A DNA stretch of 64,000 bases from a virus (taxonomy: Duplodnaviria; Caudoviricetes): IMG/VR virus record IMGVR_UViG_3300031519_000018, positions 7,511 to 71,510 of that record; one strand, given 5' to 3'. The notes below the pieces were generated by a model, which had not been told where the DNA came from, made no database searches, and saw nothing but the letters and a program-made list of their open reading frames with translations. A program made the position numbers and the translations under genes. This document shows, piece after piece, positions 1-64,000 of the stretch (position 1 is the stretch's first letter; every line of letters begins with the position of its first letter).

Positions 1-1
1 G

Positions 2-340
2 ATCTTGGCTGACGGTGGCTCTGTCCAAGACATTGATCAGCTTAATGATGTTACTGTGGGCCACGACATCTCCGCAAAGGAGGTATTTAAAACTTTTAAG
101 GAAATTAATCAGCTAGAATTAGTTAATCAGGCTGGACTGAGACAGCAATATGTAGATCAGTCTGTTAGTTTGAACTTAGCTTTTCCTTCTGAGGCAACGC
201 CAAAGTGGATAAACAAAGTACATTTTAATGCATGGAAAAAAGGTGTTAAAACCTTATATTATACGAGGACAGAATCTGTCTTACGTGGAGATATTGCACA
301 GCAGGCAATGAATGAAGACTGCGCTGCGTGTGATGGTTAG
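2..340 (+). CDS. nrdA: Ribonucleotide reductase class Ia alpha subunit, C-terminal part (5' truncated by window)
   Basis: RQQYVDQSVSLNL, AWKKGVKTLYY and C-terminal CxxC (CAACDG) typical of NrdA; frame open from window start. Confidence 0.9.
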   Translation: MLADGGSVQDIDQLNDVTVGHDISAKEVFKTFKEINQLELVNQAGLRQQYVDQSVSLNLAFPSEATPKWINKVHFNAWKKGVKTLYYTRTESVLRGDIAQQAMNEDCAACDG

Positions 341-360
341 TTAGTTAGTTAGTTAGTTAA
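337..360. repeat. (TTAG)5+TTAA tandem repeat overlapping the nrdA stop
   Basis: ttagttagttagttagttagttaa read directly. Confidence 0.9.
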
Positions 361-364
361 AATT

Positions 365-392
365 GGGAGGTCTAGTTAACCTCCCTTTTTTT
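365..392. terminator. Intrinsic terminator between convergent operons
   Basis: GGGAGG-tctagttaa-CCTCCC hairpin then T7; A-tract upstream allows use on the minus strand. Confidence 0.8.
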
Positions 393-699
393 ATTTACCG
401 CTTGCTTTTTTAGTTATAGGTACACAGTTGTTTACCATTTTTATACTTCCTCCAGATGTTTTTTTACCTGATGGAGACTTTTTCTTTCCTTGGGCTTTAT
501 ACCCTTCCCAGCAAGAATCGCCTTGCTTACATGGTGATGCTTTTCTCATTTGTAATGGATTATTAGGATTATTTTGATCCTTAGAACCTTGAACTTTTTT
601 ATCTAGACCTGATCCTGCTTTAGATTTTTCTTGCATAGGGTCTTCTAGATTTACAAATCTTTTAGCAGAAGATCCTGCGCCTTGAATTAATTCATTCAT
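391..699 (-). CDS. Small basic protein (SPCKQ motif, CWEGYK...NCVP motif); paralogous N-terminus to 42435..42812
   Basis: ORF track; shared LIQGAG.S.KRFV..ED segment. Confidence 0.65.
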   Translation of the reverse strand: MNELIQGAGSSAKRFVNLEDPMQEKSKAGSGLDKKVQGSKDQNNPNNPLQMRKASPCKQGDSCWEGYKAQGKKKSPSGKKTSGGSIKMVNNCVPITKKASGK

Positions 700-1157
700 A
701 TTACTTTGTATTTTGTTTTACCGTTTGATTTATATGCTTCTAAGCATCTGTTTCTATTGTCTTCGTCGTTTACATAACTAACATGTAGCCAGTTTGGATT
801 TTTATCTGTTCCAAATTCCCATATTAATTGATCAAAATTTAAATTTTCTTTTATCCAATGATACATGTCTGCGTTAGACATATGACCAAAAGTGTCATCA
901 ATATCCATTGCTTGCCCACTCATATGCTGTGATCTTTTAGCGCCACCTATAGCTTTGTTAAGTTTAGGTCCACGATAGAATGAATTTATCTTAACAGGAG
1001 CTCCTACGTGCTCTCTAAGAGGTTCAAACAATTTTTCAGCAGTAACTTTCATTGTGGCTAAATGCTCTTCAGTAGGTGTATTATCTATACCACGTCTCTC
1101 CGCTGTCTTGCTATACACACCTTCCTTGTTGCTTACGTGTTTGCTTATTTTTTCCAT
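696..1157 (-). CDS. Endolysin, peptidase M15A-type Zn peptidase
   Basis: INSFYR...NKAIGGA..SQH..GQAMDID and WLHVSY metal-binding motifs. Confidence 0.85.
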   Translation of the reverse strand: MEKISKHVSNKEGVYSKTAERRGIDNTPTEEHLATMKVTAEKLFEPLREHVGAPVKINSFYRGPKLNKAIGGAKRSQHMSGQAMDIDDTFGHMSNADMYHWIKENLNFDQLIWEFGTDKNPNWLHVSYVNDEDNRNRCLEAYKSNGKTKYKVI

Positions 1158-1387
1158 TAATCTTTTTTTCTACCTTTTCTTGCTTTACCTTTTATAGCGT
1201 TATCAATATCACCTAGTTGATTGCCAACTTCTTTTATAGCTTTAGCAACATCTGCCAACTCTTGAGCTGTAAGTTTATATCTTTTCTTAATCTCTTTTAC
1301 TGTAGCGATAGCTTTTTCATCTACACTAGTTTTACTCCATAGTAAAACCCATACGTCTTTCCAATACTCTTTTGTTAATTTCCACAT
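1157..1387 (-). CDS. Hypothetical protein in lysis region (Trp-rich N-terminus, coiled coil)
   Basis: ORF coupled to neighbours by overlapping stop/start. Confidence 0.6.
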   Translation of the reverse strand: MWKLTKEYWKDVWVLLWSKTSVDEKAIATVKEIKKRYKLTAQELADVAKAIKEVGNQLGDIDNAIKGKARKGRKKD

Positions 1388-1391
1388 AATT

Positions 1392-1799
1392 TTAAAATTT
1401 ATTTGCTTTGTTAATCTCGTTTATAGTTTCTTGTACTTCTTTTAAATCTGTTGGCAGAAGAAGGTCTAGGCCAGCTTTAAACACGGCTTGTTTTTCTCCG
1501 TTTTTAAATAATATAAGAGTAGGTGCCATACGTACTCTGTATTGTTTCTTAGCCTTTGGCGAATCAGCTATGTTTACCCTGTAATAAGTAGCGTTTTCAA
1601 TCTTGTTCCAATCAGCAAAACAATTCTCAGCGTTAAACTCAGCCCAAAATTCTACTAATATAGTTTCACTTTCGCTGTCGTCAAAAGCAGAACCAATAAC
1701 TGTGTCTTCAAAGCTTTTGTCATTTAACCAGTATTCCGAAGGAACATCTGATTGACTAAAGCAAACTGTAGTAAATAAAATTAAAATAAAGTTTTTCAT
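1392..1799 (-). CDS. Secreted thioredoxin-fold protein without CXXC
   Basis: Hydrophobic signal peptide; LVEFWAEFN in place of WCxxC; YRVRMAPTLILFKNGE cis-Pro loop. Confidence 0.7.
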   Translation of the reverse strand: MKNFILILFTTVCFSQSDVPSEYWLNDKSFEDTVIGSAFDDSESETILVEFWAEFNAENCFADWNKIENATYYRVNIADSPKAKKQYRVRMAPTLILFKNGEKQAVFKAGLDLLLPTDLKEVQETINEINKANKF

Positions 1800-2086
1800 T
1801 ATTGTGTTTTTTTAATTTCGTAAATTCTTTCTTCTAGCTTATCTAACTTGTCTAGTATAGATTCTACATCTTCTTGTGTATCCATTATTGTTTGTCGAAT
1901 TAATTCATCTTTTAAATCATATTCAATTCTCTCAATTGCTGGTTTTGGCATTTCCATAGCTAAAGCTATATCAGATTGTAAAACAAAGTACATACTTGAC
2001 AGCGATATTACGCCTCCAATTATGATTCCTAAAGTTTTTAAGTCTAATGTAACTTTTGTTCCCTCTCCTATTTGTGGTGCACTCAT
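1799..2086 (-). CDS. Single-TM coiled-coil membrane protein
   Basis: TLGIIIGGVISLSSMYFVL TM segment then heptad repeats. Confidence 0.6.
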   Translation of the reverse strand: MSAPQIGEGTKVTLDLKTLGIIIGGVISLSSMYFVLQSDIALAMEMPKPAIERIEYDLKDELIRQTIMDTQEDVESILDKLDKLEERIYEIKKTQ

Positions 2087-2089
2087 ATC

Positions 2090-3319
2090 TTATTTAAATG
2101 TAAAGTTTACGCCAAATGTAGTTTGAAATAATTCACTATCCCACATTTTACTATATTCTCCCTCAGCGAATATGCCTAGGTTTTTGTTTAGTTTCCAACC
2201 GATGCTTAAACCAGCAGAATAGTCTTCCCATTGTTCTGGCTCTGCATCTTGCCTTAAACCACCAAGGCCCCAATTATTTCTATTTAAATAAGAAACTTCA
2301 GTGTCACCCTGTATGTATTTGTGATTAGGTAATATATAATTAGCATAAGCATGAAGCCAAAACTTACCTTTGTTGTGATAGTAGTCAGCTCCAACAATAG
2401 GTGCTATTTCTCCAAAAGCATCTAATAAATCCCATTGCTCTCCATTGTATCTATTCATTAACTGTGTAAAAACATTTTCTCTAAACTCAAGATCTGTATA
2501 AGCTACTATCTCTCCGTTTTCATTTTTCCATATCCAATCAGTAGTTTGCTCTCCAGTATTAGCGTCTGTGTATGTTGTGTAGTGATCTGTGTAACCATAT
2601 TCAAAACCTAAGGTATACCAAGTGTTTAAAGGAAAATCAAAAGTATTACCATTACCATCATCAAAAGTTTGCGTTTCATTTAACCATATCTCTATTGGGT
2701 TATACCCATAAGGTCTATCATGTGTTCTATATATAGCTCCAGCTGATATACTAAACTTATCACCTATAGGTAATCTAGCTCTTAATTCTGCTGATTGATA
2801 TTTTAAATTTATTTTAGCAACTTCCCTTGATTCAATTTTAGCTATATGGTATTTGCCTGTGTGTTTAAAAAATATGTTATGGTTTTGAAATAATTCTCCT
2901 CTCCATCTTTCTTTCTCAAAATGAACTTGATATTCTAAACCTGTCAAAGCAGATGTAGGTGCTCTAAATGCTAATTGTTCTTCTGTGCCATCATAAAAGT
3001 TTTTAGGTTTTCTTTCATAACTAAACCTAGCTAGTTTTCTAATACCAAAACCAAGCCTATAATCAAAAGCATAATCCGGAGTATTATCTACTACAATAGG
3101 TACATCGTATAAACTACCACCTTCTCCTGTTCTAACAAAAAACGTTTGCTCTCTTGCTTCAATAGAATTATTAACATCTCCAGCCCAATATACAGTTCCG
3201 TATTTTACAAAGTCTTCATAAAGATCTTTGAAAAAACTAGTCTTACCTAAAGCTTCTGGAGTTTGAGAGTTAACAACCACTGTTAACAAAGTGAATAAAG
3301 TAATTAAAAGGTTTTTCAT
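2090..3319 (-). CDS. Predicted outer-membrane beta-barrel protein
   Basis: Sec signal peptide (MKNLLITLFTLLTVVVNS-Q), aromatic alternating beta strands, C-terminal FQTTFGVNFTFK beta-signal. Confidence 0.65.
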   Translation of the reverse strand: MKNLLITLFTLLTVVVNSQTPEALGKTSFFKDLYEDFVKYGTVYWAGDVNNSIEAREQTFFVRTGEGGSLYDVPIVVDNTPDYAFDYRLGFGIRKLARFSYERKPKNFYDGTEEQLAFRAPTSALTGLEYQVHFEKERWRGELFQNHNIFFKHTGKYHIAKIESREVAKINLKYQSAELRARLPIGDKFSISAGAIYRTHDRPYGYNPIEIWLNETQTFDDGNGNTFDFPLNTWYTLGFEYGYTDHYTTYTDANTGEQTTDWIWKNENGEIVAYTDLEFRENVFTQLMNRYNGEQWDLLDAFGEIAPIVGADYYHNKGKFWLHAYANYILPNHKYIQGDTEVSYLNRNNWGLGGLRQDAEPEQWEDYSAGLSIGWKLNKNLGIFAEGEYSKMWDSELFQTTFGVNFTFK

Positions 3320-6300
3320 TGTTTTTTCTTTTTGTTATATTCTTCTATTAATTTTCTATTTCTTTGTAAAATTGTAGACCTAGTTATAGAGTCTTTTATT
3401 CTCTTGTTTTCTTTTCTAGTTGCAGCACCTTTTTTAGCAGCGTCAGATCTTTTCTTTTTTTCTTCAGCTTCTAACTTAGCTCTTTCCAAAGGATCCATCT
3501 CAGCTAGTACTCTAGCTTTTTCTATTTTTTTAAGATCTCTAGTTTCTTTTGCTTTTATTTTACCTTGCTCTTTTCTTTTAGCTTTAGCATCTGTTTTGAT
3601 CTGCTCATGTGTTTCGTTTGGTTCTGCACCTAAGTCCCAAGTGTTCCAACCAAAAGCAAAGAAAGCTCTTTTCCATATAGCGTTTCTTTCATCAAGAGCT
3701 GCTTTTATGTTGTTAAATTTTTTAACTAGTCTATCTAAAGGCACGTTTGTACCACCACTCACTAGATTACCTATTACGGACCAAGATGGGCTATCTAACG
3801 CTAAACCTCTTTCTTTTATAACATCTTTTTCAAACCTGTAGGTTTGTATTGCGTTATATACTTTTCTAAGCTTAGAACCTAACGGTGGTGATAAGTTAAC
3901 TAATTCTAGTATAGTGTAAGTGTGATCAGCTGTAAATCCTTTCTTTTCTTGTTTTCTAAATTGTCTTATAGCATTTTTAAGCGTTGCTCCTACAGCACCA
4001 TAAAGTCCACTACCTCTAAGAATACTGTCTGCCATACTATTACCAATATCTACTTTCCACTCTTTATTTTGACACGCCTCAAGTTTCTTACCTTCTAAAC
4101 CTTCACATCGTTCTTCTTCATCTTCAAACAACATGCTAAATAAAGCTTTCTGCATAGCGGAGAATATAAAGTTTTGTATTGCTCCATAGTAAGCTATTTT
4201 AGAAACATTAGTTTTCCAGTCTCCTCTACCGTTTATTAAATCTCTAGCCGCCTTTTTTATAAGCCTATTGTACTGCATAGGTGTATTTTGGAAAGCCAAA
4301 ACAAATCTACCTAAAGGACCAGCTTGTTGTGCTGATATTAAAGAAGGATCAGATGACTGCTGTGTTTCTTCAGCTAACATAGAAAAATCTTCCCAAGCTT
4401 TGTCTTCAGCTTGTTTTTGATCCATGCCTTGTTTCATGTATGTTTTTATTCTGTTCCTGTACATTGTTGCACCACCAGAAGCAATTGCAAAACTATCTGC
4501 TATTTGAGTTGGAGTAAAACCTATTTTTAATAAGTACTGAAACGCAGCTTGTGCTTTGTTTTTACTACCAGCCATTGCGTTTGCCAGTTCAGCTTCGTTT
4601 ACATCTGTTTTTAATCCTTTACGTCTTTGTTTTAGTTTATCAGAATTAAATATAGTTGCAAAGTCTTTCCAGTATTGAGGTTGGTTTGCAAACGCTAACG
4701 CGGCTTTAGCAGGATTGTTGTCTGTCCAGTTTATAAAGTTTACAGTAGACAAAGTTTGTAGTAAAGCAGATCTCATGTTAAAAAACATTATAGCTCCTAC
4801 AGAATTGTTTAACCAATTACTCCACTTGTTTACTAATTTATTTTTACCAAATGTCCTGTTAGTACCGTTTTCCATTCTATAAAGTATGTCTTCTAAAGAC
4901 TCTCTAAAGTTTTTACCGTACGCTGCTTCTATTTTGTTTAAATTTTCTTCGCTAAATATTTCTTTTGAGTTTTCTATAAATTCTTTTATAAACTCTTTTC
5001 TACCTATTTTTTCAGTTATGTTGTTTAAGTCACTAGCAATACTACCTGTTAGCCAGTATTCACCGGGTGAAGTGTAACCTTGTTTTTGGTTTGATATTAA
5101 TCCAACACTGTCAGCAAACAACTTAAGTCTCTGATCTCCATTAACTATACTAAGCAGTTCGTTTAAATCTGTTTTAGATAGTCCAGGTATTTTATGACCA
5201 GCTTTAGTATACAAATAAGCCCTAACAGCTTGATCATAAGTGTAGCCTATGTTTGGTATTTGTTTTCCTAATTTCTTTTTAACATCTTTAAACTCTGACC
5301 TTAAAGCATTGTAAGACGTTTGAATAGCTTGTTTAGCTCTTTCAATGTTAGCAACACCTCTTGAATAAGGTTTCATTAAATTGTCTTCTATCCACTTTTT
5401 ATCCGCATCACCTTTTTTTCCTTTACCTAAAAAGTCATACATCATACCCATAAAATCTTCTGCTGATGGCGGTAAAAAATATCTAAATCTACCTTTGTTT
5501 CTACCTACCATTTCGCCTTTAGACTTAGAAAAAGTTTTAACAGCATTAATACCTGTCCTAGCTTCTAACATTTCGTTAAACTCTTGACTACGGCTTTTGT
5601 TTGATTTTACAATAGCAAGTTGAACATCTCCTTTTACGTCTAAAACGCTAAGAGCGTCTTTAACAGCTTTTACGTTTTTAATAGCATCATCAGCAAAATA
5701 GAAATCATTATAACCATCAGCTGCTTTACCTATTATCCAGTCAGCTTTTGCTTGAGCATTACCGTCAGCTAAACCTGTTATGTTTTCTATTTTAATATCT
5801 AAACCTATTTCTTTTAAAAACTTTTGAATAGCCACATCAGAAGCTTGAGGTCTAGCAGTTAGAACAAATATATCACCAGTCCCAAACTTGCCTTGACGCT
5901 TTAAAGCAAGATCAGCCAACGGTCCTTTTTTACCATCTATAACTTGACTAAATTCGCTAAAATCAAACTTAGCGCCTTTTGACTCTAAGTCAGTAGATTG
6001 AGCAGCGAACTGTGTAGCGTCTATTTTTCCAGTAGTGCCATCAAGCAGCGTGTATAGCACGTTAGACTTGGTCTGAGCCAAAGTATCATCAAAATCAAAA
6101 ACAGAAATACCCTTAGTGTCTTTGTTTGGATCAAGCGCAGCGTTTAAGGCATCAGCCCTATTTTGATTATTTATGTAATTTTCTACATTTGTCTTGCTTA
6201 TGATTTTATTTATAAAATCTATAGATAGGTTTTGCCTTTTTATATACTCTATAGCCTGTAGGCCTTCTGATGTCAAGAAAGTGTTATAAGAATCTGGATC

Positions 6301-9300
6301 AACCGTTAGACCTCTAAAGTCACCTAGTTTAGAAGTAGTACCTAATGCGTCATCTTGAATAGCTGAAAACAACTCTGCGCCAAGCGTTTGATTGTAGCTA
6401 GAGAGTATTTTATCCATTTCTAGCTCAGCAAAAGTATTTATAGCGTGTAGTTGTTTAGGTTTATTAGCTAAACCCATTCTGTGTATTGTAGCTGCTGTTT
6501 TTAAAGCTACTTTAGCTAAGTCCAACATAACGTTAGCAGCAGGGTCTACGTGCTCTCCTTTAAACTTTAAGTGTTTCTCTGGTGGGTGTTTTTCTAATCT
6601 TTGGTTTATAAACTCATCTAAAGTATTTTCTCTCTTAAACTTAGCTGTTTGCTTTTCATACATCTTAGTAGATCTATCTATAGCAAACTCTCTAGCTTGA
6701 GCGTAAAATATATGATTTTCATCAGCCTCCATAGAACCATCTACATATTGTATTAACGGTAATCTAGTTAAACCTCTTTGAGCTTTTACATTACTTGTTG
6801 ATGATTCTAACCATCTCATAAAACCAGGAGCTAATGAAGGGTTCTTGGCTATAAGCTCAGTAGCTTTGTTCATTATATATTTTAAAGCTTCTATGTTTGC
6901 TACTTCAGCTTTAGCTATAATGTCACCAAATTTATCTTCAATCTCAGCTTGTTTTTCTGCTGCTGTTTTATTTTTCTTTAATATAGTAGTTATCTGCTTC
7001 ATTACACCACTAGCAGAGTTGAATATTCTTATATCAGAAGGGTTAAAAGATAGTTGTGTATCAGAATCTTGATCTCCTTTTGCTTTTCTTTTTTTAGCTA
7101 GATCATAATACTTTCCTGGTTTTCCATCAGCCTTCTTCTTAGCGCCATCTAAATAACTATATGTTATACTAAACATGTCATCACCTACAGCGTCCACTAA
7201 CTCTGGAGGTAATATGTCTATTAAAGCACTTGAGAACTTAGCTAACTGCTCCATTGAAGCCTCTTGATTTTTGTTAGTTATAGATTTTTTATAAGTTTCA
7301 ACTGCAGGGCCAAATAACACAGGCATGTCTTTCCACTCTATCAAAGGTTTTTTAAATCCAGTTTTACCTTCATCAAAATAAGTACCTAAACCAATTTCAT
7401 CAGCATAAGCTTGTATGTCATTAGGTTGCTCTGACTTGTACATTAAATAAGCATCTGAACTACCACCATTTACTATAGCTTGATCCATCATGTTTAATAA
7501 AGCCTCTTGAACAACTGCTGCTGATTTGTTTGACTTAGAATTACCTCTTTCTATATCTCTACCTATATCTAATATATCTATAGATGCTGAGGCAACGTTT
7601 ACTATTTCTTGGTTTTTGTTTAACTCACTAAAAACCTCGTTGTCATTAGCTATCATTTCTAAACCAGTCTCTTCTGCCATAGCTTTAGCTAAAGATTCTT
7701 TTCTACCTCTTGTTAAAGATTTCAATGAAAGATTACCATCTGGACCAACAACCTCACCAAAGTAAGATAAAAACTGTTTGTCTGATATATTAATGTTTCT
7801 TTTAACCATCTCTAAACCAGATGTTCTACCTGTTTCAGCGCTAGACTCAAAATCAATCTTTCTACCTTGCCACTCAGTTGTCCACTTACCATCTACTTTC
7901 TTTTGAACAGCTATAGGTATTGCAGTGCCCAACCAAGTGGTAGTCATATTTTCTAATATAGTTTTTTTGTTCTTTAATAAGTAGTTAGAAAACTTGTTGT
8001 TTTTTAAACCACCCATTAACTCTTTAAATACTATATCATTTTGATTACCTATTTCTTTTTTAAACTCTCTAACCCAAGGCGCTATTGTAACGTTTTTAGA
8101 AGTTTGTTTAAATACAGAGGTTTTTAAAACTCTAACAACTTTTATTACAGTTTCTTTTAGTTTCTTTACAGCAAAACTAGGTACAGCGTTTGTTTTTATT
8201 ATGTTAGTATACTTACCTTTTTTAATAGTAGGTGATTTACCACTTTTTTCACTAAATCCATCAACTTCTTTACCTAAGTTATAGCTTTCAACTATACCTT
8301 GTATCTTATTATCTAGTTGACCATTTATCCACCTGTTAAGCTCTATAGATCCACTGTATCTTTCTACAATACCAACAATACCTTGAACTTTTACTTCTCT
8401 TCCGCTTTTACCCGTCTTAGTCGTTCCATATGTTATGTCAGCCAATATACTTTCCTCAACAGCTTTAAAGCCAGGTATTTTACTAAACTTTCTTAGTCTT
8501 CTTTTTACTTCATTAGTGTACTCGTAACCCACGAGTTGACCTAGTCTAGTTTTTTGAGATTCAGACATATCACTCATGTGATCAATTCTTTGATCTTCAC
8601 TCATAGATTCATCTAGACCCATTATCATTTCAGTAGTGCTATATAAATCTTTAGAACTCTTAGTGTTTTCACTAGTTCCAGTTGGCCCAAACAATCTACC
8701 TATTTTATCTGTAAGAGATATAGGATCATATTTGTTATGGTTTTTTACTATGTCAAGTATTTTAGCTTGAAAACCTCTAACTTCACCAACTAACGCTTTG
8801 TTACCATAAAGACTTTTATTGCTTCCAAATATTGCTTGTTTAATGTAAGGCGTGTAAAAGTTTACAATAGCGCTACCATAGCCTTTAGCTTTTGTATTAA
8901 AAGTTTGGTTAACGTTTCTTTCCAAAGCTGTTTGAGCGCCTAGACCATTAACTAAACTACCTTTAGCACCTTTTTTAGCTACGTTTAATATAGACCCTCT
9001 AATGCCTTTGCCACTAGCCATAGATTTATTATAATCTTTTAAGAAATTATAAACATCTTGACCGGTGTTAAACTCTATGCCTTTTATACCTAAGTTTTGA
9101 AAGGTTTGTCTTAACGTGTCTTTTAGTTTAGTAAATAAGTTTTCTTCAAAACCTATAAAACCTTGAGCCATACCGTCTGAAAAGAAAGTAAGTAATTCCT
9201 CTGCTTGAACATCTGCTGAGTTGTTCTTGTAAGCTTGTAGCTTTGCAGATAAGTAGGAACTAGGGTCGTAACCTCTAGCTATCATGTTATCAACTTGATC

Positions 9301-12300
9301 CTTTAGAACTCCAGCCATAGCTTGAGCTGCTTTAGGATTTTTCATTAAAGTCTCGTTTAAAACAGCATGTAGTATCTCGTGTTGAGCAACTGTAGTTTCG
9401 CTGTTTTTTTCTGATTTTGTTTTGTTTATTATTATCTCTTGCGTACCATCTTTGTATTGAACTACAAAACCATTGTCACCTACTCTTTTTACGCTAACTT
9501 CTTTATCTTGTTCATCTTCTTTTTTACCTTTATTTCTAGTAGGCAAGGCAGCGTTTATTTCAGCTATTCTATCTTTAACTTTTTGATCAGCTGTTTTAGC
9601 GTTTTCTACAGTTAAGTCTTCATCGTCTTCATAAGTATTCGTGTCAATACCTAGCTTTTTAGCTGTTTTCTCAGATGCTTCAGTTGTTTTTCTTGATATC
9701 TCATCTTTGTTTTGAGCCACTTGACCTGAGGTAATCTCACCGTCAATTTGAGAGATTCTTTCGTTAATACCCTGTAAGTCCCCAGTAAATGTATACTCAG
9801 CACCGTCTGCCCCTGTCATCTCTATTGTAGCAGTAGAACTATCACCCATGCCTTTCTTAGCATCAAGTAATTTTTGTTTTTCTATGTATAAGTTTATTTC
9901 AGCGTCGGTAACAAACTCACCGCCTAAAGTTATAGCATTTTTTATATCATTACCATGTTGAAGCGCTTTATCCGCAGCATCCATATCTTGCTTAGCTCTA
10001 TTCATAAGCTCTGTTTTACCAGCAGCTTTAGCTCTATTGTATATGTTTTCTGAATATTCTTTATTTGCTTTTAAGCTCTCCATAACGCCATTGACGTTGG
10101 CTCTCATTTCCGTGTATACTTGTTTTTGTATATTAGCATAACCGCCACCTACAGTAGAAGTAGCAACAGAGGTTGATCCAGATAATATAATAGTACCCAT
10201 TACTGTTTCAAACTGAGTTTGAAGATCTAAAAAACCAGTTTCATTTGATAAGCCTACAGTAAGCTTAGCCATGTCTGTAAGAAGTAGTTCCATTTCTTCT
10301 TCACCAATTTCTCCAATAAGATTGTTAGCAAATTGTTTACTTACTTCTTTTATAGCTTTTGCGTTAGCTGCTTTAGATAAATTACCTTTAAACGCTTCTA
10401 ATAAGCCTTTACCAGCTTTAGTGTTAAAGAAGTTAGCGTCGGGCATTATACCTTGAACTACAGATGTAGCGAAAGAAGCCATATTACTATATGCTAAAGC
10501 CTGACCTTCGGTAAGACCCATGTCTATAGCTTCGTTATAGTTGTCTCTTATAGTTCCCATGTAAGCGACTTGACCCATTCTAAGAGTGTTCATGCCTATG
10601 CCACCTAAGTTTTTCTTGCCACCTTCTAAAAGCACTTTTCCACCAACCTTTAGCTTTGGCACTGTAACACCAATGTTACCCCACTGAAGTCCATCTTTTT
10701 TTTTGCCAAACATTTTGTAAACATCTTTAAGTTTACGAACATCCCCTTTTTTAACAGACGCAGCTAAAGCCAACGTGAACGGTAACATGTTACCTAATGT
10801 TTTAAAAGAAGACCTAACGTTTACACCATCTTCCCATAAAGAACCTCCAATATCAGAAGTTCCAAAAGCGTTATTTTTTAAGAAGCTACTGTCGACCAAG
10901 TCGTCTACGTAGTTTAATCTATCGTAAGAAGCTTGTGTATCTACTCCAAGCTTTGTTACGCCGTAAAGTATAAGCCTGTTAGCCATTGAAGCAGTACCAT
11001 AAAGATATTCAGTACCAAAATCTCTTAATCCTTGGCCTATTGTTGCTACAAAATCTCCTGAGCTAGCTAAAAACTCTCCGTCTTGTATTTTTTTATCTCT
11101 CCACTCTTTGAACTCAGTAGTCATTTCAAAGTTATCGCTCATGAAAGCTTTTTTAGATAAATCAAAATCATATTGAGCAGCTAAATTATAATACTTATTC
11201 TGTATAGCTTCTGCTTCTATGTTGTATTCGTCAATTTGAGCTTGTGTCACCTCTTCTACAGAATCAACCGACGCGAATAAATTGTTTTGCAATAGCTCCA
11301 TATCAAAAGAAGCTCTTTTACCTGCTTCAGATAAAACAGACATTTTAGCATTGTTAATAAGCATCTCTTTTTGCTCAACACCCATAGTCTCGCTAACAGC
11401 TTCGTCTGTGACAGATCCTATTAGTCGTAGCTTTGTTCTTCTATTTTCTTCACCATGAACTTGATTTAGAATTTCGTTTTTTACTTCTTTTGTAAGCTCT
11501 ATATCTTCTTTACCGTCTAACTCAGAAGTAATTGAAAAACCAGCGCTATTAGCTTCGCCAGTATTTGTTGTTGAAATCTTTTGTAGTATCAAGTTAGACT
11601 CTTCGTATGCTTTTCTAGCGTACAGCGGTAGTAGTTCTACAATATCTGCTTTCTCATCGTCGTAACCTTGCTTACGCAAGTTATAAAATTCTTCGTCAAT
11701 AGGGTTTTCACTATTAGGATCATAATAACGCTTGTCTAATTCGTTTATTTTATCGTCAACTTCTTTAATCCTTGCTGTTACATCATTATAAGAATTAGTC
11801 TCGTATTTATCGTCATTCTCTATAAGGTCTTCGTTTTGCTGAACTGCGTACTCATGTCCAATACGTTTTATTTCATTTTCTAAATAGCTTTTTTTTGTAA
11901 CCATAAATACTCCAGATGATCCATTTGGGTCTTCTAAGTTTTCTAGTTTGTTCTTTAAAAAAGCTACGTAAGGATCTCCAAAAAAAACAGGATCACCTGG
12001 GTTGTTTTTGAATTCGTCTTCAAGTTCAAGTTGGTAAGCAGGTGGATCAATAGCATCCGTTCTACTTCCTGGAAAGCTATCCGTGAAGTTATCACCATTT
12101 TGGTTTTTATTGTAAACTTCGAAGTCTTTACCTTCTATCAATAACAAGTCCGAAGAAGAAGGATTTCCAAATCCACCCGATTCTTCTTGGTTCTCTGAGG
12201 CTTGATTGTTTTCCGACCCCGCATTCGCCTCCGCATTTGCAGGATCTGATTGGTTTCCCGCTACTACTCTAGCTCCGAAACTTTTTTCCCATGAACTAAG

Positions 12301-12378
12301 GTCTAAACCCATACTAGAAGCAGCGGCGTTAGCCTCTTCATCTGTGTATTTTTTGTCACCTACTATATAATCTGGCAT
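3316..12378 (-). CDS. Giant (3020 aa) multidomain internal virion / DNA-ejection-type protein with zincin HExxH and HAD phosphatase domains
   Basis: Position downstream of tail genes; AQHEILHAVL...EELL; VFDFDDTL / LTARP / FADD HAD motifs. Confidence 0.7.
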   Translation of the reverse strand: MPDYIVGDKKYTDEEANAAASSMGLDLSSWEKSFGARVVAGNQSDPANAEANAGSENNQASENQEESGGFGNPSSSDLLLIEGKDFEVYNKNQNGDNFTDSFPGSRTDAIDPPAYQLELEDEFKNNPGDPVFFGDPYVAFLKNKLENLEDPNGSSGVFMVTKKSYLENEIKRIGHEYAVQQNEDLIENDDKYETNSYNDVTARIKEVDDKINELDKRYYDPNSENPIDEEFYNLRKQGYDDEKADIVELLPLYARKAYEESNLILQKISTTNTGEANSAGFSITSELDGKEDIELTKEVKNEILNQVHGEENRRTKLRLIGSVTDEAVSETMGVEQKEMLINNAKMSVLSEAGKRASFDMELLQNNLFASVDSVEEVTQAQIDEYNIEAEAIQNKYYNLAAQYDFDLSKKAFMSDNFEMTTEFKEWRDKKIQDGEFLASSGDFVATIGQGLRDFGTEYLYGTASMANRLILYGVTKLGVDTQASYDRLNYVDDLVDSSFLKNNAFGTSDIGGSLWEDGVNVRSSFKTLGNMLPFTLALAASVKKGDVRKLKDVYKMFGKKKDGLQWGNIGVTVPKLKVGGKVLLEGGKKNLGGIGMNTLRMGQVAYMGTIRDNYNEAIDMGLTEGQALAYSNMASFATSVVQGIMPDANFFNTKAGKGLLEAFKGNLSKAANAKAIKEVSKQFANNLIGEIGEEEMELLLTDMAKLTVGLSNETGFLDLQTQFETVMGTIILSGSTSVATSTVGGGYANIQKQVYTEMRANVNGVMESLKANKEYSENIYNRAKAAGKTELMNRAKQDMDAADKALQHGNDIKNAITLGGEFVTDAEINLYIEKQKLLDAKKGMGDSSTATIEMTGADGAEYTFTGDLQGINERISQIDGEITSGQVAQNKDEISRKTTEASEKTAKKLGIDTNTYEDDEDLTVENAKTADQKVKDRIAEINAALPTRNKGKKEDEQDKEVSVKRVGDNGFVVQYKDGTQEIIINKTKSEKNSETTVAQHEILHAVLNETLMKNPKAAQAMAGVLKDQVDNMIARGYDPSSYLSAKLQAYKNNSADVQAEELLTFFSDGMAQGFIGFEENLFTKLKDTLRQTFQNLGIKGIEFNTGQDVYNFLKDYNKSMASGKGIRGSILNVAKKGAKGSLVNGLGAQTALERNVNQTFNTKAKGYGSAIVNFYTPYIKQAIFGSNKSLYGNKALVGEVRGFQAKILDIVKNHNKYDPISLTDKIGRLFGPTGTSENTKSSKDLYSTTEMIMGLDESMSEDQRIDHMSDMSESQKTRLGQLVGYEYTNEVKRRLRKFSKIPGFKAVEESILADITYGTTKTGKSGREVKVQGIVGIVERYSGSIELNRWINGQLDNKIQGIVESYNLGKEVDGFSEKSGKSPTIKKGKYTNIIKTNAVPSFAVKKLKETVIKVVRVLKTSVFKQTSKNVTIAPWVREFKKEIGNQNDIVFKELMGGLKNNKFSNYLLKNKKTILENMTTTWLGTAIPIAVQKKVDGKWTTEWQGRKIDFESSAETGRTSGLEMVKRNINISDKQFLSYFGEVVGPDGNLSLKSLTRGRKESLAKAMAEETGLEMIANDNEVFSELNKNQEIVNVASASIDILDIGRDIERGNSKSNKSAAVVQEALLNMMDQAIVNGGSSDAYLMYKSEQPNDIQAYADEIGLGTYFDEGKTGFKKPLIEWKDMPVLFGPAVETYKKSITNKNQEASMEQLAKFSSALIDILPPELVDAVGDDMFSITYSYLDGAKKKADGKPGKYYDLAKKRKAKGDQDSDTQLSFNPSDIRIFNSASGVMKQITTILKKNKTAAEKQAEIEDKFGDIIAKAEVANIEALKYIMNKATELIAKNPSLAPGFMRWLESSTSNVKAQRGLTRLPLIQYVDGSMEADENHIFYAQAREFAIDRSTKMYEKQTAKFKRENTLDEFINQRLEKHPPEKHLKFKGEHVDPAANVMLDLAKVALKTAATIHRMGLANKPKQLHAINTFAELEMDKILSSYNQTLGAELFSAIQDDALGTTSKLGDFRGLTVDPDSYNTFLTSEGLQAIEYIKRQNLSIDFINKIISKTNVENYINNQNRADALNAALDPNKDTKGISVFDFDDTLAQTKSNVLYTLLDGTTGKIDATQFAAQSTDLESKGAKFDFSEFSQVIDGKKGPLADLALKRQGKFGTGDIFVLTARPQASDVAIQKFLKEIGLDIKIENITGLADGNAQAKADWIIGKAADGYNDFYFADDAIKNVKAVKDALSVLDVKGDVQLAIVKSNKSRSQEFNEMLEARTGINAVKTFSKSKGEMVGRNKGRFRYFLPPSAEDFMGMMYDFLGKGKKGDADKKWIEDNLMKPYSRGVANIERAKQAIQTSYNALRSEFKDVKKKLGKQIPNIGYTYDQAVRAYLYTKAGHKIPGLSKTDLNELLSIVNGDQRLKLFADSVGLISNQKQGYTSPGEYWLTGSIASDLNNITEKIGRKEFIKEFIENSKEIFSEENLNKIEAAYGKNFRESLEDILYRMENGTNRTFGKNKLVNKWSNWLNNSVGAIMFFNMRSALLQTLSTVNFINWTDNNPAKAALAFANQPQYWKDFATIFNSDKLKQRRKGLKTDVNEAELANAMAGSKNKAQAAFQYLLKIGFTPTQIADSFAIASGGATMYRNRIKTYMKQGMDQKQAEDKAWEDFSMLAEETQQSSDPSLISAQQAGPLGRFVLAFQNTPMQYNRLIKKAARDLINGRGDWKTNVSKIAYYGAIQNFIFSAMQKALFSMLFEDEEERCEGLEGKKLEACQNKEWKVDIGNSMADSILRGSGLYGAVGATLKNAIRQFRKQEKKGFTADHTYTILELVNLSPPLGSKLRKVYNAIQTYRFEKDVIKERGLALDSPSWSVIGNLVSGGTNVPLDRLVKKFNNIKAALDERNAIWKRAFFAFGWNTWDLGAEPNETHEQIKTDAKAKRKEQGKIKAKETRDLKKIEKARVLAEMDPLERAKLEAEEKKKRSDAAKKGAATRKENKRIKDSITRSTILQRNRKLIEEYNKKKKQ

Positions 12379-12389
12379 ATTATTTTAAT

Positions 12390-13553
12390 TTAATTTATTA
12401 ACCAATCTTGTGCGTCCTTTTCGTCATATATAACAACGGTTGGATCTAGAGCTCCATTTCTAACAGCTGTAGCCATTGGTGGATCACCCACCCAAACTAT
12501 AGACTTACCACCAGAACCTTGAACAACTTTACCTGCTATAGGTGCATTTGCTATTTCTCTATATCTATCCATAGCCGCTCCTCTTTGTTTACGCGCTCTT
12601 CTTTGACCTACACTTTCTTTAGGTCGTGATTTTATATCTTTTTTTCTTGCGGCGTCTGCTGCTACTGTTTTTAAACTTTCAAGATAGGTATTAGACAACC
12701 ATGTTCTTAATTGTTGTTCATTTTCTACTTCTAATAACAAAGGATCAAAACCTTCATTGTCAATTAGCGGAGTATCATTTATAACAGTGTCATACATCAT
12801 GGACATTAGATCTTCTCTACCCATAGTGTTAAACATACCGTTTAATTGATATTTATAGCTATCCTCTAGTCCGCCTTCTATTTTTGTGGCCCCAGTGTTT
12901 GCTTTATCTGTTAAAGTCATTAGCGAGTTATAGCCCTCGTTGTTTACTAGAAAGTAATTATACTCCGTGTCTTCGTCAAAGTCTGACAAAGGAACATACT
13001 CACCATCGTTTTCAACTGACAACGCTCCATATTCATCTATAGTTATACTGTATTCGCTGTTTTTAAACAAAGAGTTTAAAGCGTCTGTGTTAGAACCCTT
13101 ACTTATAGTATTGTTTTTTACGTCATCATAATACTCTGTTCTTTTCTTTTTAAATAAATCCAAGTTTTCACTTAGATTCTTAAAAGTTGAGTTTATTTTA
13201 TTCATCTCAGCAACGGCTTGCGAATACATAGGGTCGTCAGGATCTGCATCAGAGGCCATTCTAGCAGCTTCAGCATAGTTATTTTTATTATCAATCAAGA
13301 ATTGAGTTACTTCAGGTCTCATAGATTCTTCAACCTTAGCTAACTGTATGTCCTCCATTTTGTTAACATAATTCTTTAACTCAACTTCATCTTGCTTACG
13401 TTTGTAAGCAGCTTCTTGCATTGCTGCTCTACCTATTTCAGACATGGGCGCGTTCATACCCTGTACGTAACCAGCTTGAGGATTGACAAACCCACCTGTT
13501 TGACCGCCTCCGTAAGCTAAACTAGCTCCTTTTATTAATGTATCGTTTCCCAT
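12390..13553 (-). CDS. Putative internal virion (ejection) protein
   Basis: Helical, acidic 387 aa ORF directly before the giant protein. Confidence 0.5.
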   Translation of the reverse strand: MGNDTLIKGASLAYGGGQTGGFVNPQAGYVQGMNAPMSEIGRAAMQEAAYKRKQDEVELKNYVNKMEDIQLAKVEESMRPEVTQFLIDNKNNYAEAARMASDADPDDPMYSQAVAEMNKINSTFKNLSENLDLFKKKRTEYYDDVKNNTISKGSNTDALNSLFKNSEYSITIDEYGALSVENDGEYVPLSDFDEDTEYNYFLVNNEGYNSLMTLTDKANTGATKIEGGLEDSYKYQLNGMFNTMGREDLMSMMYDTVINDTPLIDNEGFDPLLLEVENEQQLRTWLSNTYLESLKTVAADAARKKDIKSRPKESVGQRRARKQRGAAMDRYREIANAPIAGKVVQGSGGKSIVWVGDPPMATAVRNGALDPTVVIYDEKDAQDWLIN

Positions 13554-13562
13554 TTTTTTATA

Positions 13563-14201
13563 TTATCTATTATCTATCATGTCTCCACCAGCTCCTACTA
13601 TAGAACCAACTCCTCCCATTATAGATTGTGTAGCCGCGTCTCTAGCTGCGTTAGCCGCGCCTAATCTTTGCTGCGACATACCTAATAATGTTTCTGTTTT
13701 ATCTTTTTCTTGTTGCCTAGAATCTTTTTCTCCAGCCATTTCAGCGTTTTGAATACTCATTCTTCCACCTGCAGCTTTCATTTGATTAGATTGTTCTTGT
13801 TGGCCTATACTAACAGATGCTTGTTGCGCTTGTTGATTTCCAGCACCAGCTAAAGCTTGAGCCATAGCCGCAATACCAGATCCTCCAGCTGCAGAGCTCA
13901 TGCTACCCATTGTGTTAGCCATGTTTTGTTGAGATTGTTCTCTAGCAAAATCAGCGGCTCCAGTGTTAACCGTCAAGTCTTCGTAAGCGTTGTCTAGGTT
14001 GTTAGCTATATTAGATGTATCTAGATTTGTAAACCTAGCTTTGTTTCTTTGCATCTCTGCTTGAGCTGCTCTTTGTTCGCTTTTTCTTTTACCACTACCG
14101 ATAATACCACCAGCAATACCCATTAGGCCACCAGCAGCTTGAGCCATCATACCCCCAGTTAATACTTTTAGAGGTGATTTTTTATATAATCCTTGTGCCA
14201 T
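13563..14201 (-). CDS. Putative pilot/ejection protein (Ala/Gly/Gln/Met-rich)
   Basis: Composition and position typical of podovirus ejection proteins; N-terminal KSPLK. Confidence 0.55.
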   Translation of the reverse strand: MAQGLYKKSPLKVLTGGMMAQAAGGLMGIAGGIIGSGKRKSEQRAAQAEMQRNKARFTNLDTSNIANNLDNAYEDLTVNTGAADFAREQSQQNMANTMGSMSSAAGGSGIAAMAQALAGAGNQQAQQASVSIGQQEQSNQMKAAGGRMSIQNAEMAGEKDSRQQEKDKTETLLGMSQQRLGAANAARDAATQSIMGGVGSIVGAGGDMIDNR

Positions 14202-14234
14202 TTTATTTATTGTTTATCTTATTATAATTACAGG

Positions 14235-14576
14235 TTATTTACTACTTTCAAATATTTCTGATCCAACTGAAAATAATTCAACCTCTATTGTTTTATCGTT
14301 TCTAAACTGAGCCTCAGCGTAGTATCCTTTCAAGTTAGAAGTATTACCTCTAGCTTCTTTTGTAAAGAATATATAACTAGTGTTTGTTGGTGGTGATGTT
14401 TGAGTATCTATTTGAGCCACAACAGACACGGATCCATTTGCGTTTATAGTTATATTTGTAATAACACCTATTTCAACAATAGTGTCATTAGCTCCAGCAT
14501 AATACAACGTATCTCCAATTTGTAAAGACACGTTGACTGCTGTTGGGAAGGTTAGTGTTATTGCTTGTGTAGGCAT
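14235..14576 (-). CDS. Structural/tail-associated protein
   Basis: Beta-rich ORF within tail module. Confidence 0.55.
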   Translation of the reverse strand: MPTQAITLTFPTAVNVSLQIGDTLYYAGANDTIVEIGVITNITINANGSVSVVAQIDTQTSPPTNTSYIFFTKEARGNTSNLKGYYAEAQFRNDKTIEVELFSVGSEIFESSK

Positions 14577-14586
14577 ATTTTATTTA

Positions 14587-16596
14587 TTAAGGTGTACAAG
14601 TTAGATTTGTTAATGTTATTGTTGCTCCACCATCACCTGGATCAGTACTGGTTGGGGATTGTCTAGTAGCGCATTGCGTTGTTGCTGTTGCTCCATATCC
14701 AATACTTACTGTTTCTTCTATTAAAGTTACACAGTTTATATATTTAACATCTATAAATTTAGCTAAAGGTTTTGCAGGATTATATACTATACTCCAAGTT
14801 GCACATGTTTGATCAACACCAGTGCTGTCACACGTATCTCCATTAGCAGACACAGACAAAGATCCTAATGAATCAACATCTGGCGCTGGACTGTTTAACG
14901 CACATATGGAAAAATTACTATCTCCTTTGTTTACGTATATTGTTCTTAACGTTTTTGTTATACAATCATAATACTTAATGCTTCCACCTCTTGCTCCAAC
15001 AACTACATCATATTCCACACAATTGTTAGCGCTACCAACAGATAATAAACCTAGCAAGTCTAAATTAAAGGTTTGATTAGTATCACCGTATTTGTCAACG
15101 TAACCATCTAATGTAACTGTAGCAACCGTAAGACTAGTGTCTAAAGTTGCCTCAGCATCTAAGTATAGCTCTGTTCCTTTTCTACTATTAAATAAAACTA
15201 TTTGATCGTTAATAAGCGATACAGCTGCGCCACTTATAGTAACATTGTTTCCTGATATAGCTGTTATTGTTCTATATCCTTGTATGTAGTTATCTATAGG
15301 CTCCGATCTCATGCCAACAACAAGCCCAACAACACTATCAAAAGGTAATACGTTAGTATTAGTTATAGCTGATGATAATTGTTGAGGTATATCTGGATAG
15401 TTTGAAAAAATAGGAGCGCCAGGGTTATCTAAAGATAAAACTTGTCCACTAGAACCTTGAACTGTCCAAGTGTAGCTCACATCATATGCGGTTCCGTTTA
15501 CCACCGGTGTAGACAAAGCAGGGAATGTTTTAACAAGTGAAGTAGGAGTGCTTGTTACGGCTAAACCAGTTCCGCTAGCCGTAAAAGTTAAACTAACGTC
15601 ATTGTATTGATACAAACATACAGGGTTTATTTGAGCAAAAGGTGATGTTAAGTTTCCACCACCTAAGGTTAGGCAGTAGGTAGCAGAGGAGCTTGAAGCT
15701 GGTATAGTTATATCAATGTCAAAATACCCAACTGAAGGTATAGTCAACGTTGGTGTCGTAGTGTATGTCAAAAGAACTTCGCTAGCGTTGTATGTTTCAA
15801 AACTCAATATAGCTCCGTTGTTAGAAGCTAGCGTAAATGTTGCTGTTGGCGCTCCAAATATTCTTATTGATCTAAAGCTACCAGCCGGTCCAATGTTAGT
15901 TGTGTTTAGGTTGTATCCAGTAATTTTTACAAGTTCAACTTTTATTGCCTTTGTAGCAGGTACTGTAACTCTAATAATTTCTTGAGACACAGAGTTAGAA
16001 GGAAACGTGTAATAAAACTTTAAGTTAATAGAAGTTAATCTACCACTAGAGTCTATGGTTTTAGTTTCAACACAGTTATACCTATCTTCCGCGTCGTTTA
16101 ACTCATATTCTATTAAAAAGTCTTGAGCAAAATAATACCCATTAGCAGCTGTATATGTTTTTTCTATTATAAATATCTCAGAACCAGTTAAACCCGTAGC
16201 GCTGTAAGATATAGATTCTGGAACTGAACTATTAGAAACAATAGCCATGTTTGTTGAAACTCCTAAAGCTTTATAATTACCTTCTATAGACACTCTAGCT
16301 TTTATAGCTGCTCCATTTATACATAAGCTTCTAACGGTATTAGCACCTGGCATGTTGAAAGGGTTATCAAAAGTAACAGTACAGGTGATATTTAAACCAC
16401 TTTGAGTAAAAACAACTGTAGCTATATTTGCTAAATTAGGATTTCCCCAGGTAAAATCTTCAGCCGTAACGCTGTACCCAGGGTTAGGTGTTATAGTTAA
16501 AACCGCAGTAGGGTGTAGAGTATGAACATTTGCTCCAGCTGCAACTGAATATGTTACGTTTGTTATCGTGTAATTGTTGTGTGATTGTGTAGCCAT
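14587..16596 (-). CDS. Tail-associated beta-rich structural protein with Cys-containing C-terminal modules
   Basis: Thr/Ser-rich Ig-like segments; 669 aa. Confidence 0.55.
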   Translation of the reverse strand: MATQSHNNYTITNVTYSVAAGANVHTLHPTAVLTITPNPGYSVTAEDFTWGNPNLANIATVVFTQSGLNITCTVTFDNPFNMPGANTVRSLCINGAAIKARVSIEGNYKALGVSTNMAIVSNSSVPESISYSATGLTGSEIFIIEKTYTAANGYYFAQDFLIEYELNDAEDRYNCVETKTIDSSGRLTSINLKFYYTFPSNSVSQEIIRVTVPATKAIKVELVKITGYNLNTTNIGPAGSFRSIRIFGAPTATFTLASNNGAILSFETYNASEVLLTYTTTPTLTIPSVGYFDIDITIPASSSSATYCLTLGGGNLTSPFAQINPVCLYQYNDVSLTFTASGTGLAVTSTPTSLVKTFPALSTPVVNGTAYDVSYTWTVQGSSGQVLSLDNPGAPIFSNYPDIPQQLSSAITNTNVLPFDSVVGLVVGMRSEPIDNYIQGYRTITAISGNNVTISGAAVSLINDQIVLFNSRKGTELYLDAEATLDTSLTVATVTLDGYVDKYGDTNQTFNLDLLGLLSVGSANNCVEYDVVVGARGGSIKYYDCITKTLRTIYVNKGDSNFSICALNSPAPDVDSLGSLSVSANGDTCDSTGVDQTCATWSIVYNPAKPLAKFIDVKYINCVTLIEETVSIGYGATATTQCATRQSPTSTDPGDGGATITLTNLTCTP

Positions 16597-19500
16597 TATA
16601 GAGTATTCATAGTAGTTATATGTGTAACAATTCCGTTTTCAAATGTATAAAACTTCCAAGAGCTATCTAGAGAAGCCCAGCCAGCGTCTGTTTTTAAGTA
16701 ATTACTTGGTATTGAATTATAAGACCAATAATTACCAACTGGCGCAGAAGTTATATTATGTGCAAATATTCCATCCGTTGTAAGAGCACCTATATCGTTG
16801 TGAAGTTGCGATCCAACAACCAAGCCTTGACTACCAGAGTACTTGTATACGTCCCATTGTTTAACAATATCCGCACTTCCTACATTAGCTAGTATACCAG
16901 TTGTTAAGAAAGTTTTTAATTGTGTTTTTGCTAAAGCAGCTCTACCAGACGGTGTTGTATGTTGAGCAGCTGAACCGGTTAGAAGACTTGTAATACTAGA
17001 TCTATATCTGTAACCTACAAACAAAGGAAAGTCTACAGCTACAGTGGGTGTACCACAACCAGCTAAAGTATTATATTGAGTTTTAGCAGTTATAACACCA
17101 TCAACAATGGTTATTATAAAATAGGTGTTAGGCACAGTTGTACCACTTACGTTAGCGTTTAAAGCATCGTTGCTTGGGGTTTCGGCTGGCGCTATGTACA
17201 AGAACTTACCGTTATCACTTATTATTTCATTATTTTCATTATACAGTGTTGAGTTAACGTTTATACCGGCAGAGTTGAAATATCTAAAATCAAAAGCGCT
17301 TTTAGCAATATTAGTATATCCATTAGGAAACTGGTTGTAAAAAAACTCAATACCACATTTAACTAATTGATCTGAGCTTAGGCTTCTTATGTCTACCTCT
17401 TGACCGCTGCCTGGTTTAGTGCAACTCCAGTAATACCAAAACTTTGCAATCTGTTCTGGCAACGCACTACCACCATCACCTGTTCCACTACAACTAGTGT
17501 CTAGGTTTATTGTCAAGTTAAAAGCACTAGGAGCGCTAGAAGTTATAGTTGCAAAACCTAAACCTTGAGTTGGAAATGCGCTAGAATCTATATTGTTGTC
17601 GCAATTATCTTTATAAAAAGTATTTAAACCTTTTATTTTATTAAAGTATTTGTTTTCTTTTTTAACAAACTCTTTTATCTGACCTTCTTCCATGTCAGTG
17701 TTAATGTAATTAGTATACCAGCCCGGTGTAAAAGCTTCACTGTTTATAGTGCTAGGAGTTATTTGCTGGTCAACAACTTGGGCTATACTTAAGCCACTCA
17801 AGCCAGAGGTTGTCCCATAGGTATACTTTCTAGAATCTGTACCAGAGTAGTTTAATGTTTTAAATCCTTTTATAGACTCAGTAACATCGTTTATTACTAC
17901 GTTTACAGATGTATCATATTGTGTTCCATAGAAGTTATTATAAACACTATTAGAAGCATGCTCCCATATTAGCCCTTTGTTAAAAGTGTAATAAGTATCG
18001 TTTAAAGAAACTCCGCTTTCTAATGGATAAACAATAGATCCTGACTTAGAATAGTATGATTTTCTACTAGTCCAACCATTAACTGTTTCTTTAAAGGAAA
18101 CTGTAGTAGTTTCTATATCGTCTGATTCATCATTTGGAACCTCACAGTTCGTTCTGTCTTTAGGTGTTTTAGAAAACTTATCTTGCCACTCTTCAGTTAA
18201 AACATCTAGTGTTACATTGTAGTTTTCTTTATCATCATTATAACTACCGACTATCTTAGTACAATTAGGTAGATTGTCAGCAAAAAAGTCTGACATACCA
18301 TACAAAGCTATATTAGTTATACCGTCTTGAGATAATCTAATTACGGCACCTCTGTTTTTATCAGTAAAATAACTTCTAAATCCATATTTCGCAAAGCTCT
18401 CTGGGTTAGTGCTAATTCCAAACTCACCAGCAAATGGTTGAGCTTGGCCTAACACAGCTTTGTTAGACGTTATATTAGTACTGCCGTCAGCGTTAAATAG
18501 AGCGTCTTTGTTAGCTAATATACTTAAACACTTATCTTCACACAACGTAACTAAGTTAGTGTTTCTAGAGTGTAGTTTTTGTATTGAACCATACTCCGGG
18601 TTAAGATCTTTAGTTATTGGTTCTGCTTGTATAAATTGGTTTAATCTATTAATACCAGAAGTTGAGTTGTATATTTGAGAGAATATAAGGCCACTAGATC
18701 TTCTTTCCTCCATATAAGGTTCGTCTAGTATTGTAGATACTTTTACGCCTTTACCTATAGTAGGAGCATTGAAGTCGTCTCTAATACGGTCAGACTCAAC
18801 ACCATTGCCAAAACTATAGCAATTATAATAATCTAATATGTTTGTTTTAGAGTTAGTGCTCGATATATCAGATATAGGTAGTGCACAACTTGCCTCGTAA
18901 TATAAATCTATATCTACAGCTTCTTTAGGTTCTGTTTCAAAAACAGCAGGATTAGTACTAGTTAAGATAGAGTTATTGTCTCCAATTATCTCTTCAACAA
19001 TTTGGTAACCTAAAATGTTTCCCATGGCGCTAACGGATCCGTCGCCAACCCAGTCTTCACTTATTGGCTCCTTCAGCTCTAAAGCTAATACTGTACGTTT
19101 GTTAGTCCAATCAGAACTTTGATTATTTTCGCATCCATTATTAAATGGGATAAGAACTGGTCTTCTGCAACCTCTTCTGTTAACATTTCTCCAGTGGTAT
19201 TTTATTTCATATGGTTCAGTTACTCTACCATCTTTATGAACTACTCTAAACAATGCCCCAGATACAGCTGCGTTCTTCATAAACTCATTTGTTTCTGTTC
19301 CTATTTCTACATCACCTCCGTTGTATACGCTGTTAAAGTTACCAGCCCCAACGAATATAACTCCAGCCATAACGCTATCTGTTTTTACACCTTGCTTATA
19401 AACCATTCTCATTCTAGATCTTGGCTCACCATTCGCTATAGAGTTTGAAGGTATTCCTTGTCCGCCTGGAGCATAATTACCAGCAGCCGAACCATTACCC

Positions 19501-22268
19501 CCTAGGTCACCTTTTAGTCTATATCTACTAGGGCAAGAAGTGCTACACTCTCCGAAGTGATCAGGGTTACCGCTATCTTTTATACAATACCTTTTCTTAG
19601 CACCATCTTGATACATGTCACTAGCTCCACCATAATTGTTTGAAGAAAAATTCATGCTAGCTATTACTCCATATCTTTTTTTAGTAGCTTCAAAACTTTT
19701 AACTACATTGACCTCAAAGTCAGTATCTCTGTTTATTTTAACAAAAACCCTACCTTCAAATTCTGGTAATCTGTTTTCTTCTTCTTTAAAAAGATCTACG
19801 TTGACAGAAGTGCCCGCAACTAAACCAGTTAAACCCATCCAAATAGAGTTTGAGTTTAATGATTCATCTAAATTAACAGTGTAGTTATTTCCTACACCAT
19901 CTGGACCTCCACTTTTAACACCTATAACACTGGTTGTATTACCAGAAATAGATATACTCATAGAGGTGTCACCGTTAAAACCAGAGTGGAATTGTTCGTT
20001 ACTAGTAGCAGAAGGCCCTTCAAACCTTATTACTGAAAAATCTCTTTGAAACCCACTTATAACCAAAACTGTTGCCGATGCAAATATCTTTTTAGATCTA
20101 GATATATACTCTGGAGCTTGAGACTGTACGTCTAAAACTTTGTATCTAGAAGGACCAACAGAAGCAAAGTCAGTGTCATGTTGTTTTTTTAGTATTAAAT
20201 AACTGTCTATTTGAACTTTGCTAGCTTCTGACGAAGGAAAGCTCAACCAAACGTTTCCATCTTCCGCAAAATAATATCTATCTAAAGCTAAGTTGTAATA
20301 CTCATTAGAGGTGTCTTTTATAAAAAACTTATAATGAGTTGGCCAAGTTGGCATATTAGGTATAGCCGCTGTGGAAACAATAAATTTATTTGTTTTCATA
20401 GCGTTACTTTTGTCTAGTATTATAGTAGCTTCTGGATTACTAAAAACAGGCGTTTGTCTACCATATGCGTCTTGAAAAACAATACCAACTTGATATTTTC
20501 TTATTGTTTTTATTGACGGCAAAGGTCTTTTGTAATTCTGTTCATCTGAAACTTCTCCATCTCCATCAGAGTCAATGTAACCATCATGCTCAGTACTTGA
20601 AACGTTTAAAGTTAATTTAGTCTTAGGTACATTAAAGTTTTGAAGATAGTTAGCGAATATTAATCTATTAGCTGAAACCTCTTGGGCTTTAGCTTTTCTA
20701 GGTACATTATCCCAAGGCCTTAGCAATTGATTAGACTCAACCACAGCGCCAATTAGTTCTGTTTTTAATTTAAAAGTGTTAGGTGGCGTTACGTTTAAAA
20801 CGTCAGCTTCACCTCTCTTTAACGTGTCTACTACGTATATGTTGTTAGATCTTGATTTTTTCATTAAAATATCAACCTCTGTAACCTCTACGCTACCCCA
20901 ATTAAAACCACTTATTATTAAAGACCTTAAATGGTTTTGCATACCTAAGTTGTATCCATCGCTTGACAAGTACTCAAAATCGTCACCCTCAAAGGCTGGT
21001 GAAGTGAAAGGAGAAAAACAAGAATACTCTCCGTTTTGATATTTCCATCTGTAAGCAAATCTAGGAAACTCAAACTCAAACATAGGATCTTTTTCTTCTA
21101 AAACAGCTTCCCACGATATTAAACCTTCGTCGTCTTCTCCAAATCTTAATATCGAAGATGGTATAGACATTATTTGAAACGTTACGTCATTTGCGTTTAT
21201 ACCGTTTTCTATTACCTTTAGTCTAAGTTGATATTCATCTAAATTGTTATAATCATCAATGTTACTACCGCTTAGTGTTATTATGTCTCCTGCTTCCCAA
21301 CCACTTGGCGTAGTGTTAAAAGTTATTGTAACGTTTTCCATACTAACAGCGTTACCTGGTGAGGCAGACGCCGCTGGTGGATAAACAGGCGATGCCTCTG
21401 CTTGGTCTTCAACCCACTCTTGGTAGGTTGGTAGAACAGAATACTCAGCTGCTCCGGTTCCACTAGCTGCTTCGCTTATATATGTAAAATTATACCATAC
21501 GTCTCCGCTTGAAGGAAAATTACCTACAGTATCGTAAACAGCGAATAAGGGAGTTACTCCTGTTCCTGGAACCTCTTCTCCACTACTTGATCTAGAGCTA
21601 GTTGCCATTGTTAAAGTAGGCTTACATAGAGGCGATTTCTTTATAACAGTAACATCTGCTTCTGTAAAATTTAATCCAGCAGCGTTATAAGAATATGAGT
21701 TAGTTGAAGGGTTGTATGTAGGTATTTTTGTATGAGTTACAAAATTAGGTGAACCACCATTGGAAGATCCTTTTTTAAACTTTTTTATGTTTATTTTTTT
21801 AGGTTCACTATTGTCATCAGTAAAAAACAATAAATCATCTACTATATTTATACCTGTTATTAGTTTTTGTTTGTCAAACTTTAGAATGTTTTTTGTATCT
21901 ACAATAACAGGGGTAACTTTACCTGTCTTTTGATTGAATTCAGCTATTGCTGATATAGCGCTAGTTCTATTGTTTAAATCACTAGCTATAAACCAGTATA
22001 TACATTCTGTTGGCTCATGTCTGATAGAGCCTATACATACTGGATTTGTAAGTGAGTTTATATAATTAGAGGTCCAATCACCGTCTGCCGCTGGTGATCC
22101 TTTTTTTTCTTTGTTACCTTTTAAATTCTGTAAAGCACCAACGTTGCTAGATTCAGAAGTAGATACAGTAACGTTCAAAGCGTCTCTATATTGACCGTTT
22201 GGAATCATTCTCTCATCGAGATCATGATTCATCTTCCCCTGAGTAAAGTTATGAATAAATTCTGGCAT
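16596..22268 (-). CDS. Tail nozzle/muzzle (stabilization) protein, 1890 aa
   Basis: N-terminus NFTQGKMNHDLDERMIPNGQYRDALN resembles podovirus/crAss-type muzzle proteins; follows ring proteins. Confidence 0.7.
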   Translation of the reverse strand: MPEFIHNFTQGKMNHDLDERMIPNGQYRDALNVTVSTSESSNVGALQNLKGNKEKKGSPAADGDWTSNYINSLTNPVCIGSIRHEPTECIYWFIASDLNNRTSAISAIAEFNQKTGKVTPVIVDTKNILKFDKQKLITGINIVDDLLFFTDDNSEPKKINIKKFKKGSSNGGSPNFVTHTKIPTYNPSTNSYSYNAAGLNFTEADVTVIKKSPLCKPTLTMATSSRSSSGEEVPGTGVTPLFAVYDTVGNFPSSGDVWYNFTYISEAASGTGAAEYSVLPTYQEWVEDQAEASPVYPPAASASPGNAVSMENVTITFNTTPSGWEAGDIITLSGSNIDDYNNLDEYQLRLKVIENGINANDVTFQIMSIPSSILRFGEDDEGLISWEAVLEEKDPMFEFEFPRFAYRWKYQNGEYSCFSPFTSPAFEGDDFEYLSSDGYNLGMQNHLRSLIISGFNWGSVEVTEVDILMKKSRSNNIYVVDTLKRGEADVLNVTPPNTFKLKTELIGAVVESNQLLRPWDNVPRKAKAQEVSANRLIFANYLQNFNVPKTKLTLNVSSTEHDGYIDSDGDGEVSDEQNYKRPLPSIKTIRKYQVGIVFQDAYGRQTPVFSNPEATIILDKSNAMKTNKFIVSTAAIPNMPTWPTHYKFFIKDTSNEYYNLALDRYYFAEDGNVWLSFPSSEASKVQIDSYLILKKQHDTDFASVGPSRYKVLDVQSQAPEYISRSKKIFASATVLVISGFQRDFSVIRFEGPSATSNEQFHSGFNGDTSMSISISGNTTSVIGVKSGGPDGVGNNYTVNLDESLNSNSIWMGLTGLVAGTSVNVDLFKEEENRLPEFEGRVFVKINRDTDFEVNVVKSFEATKKRYGVIASMNFSSNNYGGASDMYQDGAKKRYCIKDSGNPDHFGECSTSCPSRYRLKGDLGGNGSAAGNYAPGGQGIPSNSIANGEPRSRMRMVYKQGVKTDSVMAGVIFVGAGNFNSVYNGGDVEIGTETNEFMKNAAVSGALFRVVHKDGRVTEPYEIKYHWRNVNRRGCRRPVLIPFNNGCENNQSSDWTNKRTVLALELKEPISEDWVGDGSVSAMGNILGYQIVEEIIGDNNSILTSTNPAVFETEPKEAVDIDLYYEASCALPISDISSTNSKTNILDYYNCYSFGNGVESDRIRDDFNAPTIGKGVKVSTILDEPYMEERRSSGLIFSQIYNSTSGINRLNQFIQAEPITKDLNPEYGSIQKLHSRNTNLVTLCEDKCLSILANKDALFNADGSTNITSNKAVLGQAQPFAGEFGISTNPESFAKYGFRSYFTDKNRGAVIRLSQDGITNIALYGMSDFFADNLPNCTKIVGSYNDDKENYNVTLDVLTEEWQDKFSKTPKDRTNCEVPNDESDDIETTTVSFKETVNGWTSRKSYYSKSGSIVYPLESGVSLNDTYYTFNKGLIWEHASNSVYNNFYGTQYDTSVNVVINDVTESIKGFKTLNYSGTDSRKYTYGTTSGLSGLSIAQVVDQQITPSTINSEAFTPGWYTNYINTDMEEGQIKEFVKKENKYFNKIKGLNTFYKDNCDNNIDSSAFPTQGLGFATITSSAPSAFNLTINLDTSCSGTGDGGSALPEQIAKFWYYWSCTKPGSGQEVDIRSLSSDQLVKCGIEFFYNQFPNGYTNIAKSAFDFRYFNSAGINVNSTLYNENNEIISDNGKFLYIAPAETPSNDALNANVSGTTVPNTYFIITIVDGVITAKTQYNTLAGCGTPTVAVDFPLFVGYRYRSSITSLLTGSAAQHTTPSGRAALAKTQLKTFLTTGILANVGSADIVKQWDVYKYSGSQGLVVGSQLHNDIGALTTDGIFAHNITSAPVGNYWSYNSIPSNYLKTDAGWASLDSSWKFYTFENGIVTHITTMNTL

Positions 22269-22271
22269 ATT

Positions 22272-23438
22272 TTAGTGTTTTATAATCTTAGACTTACCTC
22301 TCATTACTTGAGTCAACTCTTCTGATTTTAAATTTGATAATCTTAATTTAGCTTGACGAGTAGCCGCAAACTTTTCTTTTTTGAATCTCATTACTAAGTA
22401 CTCTTGTGTGTTTGCTCTTGTTGCTAATATCGCGTAAGCTATATGCTTGTACATTGCCTCTTCAGCAAACTTATGTACAACCATCTCACCATCTGTGCCA
22501 AGAGAATCACTTATATATTTTAAAGTAATTATTTTGCCAGATAAGCTAGAGTCAAAAAATATTCTGCCTCTTAGATTGTCTATAAAATAAACACCGTTAC
22601 TGTTAGCGAACTCAGGCTCTAATCCATATCTAGCTCCTTGAGATCCTTTGTATCTTTCAAACTCATCTAAACTGTCTGAGTTTGTTGTGTTTCTATTTGT
22701 AGCGTCTCTAAACTTATCCCATGTCTCTGAGTTAGCCGCGGTTAATAAAGTTCCGTCGGTATCAAAAGTGTAACCGTAGCTACTATCTTGTATCAAAGCT
22801 TCTGGATTACTAGTTTTTCTAGTTGGCATTAGTATTCTTTCTATACCATCATTATCTAACCAAGATAGTTTAACGTAGTTAACAAAGTCATGAGGTAGCT
22901 TCATTGATAACGAAGGTGGTACCTCTATTTCTTGTGATTTAAAAGATTTTAAAGTATCATAACTAAGCTCTGCTAAACCTCTTTGTGCATGGAAAGCAAT
23001 ATCTGCTCTTCTTATTTTACTTATTATCTTGTCTTCACCTACGTAAGATATAATGAAATTGTTTATTATGTTTTCTAATGAAACATACTGGTAGTTTCCA
23101 AACTGCTCTGTAGCTAATACTTCTCTAAGTAATATAGGTAGACCTAATAAAGGTGAACCATCTGCAGCTTGTATGTTAGCGTTTATGTTAGTGTTGTTAA
23201 ACACTAAGTTATAACTATTATCAACAGTAACGTCACCTGGGCTAGTACCATTGTAAGAATAACTATTCTTGCTTACCTCTACATTGTTTATAAATATTAT
23301 TATATCAACTTGCTGAGTAGGTCTAGTTGCAAAATAAGCCACTGTAACTGGGCCAACCGTTAGGTTTCCAGCACCAGCTCCAATAAAGCTTTGACTCTGC
23401 TCGTAATAACCTTGTTGTGTTCCTTGAAATAATGGCAT
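22272..23438 (-). CDS. Tail ring/adaptor protein
   Basis: LPHDFVNYVKLSW...GRIFFDSSLSGKIITLKYISD; position after head genes. Confidence 0.6.
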   Translation of the reverse strand: MPLFQGTQQGYYEQSQSFIGAGAGNLTVGPVTVAYFATRPTQQVDIIIFINNVEVSKNSYSYNGTSPGDVTVDNSYNLVFNNTNINANIQAADGSPLLGLPILLREVLATEQFGNYQYVSLENIINNFIISYVGEDKIISKIRRADIAFHAQRGLAELSYDTLKSFKSQEIEVPPSLSMKLPHDFVNYVKLSWLDNDGIERILMPTRKTSNPEALIQDSSYGYTFDTDGTLLTAANSETWDKFRDATNRNTTNSDSLDEFERYKGSQGARYGLEPEFANSNGVYFIDNLRGRIFFDSSLSGKIITLKYISDSLGTDGEMVVHKFAEEAMYKHIAYAILATRANTQEYLVMRFKKEKFAATRQAKLRLSNLKSEELTQVMRGKSKIIKH

Positions 23439-23441
23439 ATC

Positions 23442-24143
23442 TTATTGTTTTTCTTGTTGGATTGTTTGCATTTCTTCTTGATTTGCAATTTGATACATTT
23501 GAACCTCCTTGGTAGACAAGCCAGCTAATTCTAATATTTTTTCTACTAAAGCAATTTCTTCTGATTGATGTAATTGGAAGTTTGTGCTAGTAGCTGAATT
23601 ATACAGAGCCTCACCGTAAACCATTACGTAACCCCAGTTTGGAGCCGCTGGTCTAGCAATAATATCGCAGGTTATGTCTGCTATTATAGTTGCAGGATAA
23701 AGCTGTATTGTAGTCTCGCTTGTTCTAGTGTAAGCGGGTCTAATTAAGTTTGGAGTTGTTAGTGGAGACATTTGAAGAACTTGTATGTCTTTTTTGTTTA
23801 ACTTTTCTACTATTCTAGCTACTCCGTTAGTGGTATGAATTACATTACCCAGTCTGTAATTCGTAGGTAGAGTTCCTACACCTGTGTTAGCCATAACCAT
23901 AGCTACAGGCGCTGATTCAAATATACTTAGCTTTTCTTCAAGTATATCTAGCATGTCTGAGTATTCTGTACTGTTACCGTGCAGTCTACCGAATTGATTT
24001 ATGTCATAGAAATATTGTTCGAATATATCTAATTGAGCTTGCTCTGCAAATAAATTAAACTCTTGAGGTGTAACGTAACCACGTTGCTCTTTGTTTAATG
24101 TACTTAAAACAGTTTGATAAACAGTATCTACACTTACAGCCAT
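23442..24143 (-). CDS. Head-tail adaptor/ring protein
   Basis: LNKEQRGYVTPQEFNLFA motif; position. Confidence 0.6.
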   Translation of the reverse strand: MAVSVDTVYQTVLSTLNKEQRGYVTPQEFNLFAEQAQLDIFEQYFYDINQFGRLHGNSTEYSDMLDILEEKLSIFESAPVAMVMANTGVGTLPTNYRLGNVIHTTNGVARIVEKLNKKDIQVLQMSPLTTPNLIRPAYTRTSETTIQLYPATIIADITCDIIARPAAPNWGYVMVYGEALYNSATSTNFQLHQSEEIALVEKILELAGLSTKEVQMYQIANQEEMQTIQQEKQ

Positions 24144-24145
24144 AA

Positions 24146-24307
24146 TTAATAAGGGAATTTTTTATTTAATGCTTGTTTTCTAGCGTCACATCCGCAGTCT
24201 ATGCCCGTGATTTCGCTAACTTTATCTACAACTTTTTTTATTCCAGTCGCTTTTGTGATGGCTTCAACCGTATCGCCGAAACCTTTATGTTTCATGTTAA
24301 AGGCCAT
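24146..24307 (-). CDS. Small protein MAFNMKHKGFGDTVEAITKATGIKKVVDKVSEITGIDCGCDARKQALNKKFPY (53 aa, not in ORF track)
   Basis: Hand translation; fills gap between genes; MAF.MK leader shared with other late proteins. Confidence 0.7.
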   Translation of the reverse strand: MAFNMKHKGFGDTVEAITKATGIKKVVDKVSEITGIDCGCDARKQALNKKFPY

Positions 24308-24325
24308 ATAATATATATTTAAGTA

Positions 24326-24357
24326 AATGTAACCGCCCGAAGGCGGTCACTTTACAT
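24326..24357 (-). terminator. Hairpin terminator (UUCG loop)
   Basis: Minus strand ACCGCC-TTCG-GGCGGT with flanking TGTAA/TTACA extension. Confidence 0.7.
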
Positions 24358-24362
24358 TGTTT

Positions 24363-25133
24363 TTATTTTAATTTTTTGGATAAGTTTTTAAACAGTTCCA
24401 TTCCATCGTCAGTTTTAAAGAAAGCAGCTAAAGCATTCATAGGGTGTTCATCGTAAGGAACAGCACATATTTTCTTGCCATTAGGATAACTAAAAACTCT
24501 TTGATCGGCTGAAAGTTTAATTAAGTTGTTTTCAACAAACTTTGCTCCAATGTTTTTTAATTCTACATTTTCATCATTTGCTAGTTGTAAGAACATTCCT
24601 GGATTTCTCCTAGCCATTAAAAGAACATCTCTTTTAATTTCTTTACTTGTCATGTTGTTTACGTTACTACCAACTTCTGATCTCAGTATAGCTTCAGCAG
24701 CGTCTACATCTAAGGACTTAGCAGCAATAAGAGCGTTAATCTCGTATTCCATGTAAGCTAAATCATCTGTTGCTTCTTCTATTTTGTTGTATTCGCTATA
24801 AGTACGATCTTTCATAGGGTGATATAGTGATAACAATTTTTGTAAACTCTGATCCGATTTTGGAACAAATAGTTTACCGTTTCTCATTATAATTCTACCT
24901 AAAGTAGCATTGCCATCTTGTTCGTCCACAAATGGAGACCAATGGTTTGTTGCGTATTTAAGTTCCCTATTATAACCTTCTACTTCGTCAAAATAAAGTA
25001 AAGGTCTTTCTGATGTATGTAAAGAAGGTATTGAAAAAACAATAGGCTTGTGTCTACCGTTTAGTTCATATAATCTATCTTTTATTTCCCAACCGTCTAT
25101 TTTGGTTGGAATTTTTCTTTTTGTTTTTTCCAT
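24363..25133 (-). CDS. Capsid-associated/head assembly hypothetical protein
   Basis: 256 aa ORF immediately downstream of MCP. Confidence 0.55.
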   Translation of the reverse strand: MEKTKRKIPTKIDGWEIKDRLYELNGRHKPIVFSIPSLHTSERPLLYFDEVEGYNRELKYATNHWSPFVDEQDGNATLGRIIMRNGKLFVPKSDQSLQKLLSLYHPMKDRTYSEYNKIEEATDDLAYMEYEINALIAAKSLDVDAAEAILRSEVGSNVNNMTSKEIKRDVLLMARRNPGMFLQLANDENVELKNIGAKFVENNLIKLSADQRVFSYPNGKKICAVPYDEHPMNALAAFFKTDDGMELFKNLSKKLK

Positions 25134-25162
25134 GATATAATATAATTAAATAGTTTAAATAA

Positions 25163-25207
25163 AAGTAATAGTTACCCCCGTTGATATAACGAGGGTAAGA
25201 ATTACTT
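25163..25207 (-). terminator. Hairpin downstream of major capsid gene
   Basis: AAGTAAT..TTACCC / GGGTAA..ATTACTT inverted repeat. Confidence 0.6.
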
Positions 25208-25216
25208 AGTTTTGTA

Positions 25217-26692
25217 TTATGATTTTTTCAATAATACGAAGTTGTTAGCAGCTTGTACACATAAACATCTTTCTGATAAGAAGTTTACAGTCATGCTATC
25301 TAAGTCAGAAGTATAACTTCCACCAACAGATCCTGTAATCCAAGATTTCATTTTTCTATCATCTGCTTCAGAAGCTCTGTAACGGATGTGTAAGAATGGT
25401 CTTGAGATATTTTTCCCCATTGATTGGTCATATACTGTTGAAGTACCAGCTGGTACAATAACACCTTCTACGTCAGCTATTAATCCACGAGTAGTAGCAT
25501 CGTTTAAATATTTCCAGTCAGACTTGTAGAAATCGTAAGATCCACGTCTAAATCCAGAGAAACCTAAATTTAAAGCCATATCCTCAGAGTTATCGAATAC
25601 ACCGTAAGATGTACCACCAGCTCCGTAAGAATTTTGATTAGCTAACATTTTGTCAATGCTTAAAGCAGTAGATCTATCTAAGAACATCATATTCTCTTCG
25701 ATAGCTCCTTGCTTGTCAAGCTCTTGTAGAATAGCATCAAACTCATCAATTCCACCACCAATACAAGTATTAGCGAATCCTTGATTGTTATATACTAATC
25801 CTCTTGATTCAATAGCAGCAAATAATCCTTCAGATCCAGAAAAAGTAGCAGCTAAACCAGATGCAGCAACAGCTTTTTCAGCTTCAATCATTGCCATTTC
25901 TAATTTATCTTCAAATCTAATTCTAGTTTCACTTTCAGATTTTAAATACCAAAGGTACCCAGAAGCACCAGCTTCAGTAGCAACTTCAACCCATCCAATT
26001 TGTGCAGTATCAGATCCACTAATTTCATACTTACCTTTTAATATAATAGGTTTGTTATCAAATTTAGTGAATGGAGAATCTACAGATTGTTGAGACGCGT
26101 TGTCTGTTCCTTTTCCGTATTCAGAACCAAAGATAAATAGTTTTAGATCTGCTCCGCCAGCTGCAGAAGCAGTAAATCCAGCGTCATTAGCACCACCTAG
26201 TGCAATACCAGCAAAATCGTAAGCAGATACTACTAAAGTAACAGTTCCAGCAGGTTTGCTTTGTACTCTTGCTTTTACAGTTAAATTTCCTTGAGAAACA
26301 ACTAAAGTGTCACCTACAGAGTATAACGCCCATTGTTGAGCAGCACTTAATCCGTCTCCGTTTCCAACGGGATCAGCTACTAATGTAATTGTATCAGTTG
26401 TTGCAGTTGTGTTTGCAATTGTAGCGTTGTTAGATGCTACGTGAATTCTACCTTGTTCAGACCAAACTACTTGATCAGAAGCCATTGGCATTTCAGCACC
26501 AACCATTCTTAAGAAACCAGAGATAGTACGGTTACCGTATCTTTCTACTTCTTTCTCGTAAACTTCTGGTAAGAATTGCTTAGCAAAGTTAAAATCATTA
26601 TCAGCAATTGACAAATAGTTATTGTCAAATGCAAGTTTGTTTGGGCGAGGTACCACGTGTGATAACTCAGCGCCAGTTCCAGCTAAAGCCAT
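25217..26692 (-). CDS. Major capsid protein
   Basis: 491 aa after portal and scaffold; EQGR and HK97-type C-terminal SERCLCVQAANNF; strong codon bias. Confidence 0.8.
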   Translation of the reverse strand: MALAGTGAELSHVVPRPNKLAFDNNYLSIADNDFNFAKQFLPEVYEKEVERYGNRTISGFLRMVGAEMPMASDQVVWSEQGRIHVASNNATIANTTATTDTITLVADPVGNGDGLSAAQQWALYSVGDTLVVSQGNLTVKARVQSKPAGTVTLVVSAYDFAGIALGGANDAGFTASAAGGADLKLFIFGSEYGKGTDNASQQSVDSPFTKFDNKPIILKGKYEISGSDTAQIGWVEVATEAGASGYLWYLKSESETRIRFEDKLEMAMIEAEKAVAASGLAATFSGSEGLFAAIESRGLVYNNQGFANTCIGGGIDEFDAILQELDKQGAIEENMMFLDRSTALSIDKMLANQNSYGAGGTSYGVFDNSEDMALNLGFSGFRRGSYDFYKSDWKYLNDATTRGLIADVEGVIVPAGTSTVYDQSMGKNISRPFLHIRYRASEADDRKMKSWITGSVGGSYTSDLDSMTVNFLSERCLCVQAANNFVLLKKS

Positions 26693-26717
26693 AATTTTTA
26701 ATTTTTAGTTTTATTAA

Positions 26718-27866
26718 TTATTTATTTTTTTTGAAACCCCACTTAAAAGATGAACCATCTGCATCAACGGCTCTGTAAGTAGTACCTGATTTAGGTGCTT
26801 CTCCTTGAGCTTTTCTAGGATCCATACTAATGTTTTTTGTTTGAGAAATACTCTGTCTCATAGCATCAGACTTTCCTTGTTCGTAGAAATGGTTTGCAAT
26901 TGCATCGGGATTCATTGCGGTGAATAAAGATTTGTGATAACCAGCGGCGTCGCTCATCTCATTGTTTTTGTCAAGAAACTTCTTAACAAAATTATTGATG
27001 TTGCCCTGTGCATCTTTAACTTCATTCGGGTTTTTAACATTAAACCTATACCTTTTGTCTCCGACTTTATATTCAAAACCTTTGAATTCGTCATTAAAAA
27101 CTTGGTTAGTTTTATTGTTGAAAGTTTGAGTTTGCTTTTCAGCAACCTCTTGATTTTTATTATATCTATTAAAAAAATCTACAGCTTTTTTTTGCTCAGG
27201 CGCTAACCTAGAGCCAGCTTTGATTTCTTCATAATATTTATCTTTTAAGCTATTAAGATGATTTTTAGCATATGCTAACTCTTCTTTTCTAGCTAATTTT
27301 TTTCTTTTAATATCTCTTTCATCTTCCATGTCTTCTTCAATAGCAAATTTATCTTCTATTAAAAAGTTTATTTCCGATGGATCTAAATGAGGTCTTGTGT
27401 TTTGATAGTACTCAACTAGTAATTGCTCTTCATTTAAAGCGTCTACGTCTTGATTAAGTTTGACGTAATCTTCTAAACTTCCACCAGTCTCATCCATAAA
27501 GTCTACAACTTTTTGAATGTTTTCTGGTAAAGGTTTTCCAGTTTCTTGAGCTTCAACAACTGCTTCAGCAATTTCTTCAGCTTTTTCTATAACCTCTTCT
27601 TCTGTTATCTCTTCAAGAACAGTTAGCTCTTCAGGCAAAACTTCTTCTTCAACAACAGCTACAGGTTCTTCAACCTTTACTTCTTTTTTAACTTCTTCAG
27701 CAACTTTGCCTTTTTCTGGCTTAGTTACTAATTTGTCAAAATCTATTTTATGTGTACCATCTTCTTTGACAGTAACTTCAGGTACTAGATCACCTTTTTC
27801 AGTCTCTTGGGCCTGCGGAGTTATTTCTTCCACTACCTCTTCGACTATTTTTTCTTCTTTAGCCAT
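26718..27866 (-). CDS. Scaffolding protein
   Basis: Very acidic helical protein between portal and MCP. Confidence 0.7.
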   Translation of the reverse strand: MAKEEKIVEEVVEEITPQAQETEKGDLVPEVTVKEDGTHKIDFDKLVTKPEKGKVAEEVKKEVKVEEPVAVVEEEVLPEELTVLEEITEEEVIEKAEEIAEAVVEAQETGKPLPENIQKVVDFMDETGGSLEDYVKLNQDVDALNEEQLLVEYYQNTRPHLDPSEINFLIEDKFAIEEDMEDERDIKRKKLARKEELAYAKNHLNSLKDKYYEEIKAGSRLAPEQKKAVDFFNRYNKNQEVAEKQTQTFNNKTNQVFNDEFKGFEYKVGDKRYRFNVKNPNEVKDAQGNINNFVKKFLDKNNEMSDAAGYHKSLFTAMNPDAIANHFYEQGKSDAMRQSISQTKNISMDPRKAQGEAPKSGTTYRAVDADGSSFKWGFKKNK

Positions 27867-27895
27867 AATAAAATATTATAAAATTATAAAATTAA

Positions 27896-30319
27896 TTACA
27901 TAGGTCCAAACGAACCTAGGTTAAAACCATTCATGTTGTCATTACCCGAAGACTCAAAGTCTTTTGGCGATGAATCGTTTTTTCTTTGATCTATCAACTC
28001 GCTTTGTTGAGTTGCTTGTATTTTTGTTCTTTCGTCTTTACGATCTTCTTTGTAAGCTTCGTCGTTTTTCTTAGTCTTAACTTCAGCTTCTTTTAATTGC
28101 ATATTAAACTGAAATTCTAAGGTCATTAACTCTTTTTTCAATAACGCTTCTTGTTGCATTTGTTGAGATTTCATTTGACCTTTCATCTGCTCCATTTGAG
28201 ATTGTATCTGAAATAAAGCTTGGGATTTTTGAACCTCAGCTTGAGCAGCAACTTGTTGAGCTTGAGCGTTAGCCTGAGCCTGAGCTTGCATATTCTCTTG
28301 CTGTATTTCTTGATCTCTGTCTTGCTTTTTCTTTCTTCGTTGCTTTAATAGTTGATTTGCTAGCTTTATGTTTTTAATCTCTCTAAGATCTATAGCATCT
28401 TCTAGATCTATCAAACCACCAGCTACAGCCGCTTGTATGTTATTTTCTAACATACCTTTTTCCTCGTCATCAGGCGTGAGTTCTATAAATATTCCAAAGT
28501 CATGCAAGTATAAGTTAGATATATCTTCTAATATACCTACGTTTTGATTACCTATTTTATTTATAAAAGCTTCTCTTGTTGGAGAAAACTCTAATATATC
28601 TGATATTCTAAGAGATAAGTTTTCAGCTAACTCTTGAGTTAACGCTAAACCAGAATTTAATATGTGTCTAGTAGCTGTGTTTGAATTAGCAGCGGCTAAT
28701 TTTTGAACACCAACTAGAGCTCGTGCATCTGGACTACTACCATCTCTAGCTTCATTTAAACCAGTCACATCCCTTATCATTTGCATGTAGTAGTTGTAGT
28801 TGGTTATTAAAGTTTGTATTTTTTGACCACCAGATCCTGATTGTATTTCTTGAATAGGTACTTTACCCGGATTCATATCTCCCTCAGAAGTAAAAGACCT
28901 ACCTATTATAGATCCCGTCTGAAAGAACATATTTAATGCTTCTTGTGGATTATAATTAGTTCCATTACCTAAATCAACCTCAGCTAAGCCGTCAGCGTCT
29001 AAATAAACACCATCTGGCACCATTCTAGACATAACTTGCTGTAGCTTTAAGTGAGTTAACTGTATCATGTCAGCAAAACCAGTACAGCGCTTTACTAATG
29101 AATCAATCCTTCCTTTGTACATTCTAGGAGCATTAATAGCGTAGTTCATTTTAACCTTACTATAATCACTCTTAGGTCTCATCATGTTTTTAGCTAACTC
29201 CCACTTAAGTAAATGATTTGTTCCTAAAATTAAACAACCTTCATATAAAACTTCTAATGACCTTGATATTTTACCAAAGTTTCCTGTCATTTCGTTTATA
29301 GGTGGATCGAATGTATCGTCTCTTAGTATTATTTTTTCCGCACCAGTTGAAGTTTCTTTAACTTTGTAAACCTCGTTCATGTAGGTTTTGTAGTTAAAAT
29401 ATAAAACTTGAATCTGGTTTTTATCGTCGTAGTAAGAAGAGTTGTATCTATTACTAGAGTAACTGTTCTGATGTATGCTTTGACTTTGTATAGATTTTAA
29501 ATCCTCATCAGTTAAATTAGGAAATTCTTTTTTAAGTTCGTTTATAGGTATTGTTTTTATTTCACCTACGTAATATATATCTTGAAAGTCTGGATCCTCT
29601 GTATAAGAGTAAACTATATTAGCTGGATCAACGTACTCAACCTTAACGCCTTCTGACTTTGTAAAAGTATTTTTAACGCAACCTATACCTATCGTAGTTA
29701 AATCGTAATTTATTCTTTTTTTAACAAGATCATACCTGTTGCCTTTAAGCAAAACGTTTATAGCTTGTTCTTCTGCTAGCTCTATACCTTGCTTGTAGCT
29801 TAATTTCATATGAAGGTCTAGCTCTTCTTTAGAGTTTGGAAGCATTTCTGGGGGTGATTCAAACAATGAAATACCAAAAGCTTCTTGAGCAAACATATTT
29901 AAGTCCTTAGTCTCCATGTCTCTCAATATAGACTCCATGTACTTTGTTCTCTTGTCAACACCATAAGGGTCTTGAGAATAACATTTTATGTCAAATGATC
30001 TTTCTGATATACCATTAACCACTATATCCACAAACTTAGGTATTACAGGTACTGGTTTCCAATCTAAGTTTAAGTAGCTTAAGTCACCGTTTACAGATAA
30101 TTCATCTTTATACTTTTGAATAGGTTGTTCACCTCTAGCGTATAGTCTTAGCTTATGAAACTCAGCTTGATGCTGATTATATCTTTGATTAGACGTAGAT
30201 CCATCAAACCACTCATACTCAATGGCTTTACCTACTTGTAATCCATACTTAGCGCTTAACTTCTCTGCGTCAGGTACAACTTGACTCGGAAAATAACCTT
30301 TTACAACTGACTCAGCCAT
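27896..30319 (-). CDS. Portal protein
   Basis: 807 aa after TerL; LDWKPVPVIPKFVDIVVNG, C-terminal Gln-rich coiled coil. Confidence 0.8.
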   Translation of the reverse strand: MAESVVKGYFPSQVVPDAEKLSAKYGLQVGKAIEYEWFDGSTSNQRYNQHQAEFHKLRLYARGEQPIQKYKDELSVNGDLSYLNLDWKPVPVIPKFVDIVVNGISERSFDIKCYSQDPYGVDKRTKYMESILRDMETKDLNMFAQEAFGISLFESPPEMLPNSKEELDLHMKLSYKQGIELAEEQAINVLLKGNRYDLVKKRINYDLTTIGIGCVKNTFTKSEGVKVEYVDPANIVYSYTEDPDFQDIYYVGEIKTIPINELKKEFPNLTDEDLKSIQSQSIHQNSYSSNRYNSSYYDDKNQIQVLYFNYKTYMNEVYKVKETSTGAEKIILRDDTFDPPINEMTGNFGKISRSLEVLYEGCLILGTNHLLKWELAKNMMRPKSDYSKVKMNYAINAPRMYKGRIDSLVKRCTGFADMIQLTHLKLQQVMSRMVPDGVYLDADGLAEVDLGNGTNYNPQEALNMFFQTGSIIGRSFTSEGDMNPGKVPIQEIQSGSGGQKIQTLITNYNYYMQMIRDVTGLNEARDGSSPDARALVGVQKLAAANSNTATRHILNSGLALTQELAENLSLRISDILEFSPTREAFINKIGNQNVGILEDISNLYLHDFGIFIELTPDDEEKGMLENNIQAAVAGGLIDLEDAIDLREIKNIKLANQLLKQRRKKKQDRDQEIQQENMQAQAQANAQAQQVAAQAEVQKSQALFQIQSQMEQMKGQMKSQQMQQEALLKKELMTLEFQFNMQLKEAEVKTKKNDEAYKEDRKDERTKIQATQQSELIDQRKNDSSPKDFESSGNDNMNGFNLGSFGPM

Positions 30320-30320
30320 A

Positions 30321-32534
30321 TTAATTTTCTATTAGTTTTGATCGCATACCGGACTGTCCGTATTTAGCTATGCTTAAGTTTAATTTTTCTTTTTTCATAA
30401 TTGGGTTTGCTCTGTACAAATGTCTGTTACAAGCCATAACGGCTAAACCTGAACTAATAGCCGCATCAAACTTTGTACGATTATTAATATCAAACTTTGC
30501 CCAGTCTTGCAACGTTTCGTTAAAATAACATGTTCCATATGTATTATCAGACTTCATTCCAACATGATCTTGTATATACATTTCAATAGCAGCAGCGTGT
30601 GCTTGCTTAATATCTTCACTTGAGTTTGGTATTCCACCTACTTCTTTTTCAGCAACTGATAATTTGTTCCAAATTCTATCAGGCCTATTCATTGAGTAAC
30701 CTCTATATCCACGTCTTCTTAAATAGTATAATAAACGAGGTTTATTGTTTTCAGCTAATAACGGCATGCCGTAAAAAACTAAAGCCATTAAAACATCTTC
30801 AAAGAATATCTCAGCGGTTTGTGGTCTTGCTACGTATTCTAAAAAAAATTGGTTTGGTGGACAATCTTCCATACTAAATTTTGTTAACCCGTGTAAAGCT
30901 CCATTAGAACCTTTACCATCAACAGTTCCTGATATGTCATAACTATCACAACCAAAAGCACCCATGTGTTCGTTGCCTGGGTATCTCATACCATTTTTAA
31001 CTATACTAGCGTTTTGCCTATTTCCAGGTGGTACCCAGCTAACTTTAAATCTACCAGCTGGATTTGGATAAAACATTACTGTTGAATCTTTTATACCGTT
31101 AACCCATTGAAAGCTACCAACTGTAATTTGAGAATCATTATTAAGATCCTCGTTATAATCTATTTGTTCGTATATTTTTGCTAAATTAAATATACTGTTT
31201 TTAGTTTCGTCCCTAAACGCGTGCTCTTCTGTTCTAGGAAACTGTCTGTAAAACTCGTTTAAAGCATCTCCGTCTTCTTTTAAACCATCAACTTCGTTTT
31301 GCCAATGCTCTAATATACCGCTATCTATTGATTCACCATGCGGTCCAAAACTTTCTTGGTCGGGTGTGTCGAATACAGGTAGGCCATTAGAATCAATGAA
31401 TCCTTCGTAGTTCCATTCCATAGGTATGAACAAACTATATAGTCCTGAGCTAGTCTGTCCATTGCGGTTTCTTTTTGTAACATCTGAATTTTTATATAGT
31501 TTCTTAAAATTATCACCACCTTTATCTAAGGCGTTTGATGTCGATCCCATCATACATTTACCTATAACTCTAGAACCTAATCTCAGTGTCGTCTTTGTAA
31601 CTCTCCAGTTGTTTAATATATTATTAGGTCTTTCCCATTTACCTGATTCATCGTGTACTAATAGTTTTAATTTTTCACCATCATAACTGTTATCACCTGT
31701 GTTCTTCCAATCTATAGTAGTATCAAGACCTTCTAGTTCTTCTGGTTTATCAGAACTGACAATGCTTCTTCTAGTTAGTTTACTAGCGGGCACTCTATAT
31801 GCTAGTTCTGTTTTTGGACGGTCCATACCGTCTTGTATTGGTTTAAAAAAAAATGGGTAGTTTATGGATATTGGTACAACTTTGTCGGTAAACATTTTTT
31901 TAGCATCTGGTCCTGACTTTGATAAGATGCCAAATCTAGCATCAGATGATATTGTGGCTTGATTAACTGTTTCTCCAGAGGCCATGAAAGAAAATCCTGA
32001 ACGTCTGTTTTTAAGATAGCACATTCCGTAACATCTTGTATCTGCTTTGCAAGCTTCCCAGAATATGTAGAATAATCTATTTGCTTCTCTAAAGTCTGGC
32101 TGCCCAACATCAATCTTGGACCACTGCAGGTACATGTAATGAGTGCCAGTAATGTAAGTAGGAATACCTTTGTTAATATACCAAAAACCTTCATCTCTTT
32201 TTTTGAACTCATTTTCTATGTAGTCTATATATTTCTTCTTGAAATCATCTGGATAATTCTTCCAATCAAATATCGTTTTTATTCTTTTAAGCTCTTTAGG
32301 ATACTCAGTTACTTCCCATTTATCCTTACTAAACTTATGAATGTTTAATGGTTTAGGTAAAGCTATTTTAAAATTTTGTATTTCGTATATCTCACCTATT
32401 TCACCAGTTTTACTTATAACAACAACATCATGTTCTTTGTTGTAACCGTATTTCCATTTTTTAGACTTGTTAAGTCTTTTTATGGTATTTATTTTTATAG
32501 GTTCTATAACCTTAAATAAAGTTTGCTTATACAT
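30321..32534 (-). CDS. terL: Terminase large subunit
   Basis: Walker A KNRRSGFS, Walker B LVHDESGK, nuclease FGCDSYD and C-terminal KFDAAISSG. Confidence 0.9.
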   Translation of the reverse strand: MYKQTLFKVIEPIKINTIKRLNKSKKWKYGYNKEHDVVVISKTGEIGEIYEIQNFKIALPKPLNIHKFSKDKWEVTEYPKELKRIKTIFDWKNYPDDFKKKYIDYIENEFKKRDEGFWYINKGIPTYITGTHYMYLQWSKIDVGQPDFREANRLFYIFWEACKADTRCYGMCYLKNRRSGFSFMASGETVNQATISSDARFGILSKSGPDAKKMFTDKVVPISINYPFFFKPIQDGMDRPKTELAYRVPASKLTRRSIVSSDKPEELEGLDTTIDWKNTGDNSYDGEKLKLLVHDESGKWERPNNILNNWRVTKTTLRLGSRVIGKCMMGSTSNALDKGGDNFKKLYKNSDVTKRNRNGQTSSGLYSLFIPMEWNYEGFIDSNGLPVFDTPDQESFGPHGESIDSGILEHWQNEVDGLKEDGDALNEFYRQFPRTEEHAFRDETKNSIFNLAKIYEQIDYNEDLNNDSQITVGSFQWVNGIKDSTVMFYPNPAGRFKVSWVPPGNRQNASIVKNGMRYPGNEHMGAFGCDSYDISGTVDGKGSNGALHGLTKFSMEDCPPNQFFLEYVARPQTAEIFFEDVLMALVFYGMPLLAENNKPRLLYYLRRRGYRGYSMNRPDRIWNKLSVAEKEVGGIPNSSEDIKQAHAAAIEMYIQDHVGMKSDNTYGTCYFNETLQDWAKFDINNRTKFDAAISSGLAVMACNRHLYRANPIMKKEKLNLSIAKYGQSGMRSKLIEN

Positions 32535-32809
32535 TACTTAGATCTTCTTTCAGCAAATCCACCAAAAGATGTTTCTTCAACAACCTCTTTAGTTTTATTG
32601 TTTAACATATCTTCTTCGTCCTGTATTCTATTCAATATTTCAAAAGCATCGAATATAGCTAGTTTTTTTGTTGCAGCAGCATTCTTAAGTCTATCAGCTG
32701 TTATATCATCTCCTGAATCTACAATAGCTTCTTTAGCTACTTTAATAAGTTCCTCAACTGCTTTATGCCCAGCTTGGATTATACTCTTTTTCGTTTCCTT
32801 GATATTCAT
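32534..32809 (-). CDS. Probable terminase small subunit
   Basis: Small helical ORF coupled to terL start; position only. Confidence 0.45.
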   Translation of the reverse strand: MNIKETKKSIIQAGHKAVEELIKVAKEAIVDSGDDITADRLKNAAATKKLAIFDAFEILNRIQDEEDMLNNKTKEVVEETSFGGFAERRSK

Positions 32810-33359
32810 ATTTAATTGTAATTGCATTAGTGGGAACTCGGTATAACCTCTGCCCGTCTATTATAAACTCATATTCTGAATTAGGTGCAAATCCAACCAG
32901 AGAGTTTAAATATATATCTTTATCCATCAAGTCTGGATCTATATGTTTTATAACACCTTTTAAAGGCGTTTCCTTGTCCATAGAGAACTTATCTGTATTT
33001 TCTAATGGTTGTATAAAGCTAAAGCCTTTAACAGCTCTCCAGACGTCATTTCTTTTGTAAGCGAATATTTGATCTGGCATAACAAAATACATGTCTTCTT
33101 TATAGAAAGACTTTGAATTTTGCTCTCTATTCTTAATATCTTTCCATCTTCTAAAGACATTGTGATGTACTATAACTTCGTCACCTTGTCTGACCTCTGT
33201 ACAACCTACTGTAGGCACCTCTAAAACTATAGCATTTCTACTAACGTTTTGGTGAGTAAAGATCTCAGTGTTTAATATAAGATCTTTATCACCTACTTTT
33301 TTAATATTGTTGTATCGGGTTTCTTTTGGTTTGATTATAAAATTGGTTACACTTTTCAT
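32763..33359 (-). CDS. Tandem double GroES-like co-chaperonin
   Basis: Two GroES-like repeats (..VRQGDEVIVHH..YFVMPDQIFAY; ..KGVIKHID..YEFIIDGQRLYRV). Confidence 0.55.
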   Translation of the reverse strand: MKSVTNFIIKPKETRYNNIKKVGDKDLILNTEIFTHQNVSRNAIVLEVPTVGCTEVRQGDEVIVHHNVFRRWKDIKNREQNSKSFYKEDMYFVMPDQIFAYKRNDVWRAVKGFSFIQPLENTDKFSMDKETPLKGVIKHIDPDLMDKDIYLNSLVGFAPNSEYEFIIDGQRLYRVPTNAITIKYEYQGNEKEYNPSWA

Positions 33360-33577
33360 TAATAGTCCAAGTTATACTCAACTGATATGGCCATGTTCTT
33401 GTTAAAGTCTTTCCAAGGTAAAACATTTACACCCTTCTTTATAAATACAGAGTATTTATCTTTGTTTTCAACAATGCAATCTATAGTGTGACCACCGTAA
33501 ACCTCTTGCCCTACAGAGTAGTGCATGGAGTCATTTTTATAATCTTTACCTATACTAATCTTTCTTACTAGGCTCAT
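33359..33577 (-). CDS. Hypothetical protein
   Basis: ORF coupled to neighbours. Confidence 0.65.
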   Translation of the reverse strand: MSLVRKISIGKDYKNDSMHYSVGQEVYGGHTIDCIVENKDKYSVFIKKGVNVLPWKDFNKNMAISVEYNLDY

Positions 33578-33809
33578 CTTCTTTTATTTTCTCTATAGAA
33601 CCATCAGTAACATTTATACTAACTTTTCCGTAAGTATTTTCTAAATCATCTTGAATTTTTTTAAGTTCTTCAGATTCAATTATAGCTGCTTGATGTAGTA
33701 GTTGGTGCTTTTGCACTTCCACGTCTCCTATTCTTAATTTTACTTGATTTAACTTACCAATTACATCCTGTAATTCTTCTAATTCTTGTTTTTTAATTTT
33801 TTTTGCCAT
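33555..33809 (-). CDS. Coiled-coil protein (prefoldin/fibre-chaperone-like)
   Basis: Heptad pattern; downstream of fibre genes. Confidence 0.5.
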   Translation of the reverse strand: MAKKIKKQELEELQDVIGKLNQVKLRIGDVEVQKHQLLHQAAIIESEELKKIQDDLENTYGKVSINVTDGSIEKIKEDEPSKKD

Positions 33810-33870
33810 TTTATTATATTTAATTATTAATCCTATATATATTAATCACTTATTTATAGTGATTTGTAAA

Positions 33871-35376
33871 CTACCTAGCGGTTGTTAACAACCCGTTTTT
33901 AAATGTATATGTTACTTTACCTACAGCAAAGCTAGCTGTTGCACCGCTTACTGAGGCATCACTACCCGCTGCACCGGTTGCTCCTTGTGGTCCAGTTGCT
34001 CCTTGCGATCCAGTATCTCCTTTTGCGCCTGCGGCTCCAGCAGCACCAGCAGGTCCTTGTGGTCCTGTTGCTCCTGTACCTCCTTGTGGACCAGTGTTTC
34101 CTGTTTTTCCATCACCTCCAGCTGCACCAGTATTACCCTTGGCTCCAGCGGCTCCAGCGGGTCCTGTTGGTCCAGCTGCACCAGTATCACCTTTAGCTCC
34201 AGCATTACCGTTTGAGCCATTACTTCCGGCGTCACCAGTATCTCCTTTTGAGCCAGCGGCTCCAGTGTCACCCTTTGCGCCAGCTGGCCCTGTTGGCCCT
34301 GCTGAACCAGTACTACCTTTTGCACCTGCGGCTCCGGCTGATCCGGTGTCACCCTTGTCTCCTTTACCACCAGCAGCTCCAGCAGCTCCGGTTAATCCCT
34401 GTATTCCTTGACTTCCATTACTTCCATTGCTTCCAGCATTACCTGTAGCGCCTTTAGCTCCAGCAGGTCCAGTTGGTCCTTGAGAACCTGTACCACCTTT
34501 AGCACCCGCAGCACCCGCAGCACCAGTATCACCTTTCGCGCCAGCTGCACCCGCGGCACCTGTATTACCTTTATCTCCTTTGGCTCCATCACTACCGTCT
34601 GTTCCATTTGACCCAGATGGACCTTGTGGTCCTGTACTTCCTGTATCACCTTTAGCACCTGCTAATCCGTTGCTTCCGTTTGATCCAGCCGCGCCAGTAT
34701 CACCTTTTGCGCCATTTGATCCAGCAGCGCCCGTGCTACCTTTAGCCCCAGCTGGACCTTGTATTCCTTGTATTCCTTGCGATCCAGTATCACCTTTTGG
34801 GCCTTGCGATCCAGTAGAACCTTTGTCACCTTTAGCTCCGTCGTTTCCGTCAGATCCCGCAGAACCTGTGCTACCTTTTGGACCAATACCTCCTGTTGCA
34901 CCAGTGTCTCCCTTAGGTCCTTGTGACCCGGTACTTCCTGTGTCTCCTTTTCCTCCAGCACTTCCTGTGTCTCCTTTGTCTCCTTTACCACCATCAGATC
35001 CATTAGATCCATTAGATCCAGCGGAACCCGTATCACCTTTGTCACCTTTTGAACCAGTAGAACCTGTATCACCTTTAGCGCCAGTAGCTCCTTGTGAAGC
35101 AGCTCTAGATGAATCACTACCAAAAGCGTCTTTTATAAACGCGTGTAATTCTTCTACGTCAGCTCTAACGTCCTCTAGTTGTTTTATTAAATATCTATTG
35201 GTTTGATATAAACCATTATCATTAAATACATCGCTAATATCCGTAAGAGCAGTAAGATCATCAGATATTTCTTTTGAAACAGTAAACTCTCCATCGCTAC
35301 CTTTAGTAGCTCTAGCTCCAGACGATCCTTCTTTAAATAACTTTTTACCTCTTATATTGTCGTTTATACTTGCCAT
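33871..35376 (-). CDS. Collagen-like fibre protein
   Basis: About 125 consecutive Gly-X-Y triplets between short N- and C-terminal domains. Confidence 0.85.
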   Translation of the reverse strand: MASINDNIRGKKLFKEGSSGARATKGSDGEFTVSKEISDDLTALTDISDVFNDNGLYQTNRYLIKQLEDVRADVEELHAFIKDAFGSDSSRAASQGATGAKGDTGSTGSKGDKGDTGSAGSNGSNGSDGGKGDKGDTGSAGGKGDTGSTGSQGPKGDTGATGGIGPKGSTGSAGSDGNDGAKGDKGSTGSQGPKGDTGSQGIQGIQGPAGAKGSTGAAGSNGAKGDTGAAGSNGSNGLAGAKGDTGSTGPQGPSGSNGTDGSDGAKGDKGNTGAAGAAGAKGDTGAAGAAGAKGGTGSQGPTGPAGAKGATGNAGSNGSNGSQGIQGLTGAAGAAGGKGDKGDTGSAGAAGAKGSTGSAGPTGPAGAKGDTGAAGSKGDTGDAGSNGSNGNAGAKGDTGAAGPTGPAGAAGAKGNTGAAGGDGKTGNTGPQGGTGATGPQGPAGAAGAAGAKGDTGSQGATGPQGATGAAGSDASVSGATASFAVGKVTYTFKNGLLTTAR

Positions 35377-35378
35377 AA

Positions 35379-36851
35379 TTATACTTGATCTAATTCTATT
35401 ATTATAGAAGCGGCAACACCTCTCCAGTATTTACTACTTGCGCTTTTATTATATCTAATTCTTATTCTATCCCCTTTTACAAAAGAAACATTACCTGTAG
35501 ATGATCCACTAGGGTTATATTCTATATAACTACCATCATTCGTTCCATTACTCGGTGTTAGTTGTCCTGATGTTGCAAATGTTGAACCATTTTTATAGAC
35601 TTGTAGCTGTGTAGTAAAACTACTACTCATACTTCCATAAACATGTTGCATTACTATTCTTTTAATTCTACCTGTACATGGAGCAGCCCAGTGAACATAA
35701 TACTGACCAGACGTAGTATCTGATATAGAATTAAATGGCATATAAATAGAACTAGTAGTAGATGTGTCATCTGAAAAATTACTGTTTAATACGAATTGAT
35801 TTTTATTAACCCCTAAAGCAATTTTAGTGTCTGCTAAACTACACCTAGCGCTTTCATCTTCGTTAGAAACTACAACAAAATCTGTTATTTGTGGATCATC
35901 TCCATCAATGTCATTTAACTCTGAAAGATCCACACCTAATGATACCGTTCCAGACGTTCCTCCACCACTTAAGCCTGTACCTGCTGTTACACCAGTTATA
36001 TCTCCTACGTTTGAAGTATAATTTTGATTTTTAACAAATGCAGTTGTAGCTAAGTAGGCAGAACTATCTGCTGTTGACCTTGTTACAGATATAGGTGTTG
36101 TTGTGAATGTTTTTGCTCCACCAATACTTTGTGTACCTATAGTATATACTCCATTTGTAACTGATCCAGCGTTACCTGAAACCGTTGTTTGAGTTCCTGT
36201 TAAAGTAACTCCGTTAGCAGTCACTGTTCCTGCAAAAACTGCATTACCTGAGGTGTCAATGTTTAATTTAGCTTTTGCTTGGTAAGATGACTGTGATCCA
36301 TCAGATGCATAACCAATGTTAAAACCAGAGCTATTATATCCACTTCCCACAAACCATTCTCTGTTACTTGAGTTAGATGCGCTATTTGCGGCGTCTCTAA
36401 GTTTCATTCCAATGCCACGCCCCTCGTAGCCTTGCATTAATAATGTAGCACTCATCGCGGGAGCACCGCCGCCATCAGGCACATTTATTGTTAAATTACC
36501 ACCCGTGGTTACAGCATCAGTTACAGCAATACTACCTGTTATTGATACACCTGAACTTGTAGTTGCAAATTTTTTAGAGTTGTCGTAATAAAGCTCTATT
36601 GGCCCGTCTTTTGTAAAATTAGCATAGTTTTCTCCCAACTGACCAGATTTTAAAATAACACCTGTATCTGAAATGATGTATAAATCCCCAGGTCCTGTTT
36701 CTGAAATAAACGTCCCAGTACCCATAGAAGAGTGGTGTATTTCAAAATCACTACTCGCGCCGATTTTTATATAAGTATTATCTCCTAGGAGTACATTACC
36801 TGCAAAAGTTGCACTTCCTGCGAAAGTTGTGTCTGTTAAAAAACTTGCCAT
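35379..36851 (-). CDS. Tail fibre / receptor-binding protein
   Basis: Gly/Ser/Thr-rich beta repeats, C-terminal lectin-like domain; fibre module. Confidence 0.65.
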   Translation of the reverse strand: MASFLTDTTFAGSATFAGNVLLGDNTYIKIGASSDFEIHHSSMGTGTFISETGPGDLYIISDTGVILKSGQLGENYANFTKDGPIELYYDNSKKFATTSSGVSITGSIAVTDAVTTGGNLTINVPDGGGAPAMSATLLMQGYEGRGIGMKLRDAANSASNSSNREWFVGSGYNSSGFNIGYASDGSQSSYQAKAKLNIDTSGNAVFAGTVTANGVTLTGTQTTVSGNAGSVTNGVYTIGTQSIGGAKTFTTTPISVTRSTADSSAYLATTAFVKNQNYTSNVGDITGVTAGTGLSGGGTSGTVSLGVDLSELNDIDGDDPQITDFVVVSNEDESARCSLADTKIALGVNKNQFVLNSNFSDDTSTTSSIYMPFNSISDTTSGQYYVHWAAPCTGRIKRIVMQHVYGSMSSSFTTQLQVYKNGSTFATSGQLTPSNGTNDGSYIEYNPSGSSTGNVSFVKGDRIRIRYNKSASSKYWRGVAASIIIELDQV

Positions 36852-36867
36852 TTGTTATGTATTAAAT

Positions 36868-36892
36868 TAAAAACCGACCCCGAAGAGCCGGC
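36868..36892 (-). terminator. Intrinsic terminator (UUCG loop)
   Basis: Minus strand CCGGCTC-TTCG-GGGTCGG-TTTTT. Confidence 0.75.
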
Positions 36893-36907
36893 TAAATATT
36901 ATTGTTA

Positions 36908-39277
36908 TTATGATGTCACTGGCTTAAGTAATATACCATAAGCAGAATCAGCTACACTGCCTTTCATTGTAACCGTAATTGTTGCTGCTGCTCTAGCAAT
37001 GTCTGCGTAAACAGTTTCGTAAGTTGAAGCTTCGTGTAATTCAGCTAGTATAAATCTACCGTCTGGATCTCCAGATCCATAAAAAGTAGCTAAAGTTATA
37101 GTAAATATAGTAAGACCGTTACTTCCTACGTTATAAGTTCTACCAATACCACTAACACCAGAATTAAGTAGAGTTTGTCTACCTTGTATGTTATTAGCAA
37201 GCATAGAGTGCTCAACAGCTTTGGTTTGTATTGTAGAAGTTCCAGTTACGTTTCCAGCTCCAGTAAATGAAGCTGAAGTCCATGCAACATCACCAGTCAT
37301 AGCTATTGTTCTACCAGTTGCTAAAGCTGTTGCTGTTCCTGCAAGACCAGTTGTATTAGCTGCGTTATTAGGAATAGATCCACTAACAAGTGATATGTTT
37401 GCAGAACCATCAAAACTAACACCACCAATTGTTCTGGCTGTTGCTAAAGTCGTTGCTGTTGTTGCTAAGCCAGGAGTTATATTAGCTGAACCATCAAATG
37501 CAGTTCCACCAATATTTCTTGCTGTGGCTAGTATTGTAGCTTCAGCCGCAACACCAGAAGTATTTTGATTACCAGCAGCATTTACACCTGGCAAGTTAAT
37601 ATTTGCTGAACCATTGAAAGATACACCACCTATGTTTCTTGCAGTTGCTAATATAGTAGCTGAACCAGCGTTACCACTTGTATTTTGATTACCAGATGCG
37701 TTTACACCAGGTAGATTAATATTTGCGCTACCGTTAAACGATACGCCTCCAATTGTTCTAGCTGTTGCAAGAACAGTTGCTGAAGCGGCATTACCTGTAC
37801 AAGATGTAGATGAACCTGTTATGTTACCATCTAAATTTGCAACTACCGTACCTTTTACAGCTATAGCACCTGTGCTCCCTGGTTCAGTTGTTGCAAGACC
37901 AACTTGGAACTCTGGAGTAGTAATACCAGAACTAGCATCGTAAAACATAGTTGGAAACTTGTCAGCTGAAGAAACAACTGCTTTACCATACCAACCAATA
38001 TCAACTGAATTAGCTGTGTTATCTTTAGCGTACTTCATCATGTTGTCACCAATAGCGACAGTAGTTGAATCTACAGTGGTAGTTGTACCATTAACAGTTA
38101 AATCGCCAGAAACAGTTAAGTTATCACCAATAGTTACTTCTGAAGTACCGTGACCAATTGTTACAGTGTCACCTGAAGTGCCTGTACCTATTGTTATAGC
38201 TGTACCATCAGCTTCAATAGCATCTAGATTTATAGTGCCAACGTTTGTTATGTTACCATCCGAAGCATCGAAGCTACCAGCTGATATCGCACTACTACCT
38301 ACATCTATAGCTCCAAAACCTGATGTTATAGAACCAGAGTTTAAAGCTCCTACACTTGTTAGTGAAGAAGCTAATATTGTTGATTTAAGACCAACACCAC
38401 TTAACGTAGGACCTGCTGCTGTTATTGTGATAGGGGAAGAACCATCAAAATCGACACCATTAATTGCTCTTGCTGTTGTAAGTGTTGCAGCAGAACCTGT
38501 TGTGTTTTGATTACCACCTGCATTTACACCTGGTAAATCAATAGCAGCAGAACCATTAAAGCTTACGCCACCTATATTTCTTGCTGTTGCCAACGTTGTA
38601 GCGGTAGCAGCTAAGGCTACTGCTATATTTGCAGAACCGTCAAAGCTAGTGCCACCAATTGTTCTAGCCGTTGCTAGCGCGGTTGCCGTTGTTGCGTTAC
38701 CAGATAAAGGACCAGAAAAAGCATCTGAAGTTACAGTACCATCAAAGAAAGCATCTTTAAATTGTACGCTAGAAGTACCAAGAGATATATTATTTGTTGT
38801 AGCTGGTTTAAGCACGCCAGTCCCAAGTGTTATACCGCCTTGACCATCGGTATTACTTATAAGTCTTACTTGGTTAGCAGCAGAAAAATCTATTCTAGCG
38901 TCATTCGCTGCTCTACCAACTATTAAACCAGTATTGTATATACTTGTTATAGTTGTTTGTCCAGGTGTTATCTCTATGTCATCAGCGTTGGCAGTAATAC
39001 CATCACCACCTATAACATTCAACGTTGGTACTGGACCAGATAAACTTGTACCAGTCATACCAGAACCAGCTACAATAGCTGTTAAATCACCAGTTGCAGT
39101 TCCAGTTCCTAAAGCAACAAAAGCAGTTCCATTGTGGTACTTAAGTTTATTGCTATCACCGGTGTCTACATAAATAGCACCAATTAAGGCGGTTGGTGCG
39201 GTTCCGCTCGATAATACTCTTGCGTTTTGAAGAACGTTATCATTGATGTTTAAATCAACTAGATATTTTAATGCCAT
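36908..39277 (-). CDS. Tail fibre protein with internal repeats (LATARxIGGVSFNGSANI...)
   Basis: About 7 ATARxIgGvxFdGsa repeats in the translation. Confidence 0.75.
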   Translation of the reverse strand: MALKYLVDLNINDNVLQNARVLSSGTAPTALIGAIYVDTGDSNKLKYHNGTAFVALGTGTATGDLTAIVAGSGMTGTSLSGPVPTLNVIGGDGITANADDIEITPGQTTITSIYNTGLIVGRAANDARIDFSAANQVRLISNTDGQGGITLGTGVLKPATTNNISLGTSSVQFKDAFFDGTVTSDAFSGPLSGNATTATALATARTIGGTSFDGSANIAVALAATATTLATARNIGGVSFNGSAAIDLPGVNAGGNQNTTGSAATLTTARAINGVDFDGSSPITITAAGPTLSGVGLKSTILASSLTSVGALNSGSITSGFGAIDVGSSAISAGSFDASDGNITNVGTINLDAIEADGTAITIGTGTSGDTVTIGHGTSEVTIGDNLTVSGDLTVNGTTTTVDSTTVAIGDNMMKYAKDNTANSVDIGWYGKAVVSSADKFPTMFYDASSGITTPEFQVGLATTEPGSTGAIAVKGTVVANLDGNITGSSTSCTGNAASATVLATARTIGGVSFNGSANINLPGVNASGNQNTSGNAGSATILATARNIGGVSFNGSANINLPGVNAAGNQNTSGVAAEATILATARNIGGTAFDGSANITPGLATTATTLATARTIGGVSFDGSANISLVSGSIPNNAANTTGLAGTATALATGRTIAMTGDVAWTSASFTGAGNVTGTSTIQTKAVEHSMLANNIQGRQTLLNSGVSGIGRTYNVGSNGLTIFTITLATFYGSGDPDGRFILAELHEASTYETVYADIARAAATITVTMKGSVADSAYGILLKPVTS

Positions 39278-39300
39278 TTTTTAATTTTTGTTAGTTATTG

Positions 39301-39984
39301 TTAGTTTAAGTATGCTTTTCCAGCGTTAGCACTGGATAAATTTATTGTTAATTGGTTATTGCTATTATATGTAACTTCACCTACAACAGTTGTGTCTGTT
39401 GCTGTTACTATTGTTACTGATGGTTTTTTTCCTAAGTTGTGAGTTATCACCCATTGAGCAGCAGCGTTTGTTTGAGTATGCACAAAAGATAAATCACCTT
39501 TCTTACTAGTCATTACATAGAATTGCTCATAAACAATATTACCGGCACCTCCAGTATTGAAGAGGGCCAGTGTATAAAAGTTGTTATCAGAAGCAAGTAC
39601 TGTTGCTGAGTCTAGAGTGTAAGATCCAAAGTTATTTGGATTGTCTATATCTGTTATAGTAATCTCTTGGCCAACCATGTTCAGTAAGATGTCCTGGGCG
39701 GTGTTAGTTTCACCGAATGCAAATTTACTCACTATTATACTACTGATTGCAGTAAACGCTTTAGTCGCGTTCCCTTCGCCAGCTATGCTTATATTTCCAG
39801 CAAGGTTAGCTCCTTTGTTATATCTATAACATATCTGAGGTTGTCCAGACATGTTAAACTTACTTATGGCTTTACCTATGGATGCTATTTGGTAGTTTTT
39901 TGTAGTACCACCATTGTCAGAACCTAATAGTAAGTCTGTTTTATCTATATTTCCATCTAGTGGATATTGATTTAATCTAGCCAT
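39301..39984 (-). CDS. Fibre-associated structural protein
   Basis: C-terminal WVITHNLGKKPSVTIV domain; position. Confidence 0.6.
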   Translation of the reverse strand: MARLNQYPLDGNIDKTDLLLGSDNGGTTKNYQIASIGKAISKFNMSGQPQICYRYNKGANLAGNISIAGEGNATKAFTAISSIIVSKFAFGETNTAQDILLNMVGQEITITDIDNPNNFGSYTLDSATVLASDNNFYTLALFNTGGAGNIVYEQFYVMTSKKGDLSFVHTQTNAAAQWVITHNLGKKPSVTIVTATDTTVVGEVTYNSNNQLTINLSSANAGKAYLN

Positions 39985-40433
39985 TATTTAGATATTTTCT
40001 TGAATTTTTCAGCACCACGAGAACCAAAGTAAGCTACGTAAACCGTTATTAGTAATGATTTCAATAAGTCAACCCAACCTGAATCAACATCAAAAGAATC
40101 ACCTATGCTATCAGAGAATATTAATAATACCATAGATACAGTTAAAAATATTAGTGTAAGTGGGCGTGTATTTTTACTTAACCATGAATCGCTTTTCATG
40201 TCGCTGGCCCAGCGCTTACTTATCTCTTGCATTTCAACCATATCTTGTTCTAATAGCTTTAAAGCTTTTTCTTTATCTTCAGCTGGCATTGTTTCGTCTT
40301 TTGAAATAAGATTTTTTACAACACCAAATAAACCGTTATCAGGTAGTATATCACCCACGGTTCCTAGTATACCTGGAGCTACTTTTGATAAAAATGCTCC
40401 GACCTTTGTTTCACTAAATTTCTTTTTAGGCAT
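39984..40433 (-). CDS. Holin (GTA/3TM-holin-like)
   Basis: SDSWLSKNTRPLTLIFL motif, two C-terminal TM helices, YFGSRG..K. Confidence 0.7.
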   Translation of the reverse strand: MPKKKFSETKVGAFLSKVAPGILGTVGDILPDNGLFGVVKNLISKDETMPAEDKEKALKLLEQDMVEMQEISKRWASDMKSDSWLSKNTRPLTLIFLTVSMVLLIFSDSIGDSFDVDSGWVDLLKSLLITVYVAYFGSRGAEKFKKISK

Positions 40434-40434
40434 A

Positions 40435-40755
40435 TTAAAACTTTATTTTAAGATTACCACTTATGTTATTACTGAATTGTCCCGTATTATAGTTAACACC
40501 TCCAGAAACATTTCCTTTCTTATTAGACATGCTTAGTCCAATGTTATAGTTTTTATTTGTATCACCAGAAGCATTTAAATTTAAATTACCTCTACGATAG
40601 TCTATTCCACCACTAAGGCTTGAAGTAGATTTACCTACGTCAGTTTCACTTTTTTGAGTATTCTTGTTAGCTCTTAGGTTAACTTCGTTTTTCTTCTCGT
40701 CTTGTTTTAGCGGAGATGGCACAGATACTTTTAAGTGTTTTTTTATCCAAGTCAT
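40435..40755 (-). CDS. SPLKQ-motif protein with amphipathic beta-strand C-terminus ending in Phe
   Basis: Translation. Confidence 0.6.
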   Translation of the reverse strand: MTWIKKHLKVSVPSPLKQDEKKNEVNLRANKNTQKSETDVGKSTSSLSGGIDYRRGNLNLNASGDTNKNYNIGLSMSNKKGNVSGGVNYNTGQFSNNISGNLKIKF

Positions 40756-40765
40756 AATATATATA

Positions 40766-41212
40766 TTAACATTTCCAATTTCTTCTAGCTATGTCGTTAG
40801 GACAATCACCATTTTTATCTGGGTTCTTGCATTTCTTAATACCAGCGGATCTAGCACAGTAAGACTTCTTACGTGATCCTCCACCTGGTTGAGGCGCTTG
40901 AACGTTACCACCTGTTTTATTGTTATAAGCTTTTCTCTCAGAAGCACTCATACCTGCTTTATAAGGCTTAGTTCTTTTAAGAGGCGTTTCAACCACATAA
41001 TCAGCATCACCAAAATCATAGTTTTCTCCTGGTTTCATGTTTTTTGTAACACCATTGCTACCTACACCTTTAACAGGAAAATCTACGCCTTTCATAGTAA
41101 TTTTATTACTAGGTATAACGTTTACATCATTATCTACATCTGGACTATTAGATTTATAGCCAGTTGTAGATATTGCTGCTCTTATGTTTTTATTCGGTAG
41201 TTTAAATGGCAT
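40766..41212 (-). CDS. Basic two-domain virion-associated protein (RKKSYCARS motif)
   Basis: Translation; MPFKL leader. Confidence 0.6.
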   Translation of the reverse strand: MPFKLPNKNIRAAISTTGYKSNSPDVDNDVNVIPSNKITMKGVDFPVKGVGSNGVTKNMKPGENYDFGDADYVVETPLKRTKPYKAGMSASERKAYNNKTGGNVQAPQPGGGSRKKSYCARSAGIKKCKNPDKNGDCPNDIARRNWKC

Positions 41213-41214
41213 AA

Positions 41215-42423
41215 TTACTTAGATCCAAATCCACCCATCTTGTAAGATGGTTTTGTTATGTTTACAGTCATTTGCATAGGCGATGCTTTTTTCTTAAAAG
41301 CACTACTGTCACCACCTCTTTTCTTTGTTTTTCTTTTTAATCTGTCGTATTTCTTTTTAGACATACCCTCTTTGTTGTTAGGGTCGTATTGATATTTAGG
41401 TTCACCATCTTTCGCGTCTTGATTCTCAATAACGCCTTTCATTAAATCCTCTGTGTAGCCTGTTACTTTTCTTGCATTACTATCTCGTTTTCTACTAGAT
41501 ACTTTTTCCTTACCAAAGTCACCGTAACTATCAGTATCATAGTTTCTATCATCTGCTAAACCTCTACTTCTTGAAGTTAAATGTTGACCTTCGTTAAAAA
41601 CTTTAACTTTATTAGAACCTATATAAGCATCACTAACTCTTTGCTGTGCTAACGCTGTACTTTCTTTAGGGTCCATTTTTTTATATTCTTCTTTTTGAAG
41701 CTCTGCGTTAAGCTCTTCTAGCATATTCTTTTTACCACCTCCTGATTTTGGGTTAAACTTATACGTTTTTTGCCCAGTAAATAAGTTTGTTGTTCCAGTA
41801 GAGGCTTGGCCTATATTAACGCCGTCCATATCTCCAAGTGCTTCACCTGATAATATTTTCATGTACATAGAATTGGGATCATGCGATTGACCTCTTCTTG
41901 TAGCTTGTCTAAAGTCTTTATTAGCTCTTCTTATAAGGTCTTCTTGTCTTCTTCTAAATATATCAGCAGCTCTAGTGTTTCTCCTCATTTCTCTAGGAGT
42001 TAACATGTTTCCTTGAACCTCAGGTATGTCCATTTCTAAACTAGTTGAAGCTTCTTGAGTTTCACCTGGTGTGTCAGGGCAACCTTCTGGAAAGCTCTTC
42101 TTACAATCAACGTGACAAGGTTTTTCCTTGCATATTTCTATCCATCGTTCCTTTGAAGCAAAGTTATTGCCATCGTAAGTTGTTCCAGTTGTTTTTCCTT
42201 CACTACCTTCTGATTCTCTAACTCCTCTAACTCCACCCTTTCCGTCTGGTGCATATGTAGTATCACCATAATCAGCGCCTACAATATCTTGCTTAAACGG
42301 TGAAGCGTGACCTTTCATTTGTAAAGGTGATTCTTTCTGTTGAGACTGCAACTTTGTTAATTGCGGTTGAATTGTCATTGGTGATCCAAGGTTCATGTCA
42401 GATCTTCTCATTTTAAATGCCAT
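41215..42423 (-). CDS. SPxKQ-motif protein, 402 aa
   Basis: MAFKM leader; SPM/SPL/SPFKQ/SPMQ motifs. Confidence 0.6.
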   Translation of the reverse strand: MAFKMRRSDMNLGSPMTIQPQLTKLQSQQKESPLQMKGHASPFKQDIVGADYGDTTYAPDGKGGVRGVRESEGSEGKTTGTTYDGNNFASKERWIEICKEKPCHVDCKKSFPEGCPDTPGETQEASTSLEMDIPEVQGNMLTPREMRRNTRAADIFRRRQEDLIRRANKDFRQATRRGQSHDPNSMYMKILSGEALGDMDGVNIGQASTGTTNLFTGQKTYKFNPKSGGGKKNMLEELNAELQKEEYKKMDPKESTALAQQRVSDAYIGSNKVKVFNEGQHLTSRSRGLADDRNYDTDSYGDFGKEKVSSRKRDSNARKVTGYTEDLMKGVIENQDAKDGEPKYQYDPNNKEGMSKKKYDRLKRKTKKRGGDSSAFKKKASPMQMTVNITKPSYKMGGFGSK

Positions 42424-42434
42424 AGTTATATTTT

Positions 42435-42812
42435 TTAGTTTGCTCCGACTATTTCGTCACCATCGCCAGTCGCTACATCTTCTACTATAGGAGGATTATC
42501 TCCTTCTTTATTTTGTTCTTTCTCTTTCGCCTGGACACAAGCTGTATATTCTGCCTCCTCATCTAGTTTGTCAAACTGTTCGTCACAAGACTTAGGAGTT
42601 GGGTTTCCACCTCCTTTTCCAATTTTAAAAGGATCATACCCAGATCCACCTGATTTAAGACCCTCTCCGGTGCCAGCTTTGTAAGCATCTTCTACTTGCA
42701 CAAATCTTTTAGACGAATCACCAGCTCCTTGAATTAAAGAATCGTTTATTTTAAAAGGACTAGCTTTGCTACCGCTTAGCTGAACTTGTTTGAGTTTTAA
42801 TTTAAATGCCAT
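42435..42812 (-). CDS. SPFK-motif protein (start re-called at MAFKLK)
   Basis: ATG at 42812 follows the stop of the upstream gene. Confidence 0.6.
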   Translation of the reverse strand: MAFKLKLKQVQLSGSKASPFKINDSLIQGAGDSSKRFVQVEDAYKAGTGEGLKSGGSGYDPFKIGKGGGNPTPKSCDEQFDKLDEEAEYTACVQAKEKEQNKEGDNPPIVEDVATGDGDEIVGAN

Positions 42813-42813
42813 A

Positions 42814-43149
42814 TTATGCGTTTTTTTCTTTTCTGTATGCTTCAGCTTCCCATGGCAAGTTTTTTGCACCTTCAGCCATTTTAGCTCTTGAGAATTTTTT
42901 ACCTTTCCAAATCACATTGTTATCGTCATAATCAAGGTCACCTCTTTCCATTTGATCGTGGTGAACCTCTTCATGCGCGATAGCAGATTTCATCTGAGCA
43001 GGACTAGCGTCTTTACTTACGTAAGTGCTACCGTCTCTGTTAGCCTCAGCCATTATGCCAGGTTCTAGATCCTTTTTTATTATAGGTCTAGATTTGGCAT
43101 TTTGTGTTATAGGGCTTACTCTATTTTCCACCCTTTTTGCTTCCTCCAC
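42814..43149 (-). CDS. Small zincin-like metallopeptidase
   Basis: AIAHEEVHH (HExxH) and LPWEAEAY. Confidence 0.65.
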   Translation of the reverse strand: MEEAKRVENRVSPITQNAKSRPIIKKDLEPGIMAEANRDGSTYVSKDASPAQMKSAIAHEEVHHDQMERGDLDYDDNNVIWKGKKFSRAKMAEGAKNLPWEAEAYRKEKNA

Positions 43150-43351
43150 CTGAACCGTCTACAGGAGACTTAGGTGAGTTATTAAATAAGTAAGACTCAG
43201 GCTTTGTTTCAATAGGTCTATTACCTGCCGCAGATACAACTGGTGATCCTTCTACTTCAATATTCTGTTTGTCTCCTCCTTCAAATAATTTTTGCTTGCC
43301 TTTTTGAACGATTGCCGTTATAGGCATGTTTGTTATTCCTTTTGTTCCCAT
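43121..43351 (-). CDS. Hypothetical basic protein
   Basis: ORF track; SPKSP motif. Confidence 0.5.
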   Translation of the reverse strand: MGTKGITNMPITAIVQKGKQKLFEGGDKQNIEVEGSPVVSAAGNRPIETKPESYLFNNSPKSPVDGSGGGSKKGGK

Positions 43352-43359
43352 TATTTTGA

Positions 43360-43971
43360 TTATTTAGCTTCTTTCTTTTTATTTTCTGGCATGAAGCATC
43401 CTCCTTTTTTTGAATACTTACCGCCTGCTTTTTTACAATCTTGTCTCTCTTTACTTACTAAAGTAATATTACCTATTTTTTTAATAAACTTTTTACCTCC
43501 TTCAAGTATTTTTTCACCTGTTTCAACAGCTTTTTCAGGCAAGTCTTTAACTTTAACTTGTTTCATTGGAGAAGCTTTTTCATTAAACTTACCTATCTTC
43601 TTCATGTTTCTAGCGTCCATACGAGCTGCTCTAGCTGTATGCTTGTTTCCTTTCTTAGTATTACCTTTTGCATAAGCAGCTTCTGCTTTGTCTCCCTGGT
43701 TAATAGTTCTTGCGCTTAATTTATTTATTTCTTTAGCTGGAGAAGGTTTTGGTTTTGGACCCTTGCCAGATTGCGGCATCTTTTCTTTTGTTCCTTTTGT
43801 TACCGGCCCTTCCGTTTCTGCTTGCTTAGCTGGTGAGTGTCCGTACTTTTTAGCTGGGGATGCTTTTATAGCAGCCTGTAATCCTTCAGGTAACATACTT
43901 TGTTTACCTATCAGTTGTTTCATTAATGGGGATTTACCCGCCATTTTGAAAGGTGATTTATTGTAAGCCAT
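43360..43971 (-). CDS. Lys-rich protein with six SPxK-like repeats
   Basis: SPFK, SPLMK, SPAKK, SPAKQ, SPAKE, SPMKQ. Confidence 0.65.
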   Translation of the reverse strand: MAYNKSPFKMAGKSPLMKQLIGKQSMLPEGLQAAIKASPAKKYGHSPAKQAETEGPVTKGTKEKMPQSGKGPKPKPSPAKEINKLSARTINQGDKAEAAYAKGNTKKGNKHTARAARMDARNMKKIGKFNEKASPMKQVKVKDLPEKAVETGEKILEGGKKFIKKIGNITLVSKERQDCKKAGGKYSKKGGCFMPENKKKEAK

Positions 43972-43988
43972 TGCTTTATTTTTTTATG

Positions 43989-44402
43989 TTAATTACTTTT
44001 GTTATAAAAATATTCTGATTTTTTGGGTGTGGCCTTATTATAGTGACTTAATCTTGTGGTTTTTGTAGGGTCTTTTGGAGAGGCTTTCAAAAACGCATCT
44101 AATGCTTTTTTATTTTTGCTATTTCCAAAAAGCTTAGATGCTATAGCGGTCATGCCTTTCCCTATTGGGCCACCAAGCATACCAAAGATACCTGACGAGC
44201 CCTGCGTTTGATTGCTTCCATCGTAGTGCAGGTCTTCAATATTTTGAATCCTTCTAGTCTCTATTGGTTCAACTTTTTGATTCATTCTCTCCCTAGTCTG
44301 CTTGATTTCAGCTAATCTTAATTGAGTTGGATCGATGTCTTGTTTTAATGGTGATGCGCCTAATCCTTTTGGCCCGCATCCTTTGTAGCCTTTGTATGCC
44401 AT
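43989..44402 (-). CDS. SPLKQ-motif protein
   Basis: MAYKGYKG...ASPLKQDID. Confidence 0.6.
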   Translation of the reverse strand: MAYKGYKGCGPKGLGASPLKQDIDPTQLRLAEIKQTRERMNQKVEPIETRRIQNIEDLHYDGSNQTQGSSGIFGMLGGPIGKGMTAIASKLFGNSKNKKALDAFLKASPKDPTKTTRLSHYNKATPKKSEYFYNKSN

Positions 44403-44404
44403 AA

Positions 44405-44845
44405 TTATCTGTTTTTATCCTTAATCATATCATCAATAGCCTTATTGTAGACCTTGTCTGTATATGTCTTATTGTTATAAAACTTGCTTCGCTCGCTGGT
44501 AGGTAAATCCTCCTCGGCGAGCAATATTCTGTAAATTCTTGAGATTAGCTGTCTACATCTGAAAGAAGTCTTGTAAACGCTGTATTTAATTGAAGTGCGG
44601 TTTCGGTGACGCCAAACATCGATCCAACCATCTTTACGAAGTCGTTCCCAACGGGCTTTGTCCCAGGAGTATGTATATACACCTTCTATAAAATCATTAC
44701 GTGTAAAATGAGTTTTGCAATCTAAATAGATGAGTAATTCTAAATCTGCATCTTTTATATTATAAGTTTTACAGGCCCATTTTCTAACAAGCCTGTAATA
44801 CTTAAATAAATTTATTTCACGTAGATCAGAAGCGCTTAGTCTCAT
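44405..44845 (-). CDS. Hypothetical protein, possible winged-helix DNA-binding
   Basis: ELLIYL...FTRNDF...RLRKDGWI pattern. Confidence 0.5.
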   Translation of the reverse strand: MRLSASDLREINLFKYYRLVRKWACKTYNIKDADLELLIYLDCKTHFTRNDFIEGVYTYSWDKARWERLRKDGWIDVWRHRNRTSIKYSVYKTSFRCRQLISRIYRILLAEEDLPTSERSKFYNNKTYTDKVYNKAIDDMIKDKNR

Positions 44846-45099
44846 TCGACTAAAACAACGTCCCCTAAGTTAATAACTGTGTATACTTTCTCTTTGTAAG
44901 AAATACCGTGACCTGCGTGTTTGTCGTAGAATATGACATCATCTTTTACAACACCCTGTACCTTGTCACCAACTGTTATTACTTTAGCTTTTTTGTATCT
45001 AACTTCTGTATCTGTTCTTTCTGCGATAATAAGACCACCAACCTCTCTTGGTTCTTCTTTTATCTTTTCTATTACTATATAGTAGTTTATTGCTTTCAT
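44842..45099 (-). CDS. groES: Co-chaperonin GroES (start re-called at MKAINYY)
   Basis: GGLII, KAKVITVG, VVKDDVIFYDKHAG, YTVINLGDVVLV; overlaps groEL stop. Confidence 0.8.
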   Translation of the reverse strand: MKAINYYIVIEKIKEEPREVGGLIIAERTDTEVRYKKAKVITVGDKVQGVVKDDVIFYDKHAGHGISYKEKVYTVINLGDVVLVE

Positions 45100-46667
45100 T
45101 ATTCTCTTACGTTTGATATTACACAATCCGCAGACATAATAGTTTTAGCAACACTCACTGCATATTTAAGTGCTGACTTAGTTACAAGAAGAGGATCAAC
45201 AATACCTTCTGTTACCATATGCTTAGTACAACCACATGTAACATCTATACCTTCTCCTTCTTCCCAACCTGATGCCCAAGCAACTCTCTCCATCATATTA
45301 GCATTTTCTAATACTTTTTCAAAAGGAGCTTGTATTGCGCTTAGTAATATTAACTCTCCAGCTCCACCGTGGTTTTCAACCATACTTGCAGCGTTTAATA
45401 AAGCAATACCACCGCCTGGTACAATACCTTCCTCGATAGCAGCTTTAGTAGCATACAAAGCATCTTCCACTCTATCCATTTTTTCCTTGCGCTCTACTTG
45501 AGAGTAAGCACCTACTTTGATTATACCAACTAAACCTGACAACATAGCTAGTCTTTTTTGATGAAGACCTTTCCAATACTTATCTTTAGTTTCTTTGATT
45601 TTCTTTTCTACAGTTTTAATCCTATCTTTTAATAGTTTAGGATCTTTGTCTACAGTAAGTATTGTAGATCTTTTATCTGTAACAGCTTTCTTAGCTCTAC
45701 CTAAAACATCTGGACTAATCATGTCCATATCATCTCCAAGCTCTTCACTTATGACCTTAGCACCTGTTAATAGCGCTATATCTTCTAGTGTATCTCTTTT
45801 AGATGGCCCAAATCCTGGTAGATCTATAATATTAACCTTTATATTGCCTTTAACCTTGTTCATTAACAAAGTAGCAAACGGTTGTTGTTCTAATTCAGCT
45901 ATAATAAGCAGTGATTTGCCACCTTTTATTATATATTCCAATATTGTCTGTATTTTGCGTACATTTTCCACAGGAGAATCTACGATTAACACGTATGGCT
46001 CTTCTAATACCGACTTATGGTTGTCTTTATCTGTTAATAGATGAGGAGATTTTATTTTACAGCCGTGAAGCTCAACCCCATCAACAATTTCGATGTGTGT
46101 TTGCTCATCTTCCGAGCCTTCCATCAAAACTACGCCGTTTTTACCTACTTTTTCGTAAGCCTCAGCGATTAAGTTACCTAGTGTTTCGTCGTTATTACAA
46201 GAAATCTTAGCTACATGCTTAATTAGCTTGTCGTCTGCGGGAATTTTTATTTTTTCTAGGTACTCTAGTACTTTTTCTAAAGAATAATCTATACCTTTTT
46301 TAATATTTCTTAAACTTTCCCAACCATCATACTCATGATAGTTAGTTAAAATAGAATGAGCAAGGACGGTAGCTGTTGTAGTGCCGTCACCTGCTTCTTC
46401 TACTGTTTTGGAGGCAGCTTCTTTAACCAAAGTTGCACCAATGTTCTCGACCGGGTCCATTAAGACTACGCTTTCCGCAACGGTTACACCATCTTTTGTT
46501 ATCACCGGTCGACCCATGGTATCTTCATAGATCACACATTTTCCAGATGCACCAAGAGTTGAGCCTACGGCTCTTGCTAACTTGTCTACACCCTTCATTA
46601 TTTTGGATTTAGCCTTCTTATTGAAAGTTAACTCCTTTACTATATCACTAGCATTGTTATAATTCAT
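45099..46667 (-). CDS. groEL: Chaperonin GroEL
   Basis: [33 protein letters not shown] motifs. Confidence 0.95.
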
Positions 46668-46701
46668 TATATTGTATTTAATTAGATTGTATTAGTATGG
46701 T

Positions 46702-46995
46702 CTATTTGAATGTTTTTACTACTGTAGGTCCTTTTAAGTAATCTACCTTCCTTTTGTAGTGTTCGACAGATCCGTCAATAGCTTGTTCAGCTCCTTCTAC
46801 GGTCTCTCGTCTCGTTACATCATGCCAAACGTCTTTATCTTTAACGTTTAGGTATTCTGATTGATAATATCCACTTGGTAATTGGGTTATTCTCCAGTTC
46901 TTTTTATCTGAGAGATGTTTCCAAAGATTAATGGTTTCTTCTGTAATTTGCGGTTGACTAAACTGTGTGCTAGTCTGGTAATGAAATAGTGTCAT
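46702..46995 (-). CDS. Hypothetical protein
   Basis: ORF track. Confidence 0.65.
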   Translation of the reverse strand: MTLFHYQTSTQFSQPQITEETINLWKHLSDKKNWRITQLPSGYYQSEYLNVKDKDVWHDVTRRETVEGAEQAIDGSVEHYKRKVDYLKGPTVVKTFK

Positions 46996-47030
46996 TGGTT
47001 TTGGTTTTAATGTTTAATAAAAAATAGAAG

Positions 47031-47054
47031 TAAGGCGCCGATTAAGACGCCTTA
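47031..47054 (-). terminator. Hairpin terminator
   Basis: TAAGGCG / CGCCTTA inverted repeat, T-tract on minus strand. Confidence 0.6.
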
Positions 47055-47072
47055 AATCTAAAGGTTTGTAAC

Positions 47073-47369
47073 TTACGATACTACTACCGCTGAAGGTACT
47101 AATGCGTCAGTTGTAATGTCTACAGCTTGTAGAGCTAGTTGAGAATCTCCCATTAACGTGTTGAAAGCTGCTTGAAAAGCCTCAATAGCTTTCCAATCTG
47201 CTACAGCAGCAACTGTAATAGTGATTAGATTGTGTGAACTACTTACTAGTAAAGAAGTTGCGTTGTGTGTAGCTTGTCCAAAATTAGTTTGACTATCTAC
47301 TGTTAGATAGTGTGTGTAAGATTGTGCTCCGTTGTTTACCAAGAATGATAATTGTTTTTTACATGCCAT
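47073..47369 (-). CDS. Hypothetical protein
   Basis: ORF track; A-rich leader. Confidence 0.6.
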   Translation of the reverse strand: MACKKQLSFLVNNGAQSYTHYLTVDSQTNFGQATHNATSLLVSSSHNLITITVAAVADWKAIEAFQAAFNTLMGDSQLALQAVDITTDALVPSAVVVS

Positions 47370-47429
47370 AATTAATTGTTTTTGTTTGTCCTTTCGGACG
47401 TTAGTATTTGTTATTAGGTATTAGGTTAA

Positions 47430-47672
47430 TTAAGTAGCATACCTACTGCCACTTTCTTTTTTAGTTCCTTGTCCGTCATTTCCTCTATTCTTAGAAGGAG
47501 TTTCGTACCGCTGATCTTTATGATCATAGTCCATACCCTCTGACGCTCTGGGATTCTTTCTAGCCATACGTTGAGCATGTGCTTTTTTAGCTCTCCTAGC
47601 CGGTGTTTTAGCGAATGCTAGATCACGTGCCGCTTTGTCTCTTCTTGCTTGAGCTGATAGCTTTTGTCCCAT
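47430..47672 (-). CDS. Basic hypothetical protein (start re-called at MGQKL)
   Basis: First gene of the leftward operon. Confidence 0.55.
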   Translation of the reverse strand: MGQKLSAQARRDKAARDLAFAKTPARRAKKAHAQRMARKNPRASEGMDYDHKDQRYETPSKNRGNDGQGTKKESGSRYAT

Positions 47673-47711
47673 AGGATATATAGTTACATAATATATAAAA
47701 AAATTAAAACA

Positions 47712-47754
47712 GGACATTAGCCCCTTACTTATATACCTTATAAGGCTAGTGTCA
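47712..47754. promoter_or_regulatory. 43-bp (T/G)GACA-N33-TGTCA inverted-repeat element, copy 1
   Basis: GACATTAGCC / GGCTAGTGTC arms; homologous to 56204..56246. Confidence 0.55.
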
Positions 47755-48295
47755 TAAAAAAAAATGTAACATAATTAGAGGTATAGCGTTGCCCCTACCT
47801 CTCACGACACACCGCGATTTTGGAAAGTCAATCCTCTCAACCCAGCCCCTATAGTCTCCTCGTTTCACCATAGACATACCCCCTTCAGTGTATAGCATCT
47901 TACCTTACCTTGTCACACCACACTTTCTTTTTCCCCATACATTCCACATATTACCCTGGCCTACCCACCCCACCACCTCACTACCTCATCATGTGATCAT
48001 ATCATTGTCCCATGTTATGTGATCATGTGTCTCATCGTCTCATGTTATGTTATGATCTTATTACATTCTTATTATCCACATTACATCGTACTACTTATGT
48101 ATGTACACACCTCACTACCCTGTGTATAGCACCACCCCCTCCCCCCTCCCTACCTCACTATGACATCTTGTCACTACCACATATGACTGATTGTCATGAC
48201 ATTACGACATATGACATCTTGTCACGACTATGACACATTGACACATGGTACAATACTATTTTACTAATTTCTATTACTAAACAATTATACTACCT

Positions 48296-48327
48296 TTACA
48301 ATACTAATACGAGTTTAAACAGATAAT
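48296..48327 (+). promoter_or_regulatory. Early promoter-like motif copy 1 (WTACAA-N4-AATACGA-N9-GATAAT)
   Basis: One of 7 equally spaced copies. Confidence 0.7.
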
Positions 48328-48533
48328 AATAACGTAACCAATTAAAACTTTATATTATCAAAATAACTACAAACAAATATCAAATTAAAAAAACTATTAA
48401 TATTCTAACTAATAATCATTATAATATTAAATCTTTAAACAATAAAATAATTATATTATCTCAATATCAATTAAATAATATAACTAAATTATTAAATACT
48501 AATTATATAAAATATAAAATAACTCAATAAATA

Positions 48534-48565
48534 TTACAAAACTAATACGATCTGTTTCAGATAAT
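48534..48565 (+). promoter_or_regulatory. Early promoter-like motif copy 2
   Basis: TTACAAAACTAATACGATCTGTTTCAGATAAT. Confidence 0.7.
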
Positions 48566-48612
48566 ATATATGTAATCAACTAATAAATAATAATAACTTA
48601 AATAAATAAACT

Positions 48613-48840
48613 ATGTCAAAATTAAATTCAAAAAGATTCGTAATCAGAAAATCTTTAATCGGTAAAAATCAAATTATTACTGTCAACTTCAAAAACGGTA
48701 AAACAGTTACTTATAATCACGATAAAGTGTATGAAGTAATGAAGTCTAAACTCGACACAATGAATTGTTTCATCAAGTATAAATCATATACTTCTTCTAC
48801 TTCAGTTCCTGTATCTGTCAGAGATTTAATGGAAGTATAA
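48613..48840 (+). CDS. First early gene, hypothetical
   Basis: ORF with AAATAAACTATG leader. Confidence 0.7.
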   Translation: MSKLNSKRFVIRKSLIGKNQIITVNFKNGKTVTYNHDKVYEVMKSKLDTMNCFIKYKSYTSSTSVPVSVRDLMEV

Positions 48841-48899
48841 TATACTTTCAAAATGGTGACTCACCGAACCAGATTAATACACAAACTGGTGAGATCTTA

Positions 48900-49017
48900 G
48901 GAGTGAATGGGTCGGTAGTAAATCGTAACGTACTTAATATAGATGGAAAACTCTATAACGTTAGTAGATAAATCGTGTACGTGTATGACAAAGGTTCAAT
49001 TCCTTTCCACTCCACTA
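48900..49017 (+). ncRNA. tmRNA/tRNA-like RNA, 115 nt (acceptor stem + T-arm + P2-like helix)
   Basis: GGAGTG/CACTCC-A acceptor, GAC-AAAGG-TTCAATT-CCTTT T-arm, ACGTAC/GTACGT helix. Confidence 0.55.
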
Positions 49018-49044
49018 ATAATAATAATAAAATAAAACTAAACT

Positions 49045-49194
49045 ATGAGAAAATTTCATCACAACAAAGTATTAAATATACTTACAGGAGTAGTAGTATA
49101 CTCTTCAGTCACACTAATAATAACTTGTTCACTAATGATATTGTTTAATCTTTTTGTAAACGGTGCTCCAACTTCCTTCGGAATATACGGGTAA
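49045..49194 (+). CDS. Small membrane protein (49 aa)
   Basis: Hand translation; long hydrophobic stretch. Confidence 0.6.
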   Translation: MRKFHHNKVLNILTGVVVYSSVTLIITCSLMILFNLFVNGAPTSFGIYG

Positions 49195-49225
49195 TACAAA
49201 ATAAATACGACTCAATATCGATAAT
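49194..49225 (+). promoter_or_regulatory. Early promoter-like motif copy 3
   Basis: ATACAAAATAAATACGACTCAATATCGATAAT. Confidence 0.7.
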
Positions 49226-49240
49226 ATAATAAAACAAACT

Positions 49241-49363
49241 ATGAAAAATCTAATTAATCAAATCAAATCTCAATTTCCATTCAATCCAGAATCCGACTGT
49301 CGAGAAAAATATAACGAATTCATAATGGATTATTTATATGAAGAAATAATAATAAACCTATAA
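49241..49363 (+). CDS. Small early protein (40 aa)
   Basis: Hand translation MKNLINQIKSQFPF...; AACTATG leader. Confidence 0.5.
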   Translation: MKNLINQIKSQFPFNPESDCREKYNEFIMDYLYEEIIINL

Positions 49364-49367
49364 TAAT

Positions 49368-49502
49368 ATGAAATATACACTAACCTGTGATAACGGTAAA
49401 GAAATCGATATGACTTCTTACATAATCCAACAATCAGAAAACAAAATAACTAGACAAGATGTTCTTAACAGAATAGAGTTCTATAAATCAACTAATAAAT
49501 AA
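49368..49502 (+). CDS. Small early protein (44 aa)
   Basis: MKYTLTCDNGKEIDMT... Confidence 0.55.
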   Translation: MKYTLTCDNGKEIDMTSYIIQQSENKITRQDVLNRIEFYKSTNK

Positions 49503-49521
49503 CTAATAAAAATAAATAACT

Positions 49522-49641
49522 ATGTCAACATTCTCATACACACTACTAAAAATCTCGTGGAATCTCTACGACAAACATTACACTAAATTAACTGAAGAAC
49601 AAAAATCTAAAGTAATGAGTATTTACTATGACTTTTACTAA
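49522..49641 (+). CDS. Small early protein (39 aa)
   Basis: MSTFSYTLLKISW...; AACTATG leader. Confidence 0.55.
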   Translation: MSTFSYTLLKISWNLYDKHYTKLTEEQKSKVMSIYYDFY

Positions 49642-49651
49642 AATAAATACT

Positions 49652-49849
49652 ATGAAATATAAAGATTATCCTCAAGAACAGATCGACGCGAAACTTAAAC
49701 AAGTCGAAGAGTTCGAGTTAAAATTCGGTGTAAAACCAGTAAGTAAATCATGGAGAAAATGGTGTACTGATACTAAATACAGACAAAACGAGTGGAAATT
49801 CAGACAGAATATTGCAAACAGTGTTCAACCTAATGTAGATTACAGATGA
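49652..49849 (+). CDS. Early hypothetical protein (start re-called at MKYKDY)
   Basis: ORF track; leader. Confidence 0.6.
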   Translation: MKYKDYPQEQIDAKLKQVEEFELKFGVKPVSKSWRKWCTDTKYRQNEWKFRQNIANSVQPNVDYR

Positions 49850-49958
49850 GAAAACATTCACACAAAGTATTATTTAAGATCACCAACAAACAAGTTGAAG
49901 CAATCGAGAGACAATACTGGGCAAAATATAACAATGATACATTAGAATCTATGTTATT

Positions 49959-49990
49959 TTACAAACAAAATACGAATCAATAACGATAAT
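49959..49990 (+). promoter_or_regulatory. Early promoter-like motif copy 4
   Basis: TTACAAACAAAATACGAATCAATAACGATAAT. Confidence 0.7.
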
Positions 49991-50001
49991 ATAATAAAAC
50001 T

Positions 50002-50202
50002 ATGAACGCAATTAAATTTATTAACAAATCAACTATTAAATTAAACAATATAACTTACAAAGGTTATCCAATCGGCGAGCTACCTAAAAGGTTTGCTTTT
50101 ATTTACAATGCAGATACTGAACAAGAAGGTATCACTGAGTGGTTCAATTACAAAGGTCTTACTTATGTAGAACACACGCCTTCATTCTGGTCTTATGTCT
50201 AG
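50002..50202 (+). CDS. Early hypothetical protein
   Basis: ORF track. Confidence 0.65.
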   Translation: MNAIKFINKSTIKLNNITYKGYPIGELPKRFAFIYNADTEQEGITEWFNYKGLTYVEHTPSFWSYV

Positions 50203-50452
50203 TCCGAGTAATATGAAGGAGCTTCTTAACTATGCTGAAGCTCAGAAAAAAATCAGAGCAGACGGGCATAGACGTCTAACTCTCCTCAACGGATCGTGCA
50301 GTGGACTCACTGACAAAGAGTACAACAAAGTTGTAACAGGTCAGAAATCTAGTTTCGCGAAGGCTAGAAAGTTCACTCACAACCGTATGTGGCAAGAAAC
50401 TCACAAGAAGTTTGACATTAAAGAATTAAAACTAATAAAACAAACACTATGA
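50195..50452 (+). CDS. Early hypothetical protein
   Basis: ORF track, overlapping start/stop. Confidence 0.6.
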   Translation: MSSPSNMKELLNYAEAQKKIRADGHRRLTLLNGSCSGLTDKEYNKVVTGQKSSFAKARKFTHNRMWQETHKKFDIKELKLIKQTL

Positions 50453-50580
50453 AAATAGAATTAACAGAAAACGATTGTACTTTTGTACACTATGTACTAC
50501 GTATGTACGCTAACCAAACACCTGGTTTAGACCAAGAAGACAAAGATGAAATACGTGAAGTCGCGGCTAAATTTAAATAA
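50449..50580 (+). CDS. Small early protein (43 aa)
   Basis: MKIELTENDCTFVHYVLRMY... Confidence 0.55.
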   Translation: MKIELTENDCTFVHYVLRMYANQTPGLDQEDKDEIREVAAKFK

Positions 50581-50581
50581 T

Positions 50582-50782
50582 ATGACAGAAAAAATAAAAG
50601 ACTTCGTAGAACACGAATTAAAGATGTTAGATCGTGGTATCGTAGCTACACCTAAAGAAGAGGTATTAGATATGTTTGCACAAGCAAACCATGGAACAAA
50701 TGACTTCTTACTAATGCAAATGGCAAAAAACTATGGCTATAAATTAGCTTTATTAAACATGAAAGACAGATTTTATGAGTAA
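50582..50782 (+). CDS. Early hypothetical protein (start re-called at MTEKIK)
   Basis: ORF track. Confidence 0.6.
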   Translation: MTEKIKDFVEHELKMLDRGIVATPKEEVLDMFAQANHGTNDFLLMQMAKNYGYKLALLNMKDRFYE

Positions 50783-50951
50783 AATGAAAGAACTAGATCT
50801 TATAGCACAAGGCGTTGCGGATCACGTGAAAGAAATAATAGAAGATACTGTAGATTGGCAATTAGCTGATGTGGAATTAAGCGGTGATAGATATTTAGAA
50901 ATGAAAGAATACGTAATAAACGTAGCGTTAAACAAATTATTACAAACATAA
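50775..50951 (+). CDS. Small acidic early protein (58 aa)
   Basis: MSKMKELDLIAQGVADHV... Confidence 0.55.
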   Translation: MSKMKELDLIAQGVADHVKEIIEDTVDWQLADVELSGDRYLEMKEYVINVALNKLLQT

Positions 50952-50971
50952 TACGATTGAATTCAGATAAT
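50940..50971 (+). promoter_or_regulatory. Early promoter-like motif copy 5
   Basis: TTACAAACATAATACGATTGAATTCAGATAAT. Confidence 0.7.
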
Positions 50972-50998
50972 ATAAATGTAACAAATAAATAATAAACT

Positions 50999-51187
50999 AT
51001 GTATTGTAGATGTGGAAGTAATGTGCACGAAGTGCGAATCAAATTAGGTTATAAAACCTGTATGCCTTGTAGTACAACACAGACATATTCTTATGTGCCT
51101 ATTATCGAGCACAAAACAGGTAATACAATACAAATCGTCAGTCAAGAAGTAAGTGCATCAGTGCATAGAGCTTGGCGGCGTAAATAA
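50999..51187 (+). CDS. Small C4 zinc-finger protein
   Basis: CRC...CMPC. Confidence 0.6.
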   Translation: MYCRCGSNVHEVRIKLGYKTCMPCSTTQTYSYVPIIEHKTGNTIQIVSQEVSASVHRAWRRK

Positions 51188-51405
51188 GTCCTAACAAACC
51201 AGCAAGACCAAAAAAGACTCTTGCAAAGGATTAGGCAGGTAGCTAGACGAGTAGCTTAATTAGATGAGTTTGAAGCTAACCATGAAAAATAGGTTAGATG
51301 ATGGATTCTCATACATAAGTGAATTGCTAGTAGCTAGATGACGAGGCAGGAGGGCAATCGCGACGATAAATTCTGCGGTTGTTTTCAGAGGCCGATTCTA
51401 GCGGC

Positions 51406-51474
51406 AACTAGGTATGGGTGCTCCGACCGGGCGTGCTACTGACGAGTATGAGGGTTCGATTCCCTCGCTAGTTA
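51406..51474 (+). ncRNA. Degenerate tRNA-like element
   Basis: AACTAG/CTAGTT acceptor-like stem; GAGGG-TTCGATT-CCCTC T-arm; non-canonical D and anticodon arms. Confidence 0.4.
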
Positions 51475-51542
51475 CAAATGTGCAGCGAATAAATAACGAC
51501 GAGCCTTAACCAACAGGATCAAGCGAGCATGACTGCACACAC

Positions 51543-51623
51543 GGGGGTGACTTGGTATTGACGTGATAGAAAGCCTATATGGAACTATTGCGGAAGAGAG
51601 TTCGAATCTCTCCACCTCCACTA
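51543..51623 (+). ncRNA. Minimal tmRNA: tRNA-like domain only, no tag ORF or pseudoknots
   Basis: GGGGGTG/CACCTCC-A with G3-U70; unpaired D-loop ACTTGGTATTGA; 8-bp P2a; GAA; GAGAG-TTCGAAT-CTCTC. Confidence 0.8.
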
Positions 51624-51642
51624 AACTTAAAATAAAATAACT

Positions 51643-51792
51643 ATGAAAAATCTTTATGAACAATTAGATGAGTTAATAGATACTATTAAATACTCACACG
51701 CTGCAGGTAATGAAGATCCTGATTACTTAGACGATGAATACTTTGAAGACGTTATAGAAGCGTGCAAAGAAATTGTAGAGTATACAAAATAA
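51643..51792 (+). CDS. Small acidic protein (49 aa), N-terminus MKNLYEQL shared with next gene
   Basis: Hand translation. Confidence 0.55.
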   Translation: MKNLYEQLDELIDTIKYSHAAGNEDPDYLDDEYFEDVIEACKEIVEYTK

Positions 51793-51813
51793 ATACGAAT
51801 AAAAACCGATAAT
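51782..51813 (+). promoter_or_regulatory. Early promoter-like motif copy 6
   Basis: ATACAAAATAAATACGAATAAAAACCGATAAT. Confidence 0.7.
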
Positions 51814-51825
51814 ATAATAAAACAA

Positions 51826-52035
51826 ATGCAAAAATTAAATCTTTACGAACAACTAAAGCCTGAATACAAAACAAGTATCAGCGAAAACTTTAAAAACAGA
51901 AAACATTCACACGATGCTTTAATAAGAGCTCTCAGCGATGAGTACTACTTTACTGAAGTAAAATATGGTGACGCGTTTGATATTATGAATTCATGTGATC
52001 TAGATTTTCTAGGTGACGCATTTAACAAAAAATAA
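51826..52035 (+). CDS. Early hypothetical protein
   Basis: ORF track. Confidence 0.65.
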   Translation: MQKLNLYEQLKPEYKTSISENFKNRKHSHDALIRALSDEYYFTEVKYGDAFDIMNSCDLDFLGDAFNKK

Positions 52036-52037
52036 CT

Positions 52038-52469
52038 ATGACAAATTTACAAGAAGCAATTATGAACGAATACACAACTCCAAAAAACGACTGGAGACAA
52101 AGAAGAGTAGAATTAGTAGATTTATTTGCTAAAAGAATGTACGTTGAGTACAATATCAAAGAAATGACTACTGATAGACAAAAACAAAATGGCACAAGAC
52201 AATTTGTTTTACCTAATGGTGATCAACTAGCGTCTTACAAAACAGGCTATGTCAGAAGATGTAACTCAAGTGATAGAATATATCAACTAAACAAAATGTA
52301 TAAACGCGAAGAAAGATGGACTGTAATGACAGACGGTAAGCTAAGAACTATAAAATCTATATGTCATGCTAGAGAATTAATACATGATCCGCTTGCTAGA
52401 CTAGTATACATTATAGAATTCTGCAAAAGAAACTATGGAATGAGAAACTTAACACTATATGATTTTTAA
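52038..52469 (+). CDS. Early hypothetical protein
   Basis: ORF track. Confidence 0.65.
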   Translation: MTNLQEAIMNEYTTPKNDWRQRRVELVDLFAKRMYVEYNIKEMTTDRQKQNGTRQFVLPNGDQLASYKTGYVRRCNSSDRIYQLNKMYKREERWTVMTDGKLRTIKSICHARELIHDPLARLVYIIEFCKRNYGMRNLTLYDF

Positions 52470-52686
52470 TATGAGCAATTCAATAAGAAAATACAACGAA
52501 CTAGTAGAGTCTGGCGATATTATACCAGGACAAATGCCTCTTAAGCAAGATGATAAAATATATATTACAGCTTTAGAAAATAAATTACACGATATATCTT
52601 GGCGTTTACAAGAGTATTATGGTAATATGTCAGACAAAGACTACTTAATAAACAAAATAGATAATATAATAAATAAAGAATTATGA
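52459..52686 (+). CDS. Early hypothetical protein
   Basis: ORF track. Confidence 0.55.
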   Translation: MIFNMSNSIRKYNELVESGDIIPGQMPLKQDDKIYITALENKLHDISWRLQEYYGNMSDKDYLINKIDNIINKEL

Positions 52687-53045
52687 ACAAAGAAGAACTA
52701 GAAAAAAAAGTAAACGAGTTAGAAACAACACTAAACTCCGTAGAATTAAACGCTAAAGTATTAAAAGACGATTTAAAAGAAGCTAACAAAAAGCTAGCAA
52801 ACGTTAACAAGCCCGAGCTATATCCTTCTCAAGTCGATGAGATAAGAGAAGCTGTGCACCAAGCTTTGCAACAAATAAGCTTTGATGAAACAAGCTCTTA
52901 CAGCTATGACTTTGAAATCAATTACGATAATCAATTAGAACTATCTAACATAGAGTTTACTGACGTAGACGAGATCAACGAGACTGTGTGTGATTATATA
53001 GAAGATTGTTTTAATATTATACCTGCAGATGAAGATGAAAAATAA
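52683..53045 (+). CDS. Acidic coiled-coil early protein
   Basis: ORF track. Confidence 0.65.
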   Translation: MNKEELEKKVNELETTLNSVELNAKVLKDDLKEANKKLANVNKPELYPSQVDEIREAVHQALQQISFDETSSYSYDFEINYDNQLELSNIEFTDVDEINETVCDYIEDCFNIIPADEDEK

Positions 53046-53295
53046 ACAGACAATACCTAAATGGTTCAATGGCTCTGTATATGATAAAGGTGAAAAAGTT
53101 ACTAACCCTTTTAGTGGCGAATCTTACGATCTTAACAATATAGAGCTATCTTTGTATGACTTTATTATGGGTTGTAATCACGTGTTTGCTATTGGCTCTA
53201 ATAGAGTTAATGATGAAATGATAAAAGATTTTAATAAAGCATTAACTTGGTTTAGAACTAATAACACTAAAGCTTACATGGTATTACTTGATTAA
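53029..53295 (+). CDS. Early hypothetical protein
   Basis: ORF track. Confidence 0.65.
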   Translation: MKMKNKQTIPKWFNGSVYDKGEKVTNPFSGESYDLNNIELSLYDFIMGCNHVFAIGSNRVNDEMIKDFNKALTWFRTNNTKAYMVLLD

Positions 53296-53308
53296 TGCTA
53301 TACACATT

Positions 53309-53380
53309 TGCGCGGTAGAGCAGCGGTAGCTCGTTGGGTTCATATCCCAAAGGTCGGAGGTTCGAACCCTCCCTGCGCAC
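53309..53380 (+). tRNA. tRNA-Met(CAT), initiator-type
   Basis: Full cloverleaf; anticodon loop TTCATAT; GGG/CCC at end of anticodon stem and A11-U24 as in fMet tRNAs; CCA not encoded. Confidence 0.9.
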
Positions 53381-53399
53381 CTAAATTAAATAATAAATT

Positions 53400-53861
53400 A
53401 TGAGTACAAGAAGTTTAACAATGGTGGTAGATAGATCTGCCGCCGAAGACAACGAGCTAGGTTTTGCTTGCAACCCAAGTATACTTAGTGACAAAAGCTA
53501 TGTAAATATGTATTTACATCACGACGGTTATCCTGAATATCAAGGTGTACAATTAGCTAAATGGGCTGAATATATGCAAGAAGAGAAAGGTTTTAACAAC
53601 TTTGGCGATGGATCTAGAATAGCTTCACATTTAGCCTATGATTTTCATTACCCTAGTCAATACTTATATGCTGATGTAGGTGATATAGATCATGCTTATA
53701 CATATATACTATGGACAGGTAAATCTAATGTATGGATTAGCTGTTTTAGTCAATATAATAGTAAAAACATATTTGTTTTACCTATAAAAAAAGTAATAGA
53801 AAAGTACGCTGGTAAGTATATATATACTGACTGGGCTTACAAATCAAATACGAATCAATAA
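53400..53861 (+). CDS. Hypothetical protein (YLHHDGYP motif)
   Basis: ORF track. Confidence 0.7.
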   Translation: MSTRSLTMVVDRSAAEDNELGFACNPSILSDKSYVNMYLHHDGYPEYQGVQLAKWAEYMQEEKGFNNFGDGSRIASHLAYDFHYPSQYLYADVGDIDHAYTYILWTGKSNVWISCFSQYNSKNIFVLPIKKVIEKYAGKYIYTDWAYKSNTNQ

Positions 53862-53868
53862 CGATAAT
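53837..53868 (+). promoter_or_regulatory. Early promoter-like motif copy 7
   Basis: TTACAAATCAAATACGAATCAATAACGATAAT. Confidence 0.7.
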
Positions 53869-53877
53869 AAATATAAA

Positions 53878-54147
53878 ATGACTGACGAACAAATAGAAAA
53901 ATTTGCACAAAGAATTTCTGAACTTGTTATACAAGGCCTAGAAGGTAAACAAAAAGAATGGGACGATGATTTCATTAAAAATATAGACGTTTATACTCAA
54001 GATGATGAGGAACAAAGCCTGTTAACCGACCTAGCTACGTACATGACTCAGTTAGATTTTAACTTACAACAAGAGAATTACACAAAGTGTGATGAACTAA
54101 AGAAAAAAATAATTAAAGTAGAAAAACAACTAAATAAATTCAAATAA
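53878..54147 (+). CDS. Hypothetical protein with UVR-like C-terminal coil
   Basis: LQQENYTKCDELKKKI. Confidence 0.6.
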   Translation: MTDEQIEKFAQRISELVIQGLEGKQKEWDDDFIKNIDVYTQDDEEQSLLTDLATYMTQLDFNLQQENYTKCDELKKKIIKVEKQLNKFK

Positions 54148-54238
54148 TATGAAAACACCAATTCCAAAATTAGACAAACAATGGTGGTATAACACACAAT
54201 ATAATAAAAAAACAACTAAATAAATTCAAATAATATGA
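54122..54238. repeat. 31-bp direct repeat (54122-54152, 54208-54238) flanking a 24-codon micro-ORF
   Basis: AAAAACAACTAAATAAATTCAAATAATATGA twice, exact. Confidence 0.85.
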
Positions 54239-55080
54239 TAAAACCAATGCTCGCATACAAAGTAGACAAAAAACCTGTCGACTGGTCCGAGAATGTATAC
54301 ATGCAACCTAAGCTTGACGGTGTTAGGTGTGTAATTAAACTCGGCGATAACAACGAAGTACAAGCTTTTTCACGTACAGGTAAACCGTGGCTTAACATAG
54401 CTCACATTACTAATTCTTTGCACTACTTTTTTACACAAAACCCTGATATTATACTTGACGGTGAGTTGTATAATCATGATCTAAGAGACGATTTCAACAA
54501 GATCATATCATTAGTCAGAAAAACTAAACCAACGCCATCTGACAGAGATGAGGCATCTAAATTAGTACAATTTCATTGCTATGACTACATAGAAACTATA
54601 CTAAACGAAAACTACAGCTACAGAATGGATCAGCTTAATACAAGCGATATGTATTCTTATTGTGTTAAACATGTATACACTACACGTGTAACTCAAGATC
54701 AAGCTAATATACAGCATCAAGCTAACCTAGATGAAGGTTACGAAGGTTCTATCTTACGTCTTGATAAGCCTTATCAGTGCAAACGTTCTTATAACTTGCA
54801 AAAGTTCAAAGACTTTCATGACACAGAAGCTTTTATTGTAGGTTACGAGACAGGTAAAGGCAAGAGGACTGGTACGCTTGGCAAATTTATAATGCTAGAT
54901 GACGAAGGTATAGAGTTCGGTTGTCCACCGGGCAAAGGCTACAACTACAAGGATTTAGCTAATATACTAGACAATATAGGCGACTATATAGGTAAGCGTG
55001 CTACCTTTACTTACTTCGAACGTACACCAGCAGGTAGTTATAGACACCCAATGTTTAAAACCCTACGTAACTATGAGTAA
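54235..55080 (+). CDS. ATP-dependent DNA ligase
   Basis: QPKLDGVRC (motif I), LDGELY, EGYEGSILR, RHP. Confidence 0.9.
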   Translation: MIKPMLAYKVDKKPVDWSENVYMQPKLDGVRCVIKLGDNNEVQAFSRTGKPWLNIAHITNSLHYFFTQNPDIILDGELYNHDLRDDFNKIISLVRKTKPTPSDRDEASKLVQFHCYDYIETILNENYSYRMDQLNTSDMYSYCVKHVYTTRVTQDQANIQHQANLDEGYEGSILRLDKPYQCKRSYNLQKFKDFHDTEAFIVGYETGKGKRTGTLGKFIMLDDEGIEFGCPPGKGYNYKDLANILDNIGDYIGKRATFTYFERTPAGSYRHPMFKTLRNYE

Positions 55081-55151
55081 ACTAATATGGAAACTATACA
55101 ACGAAAACATGATCAGCGAAGAAGTAGCGATGATATTATTAGACAAACACT

Positions 55152-55319
55152 ATGAATAAAATAGAACCAACTAAAATTACTTTAAAATATTATAATAAAA
55201 AAATATCCACTGAAGTAGACCATTCAGATGTAACTTTAGAAGAGCTACATGATATGTGGTTAGAAATAGTAAGAGCAATGGGATATCACGAAAACACTAT
55301 AAAAGAATTTTACGAATAA
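55152..55319 (+). CDS. Small hypothetical protein (55 aa)
   Basis: Hand translation MNKIEPTKITLKY...; coupled to next gene. Confidence 0.55.
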   Translation: MNKIEPTKITLKYYNKKISTEVDHSDVTLEELHDMWLEIVRAMGYHENTIKEFYE

Positions 55320-55837
55320 TGAACATATTTTATTTAGACTCTGACCCTGTGAAGGCTGCGCAGGCACAATACAATAAGCATGTGGTTAAAATGATCTTAG
55401 AATCAGCCCAAATGCTTTGTACCGCGCATCATCATTATGATAACGGACACAACGTGCCTTACAAAAAAGCTCATTACAATCACCCATCAACTATATGGTG
55501 TAGACAAAACAGTAGACAGTACTATTGGTTGTTTCATCATATGTTAGCTTTAGGTGATGAGTATACTAAACGTTATAACAAAACACATTTAAGTATAACT
55601 AAATGCTTTGACGTGTTAAAAGATTGTCCTGTAGGTATGCCACTAGGTGGTGAGTTTAACGAACCTCCACAGTGTATGCCAGAGCAGTACAAGGTACCAG
55701 GTTGTAGTGTTACAGCTTATTGGAATTACTACGAGCGTGAGAAACACACTGTAGCTAACAAAAACGAAGAATTAAAATTTAGACCAGATGAATATATTAA
55801 CATACATTTTAGTAACAGCAACTATATACCATGCTGA
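55319..55837 (+). CDS. Pyrimidine-dimer DNA glycosylase (DenV/endonuclease V-like); start re-called at MNIFYLD
   Basis: MNIF.LD.DP...A....KHVVKMILESAQML, HYNHPST.W motifs. Confidence 0.75.
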   Translation: MNIFYLDSDPVKAAQAQYNKHVVKMILESAQMLCTAHHHYDNGHNVPYKKAHYNHPSTIWCRQNSRQYYWLFHHMLALGDEYTKRYNKTHLSITKCFDVLKDCPVGMPLGGEFNEPPQCMPEQYKVPGCSVTAYWNYYEREKHTVANKNEELKFRPDEYINIHFSNSNYIPC

Positions 55838-56123
55838 TCCACGTCAAACAGACAGTACACCATTTATAACAGCATCAGGCGCACATATTGAAGAGTGTTG
55901 TCCTGGTGATCATAGATGGATAGCTGTTAGCAGAGACTTAGAAAACATAGGTTTTATATTCGGCGCACAAGTATTAGTAGAAGGCGCTGGAGAAATGGAT
56001 GGAGTATGGACAGTACAAGATAGAATGAATAAACGATGGACAAACAGAATAGATTTCTTAGTCGACACAGACGTAAGAGGTGGAAGATGGGACTCTGTAA
56101 AAATAGAACTAATTTATGAGTAG
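55788..56123 (+). CDS. 3D (Asp-Asp-Asp) domain protein, putative peptidoglycan-active
   Basis: TATIYHA..QTD.TP.ITASG, IAVSRD, VQDRMN..W..RIDFL. Confidence 0.7.
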   Translation: MNILTYILVTATIYHADPRQTDSTPFITASGAHIEECCPGDHRWIAVSRDLENIGFIFGAQVLVEGAGEMDGVWTVQDRMNKRWTNRIDFLVDTDVRGGRWDSVKIELIYE

Positions 56124-56203
56124 AAGAAAACAATACCAGCATTTAATGTTTACCGATTTATTCGGTATAAGAACTAAAATTAAAAATTTTATTAAACCAA
56201 GGC

Positions 56204-56246
56204 TGACAAAAGCCCCTAAGAGTACTAAAGTAAGACCCTAATGTCA
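56204..56246. promoter_or_regulatory. 43-bp TGACA-N33-TGTCA element, copy 2, overlapping the ATG of the HTH gene
   Basis: 28/43 ungapped identity with the reverse complement of 47712..47754. Confidence 0.55.
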
Positions 56247-56864
56247 CATAATAGAAACATGAAATGGTTAAATGATCGTAGAGTAAGGTATCGACAAGAT
56301 CCTATAAACGACAAACCAACTGAAGAAACCGCTTTGTACAGCTACCATGAGAATGGTACATACGAATGTTATCACTTGTTTCGTAGCAAAGCAAAGATTA
56401 CAACATATAGATCTTTGAAGTGGCATTTTTTAGTTTTATATTATTTAAATCAAGAGCACGGTTTACTACCATCTCACGTGTACGAGTTTATAGCTGACAA
56501 ACAGAATGGTTTTGTTACCTTTTTTATCAGTGACAAAAAGCTACAAGAAATGATAGACGATGTCTTTAATACTGGTGGCGAACCACCAATAAACAAGATA
56601 CGCAAAGTAATATTTAAAGACTATAGCGGGTTAACACCTAGCGAGAAGATGAGTATCGTAGGTAAACTAGTAGGTAGATCAAGCAGGGTAGACGAAGAGG
56701 CTATTTATCAATGCATGTTAGATTTAAACCATGATGGTAAGAATATAACGTGGTCAAGGATAGCCGGTCTACTTGATTGCTCTACAAGAACAATTCAACG
56801 TAAACTAACACAACAGTTAAAAGACGAAAAACAAACACTAAATATGGAAGATGAAAAAATATAA
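56241..56864 (+). CDS. DNA-binding protein with C-terminal HTH (replication initiator/regulator-like)
   Basis: ITWSRIAGLLDCSTRTIQRKL HTH. Confidence 0.6.
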   Translation: MSHNRNMKWLNDRRVRYRQDPINDKPTEETALYSYHENGTYECYHLFRSKAKITTYRSLKWHFLVLYYLNQEHGLLPSHVYEFIADKQNGFVTFFISDKKLQEMIDDVFNTGGEPPINKIRKVIFKDYSGLTPSEKMSIVGKLVGRSSRVDEEAIYQCMLDLNHDGKNITWSRIAGLLDCSTRTIQRKLTQQLKDEKQTLNMEDEKI

Positions 56865-57600
56865 TATAAAAAACTATATAAGATATAAGGAGGACTTAAA
56901 AAAGTCTATGCCTATTGACAAAGCTTTTGAAGACTATACAAGAGATGAGCTTATAATTAAGTTCTTACCTCTTGTAGAAAGTTTATCACGTAAGTTTGCA
57001 ACATCTCAACAAGCTTCAGGTGTTCTAAGTATTAATGATCTTCTGCAAGAAGGATCTATAGGTTTAACCTTAGCTGTTGATAAGATAATATGGGAAACAA
57101 TACTAGAATCTGACGACAAAGAAAAAACTATTAAATCTTTTCTATCTAAAAGAATCAAAGGCCAGATAAGAAGAGCTATAGACATGAAGCGTGGTGATAT
57201 AAGAATACCTGAGCACAAGTTAAATGAAATACGTAACAACCCAGAAGATGACAAGATGGTCGCTATGTTTTTTAATTCTATATTTTCTAGCATAGATGAA
57301 AAACCTATGAACGAAGACAACTTTGTATATAACATAGAAGACAACTCACCCTCGTATAATATAGGCTTAATGAACGCTTACTTGATGGGATTAATAAAAC
57401 AACATTTAACCTTTGAGCAAGGTGAGGTTGTAAGACTAAGCTATGGTTTAGACTGTGACAAGCACTCAGCTATACAAATAGCCAAAAAACTAAACATGCA
57501 AGTAAATACAGCTATAGTTAGAGTTTCACAAATAAAAAGAGACGGAATAAAAACTTTAATATCTAATACAGACCGCTCGCAAGTGATTGACTATCTGTAG
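56851..57600 (+). CDS. Sigma70-family RNA polymerase sigma factor
   Basis: Region 2 (FLPLVESLSRKF, DLLQEGSIGL, RIKGQIRRAI), IRIP, region 4 HTH. Confidence 0.85.
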   Translation: MKKYNIKNYIRYKEDLKKSMPIDKAFEDYTRDELIIKFLPLVESLSRKFATSQQASGVLSINDLLQEGSIGLTLAVDKIIWETILESDDKEKTIKSFLSKRIKGQIRRAIDMKRGDIRIPEHKLNEIRNNPEDDKMVAMFFNSIFSSIDEKPMNEDNFVYNIEDNSPSYNIGLMNAYLMGLIKQHLTFEQGEVVRLSYGLDCDKHSAIQIAKKLNMQVNTAIVRVSQIKRDGIKTLISNTDRSQVIDYL

Positions 57601-57673
57601 TTTAAGTAAAAAATAAAATTTAATTAATAATGTTTATGTGTGATTATATATATAGACCAATAAATAAAACCTT

Positions 57674-58234
57674 ATGACCATAAATGAAAAACTGGCTACA
57701 ATCCAGACAAAGTTTAAATCTAAAAAATCAAGATTTAATTCCTTCGGCAAGTACAACTTCAGATCAGCCGAAGACATCCTAGAAGCAACAAAACCCTTTC
57801 TCTTAGAGTTAGGAGTATCAGTTACAATTAACGAACAACTTAATCTAACATTTGCAACAATGCCTATTATGGAATCTACTGCAACAGTTAGTGACGGCAA
57901 GAATGCTATACATGCTACCGCTATAGTTGGCGTTGACTTAAATCAAAAAGGTATGAATGTACCTCAACAATTTGGCTCAGCGTCTTCGTATGCAAAAAAA
58001 TACGCATTAGGTAACTTGTTTTTAATAGACGATACAGCTGACAGCGATGCAACAAATGATCATGGCAAGAAGAAATTCACGCCAGCAACAACAACAAAAC
58101 CAACTTTAACCTCAACGAAAGATCCAGCTTATGAAAAAGCGGTTAAATACGTAACAGCAGGTGGTAAAGTAGCGGCTATAAAAGCCAAGTATGCTATCTC
58201 TCAAGAAATAGAAGCGGCATTAACAACACTATAA
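57674..58234 (+). CDS. erf: ERF-family ssDNA annealing protein
   Basis: KYNFRSAEDI, QQFGSASSYAKKYAL, DSD motifs. Confidence 0.85.
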   Translation: MTINEKLATIQTKFKSKKSRFNSFGKYNFRSAEDILEATKPFLLELGVSVTINEQLNLTFATMPIMESTATVSDGKNAIHATAIVGVDLNQKGMNVPQQFGSASSYAKKYALGNLFLIDDTADSDATNDHGKKKFTPATTTKPTLTSTKDPAYEKAVKYVTAGGKVAAIKAKYAISQEIEAALTTL

Positions 58235-58235
58235 T

Positions 58236-58967
58236 ATGAAAAAGCAAGAGGTATTAAAAGCGCTAGAAGATGACACTAACTACTACGGAGACTTTGGTAA
58301 AAAGTATCTAAGTAATTCAGACATTTCTACGCTATTAACAAACCCTTTAGCTTTAGGGCAGAAGATGGCTAACAGGCCAGCTTTTTTAGTAGGTGGATAC
58401 TTTCATACAGCAATTCTTGAACCTGAAAAGCTTAAGAATTTTAAGATCGTAGAAGCAACAACTAGAAACACTAAAGCGTATAAGGAGATCTCAGGCGGTG
58501 AAATGTGTTTATTAAAACACGAAGTCGATCAAATAGAGTTAATGACAGAAAAGATGCTAAGCAACGAAGTATGTAGAGACTTAATAAGATCAGGCAACGT
58601 TGAATACGAACAGCCAGAGATTACAGAGCTTGAAGGACAAATGTGGAAAGGTAAAGCTGATATTGTAAACCACGATGAAAAACTGATTATCGATTTAAAG
58701 ACGACAGCAGACATCACAAAGTTTAAATACTCAGCATCTAAGTACAACTACGACAGTCAAGCTTATATTTATAGTAAACTATTTGGGTACGATATGTTAT
58801 TTATTGCAATAGATAAAAACACTCATCAAATAGGTATCTTTGATTGCTCTCCAGAGTTTTATGCTCGTGGCAAAGATAAAGTAGAAAGAGCAGTACAGGC
58901 TTATGAATTATTTTATAAGTCTGAGGACTTTGATCCTAAACAATATTTTTTAACTAAAACCCTTTAA
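58236..58967 (+). CDS. PD-(D/E)XK exonuclease (RecE/exonuclease VIII-like)
   Basis: KGKADI...IIDLKTT, YDSQAYIY. Confidence 0.8.
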   Translation: MKKQEVLKALEDDTNYYGDFGKKYLSNSDISTLLTNPLALGQKMANRPAFLVGGYFHTAILEPEKLKNFKIVEATTRNTKAYKEISGGEMCLLKHEVDQIELMTEKMLSNEVCRDLIRSGNVEYEQPEITELEGQMWKGKADIVNHDEKLIIDLKTTADITKFKYSASKYNYDSQAYIYSKLFGYDMLFIAIDKNTHQIGIFDCSPEFYARGKDKVERAVQAYELFYKSEDFDPKQYFLTKTL

Positions 58968-58969
58968 CA

Positions 58970-59149
58970 ATGGCAAAAACCAGAAAAAACCAAACAAAAA
59001 TCTGTAGTGTAACAGGACTAGAAACTAGTACAGACAATTTTTATAACAATCAAACGCATGTAAAAGCGGTTGATAATATGAGAAGAAACACAAACGCTAC
59101 TAAGGATCAAATGCAAAGAATGTTTAACCAAATAAATAATTACGTATAA
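58970..59149 (+). CDS. Small hypothetical protein (59 aa)
   Basis: Hand translation MAKTRKNQTKICSVTG...; coupled to ssb. Confidence 0.6.
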   Translation: MAKTRKNQTKICSVTGLETSTDNFYNNQTHVKAVDNMRRNTNATKDQMQRMFNQINNYV

Positions 59150-59460
59150 TGGCAAGTATAATTAAAGCTAGTATAAACCTTAATGAAATACCTAAAGACA
59201 AGATCTATGTAGGTAAAAAAGGTAAGTACTTACCAATCACAATAACCTTAAATGATGAAGTCGATCAGTTCGGTAATCAAGGTCCAGTGGTTGTAGAACA
59301 ATCTAAGGAGGAAAGGGAAGCTAAAGTACCAAAGACCTACTTAGGAAATGTAAAAGTGGTTTGGACCAACGGAGATAACGTTGCTACAGCACCAAGAGAA
59401 GATCAACCTCAACAAACAGCGCCGGCTGTACAACCGGTAGACTATGATTTACCATTTTAA
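59149..59460 (+). CDS. ssb: Single-stranded DNA-binding protein
   Basis: OB-like core, C-terminal DYDLPF tail. Confidence 0.7.
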   Translation: MASIIKASINLNEIPKDKIYVGKKGKYLPITITLNDEVDQFGNQGPVVVEQSKEEREAKVPKTYLGNVKVVWTNGDNVATAPREDQPQQTAPAVQPVDYDLPF

Positions 59461-59470
59461 ATTAAATTAA

Positions 59471-61195
59471 ATGCAGACAACAGAGATCAATGGATTTTTG
59501 ATTGATGAATTCAATCAACATAAGCTTGAAGAAGGTAAGAAACAGGGGATTTGTCCCCTGTGCTCTTCTGATAGAAAACCTAAGAATACTAAAGCAAAGT
59601 GTGCTTCGTATGATTGGGAACGTGGTCTTGGTACTTGTCACAATTGTAATACATCATTTCAATTACATACGTATCAACGTAAAGGAGCTAGTGAAAAAGT
59701 ATATGTAAGACCAGTTGGTCCACCAAGCGATACTGAATATCCTGAATTTGTTAGCGATAAAGTAATTGAATGGTTTAAAACAAGAGGTATAGGAACTCAG
59801 ACTCTTACTGACCTAGAGGTTGGTGAGGGTCCTGAGTGGATGCCTCAGACCGGTAAAACCGAGAACGTTATAAAGTTTAATTACTTCATGGGCGATCAAC
59901 TTATTAATATTAAGTATCGTGATGGACGAAAAAACTTTAAATTATATAAGGGTGCTGAAAAAGTATTCTATAATATAAACAGTATAGTTGGTTATGAGTA
60001 TTGTGTCATAACAGAAGGTGAAATGGATGTGTTAGCTTTACACGAAGCTGGTATACCAAATGTTGTATCAGTTCCTAATGGAGCTACATTAAATTCTAAC
60101 AACCTTGATTATCTTGATAATTGTATAGATTATTTTGAAGATAAAGAAAAAGTAATATTAGCAGTTGATTCAGATGAAGCAGGTCAAGCATTACAATCAG
60201 AATTAGTCCGTAGGCTTGGAGCTGAAGTTTGTTACCTAGCGTCGTTTGATGATTGTAAAGATGCTAATGAATATTTACAAAAGTATGGAAAAGAAAAATT
60301 ATCAGAGCGTATTTCAGGAGCAAGACCAGTACCGCTTGAGAATGTTACAACGTTCAGGGATATTGAAGATGAAGTCACGGACTTTGTTCGCAATGGCTTT
60401 AAAAAAGGATTTCAAGTTGGGTTGTCTAATTTTGATGAAATCTTTTCAACATACACTGGTCAATTCATTACTGTTACTGGTATTCCTAGTTCCGGTAAAA
60501 GCGATTTCGTCGATCAAATGGTTGTCGGATATAATCGTAACTACGGATGGAAAACAGCGTTTGCTTCGCCAGAAAATCAACCAACTTATCTTCACGCTCA
60601 TAAATTAATGCGTAAAACCTGGGAAGGTATGCCAAGAGCTGAGGATATACACGGAGACAAATGGAATCAAGTAGCAGATCATTGTAATAGTAACTATTTT
60701 CATATTGATATGGAGCGTTATACTCTTGAGTCAGTACTTAGAAAAGGTGCTGAGCTAGTTAAACGTAAAGGTATTAAATGTCTAGTCATAGATCCTTTTA
60801 ACAAGGTTAGAGACGTAGACTGTAAGACCGAAGACGTTAACAGGTATACAATGGAGTATCTAACAAAGATTGAAGTCTTTGCTAAAAAGTTTGATGTGTT
60901 AGTATTTGTGGTTGCTCACCCAACTAAAATGTATAAAGACAAAGATGGTAAAATGGAAGAACCAACTATGTATAATATTAAAGGTGGTGGTGAATGGTAT
61001 GATGCTAGTTATCACGGTATACTAGTTCATAGAGATTATGAAGCTAAAACAGTTAAGGCTAAAGTCTTAAAAGTTAAGTTCCAAAATCTTGGTGAGAATG
61101 GCGCTGAAGCTCATTTTAAATGGGAACCAAAGTCAGGTTGTTTTATACCTCACGAGCCTATAGCTATAAACAACGAGGCAATGCCTTGGGAATAG
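59471..61195 (+). CDS. Primase-helicase (T7 gp4/Twinkle-like)
   Basis: Zn finger CPLC...CHNC, TOPRIM TEGEMD / DSD, Walker A TGIPSSGKS, VIDP, VAHP. Confidence 0.92.
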   Translation: MQTTEINGFLIDEFNQHKLEEGKKQGICPLCSSDRKPKNTKAKCASYDWERGLGTCHNCNTSFQLHTYQRKGASEKVYVRPVGPPSDTEYPEFVSDKVIEWFKTRGIGTQTLTDLEVGEGPEWMPQTGKTENVIKFNYFMGDQLINIKYRDGRKNFKLYKGAEKVFYNINSIVGYEYCVITEGEMDVLALHEAGIPNVVSVPNGATLNSNNLDYLDNCIDYFEDKEKVILAVDSDEAGQALQSELVRRLGAEVCYLASFDDCKDANEYLQKYGKEKLSERISGARPVPLENVTTFRDIEDEVTDFVRNGFKKGFQVGLSNFDEIFSTYTGQFITVTGIPSSGKSDFVDQMVVGYNRNYGWKTAFASPENQPTYLHAHKLMRKTWEGMPRAEDIHGDKWNQVADHCNSNYFHIDMERYTLESVLRKGAELVKRKGIKCLVIDPFNKVRDVDCKTEDVNRYTMEYLTKIEVFAKKFDVLVFVVAHPTKMYKDKDGKMEEPTMYNIKGGGEWYDASYHGILVHRDYEAKTVKAKVLKVKFQNLGENGAEAHFKWEPKSGCFIPHEPIAINNEAMPWE

Positions 61196-61441
61196 ATGGC
61201 TTCAAAAAGTAAGATAAACATGGGTAAATATATGCCTACACAGAAGGACTTTGACGCGATGCAATGGTGTATAGCAAACAATATTAAAATATCACCAATG
61301 GCAAAAAGTACTTATGAGTGGTATATAGATATAGAAATAAACAATAAAAAAAATAGATCTCCCTACGTATATGTTAAAGACCAAATATGGCAAGAGATCT
61401 GGAAGTTTTATAAATACTATTACAAGAAATATGAGAAGTAA
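61196..61441 (+). CDS. Hypothetical protein
   Basis: ORF track. Confidence 0.6.
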   Translation: MASKSKINMGKYMPTQKDFDAMQWCIANNIKISPMAKSTYEWYIDIEINNKKNRSPYVYVKDQIWQEIWKFYKYYYKKYEK

Positions 61442-62072
61442 ATTTATAACAGCAAACGAAGCGTTTAATTGTATATTGCACGAACTAAGAGTTGAAGGTG
61501 TGGATTTTGATAACACTAAAGCTCTGTTTAATGTAGGCTTTACAATTGAAGATCCGCTAGACAATCATATTAAAAACAAATATAGAAAATGGAGTCATGA
61601 ATATGCTGAAGCTGAATGGCAGTGGTATTTATCAGGTGATCGTAACATAAAAAAGCTAGGAGAACTATATGGTAAGATACCGCCAATATGGGAAAAGATG
61701 GCCGATAGTAATGGAGACGTAAATAGTAACTACGGATATCAATGGCAGCGTAATAATCAAATTGATTACGTGATAGGCAAACTAAAAGATAACCCAAATA
61801 CTAGACACGCAGCTATAAGTATATACGATGCTAAAGAATTTGATAAGTACGCTAAGGATACTCCTTGTACTTACGCGGTTCAGTTTACAATTCTAAACAA
61901 TAAGCTTTGTATGTCTGTCTATATGCGTTCTAATGACATCTGGTACGGTTTCTGTAATGATCAGTATCAATTTTCATCATTACAAAAAATGATTGCAGAC
62001 AGACTGTCTATTGACGTCGGTTGGTATTACCATCACGCACACAACATGCATTTGTATAACGATAAACTTTAA
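61431..62072 (+). CDS. Thymidylate-synthase-superfamily enzyme, dCMP hydroxymethylase-like (start re-called at MRSKF)
   Basis: Catalytic PCT; MRSNDIWYGFCND with Asp at the Asn177 specificity position; INSNYG-like VNSNYG; HNMHLY. Confidence 0.75.
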   Translation: MRSKFITANEAFNCILHELRVEGVDFDNTKALFNVGFTIEDPLDNHIKNKYRKWSHEYAEAEWQWYLSGDRNIKKLGELYGKIPPIWEKMADSNGDVNSNYGYQWQRNNQIDYVIGKLKDNPNTRHAAISIYDAKEFDKYAKDTPCTYAVQFTILNNKLCMSVYMRSNDIWYGFCNDQYQFSSLQKMIADRLSIDVGWYYHHAHNMHLYNDKL

Positions 62073-62075
62073 AAT

Positions 62076-62852
62076 ATGTACTATTTATACCACATACCAG
62101 GTAAAAAAATCGGAGTAACACGTAATCTTAATAACAGAGTTACCCTTATACAAGGTTATAAGGAGGGAGAGTATGAGGTTCTTGAACAGTCAGACGATAT
62201 AGATTATATATCAGACCGTGAAATAGAACTTCAAAAGTCTTATGGCTATAAGGTTGATTTAAAAAAATATAAAAATCTAAAATTTAATAAAATGAAAATA
62301 AATGCAACAGAGCAAACATCAACATTTGACTGCCCAGTAAATAAATTAAAAGGCCGGCTAATGGACAACGTAGGTATGACATGGGAAACAACTCATGGTA
62401 AATTTGAGATATCAAACGACTATATACCTTGGATAATGGCAAATGTAAAAACATCTATGTTTAATGAAGGTAGATCTTACATTTATAACAAAGCTTTTTA
62501 TGAAGCATTTTTTAATCCTAAAGATAGTCCTGACAAATGTGTCAAATATAATTTAGATTGTGAGAGATTTGATCTTATAAGAGACTGGGCGGCTACTAGA
62601 GGTATATACGACAAAGGTAATACTCATACACAATACGTTAAGCTTATGGAGGAGGCTGGTGAACTAGCTGAGGCTCTATTAAAAGAAGATGACCACGAAA
62701 TATGGGATGCTATTGGCGATATGGTTGTAGTGCTTACTAATCTAGCTCATCAGACAGGTATGGACATAGAACAATGTATTGACAATGCTTACGGTGAGAT
62801 AAGTCAGAGAACAGGTAAAATGGTTAATGGAACATTTGTAAAAGATAAATAA
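62076..62852 (+). CDS. Fusion of GIY-YIG-like N-terminus and MazG-like NTP pyrophosphatase
   Basis: YYLYHIP.KKIGVT; KLMEEAGEL...DAIGD. Confidence 0.7.
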   Translation: MYYLYHIPGKKIGVTRNLNNRVTLIQGYKEGEYEVLEQSDDIDYISDREIELQKSYGYKVDLKKYKNLKFNKMKINATEQTSTFDCPVNKLKGRLMDNVGMTWETTHGKFEISNDYIPWIMANVKTSMFNEGRSYIYNKAFYEAFFNPKDSPDKCVKYNLDCERFDLIRDWAATRGIYDKGNTHTQYVKLMEEAGELAEALLKEDDHEIWDAIGDMVVVLTNLAHQTGMDIEQCIDNAYGEISQRTGKMVNGTFVKDK

Positions 62853-63115
62853 TGAAAATAAAAACAGAAGATAAAATAGTTCAACAAGTCTTAAGAAAGA
62901 TGGACGAACGTAGCTTAATAGGTCAGAAAAAGTACGGAGCAACTATGATGGAAGAGATTGAAGGTGAAGAAAAAGATCTTGATCGTTTCTTAGTTGATGT
63001 ACAAGAAGAACTAATGGATGCTTTGTTATACATAGAAGCAGCAAGACGCTGTTTAACCGACGAGGTTGAAGAGGTTATGTTTAATAGAGCAGAAGCTTAT
63101 GAAAAAAACATTTAA
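62852..63115 (+). CDS. All-alpha NTP pyrophosphatase-like protein
   Basis: RSLIGQKKYG...QEELMDALLY. Confidence 0.6.
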   Translation: MKIKTEDKIVQQVLRKMDERSLIGQKKYGATMMEEIEGEEKDLDRFLVDVQEELMDALLYIEAARRCLTDEVEEVMFNRAEAYEKNI

Positions 63116-63551
63116 AAGAAAAAAAGGTCCTGTACAGTCGAAGAAGATATCATATGATGGTATCAACTTCGCCTCTGGGCTTGAGCGTTATATGTATATG
63201 GCTTTGAGAAAAGCTAAAATAACGTCTTTATATGAAGGTCAAACTTTTGAATTGTCAGAAGCTTTTGAATTTCCTTTTGAATCATACGAAAGATGTGGTA
63301 ACGGTAAAGGAGAATACAAAAACAGAGGCAATAAAAAAATACTTAATATAAAATATACACCAGACTTTGTAGGTAAGGGTTTTATAATCGAAACTAAAGG
63401 TAGAGCTAACGAATCGTTTCCACTTAGATGGAAGCTATTTAAAAAGCTTATAACCGAAAGAAGGTTAGGACCACTTACGTTGTATAAACCTCAAAATCAT
63501 AAAGAATGCGACGAGACAGTAAGATTGATCCTAGCCAAGCTAAAAGAATAG
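63099..63551 (+). CDS. Endonuclease I-like Holliday junction resolvase (start re-called at MKKTF)
   Basis: FASGLE, YTPDF, IIETKG. Confidence 0.75.
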   Translation: MKKTFKRKKGPVQSKKISYDGINFASGLERYMYMALRKAKITSLYEGQTFELSEAFEFPFESYERCGNGKGEYKNRGNKKILNIKYTPDFVGKGFIIETKGRANESFPLRWKLFKKLITERRLGPLTLYKPQNHKECDETVRLILAKLKE

Positions 63552-63663
63552 CTAGACAAAAATACGGAGAAAGGCAGTTTGATAAATGGTGGAAATGGAA
63601 ATGGGAACAGTTTGGAAGAATAAGGTATAATGATTTAATTAAACAATGCAAAGAATATAAAAT

Positions 63664-63807
63664 ATGAAAGAAAAAAGAAACTGGAGTTTAAGTCTAGGAA
63701 CTTACCCAGGTATTTTAATAGGAGCTAGAACTTACGACGAAGACACTCAAGTCACTCATGTGCTATACATACCTTTCGTAGACATAGCCTTAGAGATTTT
63801 TAAATAA
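63664..63807 (+). CDS. Small hypothetical protein (47 aa)
   Basis: Hand translation MKEKRNWSLSLGTYPG...; coupled to nrdB. Confidence 0.6.
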   Translation: MKEKRNWSLSLGTYPGILIGARTYDEDTQVTHVLYIPFVDIALEIFK

Positions 63808-64000
63808 TGGGATTATTTGATGAGCGCATAGCGTACAAACCATTTGAATATCCTGAGTACTATACAGAAGGTTGGTTAAAACAAGCTCAAGCATTTTGGT
63901 TACACACTGAAATCTCAATGCAGAGCGATATAAAAGATTGGAATGAAAAACTTACAGAAAAAGAAAAGCACCTCGTTGGGAACATACTTCTTGGATTCGC
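63807..64000 (+). CDS. nrdB: Ribonucleotide reductase beta subunit, N-terminal part (runs off window)
   Basis: YKPFEYP, QAFWLHTEI.M..D..DW motifs. Confidence 0.9.
   Translation, partial: MGLFDERIAYKPFEYPEYYTEGWLKQAQAFWLHTEISMQSDIKDWNEKLTEKEKHLVGNILLGF

Follow-up and report, generated by a model that had tools for sequence, protein, structure and literature searches.

A conserved tRNA top-half mimic and an upstream pseudoknot behind a phage early gene: a possible mRNA 3'-end processing module

Introduction

Between two early genes of a tailed phage lies a 115-nt stretch, here called E1, whose ends can pair as a tRNA acceptor stem around a T arm. A sequence-only reading of this DNA had seen in E1 a miniature tmRNA with an 8-codon tag frame, or else a second decoy, and had named stems that are conserved while the frame is not as the finding that would speak against the tag. 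The locus raises the question which RNA is encoded here and what it may serve for. To our knowledge, Bacteroidota do not rely on Shine-Dalgarno-driven initiation, and the formation of mRNA 3' ends in these bacteria is poorly understood. Partial tRNA structures are known from several processing systems. Hairpins consisting of an acceptor stem and a T-stem-loop are efficient RNase P substrates (PMC11143913). Plant mitochondrial t-elements direct cuts by RNase P and RNase Z at mRNA ends (Forner et al. 2007, PMC1920247). At the 3' end of MALAT1, RNase P cuts at a tRNA-like element while an upstream triple helix protects the transcript (PMC8457004).

Genome context and host

The locus belongs to a complete IMG/VR virus genome of 71.5 kb with direct terminal repeats. 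Bases 7511-71510 of this genome form the window, i.e. the whole stretch of 64,000 nucleotides that was analysed, and positions given without further indication are those of the window. Structural genes occupy the minus strand up to ~48000, where small early-type genes start on the plus strand. One structural protein shares 42-45% identity with proteins of Maribacter phage Panino, Flavobacterium elemo phages and Cellulophaga phages, which makes a marine member of the Flavobacteriia the probable host. A promoter-like motif, ATACG-N-GATAATAT, is repeated on the plus strand at 48308, 48546 and 49206, ahead of early genes.

E1 is intergenic and in sense orientation, with the ORFs on either side belonging to a single promoter-to-promoter unit. 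It lies behind the conserved early gene o48613 that encodes a 75-aa protein (Table 1). IMG/VR holds at least 362 relatives of o48613; 80 of these loci were fetched, and the 70 with ≥300 nt downstream of the gene were used for the synteny count. Seventeen residues are invariant among 34 aligned homologs. The protein was considered as a candidate RNA-binding partner when its AF2 model (pLDDT 91.7) was submitted to fold searches, and no Pfam, PHROG or PDB fold match was obtained (Foldseek E>1, VIA-align Z≤3.5, Atlas scores <0.8). An 8-bp hairpin, GGAAGUAU-AAU-AUACUUUC (48831-48849, plus strand), extends across the stop codon of o48613, and relatives have another hairpin at this site, AGUAGUU...AACUACU over TAG. 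Neither the region 48600-49400 (blastn) nor the 75-aa protein (tblastn) matched any of 50,697 phage records. The combination of E1 with U1, the pseudoknot upstream of it, is absent from the cultured phages of this collection and thus so far known from metagenomes only.

Table 1 Features of the E1 locus and other tRNA-like genes in the window
Feature	Position	Strand	Basis or remarks
o48613, conserved 75-aa early gene	48613-48840	+	RNA module directly 3' of it
U1, H-type pseudoknot, 6 nt upstream of E1	48854-48893	+	covariation
U1 S1, UGGU/ACCA	48854-48857 / 48868-48871	+	
U1 S2, CUCACC/GGUGAG	48860-48865 / 48888-48893	+	
U1 loop 3, A-rich	48872-48887	+	
Spacer AUCUUA, U1 to E1	48894-48899	+	RNase P cut predicted at 48899/48900 from tRNA geometry
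E1, tRNA-like element, 115 nt	48900-49014	+	sequence, covariation, synteny
E1 acceptor GGAGUG/CACUCC, 6 bp	48900-48905 / 49008-49013	+	includes A3-U70
E1 pair 7:66, A·C	48906 / 49007	+	sequence
E1 D-loop remnant AUGG	48907-48910	+	sequence
Lineage-specific inserted arm, long irregular hairpin	48911-48989	+	RNAalifold and pair counts
Arm helices	48911-48917/48984-48989; 48924-48930/48974-48981; 48931-48934/48963-48966; apical 48938-48943/48952-48957	+	
8-codon frame GGA AAA CUC UAU AAC GUU AGU AGA UAA	48945-48971	+	apical loop through 3' strands of the arm
E1 T arm AAAGG-UUCAAUU-CCUUU, 5 bp	48990-48994/49002-49006; loop 48995-49001	+	
E1 discriminator A	49014	+	
Trailer CUAA after the discriminator	49015-49018	+	RNase Z cut predicted after 49014
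Third tRNA-like gene, class B	51406-51474	+	acceptor AACUAG/CUAGUU, G·G at 7:66, UAUGGGUG linker, 37-nt insert, T arm GAGGG-UUCGAUU-CCCUC
TLD-only tmRNA mimic	51543-51623	+	RF00023 63.9 bits, TLD only, 304 model positions deleted; G3-U70
Phage tRNA-Met (CAU)	53309-53381	+	U1-A72; N73-CUAA trailer as in tRNA-like genes

E1 and its homologs

The tRNA features present in E1 are an acceptor stem, a T arm with the GTTCRANTC motif and a discriminator, and this acceptor/T-arm fold is embedded in a longer transcript. A cloverleaf D arm and an anticodon arm with a 7-nt loop are not found in E1, which has an apical loop of 8 nt on an arm of ~23 bp. ARAGORN did not call E1 and found the tRNA-Met only. 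With Rfam at gathering level, only this tRNA-Met and a tmRNA match at 51543-51623 were obtained. At E≤10, the sole relevant match in 48700-49200 was to RF00005; it had a 51-nt insertion and the acceptor in a shifted, wrong register, and with 20.6 bits it stayed below the gathering score of 29. The minimum-free-energy fold of the single E1 sequence was no better than those of shuffled sequences (z = -0.97) and missed the T arm. In the whole 71.5-kb genome the sequence GTTCRAWTC occurs at three sites only, all on the plus strand and in the early region.

Related phages were more informative. A scan of their loci for a T arm with an acceptor yielded 92 matches, compared to 2.4 in shuffles. In 50 of the 70 loci the 330 nt past o48613 contained a T arm of 5 perfect base pairs and a TTCRANT loop, and around each of these 50 T arms a 6-bp acceptor was found (reverse strand 0, shuffles 0.1). 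The elements downstream of o48613 are usually just 41-44 nt long, e.g. AGACAUA-AUGGUUAAU-GUGAG-UUCGAUU-CUCAC-C-AUGUCU-A-CUAA. In an alignment of 25 distinct members of this short type (minis), all 11 stem pairs were changed on both sides, with 104 compensatory cells; the 100% pairing of this alignment is partly due to the picking of the sequences, and the unbiased count is that of the survey, 50 of 70 loci. Neither the GG of the linker nor the T loop varies among the 25, and the acceptor sequence is hypervariable among homologs. At position 7:66 a pair is lacking in 25 of 30 minis, most of which have A·C there, so that the stack consists of 6 bp, one non-canonical layer and 5 bp and matches the 12-layer top half of a tRNA. 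Minis nearly always begin with A1-U72 or U1-A72, combined with G2-C71. The trailer is shared more widely, N73 plus CUAA following 61 of 77 distinct tRNA-like genes of the phage group as well as the true tRNA-Met. The CCACUA end, which the sequence-only reading had noted in both E1 and a 78-nt element (the TLD-only one), is thus a general trailer and does not link these two in particular.

We define class A elements by a 6-bp acceptor, an unpaired 7:66, an A[UC]GG linker, a 5-bp T arm with a UUCRAUU loop, and A73 followed by CUAA, in a position behind o48613. E1 has every one of these features and differs only by an inserted arm, which also occurs in L028, L044, L066, L077 and L113. An exact pattern made of the E1 T arm and 3' acceptor found no match in IMG/VR because the acceptor is too variable, and covariance model R1, built from 41-nt minis, missed E1 owing to its 75-nt insert. 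Applied to Maribacter phage Panino, R1 matched only the 3' halves of true tRNAs. Judged by covariation and synteny, E1 is a real, conserved, structured RNA that imitates a tRNA top half.

It was also considered that E1 might be the decaying, functionless relic of a former tRNA gene. In favour of this, Panino, a distant relative, encodes a tmRNA besides 19 true tRNAs, and a D-loop-like GUCGGUAG and UGGUU in the linker and arm can be seen as remnants. A relic, however, would hold neither 100% pairing through dozens of double substitutions in the two stems nor an invariant GG and T loop, and such an origin without function is very improbable. An attP site or integration relic was rejected, since the two strands of the acceptor covary, for which a partial tRNA copy would have no need. 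A role as terminator was rejected as well; no T-run follows E1 and a terminator scan finds none there. For annotators these results mean that an acceptor/T-arm element in a phage is not necessarily a tRNA, a tmRNA or an att site.

The inserted arm and the 8-codon frame

The distance between the GG linker and the T arm is 9-12 nt in most homologs, 40-44 nt in some and 45-72 nt in a variant with G3-U70. A distance of 83 nt, and with it the 75-nt insert, was found only in the window phage and one close sister lineage (L028, L044, L066, L077 (contig also L091) and L113). The arm was analysed in E1 and four sister sequences, for which RNAalifold folds it as one long hairpin that closes right before the T arm. 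Its pairing is 100% in these five sequences, and none of 500 shuffles was as good. Compensatory changes occur at four pairs, i.e. 48911:48989 (GC to CG), 48916:48985 (UA to CG), and 48927:48978 and 48928:48976 (both AU to GC), and 8 of the 11 substitutions in the insert fall in compensated pairs. UAGAUGR was rejected as a protein-binding motif common to E1 and 51260-51340, its enrichment on the coding strand being genome-wide (33 versus 17 expected) and thus not specific.

Much of what the sequence-only reading had described at the structural level stands. The acceptor stem, the T arm and a long helix closing beside the T arm were confirmed for a structured tRNA-like RNA gene, and the letters agree with A3-U70 and the A·C mismatch at the seventh pair. 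The UAUAGA/UCUAUA hairpin is present with the proposed resume codon in its loop, and the frame with UAG at -5 to -3 is there as letters. Of the tmRNA-style GAC, the trinucleotide itself does precede the T arm; in the sister lineage it is GAG, and it forms the 3' strand of a helix. The proposed P2 register, ACGUAC/GUACGU, could not be maintained, showing no compensatory change and one broken pair in four of the five sequences. It is replaced by the two helices 48924-48930/48974-48981 and 48911-48917/48984-48989, which hold the four compensatory pairs and are 100% paired.

A miniature tmRNA would enter stalled ribosomes and add GKLYNVSR to the nascent chain. This reading can draw on the open 8-codon frame with its UAG, retained in all five long forms, and on G3-U70 in one variant (L091/L077). 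However, the stems covary across more than 50 related phages while the frame and its UAG context are confined to the lineage-specific insert and missing from most homologs. The sequence-only reading had itself chosen stems kept and frame not kept as the observation that refutes a tag, and by this sequence criterion the tag is refuted. Among the five long forms the frame shows GGA>GAA, AAA>AGA, AAC>AGC, GUU>GCU and AGA>AGG, four non-synonymous changes to one synonymous change, while most substitutions of the insert compensate within helices. The resume region is base-paired, and no pseudoknot (PK1) ahead of the resume codon was found within E1. Alanine identity by G3-U70 is not present in E1 and occurs among the sister long forms in the L091/L077 variant only. 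The tmRNA model RF00023 had no match in 48700-49200 at E≤10, nor did ARAGORN find a tmRNA there. The 8-codon frame is judged from these sequence data as not translated, and a tagging function of E1 is extremely improbable.

A further syntenic variant of 77-104 nt, GGGUAAC...CUUAUCC with G3-U70, is found in L033 (3312-3415), L042 (3430-3533), L073 (3298-3401) and L041 (3249-3325). It has a D-arm-like UACA-UGGACAGUA-GUGUA and a long arm, and ARAGORN calls it neither tRNA nor tmRNA.

The pseudoknot upstream of E1

The H-type pseudoknot U1 is described by the motif GGUGACU-NNNC-GAACC...AACUG-NNNAG, in which NGGU pairs with ACCN (S1) and CUNNNC with GNNNAG (S2). In alignment A6, consisting of 11 sequences that were chosen by the motif alone and not by pairing, 99.1% of the cells are paired, compared to 25-43% in slid controls. 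Four pairs were changed on both sides, with 20 compensatory cells. U1 is coupled to the tRNA-like element, as a class A element follows 5-19 nt after it in 25 of 28 loci, second genomic copies included. A pattern scan over the whole of IMG/VR yielded 45 copies with a complementary S2, 37 of them followed by a T arm, and 19 chance matches, none of which has a T arm behind it.

No Rfam family matched U1 at E≤10. A hammerhead or known riboswitch was rejected for U1 on this ground and because the CUGAUGAG-like strand is the strand of a covarying helix (CUGGUGAG, CUGGGCAG). Copies of U1 without a tRNA-like element are L068 3303-3344, L071 3252-3295, L072 3303-3344, L133, L146, L150 and L184. In these copies a conserved AAUAAAUACAUGAGGUGGUGGCACUUGUCAUC... 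follows U1 instead of the tRNA-like element, and U1 can therefore work with another partner.

A possible processing module

The features conserved in the E1 family, i.e. shape, the elbow formed by GG and the T loop, the 12-layer stack, A73 and the trailer shared with a true tRNA, are those by which RNase P, RNase Z and the CCA-adding enzyme know their substrates. As the acceptor of the E1 family is hypervariable, recognition would be by shape, as with these enzymes. The placement at a gene end and the coupled pseudoknot match known designs and, together with the conserved features, have led us to read U1 and E1 as a cis-acting module for 3'-end formation and processing of the first early mRNA. 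Our confidence in this favoured reading is evenly balanced. According to it, U1, the 6-nt spacer and the acceptor/T-arm mimic would be transcribed within the first early operon, behind o48613. Host RNase P would cut at the predicted site in front of E1 and leave an upstream mRNA whose 3' end is capped by the pseudoknot, while a cut by RNase Z after the discriminator would release E1 and start the downstream message. The released E1 may receive CCA. The module would thus separate and stabilise the first early mRNA, with no tag being translated. Several observations count against a module of this kind. About 20 of the 70 relatives have no element at the o48613 site, many minis have no U1 ahead of them, and behind 8 of the 45 true U1 copies the T arm is missing.

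RNA data come from contigs of close relatives in four marine metatranscriptomes. These contigs are unitigs of related strains that carry no strand information and break at polymorphisms, and within 48000-53500 the parts without contig cover carry no information. E1 is covered by RNA contigs. In one run a strandless unitig of depth 57 extends from 48572 to 48905, where it ends, and the contigs following it have depths of 4-22. This unitig begins just past the promoter-like motif, ~26 nt behind the copy at 48546. In two other studies contigs reach as far as 49010, and one contig begins at 49012, these being unitig ends and no proof of termini. Two contigs bridge 48900 uncut, which counts against the module. 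Taken together, the contigs hint weakly that E1 is cut at its two ends and that the mRNA upstream of it is the more abundant.

The main rival of the processing module is a function in trans, in which the released, CCA-tailed RNA would titrate, as decoy or cofactor, a host factor that recognises the acceptor end or the elbow. Such a factor could be a host RNase, a defence nuclease that targets tRNAs or a toxin that modifies 3' ends. The conservation of the elbow (GG and T loop) and of A73, with the stem sequence left free, would suit such a mimic. With another tRNA-like gene and the TLD-only mimic of tmRNA, the phage also seems to invest in tRNA mimicry, and a phage anti-CRISPR protein makes use of fragmented t(m)RNAs (PMC11662646). 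A free-standing decoy, however, leaves the coupling to the 3' end of a gene and the upstream pseudoknot unexplained, and no partner protein was found, the 75-aa product of the neighbouring gene giving no fold match. The depth of RNA contigs over E1 is low, although small structured RNAs are under-sampled. As an explanation of the locus by itself, the trans-acting mimic is unlikely. A role in trans of the released RNA is compatible with processing in cis. Both can be combined, more tentatively than the processing module itself and as a somewhat stronger candidate than the mimic by itself. The pseudoknot and a top-half mimic of 41-115 nt would recruit RNase P and RNase Z for a protected 3' end, as a counterpart of the ENE-mascRNA in phages of marine Flavobacteriia, and the CCA-tailed mimic, enlarged by the arm in the present phage, would also act in trans on a host tRNA-binding factor.

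If the processing module works as proposed, tRNA-processing enzymes set the boundaries and the stability of mRNAs in early operons of Bacteroidota phages. A pseudoknot combined with a 41-nt tRNA mimic would then also be a portable 3'-end cassette for synthetic biology in Flavobacteriia.

Comparison with known systems

Plant mitochondrial t-elements resemble E1 in having non-canonical tRNA-like folds with a GGTTCRANYCC T loop inside mRNA precursors. Their ends coincide with 5' or 3' termini of mRNAs, and the elements are taken to be cis-acting signals for RNase P and RNase Z, whereas the ends of the phage element are predicted. The released form of a t-element can be stable and carry a non-encoded C or CCA (PMC1920247). 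The phage element is not organellar, has only 41 nt without D or anticodon arm in most members, and has a pseudoknot upstream.

U1 and E1 resemble the two-part design of MALAT1 and MEN-beta, in which a compact protective structure (ENE) lies immediately upstream of a tRNA-like element that RNase P cleaves to form the mature 3' end. The mascRNA is subsequently cut by RNase Z and CCA-tailed (PMC8457004). These, however, are eukaryotic nuclear lncRNAs, while the phage element would reside in an mRNA of a bacterial virus, and mascRNA is a near-complete cloverleaf. MALAT1 has a triple helix of U-rich and A-rich strands; U1 is an H-type pseudoknot with an A-rich loop, in which a triplex may form.

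Model substrates of RNase P (McClain, Guerrier-Takada and Altman; reviewed in PMC11143913), as far as the review describes them, have the minimal architecture of the 41-nt members, i.e. coaxial acceptor and T stems with a T loop, and are cleaved by bacterial RNase P at the canonical site. The model substrates of this account are synthetic and end in 3' RCCA, while the natural elements add the GG linker, the 7:66 mismatch and the CUAA trailer.

The TLD-only tmRNAs of mycobacteriophage DS6A and jakobid mitochondria, in which the tRNA-like part alone is kept (PMC4131195, PMC3590771), have the same topology as the long form of E1. In contrast to these, E1 has no G3-U70 and no match to the tmRNA model, and their true counterpart in the phage is the element at 51543-51623.

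Other tRNA-like genes of the phage group

The presence of this TLD-only element bears on the possibility that E1 is a second decoy of the SmpB/tmRNA system, a TLD-like RNA that would bind SmpB and dampen trans-translation in the same way. The long form is TLD-like in topology, with an acceptor, an unpaired GG loop and a helix closing beside the T arm, and inhibition of tmRNA is described for TLD-only molecules irrespective of whether they can be charged (Mao et al. 2009, as cited in PMC4131195). The P2-like helix, however, is absent from most family members, E1 has A3-U70, and RF00023 gives no match to it even at E≤10. Each phage, moreover, already has a separate, well-conserved TLD class with G3-U70. 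A second SmpB decoy is therefore improbable.

The TLD-only class is found in most relatives as GGG[GCA]GUG...CAC[CGU]UCC-A-CUAA, with a central hairpin of 38 to 89 nt; members are L034 5991-6111, L041 5170-5287, L004 4665-4771 and L018 5557-5663. The acceptor sequence of the class B gene also recurs, in L005 (3097-3230), L007 (1398-1485), L018 (5467-5552) and L084 (5298-5386), with inserts of 37-102 nt. The plus-strand region 51112-51500, upstream of the class B element, is ORF-free and GC-richer and has the highest contig depth (105 and 68, run X17). It had no Rfam match, contains internal segments that vary in relatives (joints 51263 to 51398/51467), and probably represents an abundant structured non-coding RNA. 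In Maribacter phage Panino (PP540027.1), 19 tRNAs and a tmRNA of 333 nt are annotated in 25461-28224 and 67168-67713, and the tmRNA annotation overlaps those of tRNA-Asp and tRNA-Thr.

Follow-up and report, generated by a model that had tools for sequence, protein, structure and literature searches.

Does an 81-nt segment of a phage genome encode a tmRNA that has lost its message, and if so, what might such an RNA do? Nearly all bacteria have trans-translation, which is pursued as a target for antibiotics. The locus lies at positions 51543-51623 of the window, by which we mean the whole 64,000-nt stretch analysed here (positions 7,511 to 71,510 of IMG/VR record IMGVR_UViG_3300031519_000018). 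The genome itself is complete, 71,510 bp long, with direct terminal repeats. The original prediction read the locus as a tmRNA cut down to its tRNA-like domain (TLD), with no tag open reading frame. All of the TLD elements that it had placed here are present in the sequence, as follows in window positions.

51543-51623, + strand: mini-tmRNA gene, 81 nt with CUA, 78 nt up to the discriminator
51543-51549, + strand: acceptor 5' strand GGGGGUG (sequence, RF00023 alignment and fold); G3 of G3.U70 is 51545
51550-51561, + strand: D-loop analogue ACUUGGUAUUGA, 12 nt, unpaired, with a GG doublet, no D stem and the 3' end UUGA
51562-51592, + strand: P2a hairpin, an 8-bp helix around a 15-nt interior (fold and family layout)
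51562-51569 and 51585-51592, + strand: P2a strands, CGUGAUAG pairing with CUAUUGCG, two G.U among the eight pairs
51570-51584, + strand: P2a interior, 15 nt, an A-rich internal loop and a tiny CC/GG stem
51593-51595, + strand: connector GAA, joining P2a to the T arm (RF00023 alignment)
51596-51612, + strand: T arm GAGAG-UUCGAAU-CUCUC, a perfect stem (RF00023 alignment and fold)
51613-51619, + strand: acceptor 3' strand CACCUCC; U70 is 51617
51620-51623, + strand: discriminator A51620, then CUA at the CCA position (sequence and RF00023 alignment)

In a search of Rfam, the tmRNA family RF00023 matched 51543-51623 at 63.9 bits (E-value 1.3e-22; gathering cut-off, 47 bits), spanning model positions 1-374. 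All TLD positions were aligned with high posterior probability, and the D-loop analogue ACUUGGUAUUGA aligned with the TLD consensus GAucuGGaUUCGA. The minimum-energy fold of the RNA is exactly the TLD structure, with a z of -2.5 against shuffles. Every part of the tRNA-like domain of a tmRNA was found, namely the 7-bp acceptor, G3.U70, A73, the T arm, a D-loop without a stem, and P2a.

The mRNA-like domain is absent: there is no resume codon, tag frame or stop, just 15 nt inside P2a. The pseudoknot ring PK1-PK4 is absent as well, and 304 internal positions of RF00023 are reduced to 11 nt in the alignment, which agrees with the earlier claim that a 15-nt loop has replaced the pseudoknots and tag frame. 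The P2a hairpin stands where a full tmRNA has these parts. Read by eye, frames from the GCC at 51573 are open through the 3' end without a stop, and no frame with the ...ALAA-stop ending typical of Bacteroidota tags occurs in the 64-kb window. The interior was also considered as a copy of the region 5' of the resume codon; this was rejected, as A-richness is all that the two have in common.

Other identities for the RNA were weighed against this one. An ordinary tRNA-Ala (RF00005) does not fit, since the RNA lacks a D stem, an anticodon arm and U8, and has GA at positions 7-8. A comparison of tmRNA and tRNA covariance models had been proposed along with the prediction, and RF00023 is the best model within clan CL00001, ahead of tRNA; the central hairpin, an 8-bp stem with a 15-nt interior, likewise argues against a tRNA. 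ARAGORN with default settings calls neither a tRNA nor a tmRNA at 51543-51623, and its sole call in the window is a tRNA-Met at 53309-53381. A permuted, two-piece tmRNA (RF04321) is rejected because here the 5' half comes first, followed by the hairpin and then the 3' half; the best match to RF04321 in the whole genome scored 10.6 bits against a cut-off of 47. One further tmRNA-like candidate in the window was dropped. A second TLD-like element of 118 nt at 48900-49017 on the + strand has an acceptor GGAGUG/CACUCC with A3-U70, a T arm AAAGG-UUCAAUU-CCUUU and an A-CUA tail. As a gene it was rejected on a score of 11.4 bits with RF00023 and a fold z of -0.97, no improvement on shuffled sequences, and two IMG/VR scans returned no homologues of it.

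IMG/VR was scanned with a pattern in which GGGG..GA, GAC, the T-loop core and CUCCA were fixed and up to 50 nt were allowed between the halves, and at least 120 contigs with the compact layout were recovered. All seven acceptor pairs form in 112 of the 120 matches listed, with positions 5 and 6 and their partners left free by the pattern, against about 14% expected by chance. The pattern itself set G1-G4, G7, A8 and U70, and that these are invariant in the family is thus no independent evidence. Among the family matches listed, the pair at acceptor position 5 is G-C in 46, A-U in 30 and C-G in 19, and the pair at position 6 is U-A in 71 and C-G in 28; across 106 homologues both positions covary with their partners. 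The five pairs of the T stem are 99-100% paired in the family, with up to six pair types per position. For P2a, pairs were counted in a register anchored on the conserved flanks alone, independent of any fold. Pairs 1 to 7 are formed in 92, 93, 96, 85, 80, 79 and 72% of members, with four to six pair types at positions 2-7, whereas sliding the register by one or two columns gave only about 30-45% paired. The usual layout in the family is an 11-13-nt D-loop, a 6-9-bp P2a, an A-rich internal loop, an inner hairpin of 2-4 bp, a 3-nt connector, the T arm and A73. The D-loop ends in UCGA in 46 members and in UUGA in 18, and the connector is GAC in 56 and GAA in 10. CCA is encoded in just 29 of 106 members. 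Every subset of the family put through Rfam scored above the tmRNA cut-off, while ARAGORN calls only 8 of 112 family loci.

Because the acceptor, T stem and P2a covary strongly, we conclude from this comparison that the mini-tmRNA gene is under selection as an RNA, and is neither a tRNA nor an attP scar nor a match by chance. The homologue search for covariation in P1 and P2a that had been suggested thus turned out positive for all three helices in more than 100 homologues and, together with the 63.9 bits on RF00023, upholds the description of a tmRNA cut down to its TLD. That the locus is non-functional, be it a decaying fragment of tRNA-Ala or ssrA, a match by chance or an attP scar left by integration into host ssrA, is hardly credible. 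The silence of ARAGORN on the mini-tmRNA would fit such a reading, as would the ssrA fragments known to be carried by phages that integrate into ssrA (PMC9004378). However, an attP fragment needs the 3' part of ssrA only, whereas here the 5' acceptor strand, the D-loop and the 5' strand of P2a are present as well and pair with the 3' half, with which the 5' half covaries. The genome encodes no tyrosine integrase (PF00589) and has direct terminal repeats, and both the stem covariation across more than 100 contigs and the Rfam E-value of 1e-22 speak against decay or chance. A better fit to an ordinary tRNA or an attP scar of host ssrA had been named as grounds for abandoning the prediction; neither holds, given that RF00023 wins and the 5' half covaries.

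The mini-tmRNA is usually a solitary gene outside tRNA arrays. A tRNA gene was found in the examined flanks of 14 of 112 loci, and within 100 nt in six. When the flanking ORFs of 113 loci were clustered, no protein neighbour was common to the whole family, and the neighbours found were specific to clades (TerL, portal, prohead protease). The largest neighbour cluster covers 17 loci, all from one clade in which the gene lies between the terminase and portal genes. The lack of a family-wide protein neighbour suggests that the partners come from the host. Matches to the pattern in cellular genomes are for the most part 3' portions of full-length tmRNAs. A few are true minis, in genomes that also have a normal tmRNA; of two examined, one neighbours portal and terminase genes and the other a reverse transcriptase. 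The latter is an 86-nt mini-tmRNA in a Poribacteria metagenome-assembled genome (L326:7959-8044; G002:C139), which also has a normal tmRNA; its reverse transcriptase gene (phrog_1423) lies about 1.4 kb away with one ORF between. In the literature searched, no description of the breadth of this family in phages was found.

What kind of phage carries this gene? The portal protein is closest (45-54% identity) to that of an uncultured Manatee Spring podovirus, followed by Flavobacterium phage elemo and then by Cellulophaga, Tenacibaculum and Maribacter phages. The best explanation is a lytic-type podophage with marine hosts of the Flavobacteriaceae type. The structural genes lie on the - strand, and the mini-tmRNA sits in a block of small ORFs on the + strand that runs into the DNA ligase and primase/helicase genes. 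Since this block leads into replication-type genes such as these, a fair reading is that the mini-tmRNA would be made early or in the middle of infection by a phage of the Flavobacteriaceae type. Flavobacterium phage elemoF and the Manatee Spring podovirus, the closest cultured relatives of this phage, are without the gene, which marks it as accessory. No SmpB is encoded in the whole 71,510-bp genome, so the absence noted earlier for the window extends to all of it. Elsewhere in the genome, a full-length GroEL-like chaperonin of 522 aa (45099-46667, - strand; phrog_5725) shares about 40% identity with GroEL from Flavobacterium and Bacteroides phages, and a 3020-aa ORF in the structural block (3316-12378, - strand) has no PHROG match.

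An RNA of this kind has a precedent in phages. Hudson, Lau and Williams (2014) listed the tmRNA of Mycobacterium phage DS6A as "TLD only" (PMC4131195; tmRNA Website ID 11587). The belief that no such phage system had been described was therefore mistaken, though DS6A is the one example of a phage TLD-only tmRNA in the literature searched. The same paper, citing Mao et al. 2009, reports strong inhibition of tmRNA in E. coli by a similar molecule, in chargeable and unchargeable form alike, and names titration of SmpB as a possible cause (PMC4131195); the test in E. coli was heterologous. Nawrocki, Petrov and Williams (2025), likewise citing Mao et al. 2009, repeat the "TLD only" description and the statement on inhibition, and their paper adds plastid genes without a coding sequence (PMC11915505). 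In ordinary tmRNA, the TLD acts together with SmpB as a mimic of tRNA-Ala that AlaRS charges and EF-Tu binds, and a TLD fragment with SmpB and EF-Tu docks on non-stop ribosomes (PDB 4V8Q; PMC8012679). The mini-tmRNA retains the TLD parts for SmpB, AlaRS and EF-Tu, and no part of the message.

From these parallels, the reading that we favour, with moderate confidence, is that the mini-tmRNA acts as a decoy that would bind host SmpB, compete with host tmRNA and suppress tagging. Host tRNA-processing enzymes would cut it from a longer, strongly expressed transcript, presumably with RNase P cleaving at G1, a 3' endonuclease cleaving after A73 and the host CCA-adding enzyme supplying CCA. Addition of CCA after 3' trimming is suggested because most family members and most of the sampled Bacteroidota ssrA genes encode no CCA. 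The D-loop, connector and elbow are predicted to bind host SmpB, while the acceptor-T minihelix with G3.U70 and A73 is probably a substrate for alanylation by host AlaRS and a ligand of EF-Tu, to judge from tmRNA TLD fragments. With no resume codon, frame or stop, the mini-tmRNA could not support template switching. On balance it would vie with host tmRNA for SmpB, and perhaps for stalled ribosomes also, such that ssrA tagging and normal trans-translation would be suppressed during infection, as the E. coli precedent suggests (PMC4131195, PMC11915505). This dependence on host factors is proposed because there is no SmpB in the genome and no protein neighbour across the family. Host-like processing also counts for the decoy, as Bacteroidota ssrA genes are likewise mostly without CCA, some of them with UUGAC. 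Conversely, the GAA in place of GAC could lower the affinity for SmpB, if that C matters for binding.

The main rival of the decoy reading gives the RNA an active part on the ribosome, which we consider possible, at well below an even chance. The original prediction had put forward both of these functions, of which the first, sequestration of SmpB, has the published precedent. Here the alanylated mini-tmRNA, with host SmpB and EF-Tu, would enter stalled ribosomes and take over the nascent chain, which would gain one alanine and no degron and then be released through drop-off with peptidyl-tRNA hydrolase or by an ArfB-like factor. The gain to the phage would be that ribosomes are freed and truncated phage proteins are not marked for proteolysis. 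Such a role would account for the elements for charging and delivery (the G3.U70/A73 minihelix, T arm and D-loop GG), all of which are kept and covary. It also agrees with the docking of TLD fragments with SmpB and EF-Tu on non-stop ribosomes (PMC8012679), and with the CDS-less tmRNAs that persist together with SmpB in some mitochondria and plastids and suggest that a form without a message is useful (PMC11915505). However, the published inhibition is reported to be independent of charging (PMC4131195). Without a stop codon there is no known efficient route of release, and a ribosome holding peptidyl-mini-tmRNA may be trapped; nor is a release factor or hydrolase linked to the gene in any clade.

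The mini-tmRNA gene is the last element of a 455-nt island without ORFs; as a 473-nt DNA query, the island has no match in the phage collection. The island and the part of the early unit upstream of it contain the following.

50999-51432, + strand: upstream part of the early unit, a small Cys-rich ORF and a structured leader
50999-51187, + strand: Cys-rich ORF (CxC...CxxC), 62 aa
51406-51477, + strand: non-canonical tRNA-like RNA, here called X, with a 6-bp acceptor AACUAG/CUAGUU and a discriminator A followed by CAA
within 51406-51477, + strand: T arm of X, a 6-bp stem UGAGGG/CCCUCG with the loop UUCGAUU
51479-51542, + strand: linker, with the hairpin base UGUGCAG (51479-51485) / CUGCACA (51533-51539), a variable loop, and CAC directly before G1

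Contigs assembled from metatranscriptomes cover 51005-51432 in three runs from at least two studies. In one of these (run X16) contig depth over 51005-51432 is 320-1164, compared with 8-24 on the neighbouring ORFs; as assembled contigs, they do not fix the ends, strand or level of the RNA. Because this depth is far above that of the neighbours, the island is probably transcribed strongly, in keeping with the decoy reading, and 50999-51432 looks like an abundant early transcript that runs into it. In four metatranscriptome runs no contig lies on 51543-51623, which, given contigs and filters, counts neither way. Gene order, together with the RNA-library contigs over the upstream part of the island, makes it plausible that the mini-tmRNA is an early RNA; the 81-nt RNA itself appears in no RNA data.

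A scan for the 3' part of X matched nine contigs which, with L120 and the window, makes 11 that have the X frame. The frame is constant in all 11, whereas the interior between GGUAUGG and CUACUGACGAGUA is replaced wholesale. Base changes in X preserve pairing: in the T stem U.G is replaced by U-A, and in the acceptor A-U by G.U. No Rfam family fits X, and ARAGORN calls it at relaxed thresholds only, and inconsistently. What follows X on its 3' side varies. It is the mini-tmRNA in the window and in L086, L120, L309 and L311, and ORFs only in L312-L314. In L307 (8841-9100), L308 and L310 it is a longer TLD-like RNA of about 90-110 nt with the acceptor GGGCGUG/CACGUCC. This longer RNA keeps G3.U70 and has a C-G pair at 4-69, a different interior, and a score below the Rfam tmRNA cut-off. 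The linker is probably a processing or leader element. Two blocks of it, AAUGUGCAGCGAAUAAAUA and AUGACUGCACACAC, are the same in the window, L086, L120 and L309 and enclose a stretch that varies; the linker motif occurs once in the window. The linker also contains GCA GCG AAU AAA UAA, which would read A-A-N-K-stop. As a hidden tag frame this was rejected, since its length and ending vary among relatives and the linker frames are unlike Bacteroidota tags (G/A-x-N-x-x-YALAA).

The cassette raises two further readings. In the first, the mini-tmRNA would be a decoy for a target other than SmpB, or would function jointly with X in a modular RNA cassette. The target could be an anti-phage nuclease or sensor of tmRNA- or tRNA-like RNAs, or the RNA could serve as a sink for AlaRS, EF-Tu or tRNA-processing enzymes. 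The gene does lie in a cassette of structured RNAs, with modules swapped between relatives of the window's clade and X occurring alone, with the mini-tmRNA or with the longer G3.U70 TLD-like RNA, and defence systems with SmpB-like domains have been predicted (PMC10542128). We nevertheless judge it quite improbable: no direct evidence indicates a target of this kind, what is conserved across the family is exactly the tmRNA TLD signature and not a generic tRNA shape, and in most family members the gene has neither X nor tRNA genes beside it. In the second, rather unlikely in our estimate, the mini-tmRNA would be a module of a processed early RNA operon and an active, alanylated player on stalled ribosomes, not an SmpB sponge. 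The operon would comprise the Cys-rich ORF, the leader, the X frame, the hairpin linker and an alanine-type TLD frame, with interiors exchanged among relatives. If true, tag-free rescue or deliberate ribosome capture would amount to an alternative to trans-translation run by the phage.

Returning to the decoy reading, a little-studied kind of RNA probably interferes with the host's tagging of stalled proteins. If so, a natural phage RNA of 80 nt directed against trans-translation would be widespread, which would signify that phages routinely manipulate ribosome rescue, and the mini-tmRNA would represent a minimal natural ligand of SmpB. The DS6A architecture is found in at least 120 viral contigs from many environments, mostly overlooked by ARAGORN, and in very different genomic contexts, from the early RNA island described here to the interval between terminase and portal genes in another clade. 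Thanks to this breadth, the question of why phages would block or hijack tmRNA can be put to the test with more than one host. What the analysis contributes is the extent of the family, the lack of a protein partner and the modular cassette of RNAs in which the gene lies; the window gene itself adds a member to a known, barely studied kind and no new principle.

That kind is defined by DS6A. The window RNA has a complete TLD and a short P2 hairpin in place of the message, and it is encoded by a phage, which are the marks of a TLD-only phage tmRNA. Both RNAs are about 81-83 nt long and phage-encoded, with a G3.U70 acceptor, an unpaired D-loop, a 3-nt connector, a T arm and an A-CUA tail. In both, the P2a hairpin contains an A-rich internal loop and a small hairpin inside it, and there is no tag frame or pseudoknot. 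In DS6A the D-loop is 13 nt long and the inner hairpin is CCGCACGCGG. DS6A differs in its connector (CAC rather than GAA) and at positions 7-8 (GC, where the mini-tmRNA has the consensus GA). The hosts also differ, Actinomycetota for DS6A and probably Bacteroidota for the window phage, and the multi-RNA island is a further difference from DS6A. The DS6A RNA (JN698994.1, 28478-28560) scores 43.2 bits on RF00023, below the cut-off, compared with 63.9 bits, above it, for the mini-tmRNA. By sequence and predicted structure, the mini-tmRNA is of the DS6A kind, and of the two it is the better fit to the tmRNA TLD.

With one-piece ssrA (RF00023), the mini-tmRNA shares the acceptor, the D-loop analogue, the base of P2a, the connector, the T arm and the AlaRS identity elements. 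It lacks the resume codon, tag frame, stop and pseudoknots, about 300 nt having given way to a 15-nt interior, and its connector is GAA where that of one-piece tmRNA is GAC. In Bacteroidota tmRNAs the connector was GAC in 25 of 25 tallied rows and in a further 19 of 19 read by eye. Most sampled Bacteroidota ssrA genes have no encoded CCA, and the UUGAC D-loop variant also occurs in some Bacteroidota tmRNAs. The mini-tmRNA is thus host-like, yet not a copy of the host TLD, because it shares the lack of CCA and the UUGAC with ssrA but not the GAC connector of Bacteroidota. The GAA connector is a peculiarity of the clade of the window phage.

Permuted tmRNAs (RF04321) are also carried by phages, for example Maribacter phage Panino (PP540027.1) and OM43 phage Melnitz (PMC9004378). 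Panino infects a related host group, and the 3' TLD half of its tmRNA resembles the mini-tmRNA; a DNA search of the phage collection with the 81-nt query returned only short T-arm matches and this permuted tmRNA. The Panino RNA (L123:2487-2695; PP540027.1, 27590-27798) scores 62.2 bits on RF04321 and lies inside an array of 15 tRNA genes, and the GenBank "tmRNA" feature at 27557-27889 overlaps tRNA-Asp and tRNA-Thr and looks mis-bounded. The RF04321 phage tmRNAs still have a coding piece that holds a tag frame, in circularly permuted order, whereas the mini-tmRNA is neither coding nor permuted. Closer in content are the organellar tmRNAs without a message, from jakobid and oomycete mitochondria and from Mallomonadaceae plastids, where the genes are about 65 bp (PMC11915505). 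Like the mini-tmRNA, they have a TLD and no tag CDS, and each presumably works with an SmpB encoded elsewhere. However, the organellar RNAs descend vertically alongside a resident SmpB, whereas the mini-tmRNA is a viral accessory gene that would act on the system of its host.

Follow-up and report, generated by a model that had tools for sequence, protein, structure and literature searches.

Among described cytosine-modifying enzymes, the T4 dCMP hydroxymethylase (dCH) gp42 (PDB 1B5E, 6A9A/6A9B) combines a thymidylate synthase (TS) fold with the absence of the TS C-terminal tail. In the E. coli/T4 system, phosphorylation of hm-dCMP requires the phage kinase gp1. The dCH signature comprises Asp145 three residues before Cys148, Ser94, Asp179 and the missing tail, and the D145N variant is inactive (PMC6400193). 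Products of TS-fold enzymes have been sorted by position, with L143D/E leading to non-methyl products, N177D to dCMP, and D169N diagnostic of 5-hydroxy-dCMP synthases (PMC13326640), whilst Ser167 and Arg126' are deoxyribose determinants that are replaced by Ala and Lys in MilA/BcmA (PMC5175136). In uncultured environmental phages, MetaGPA tied the joint presence of Asp177-bearing TS homologues and PRA-PH domains specifically to contigs with modified cytosine (Yang et al., eLife 2021; PMC8670742). In cyanophage S-2L, MazZ-PurZ likewise places a MazG-fold pyrophosphatase beside an enzyme using the resulting dNMP. The strategy of pairing an Asp177-TS homologue with a MazG-like pyrophosphatase is thus already published and known for phages.

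The window analysed here is a stretch of 64,000 nucleotides (positions 7,511 to 71,510 of IMG/VR record IMGVR_UViG_3300031519_000018) from an uncultured phage of marine origin with hosts of the Flavobacteria type; the phage genome was estimated to be 100% complete by CheckV. In the window, the gene at 61431..62072 (plus strand, as are all features below) encodes a short TS-fold protein of 213 aa, a predicted dCMP 5-hydroxymethylase on the grounds of signature residues. The protein scored 103 bits with PF00303 (Pfam; cut-off 24.3), and a PDB sequence search returned MilA (2e-20), a ThyA (3e-20) and T4 dCMP hydroxymethylase (3e-19). The start codon at 61431 is backed by the lengths of homologues, most of which are 213 aa. 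Relatives at 70-90% identity number in the thousands among metagenome and Tara Oceans proteins, and a nucleotide-level search of a phage collection gave no close cultured relative. In a family of 199 sequences, DTPCT and SNYG were kept throughout (199/199), and both MRSND..YGFCND and H-[LI]-Y were present in 198/199; motifs conserved to this extent are not due to chance. We also considered a longer TS gene split by a homing endonuclease, and rejected it because family members agree in their 213-aa length and in where they stop; the same stopping point in other short TS-fold proteins also speaks against it.

Signature residues were read from an alignment with E. coli ThyA, T4 gp42, RB69 gp48, Xp12, SPO1 gp29 and phiW-14, in which the protein's own numbering coincides with that of E. 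coli ThyA from about residue 143 on. The catalytic Cys146 lies in DTPCT (61857..61871), that is Asp143-Thr-Pro-Cys146-Thr147, with Asp143 three residues ahead of the Cys (Cys-3), where T4 dCH has Asp145, which activates water, and ThyA has Leu143. The segment MRSNDIWYGFCND (residues 165-177; 61923..61961) carries the deoxyribose determinant Ser167, Asp169 and, within FCND, the cytosine determinant Asp177. The earlier note on this DNA had pointed to an Asp at the ThyA Asn177 site and to a VNSNYG motif, and both read as it described, SNYG corresponding to residues 99-102 (nt 61725-61736). Ser99-Asn-Tyr101 aligns with T4 S94/Y96, the Ser lying two residues before the catalytic Tyr; Glu62 aligns with ThyA E58 and Arg125 with ThyA R126, and His207 and Tyr209 are present. 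Asp177 and Asp169 are each retained in 198/199 family members. The TS C-terminal tail is absent, the protein stopping 4 residues past Tyr209, as do 185/199 relatives. The protein therefore unites a TS fold with the catalytic Cys, Asp177, Asp143, Ser99 and no tail, and from these residues it is probably a dCMP 5-hydroxymethylase that depends on folate and resembles T4 gp42 in type.

As the earlier note had expected, JGI and PHROGs name homologues 'thymidylate synthase', and Pfam gives the same family label. These labels, together with the ribonucleotide reductase genes that adjoin the TS-fold gene, are what an ordinary thyA has in its favour. Against it stand the replacements Asn177 to Asp, Leu143 to Asp and His147 to Thr, a C-terminus shorter by ~50 residues, so that the tail sealing in the folate is gone, and the NCBIfam thymidylate-synthase equivalog models, all of which scored far under cut-off (best 86 vs 327 bits). 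An ordinary thymidylate synthase is accordingly scarcely credible. A CMP hydroxymethylase of the MilA type was also considered and is countered by Ser167 and Arg125, which stand in place of the Ala167 and Lys126 of the CMP-preferring MilA/BcmA.

The product of a dCMP-directed enzyme could instead be 5-methyl-dCMP, so that the phage would have 5mC in its DNA like Xanthomonas phage Xp12. According to the account in PMC8670742 of Liu & Santi 1992 and Hardy & Nalivaika 1992, Asp at ThyA position 177 is by itself enough to turn TS into a dCMP methylase. However, the Xp12 TS homologue, the one reference sequence for this activity, has Asn at Cys-3, Pro147 and a long C-terminal region alignable to ThyA, whereas the 213-aa protein has Asp at Cys-3, as do all the known hydroxymethylases of the alignment (T4 gp42, SPO1 gp29 and phiW-14), and lacks the tail with which ThyA closes its site for hydride transfer. 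In T4 dCH the Cys-3 Asp is required for 5hm-dCMP formation (PMC6400193). Xp12 also branches outside the clade containing the 213-aa family in a maximum-likelihood (ML) tree. The evidence favours a hydroxymethylase over a methylase for the predicted enzyme, and we consider the methylase improbable. A flavin-dependent 5-hydroxy-dCMP synthase (RB69 gp48 / DLP3 gp80), leading to O-glycosylated 5-hydroxycytosine, would likewise show N177D, an acidic residue 143, a short length and no TS tail. The retention of Asp169 indicates that the 213-aa protein is not of the D169N type of these synthases; moreover, Trp80, Gly173 and Tyr209 are kept where RB69 gp48 has Val, Val and Phe, and glycosyltransferase and NDP-sugar genes were not found in PHROG/Pfam scans of 30 early-region proteins. 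This synthase is very improbable here.

The ML tree of 21 TS-fold sequences placed the 213-aa family inside a non-TS clade with support of 96/96, apart from ThyA/td and Xp12. The phylogeny suggested in the earlier note thus separates the protein from thymidylate synthases and the Xp12 enzyme, but leaves dCMP hydroxymethylases, dUMP hydroxymethylases and the 5hodCMP synthase undivided owing to long branches, so that it is the signature residues that carry the product assignment. The closest relative from a cultured phage, gp32 of Bacteroides phage BF486P2 (226 aa), is sister to the protein in the tree, with 45.6% identity over the full length and the same signature residues; it is annotated as deoxycytidylate 5-hydroxymethyltransferase, the DNA chemistry of that phage being, as far as we found, a matter of annotation. 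BF486P2 differs in that the surroundings of its gene include a dUTPase and another, divergent TS-fold gene, but not MazG. With T4 gp42 the protein shares the TS fold and missing tail as well as the Cys, the Cys-3 Asp, Thr147, Ser167, Asp169, Asp177, His207, Tyr209, Glu58, Tyr94 and the Ser before the Tyr. It is 33 residues shorter, however, and identity is ~38% over 144 residues only. Two positions also differ: His replaces the second phosphate-binding Arg (ThyA Arg127, T4 Arg124), and Cys175 stands where T4 has Arg177, the residue that binds the glutamate tail of folate (PMC6400193).

Gene order provided a second line of evidence. TS was followed by MazG in all of the 80 related IMG/VR loci, making a MazG pyrophosphatase an obligate neighbour of the 213-aa TS-fold gene. 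Three of the 80 belong to a different phage type with other flanking genes, and one carries a stand-alone 104-aa MazG. That the TS-MazG pair has travelled together to another phage backbone speaks for the two acting jointly. In an independent siphovirus, an NTP-PPase gene lies directly upstream of a gene labelled 'pyrimidine hmase'. The MetaGPA contigs share with our locus both the domain pair and the diagnostic positions 177 and 147, but many of them additionally carry deaminases or carbamoyltransferases, none of which occur in this phage (PMC8670742).

The MazG partner at 62076..62852 is a 258-aa fusion of three parts, in which a putative T5orf172/GIY-YIG-like region and a middle domain precede the MazG domain at the C-terminus. 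The first (residues 1-62; 62076..62261) resembles T5orf172/MUG113 domains of the GIY-YIG clan on the basis of weak profile matches and ESM-Atlas neighbours that carry T5orf172. PF10544 matched 9/39 members of the fusion family (best E 0.002) and PF13455 matched 6/39 (best E 4.6e-4), all below the gathering threshold. A beta-beta-alpha-beta-alpha topology is predicted, with near-invariant Tyr5, Lys11-Ile-Gly13-x-Thr15, Arg21 and Glu49; the topology and the near-invariant Tyr5, Arg21 and Glu49 fit a GIY-YIG core, and the fold search was swamped by the MazG domain. The middle part (residues 73-147; 62292..62516) is an alpha/beta domain with a confident model and no family assigned. The third (residues ~160-258; 62553..62849) is an all-alpha NTP pyrophosphohydrolase domain of the MazG type, as judged by profiles (PRA-PH 30.8 bits, cut-off 21.3; MazG 29.8 bits, cut-off 22), fold and metal motif. 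The acidic motif is intact (Glu192-Glu193-x-x-Glu196, Glu208-x-x-Asp211...Asp215), and across 39 fusion-family sequences Glu192, Glu193, Glu196, Asp211 and Asp215 are invariant and Glu208 near-invariant. VIA gave Z scores of 9.6-8.7 over HisE, MazZ and MazG structures, led by HisE (9.6) and followed by S-2L MazZ (PDB 7ODY; Z 9.5, rmsd 2.5 A over 91 residues, 18% identity). MazZ-PurZ acts on a purine, whereas the TS-MazG cassette described here is predicted to serve a pyrimidine.

Mouse and human dCTP pyrophosphatase were among the top Foldseek matches of the MazG domain, and a preference for dCTP is a tentative suggestion that we hold with some doubt. A homologue of the T4 gp56 dCTPase had also been considered and was dropped, as hhalign found no similarity between gp56 and the fusion. 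The closest cultured relatives of the MazG domain, at ~50% identity, belong to Staphylococcus phage K-like, Streptococcus and other phages. The Staphylococcus and Streptococcus phages are not known to have modified DNA. The occurrence of relatives in phages without known cytosine modification indicates that this MazG subfamily is not specific to it.

The third gene, at 62852..63115, encodes an 87-aa helical protein that is syntenic in the phage group. The earlier note had read two adjacent all-alpha NTP-PPases in this region; profiles and VIA bear this out for the C-terminal MazG domain of the 258-aa fusion, but the pyrophosphatase assignment of the 87-aa protein found no support from sequence, profile or fold searches. 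Nothing was found in Pfam (E<=10), NCBIfam, a PDB profile search or the ESM Atlas; PHROG labels the protein 'unknown function'; hhalign gave a probability of 0.4% against a MazG profile and likewise nothing against T4 gp56. The AlphaFold2 model (pLDDT 73) consists of two helices, for which VIA matched a single helix only and Foldseek returned no match. Conserved positions are Arg20, Ser21, Gly24, Lys27-Tyr28-Gly29, Gln51-Glu52-Glu53, Asp56 and Tyr60, and the sole resemblance to MazG is a Glu-Glu-x-x-Asp motif. The protein was also found in other phages without TS or MazG. In a search of 1.8 billion proteins, longer 'fused' relatives joined the protein to pieces of TatA, Helicase_C and AnmK, to which it has no relation; such fusions have the appearance of chimeras made in gene calling.

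The remainder of the complete genome was then compared with a T4-style hmC pathway, of whose accompanying genes only the MazG domain is present. The earlier note had seen no glycosyltransferase or dNMP kinase in the window, and this extends to the complete genome, where a search that also allowed the GK[D] variant of the Walker-A motif found no P-loop dNMP kinase, and PHROG/Pfam scans of the 30 early-region proteins no glycosyltransferase. Searches with DNA_pol_A, DNA_pol_B, deaminase and ThyX models found no family A/B DNA polymerase, dCMP deaminase or ThyX. In comparison with T4, this phage is therefore without a gp1-type kinase, a gp56 homologue, glucosyltransferases and a DNA polymerase of its own.

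The fold, the signature residues with their conservation, the gene linkage and the lack of other pathway genes are observed. The steps that we infer are catalysis, from the T4 and ThyA literature, the choice of substrate by MazG, phosphorylation of the product in the host, its incorporation into DNA and how far it replaces cytosine. Cys146 would attack C6 of dCMP, whose N3/N4 face would be read and protonated by Asp177, and the one-carbon unit would come from methylene-tetrahydrofolate, activated through Glu62. Asp143 and Ser99 would hold a water molecule in a site left unsealed by the missing C-terminal tail, and for these reasons the proposed exocyclic methylene intermediate would be hydrated and not reduced, yielding 5-hydroxymethyl-dCMP. 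The MazG domain most likely hydrolyses a dNTP to dNMP and pyrophosphate. An attractive version is that dCTP is converted to dCMP, which would deplete the competitor and feed the hydroxymethylase, as gp56 does in T4 and MazZ does for PurZ. Making hm-dCTP would then fall to host kinases, and the phage primase-helicase would load the replicative polymerase of the host, which would incorporate it. The resulting virion DNA would contain 5hmC, probably undecorated, and would be protected from restriction.

That virion DNA contains 5hmC or one of its derivatives is, in our view, a marginally favoured outcome. Because a dNMP kinase, a DNA polymerase and a glycosyltransferase are all missing from the complete genome, the earlier note's proposal that the genome carries 5hmC is one that we, too, can only infer. 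The same three absences would suit a phage in which 5hm-dCMP (or another C5 derivative) is made for some other purpose, such as pool manipulation or as a precursor, with replacement in DNA partial or absent and MazG engaged in general, unrelated house-cleaning. The wide distribution of the MazG subfamily in phages without known cytosine modification, and the independence of the 87-aa neighbour from TS and MazG, point the same way. Against this, the TS-MazG pair moves jointly between backbones, MetaGPA ties the TS/PRA-PH domain pair to physically modified contigs (PMC8670742), and related enzymes gave trace incorporation in E. coli without a cognate kinase (PMC13326640). We judge this alternative as a whole to be unlikely. 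Host polymerases are able to use the product, for when T4 gp42 and a kinase are expressed, 5hmdC enters E. coli plasmid DNA (PMC13326640). A minimal form of cytosine replacement can also be envisaged, in which the 213-aa hydroxymethylase would act with a T5orf172(GIY-YIG-like)-MazG fusion linking an attack on cytosine DNA or on dCTP to dCMP supply, with the widespread 87-aa protein as a new accessory factor, and with host kinases and Pol III, the phage needing no polymerase, kinase or glycosyltransferase of its own; as a complete scheme this is quite unlikely.

Were 5hmC real, a very common group of ocean phages would have non-canonical DNA, which would affect the evasion of restriction and CRISPR in interactions between Flavobacteria and their phages, and would introduce biases in library preparation and nanopore base-calling in marine viromics. 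It would also bear on the routine mislabelling of the 213-aa gene as thyA. If the minimal scheme were true, two or three phage genes would achieve near-complete base replacement in a globally abundant marine group. With a very short enzyme and no phage kinase or polymerase, the locus is a compact test case for minimal base rewriting.

Two further observations concern the surroundings of the TS-fold gene. In another phage type (L078), a gene with a resemblance to T4 beta-glucosyltransferase lies upstream of a member of the same TS subfamily. A PDB sequence search did not support the resemblance, PHROGs label the gene 'unknown', and the candidate decoration genes of L078 have no homologue in the genome described here; the Pfam match is sub-threshold (E 4e-4), and we regard it as a weak lead. 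Immediately upstream of the TS-fold gene, an 81-aa ORF (61196..61441) overlaps its start by 11 nt and is treated here as a neighbour and not as a proven part of the module; it is poorly conserved (34-71% identity) and present in 71/80 loci.

The TS-fold protein encoded at 61431-62072 (+; 213 aa) carried the motifs quoted in the earlier note exactly as given there, and matched Pfam PF00303 with 103 bits, albeit only over positions 49-214 of the 266 in the profile. All NCBIfam thymidylate-synthase equivalogs scored far below their cut-offs, and sequence distance was roughly equal to MilA (2e-20), bacterial ThyA (3e-20) and T4 dCMP hydroxymethylase (3e-19). Using MAFFT, we aligned the protein with eight family members and with E. 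coli thyA, T4 gene 42, RB69 td and gp48, the Xp12 TS homologue, SPO1 gp29 and the phiW-14 hydroxymethylase, all retrieved as reference genes from annotated records. Because a MAFFT gap adjoins ThyA Leu143, this position was mapped by its fixed distance from the catalytic Cys (Cys-3), as in PMC6400193 and PMC13326640.

In the ternary complex of the T4 enzyme, Asp145 activates the substrate water (D145N is inactive) and is partnered by a Ser or Thr two residues ahead of the catalytic Tyr, whilst cytosine specificity comes from Asp179 and the C-terminal tail is absent (PMC6400193). L143D/E marks non-methyl products and N177D marks dCMP, with D169N diagnostic for the newly described flavin-dependent 5-hydroxy-dCMP synthases (PMC13326640). 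Deoxyribose-specific enzymes are marked by Ser167 and Arg126', where CMP-preferring MilA has Ala and Lys (PMC5175136). The window protein displayed Asp143-Thr-Pro-Cys146-Thr147, Ser99-Asn-Tyr101, Ser167, Asp169, Asp177, His207 and Tyr209, along with Glu62 (equivalent to ThyA Glu58) and Arg125, and ended four residues past Tyr209. At all diagnostic positions, then, its sequence follows T4 gp42. Among 199 family sequences (79 loci and 120 database proteins), DTPCT and SNYG were present in all and the MRSND..YGFCND block in 198.

Each named alternative differed from this pattern. ThyA and td have Leu143, His147, Asn177 and a C-terminal tail, none of which the window protein shares; the Xp12 TS homologue has Asn at Cys-3, Pro147 and a long tail; and RB69 gp48 has Asn169, Val173 and Phe209. 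The dUMP hydroxymethylases carry Asn177 in place of Asp177, and MilA carries Ala167 and Lys126 in place of Ser167 and Arg125. The window protein also departs from T4 itself, with His at ThyA Arg127 (the second phosphate-binding Arg) and Cys175 where T4 uses Arg177 to bind the glutamate tail of folate. The phylogeny proposed in the earlier note was informative in part: a maximum-likelihood tree placed the family inside a clade of non-TS enzymes (support 96/96), with ThyA/td and Xp12 outside, but long branches within that clade left functional classes unseparated, so the product assignment rests on signature residues rather than phylogeny. On those residues, the enzyme probably hydroxymethylates dCMP. 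The sister of the family was gp32 of Bacteroides phage BF486P2, the closest cultured relative, whose two TS-fold genes (L001:5168-5929 and 8001-8681) both encode Asp177 and Asp at Cys-3. A dUTPase gene lies between them, and the second copy (gp27) is very divergent, with Leu at the catalytic Glu58 equivalent.

The adjacent 258-aa protein (62076-62852, +), previously read as an all-alpha NTP pyrophosphatase, fitted that description only at residues ~160-258, which matched MazG/PRA-PH above gathering scores; the rest of the protein is not MazG. Within the domain, the acidic metal-binding residues Glu192, Glu193, Glu196, Asp211 and Asp215 were invariant and Glu208 near-invariant. The AlphaFold2 model (pLDDT 88) superposed on HisE, S-2L MazZ and several MazG structures (Z 9.6-8.7), and mouse and human dCTP pyrophosphatase were among its best Foldseek matches. 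Residues 1-62 were modelled with a beta-beta-alpha-beta-alpha topology, had near-invariant Tyr5, Lys-Ile-Gly-x-Thr15, Arg21 and Glu49, and gave weak matches to the GIY-YIG clan (T5orf172 in 9 and MUG113 in 6 of 39 family members); ESM-Atlas neighbours of residues 1-150 likewise carried T5orf172. Residues 73-147 formed a confidently modelled alpha/beta domain that matched no family. As the MazG domain stands alone in L083 (104 aa), a locus from a different phage type, the N-terminal part is an add-on module. No similarity between the fusion and T4 gp56 was detectable, and, among cultured phages, the closest MazG domains (about 50% identity) came from Staphylococcus phage K-like, Streptococcus thermophilus, Aeromonas and Limnohabitans phages. 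Both observations count against a dedicated dCTPase role, and caution is warranted since the MazG subfamily is widespread.

Linkage was assessed in 80 loci that a search of IMG/VR with the TS protein had retrieved (71-91% identity). The MazG gene lay directly downstream of TS in all 80 and the 87-aa gene was present in 75, although most of these loci represent one phage type, making synteny alone weak evidence. Three loci (L078, L083 and L084) had a different backbone, with no matches to the primase-helicase or 81-aa ORF within the fetched flanks, and retained TS followed by MazG; downstream of the pair were a 5'-3' exonuclease and DUF3310 in L078 and L084, and a 139-aa ORF assigned to no family in L083. 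In an unrelated Manatee Spring siphovirus, the 'pyrimidine hmase' gene is immediately preceded by one for an NTP-PPase, and the MetaGPA survey found PF00303 and PF01503 to co-occur specifically on contigs with modified cytosine, the residues at positions 177 and 147 discriminating best (PMC8670742). Taken together, these cases show that the TS-MazG pairing is recurrent and previously described.

In L078 and L083, a conserved gene trio (L078:3242-6004; L083:809-3510) lies upstream of the same TS subfamily (71-74% identical) and MazG, an arrangement that recalls hypermodification clusters; of the three, L084 retains just the last gene plus the 3' end of the middle one. The first gene (315 aa; phrog_13881, unknown) hit the N-domain of T4 beta-glucosyltransferase below threshold (PF09198, E 4e-4), the second encodes a protein of ~300 aa with no function assigned, and the third a PLP-dependent enzyme (PF00291; phrog 'threonine dehydratase'). 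All three are candidates for a role in hypermodifying 5hmC, and a DUF6378 protein is encoded just upstream of the trio. No homologues of the three genes were found in the window's own genome.

The 87-aa protein (62852-63115, +) had been proposed as a second NTP pyrophosphatase, a suggestion that found no support: no method tried connected its widespread family (2,142 relatives at E<=1e-3 when 1.8 billion representative proteins were searched by profile) to MazG or any known family. Its model comprised two long helices (pLDDT 73), and conserved residues were Arg20, Ser21, Gly24, Lys27-Tyr28-Gly29, Gln51-Glu52-Glu53, Asp56 and Tyr60. In Flavobacterium siphophages of about 38 kb, a homologous stretch makes up the C-terminal portion of a 125-aa protein (phage snork6-2 gp030, L098:3797-4174), and the genes annotated within 4 kb of it include neither TS nor MazG. 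Given this occurrence and the lack of a MazG link, we treat the gene as syntenic and uncharacterized, not as a pyrophosphatase.

Although the complete genome encodes a primase-helicase, ATP-dependent ligase, Erf, exonuclease, DUF1064 resolvase-like protein and class I RNR, it lacks a DNA polymerase of family A or B, and replication is presumably by the host polymerase; dCMP deaminase and ThyX were likewise not found. The reported lack of a dNMP kinase extended to the complete genome, where no suitable Walker-A protein was found, and neither a glycosyltransferase nor any other recognizable decoration enzyme was present among 30 early proteins scanned. In the proposed route, the TS-fold enzyme would hydroxymethylate dCMP, the MazG domain might supply and/or clear nucleotides, plausibly by converting dCTP to dCMP (a role we assign tentatively), and host kinases and the host replicase would complete the path to 5hmC-containing DNA. 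That virions carry 5hmC or a derivative is, in our estimate, about an even prospect or marginally better, the missing kinase being the main weakness of this DNA-level inference. E. coli replicative machinery incorporates 5hmdC given T4 gp42 and a kinase, and the related 5hodC appears in traces in E. coli even without a cognate kinase (PMC13326640). The enzyme class and type of gene pair are known; the member described here is new, very abundant and unusually short. This analysis contributes a comparison with the 2026 5hodCMP-synthase signature, the division of the fusion into three domains, the failure to place the 87-aa protein in MazG or any known family together with its occurrence independent of TS and MazG, a warning that the MazG subfamily is widespread, the cassette's place in a 3,965-bp terminal repeat and the candidate decoration trio in a second lineage.

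The IMG/VR record is 71,510 bp, of which the window is the final 64,000 bases, and is classed as 'direct terminal repeats' with 100% completeness (CheckV). The two ends of the record share an identical stretch of 3,965 bp, giving a unique genome of ~67.5 kb. This repeat (window 60036-64000; genome 1-3965) extends from within the primase-helicase gene, whose 3' part it includes, through the 81-aa ORF (61196-61441, +), the entire TS/MazG cassette, the 87-aa ORF and DUF1064 into the first part of RNR-beta. If this is a real long terminal repeat and not a circular-assembly overlap, the cassette would be present twice per packaged genome and enter with whichever end is injected first. Related contigs L011 and L024 likewise stop a few hundred bp past DUF1064. 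The major capsid protein was 42-45% identical to counterparts in Maribacter, Flavobacterium and Cellulophaga podoviruses, and relatives abound in marine metagenomes, Tara Oceans among them, indicating an uncultured marine phage whose host is probably a member of the Flavobacteriaceae.

Early genes on the + strand run in the order ATP-dependent ligase, Pyr_excise-like glycosylase, sigma factor, Erf annealing protein, exonuclease, primase-helicase, 81-aa ORF, TS-like gene, 258-aa MazG fusion, 87-aa ORF, DUF1064 resolvase-like protein, RNR beta and RNR alpha, the last two running across the record start. The Pyr_excise-like protein (193 aa; 55256-55837, +; Pfam E 1.6e-5, above cut-off; phrog_624) matches the pyrimidine-dimer DNA glycosylases of the T4 endonuclease V family, and a DNA glycosylase within a phage of predicted modified cytosine may merit a look. 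The late region encodes very large virion-type proteins (3,020 and 1,890 aa), and a full-length GroEL-like chaperonin (522 aa) and GroES-like protein (94 aa) were recognized by eye from their sequences at 44842-46667 (-). Outside the window, a 194-aa ORF (L004:5545-6129, genome coordinates) lies between RNR-beta and RNR-alpha, within the nucleotide-metabolism cluster, and carries a Pol-beta-type nucleotidyltransferase motif (LVGG...DIDI) with a weak NTP_transf_2 match (E 0.007).
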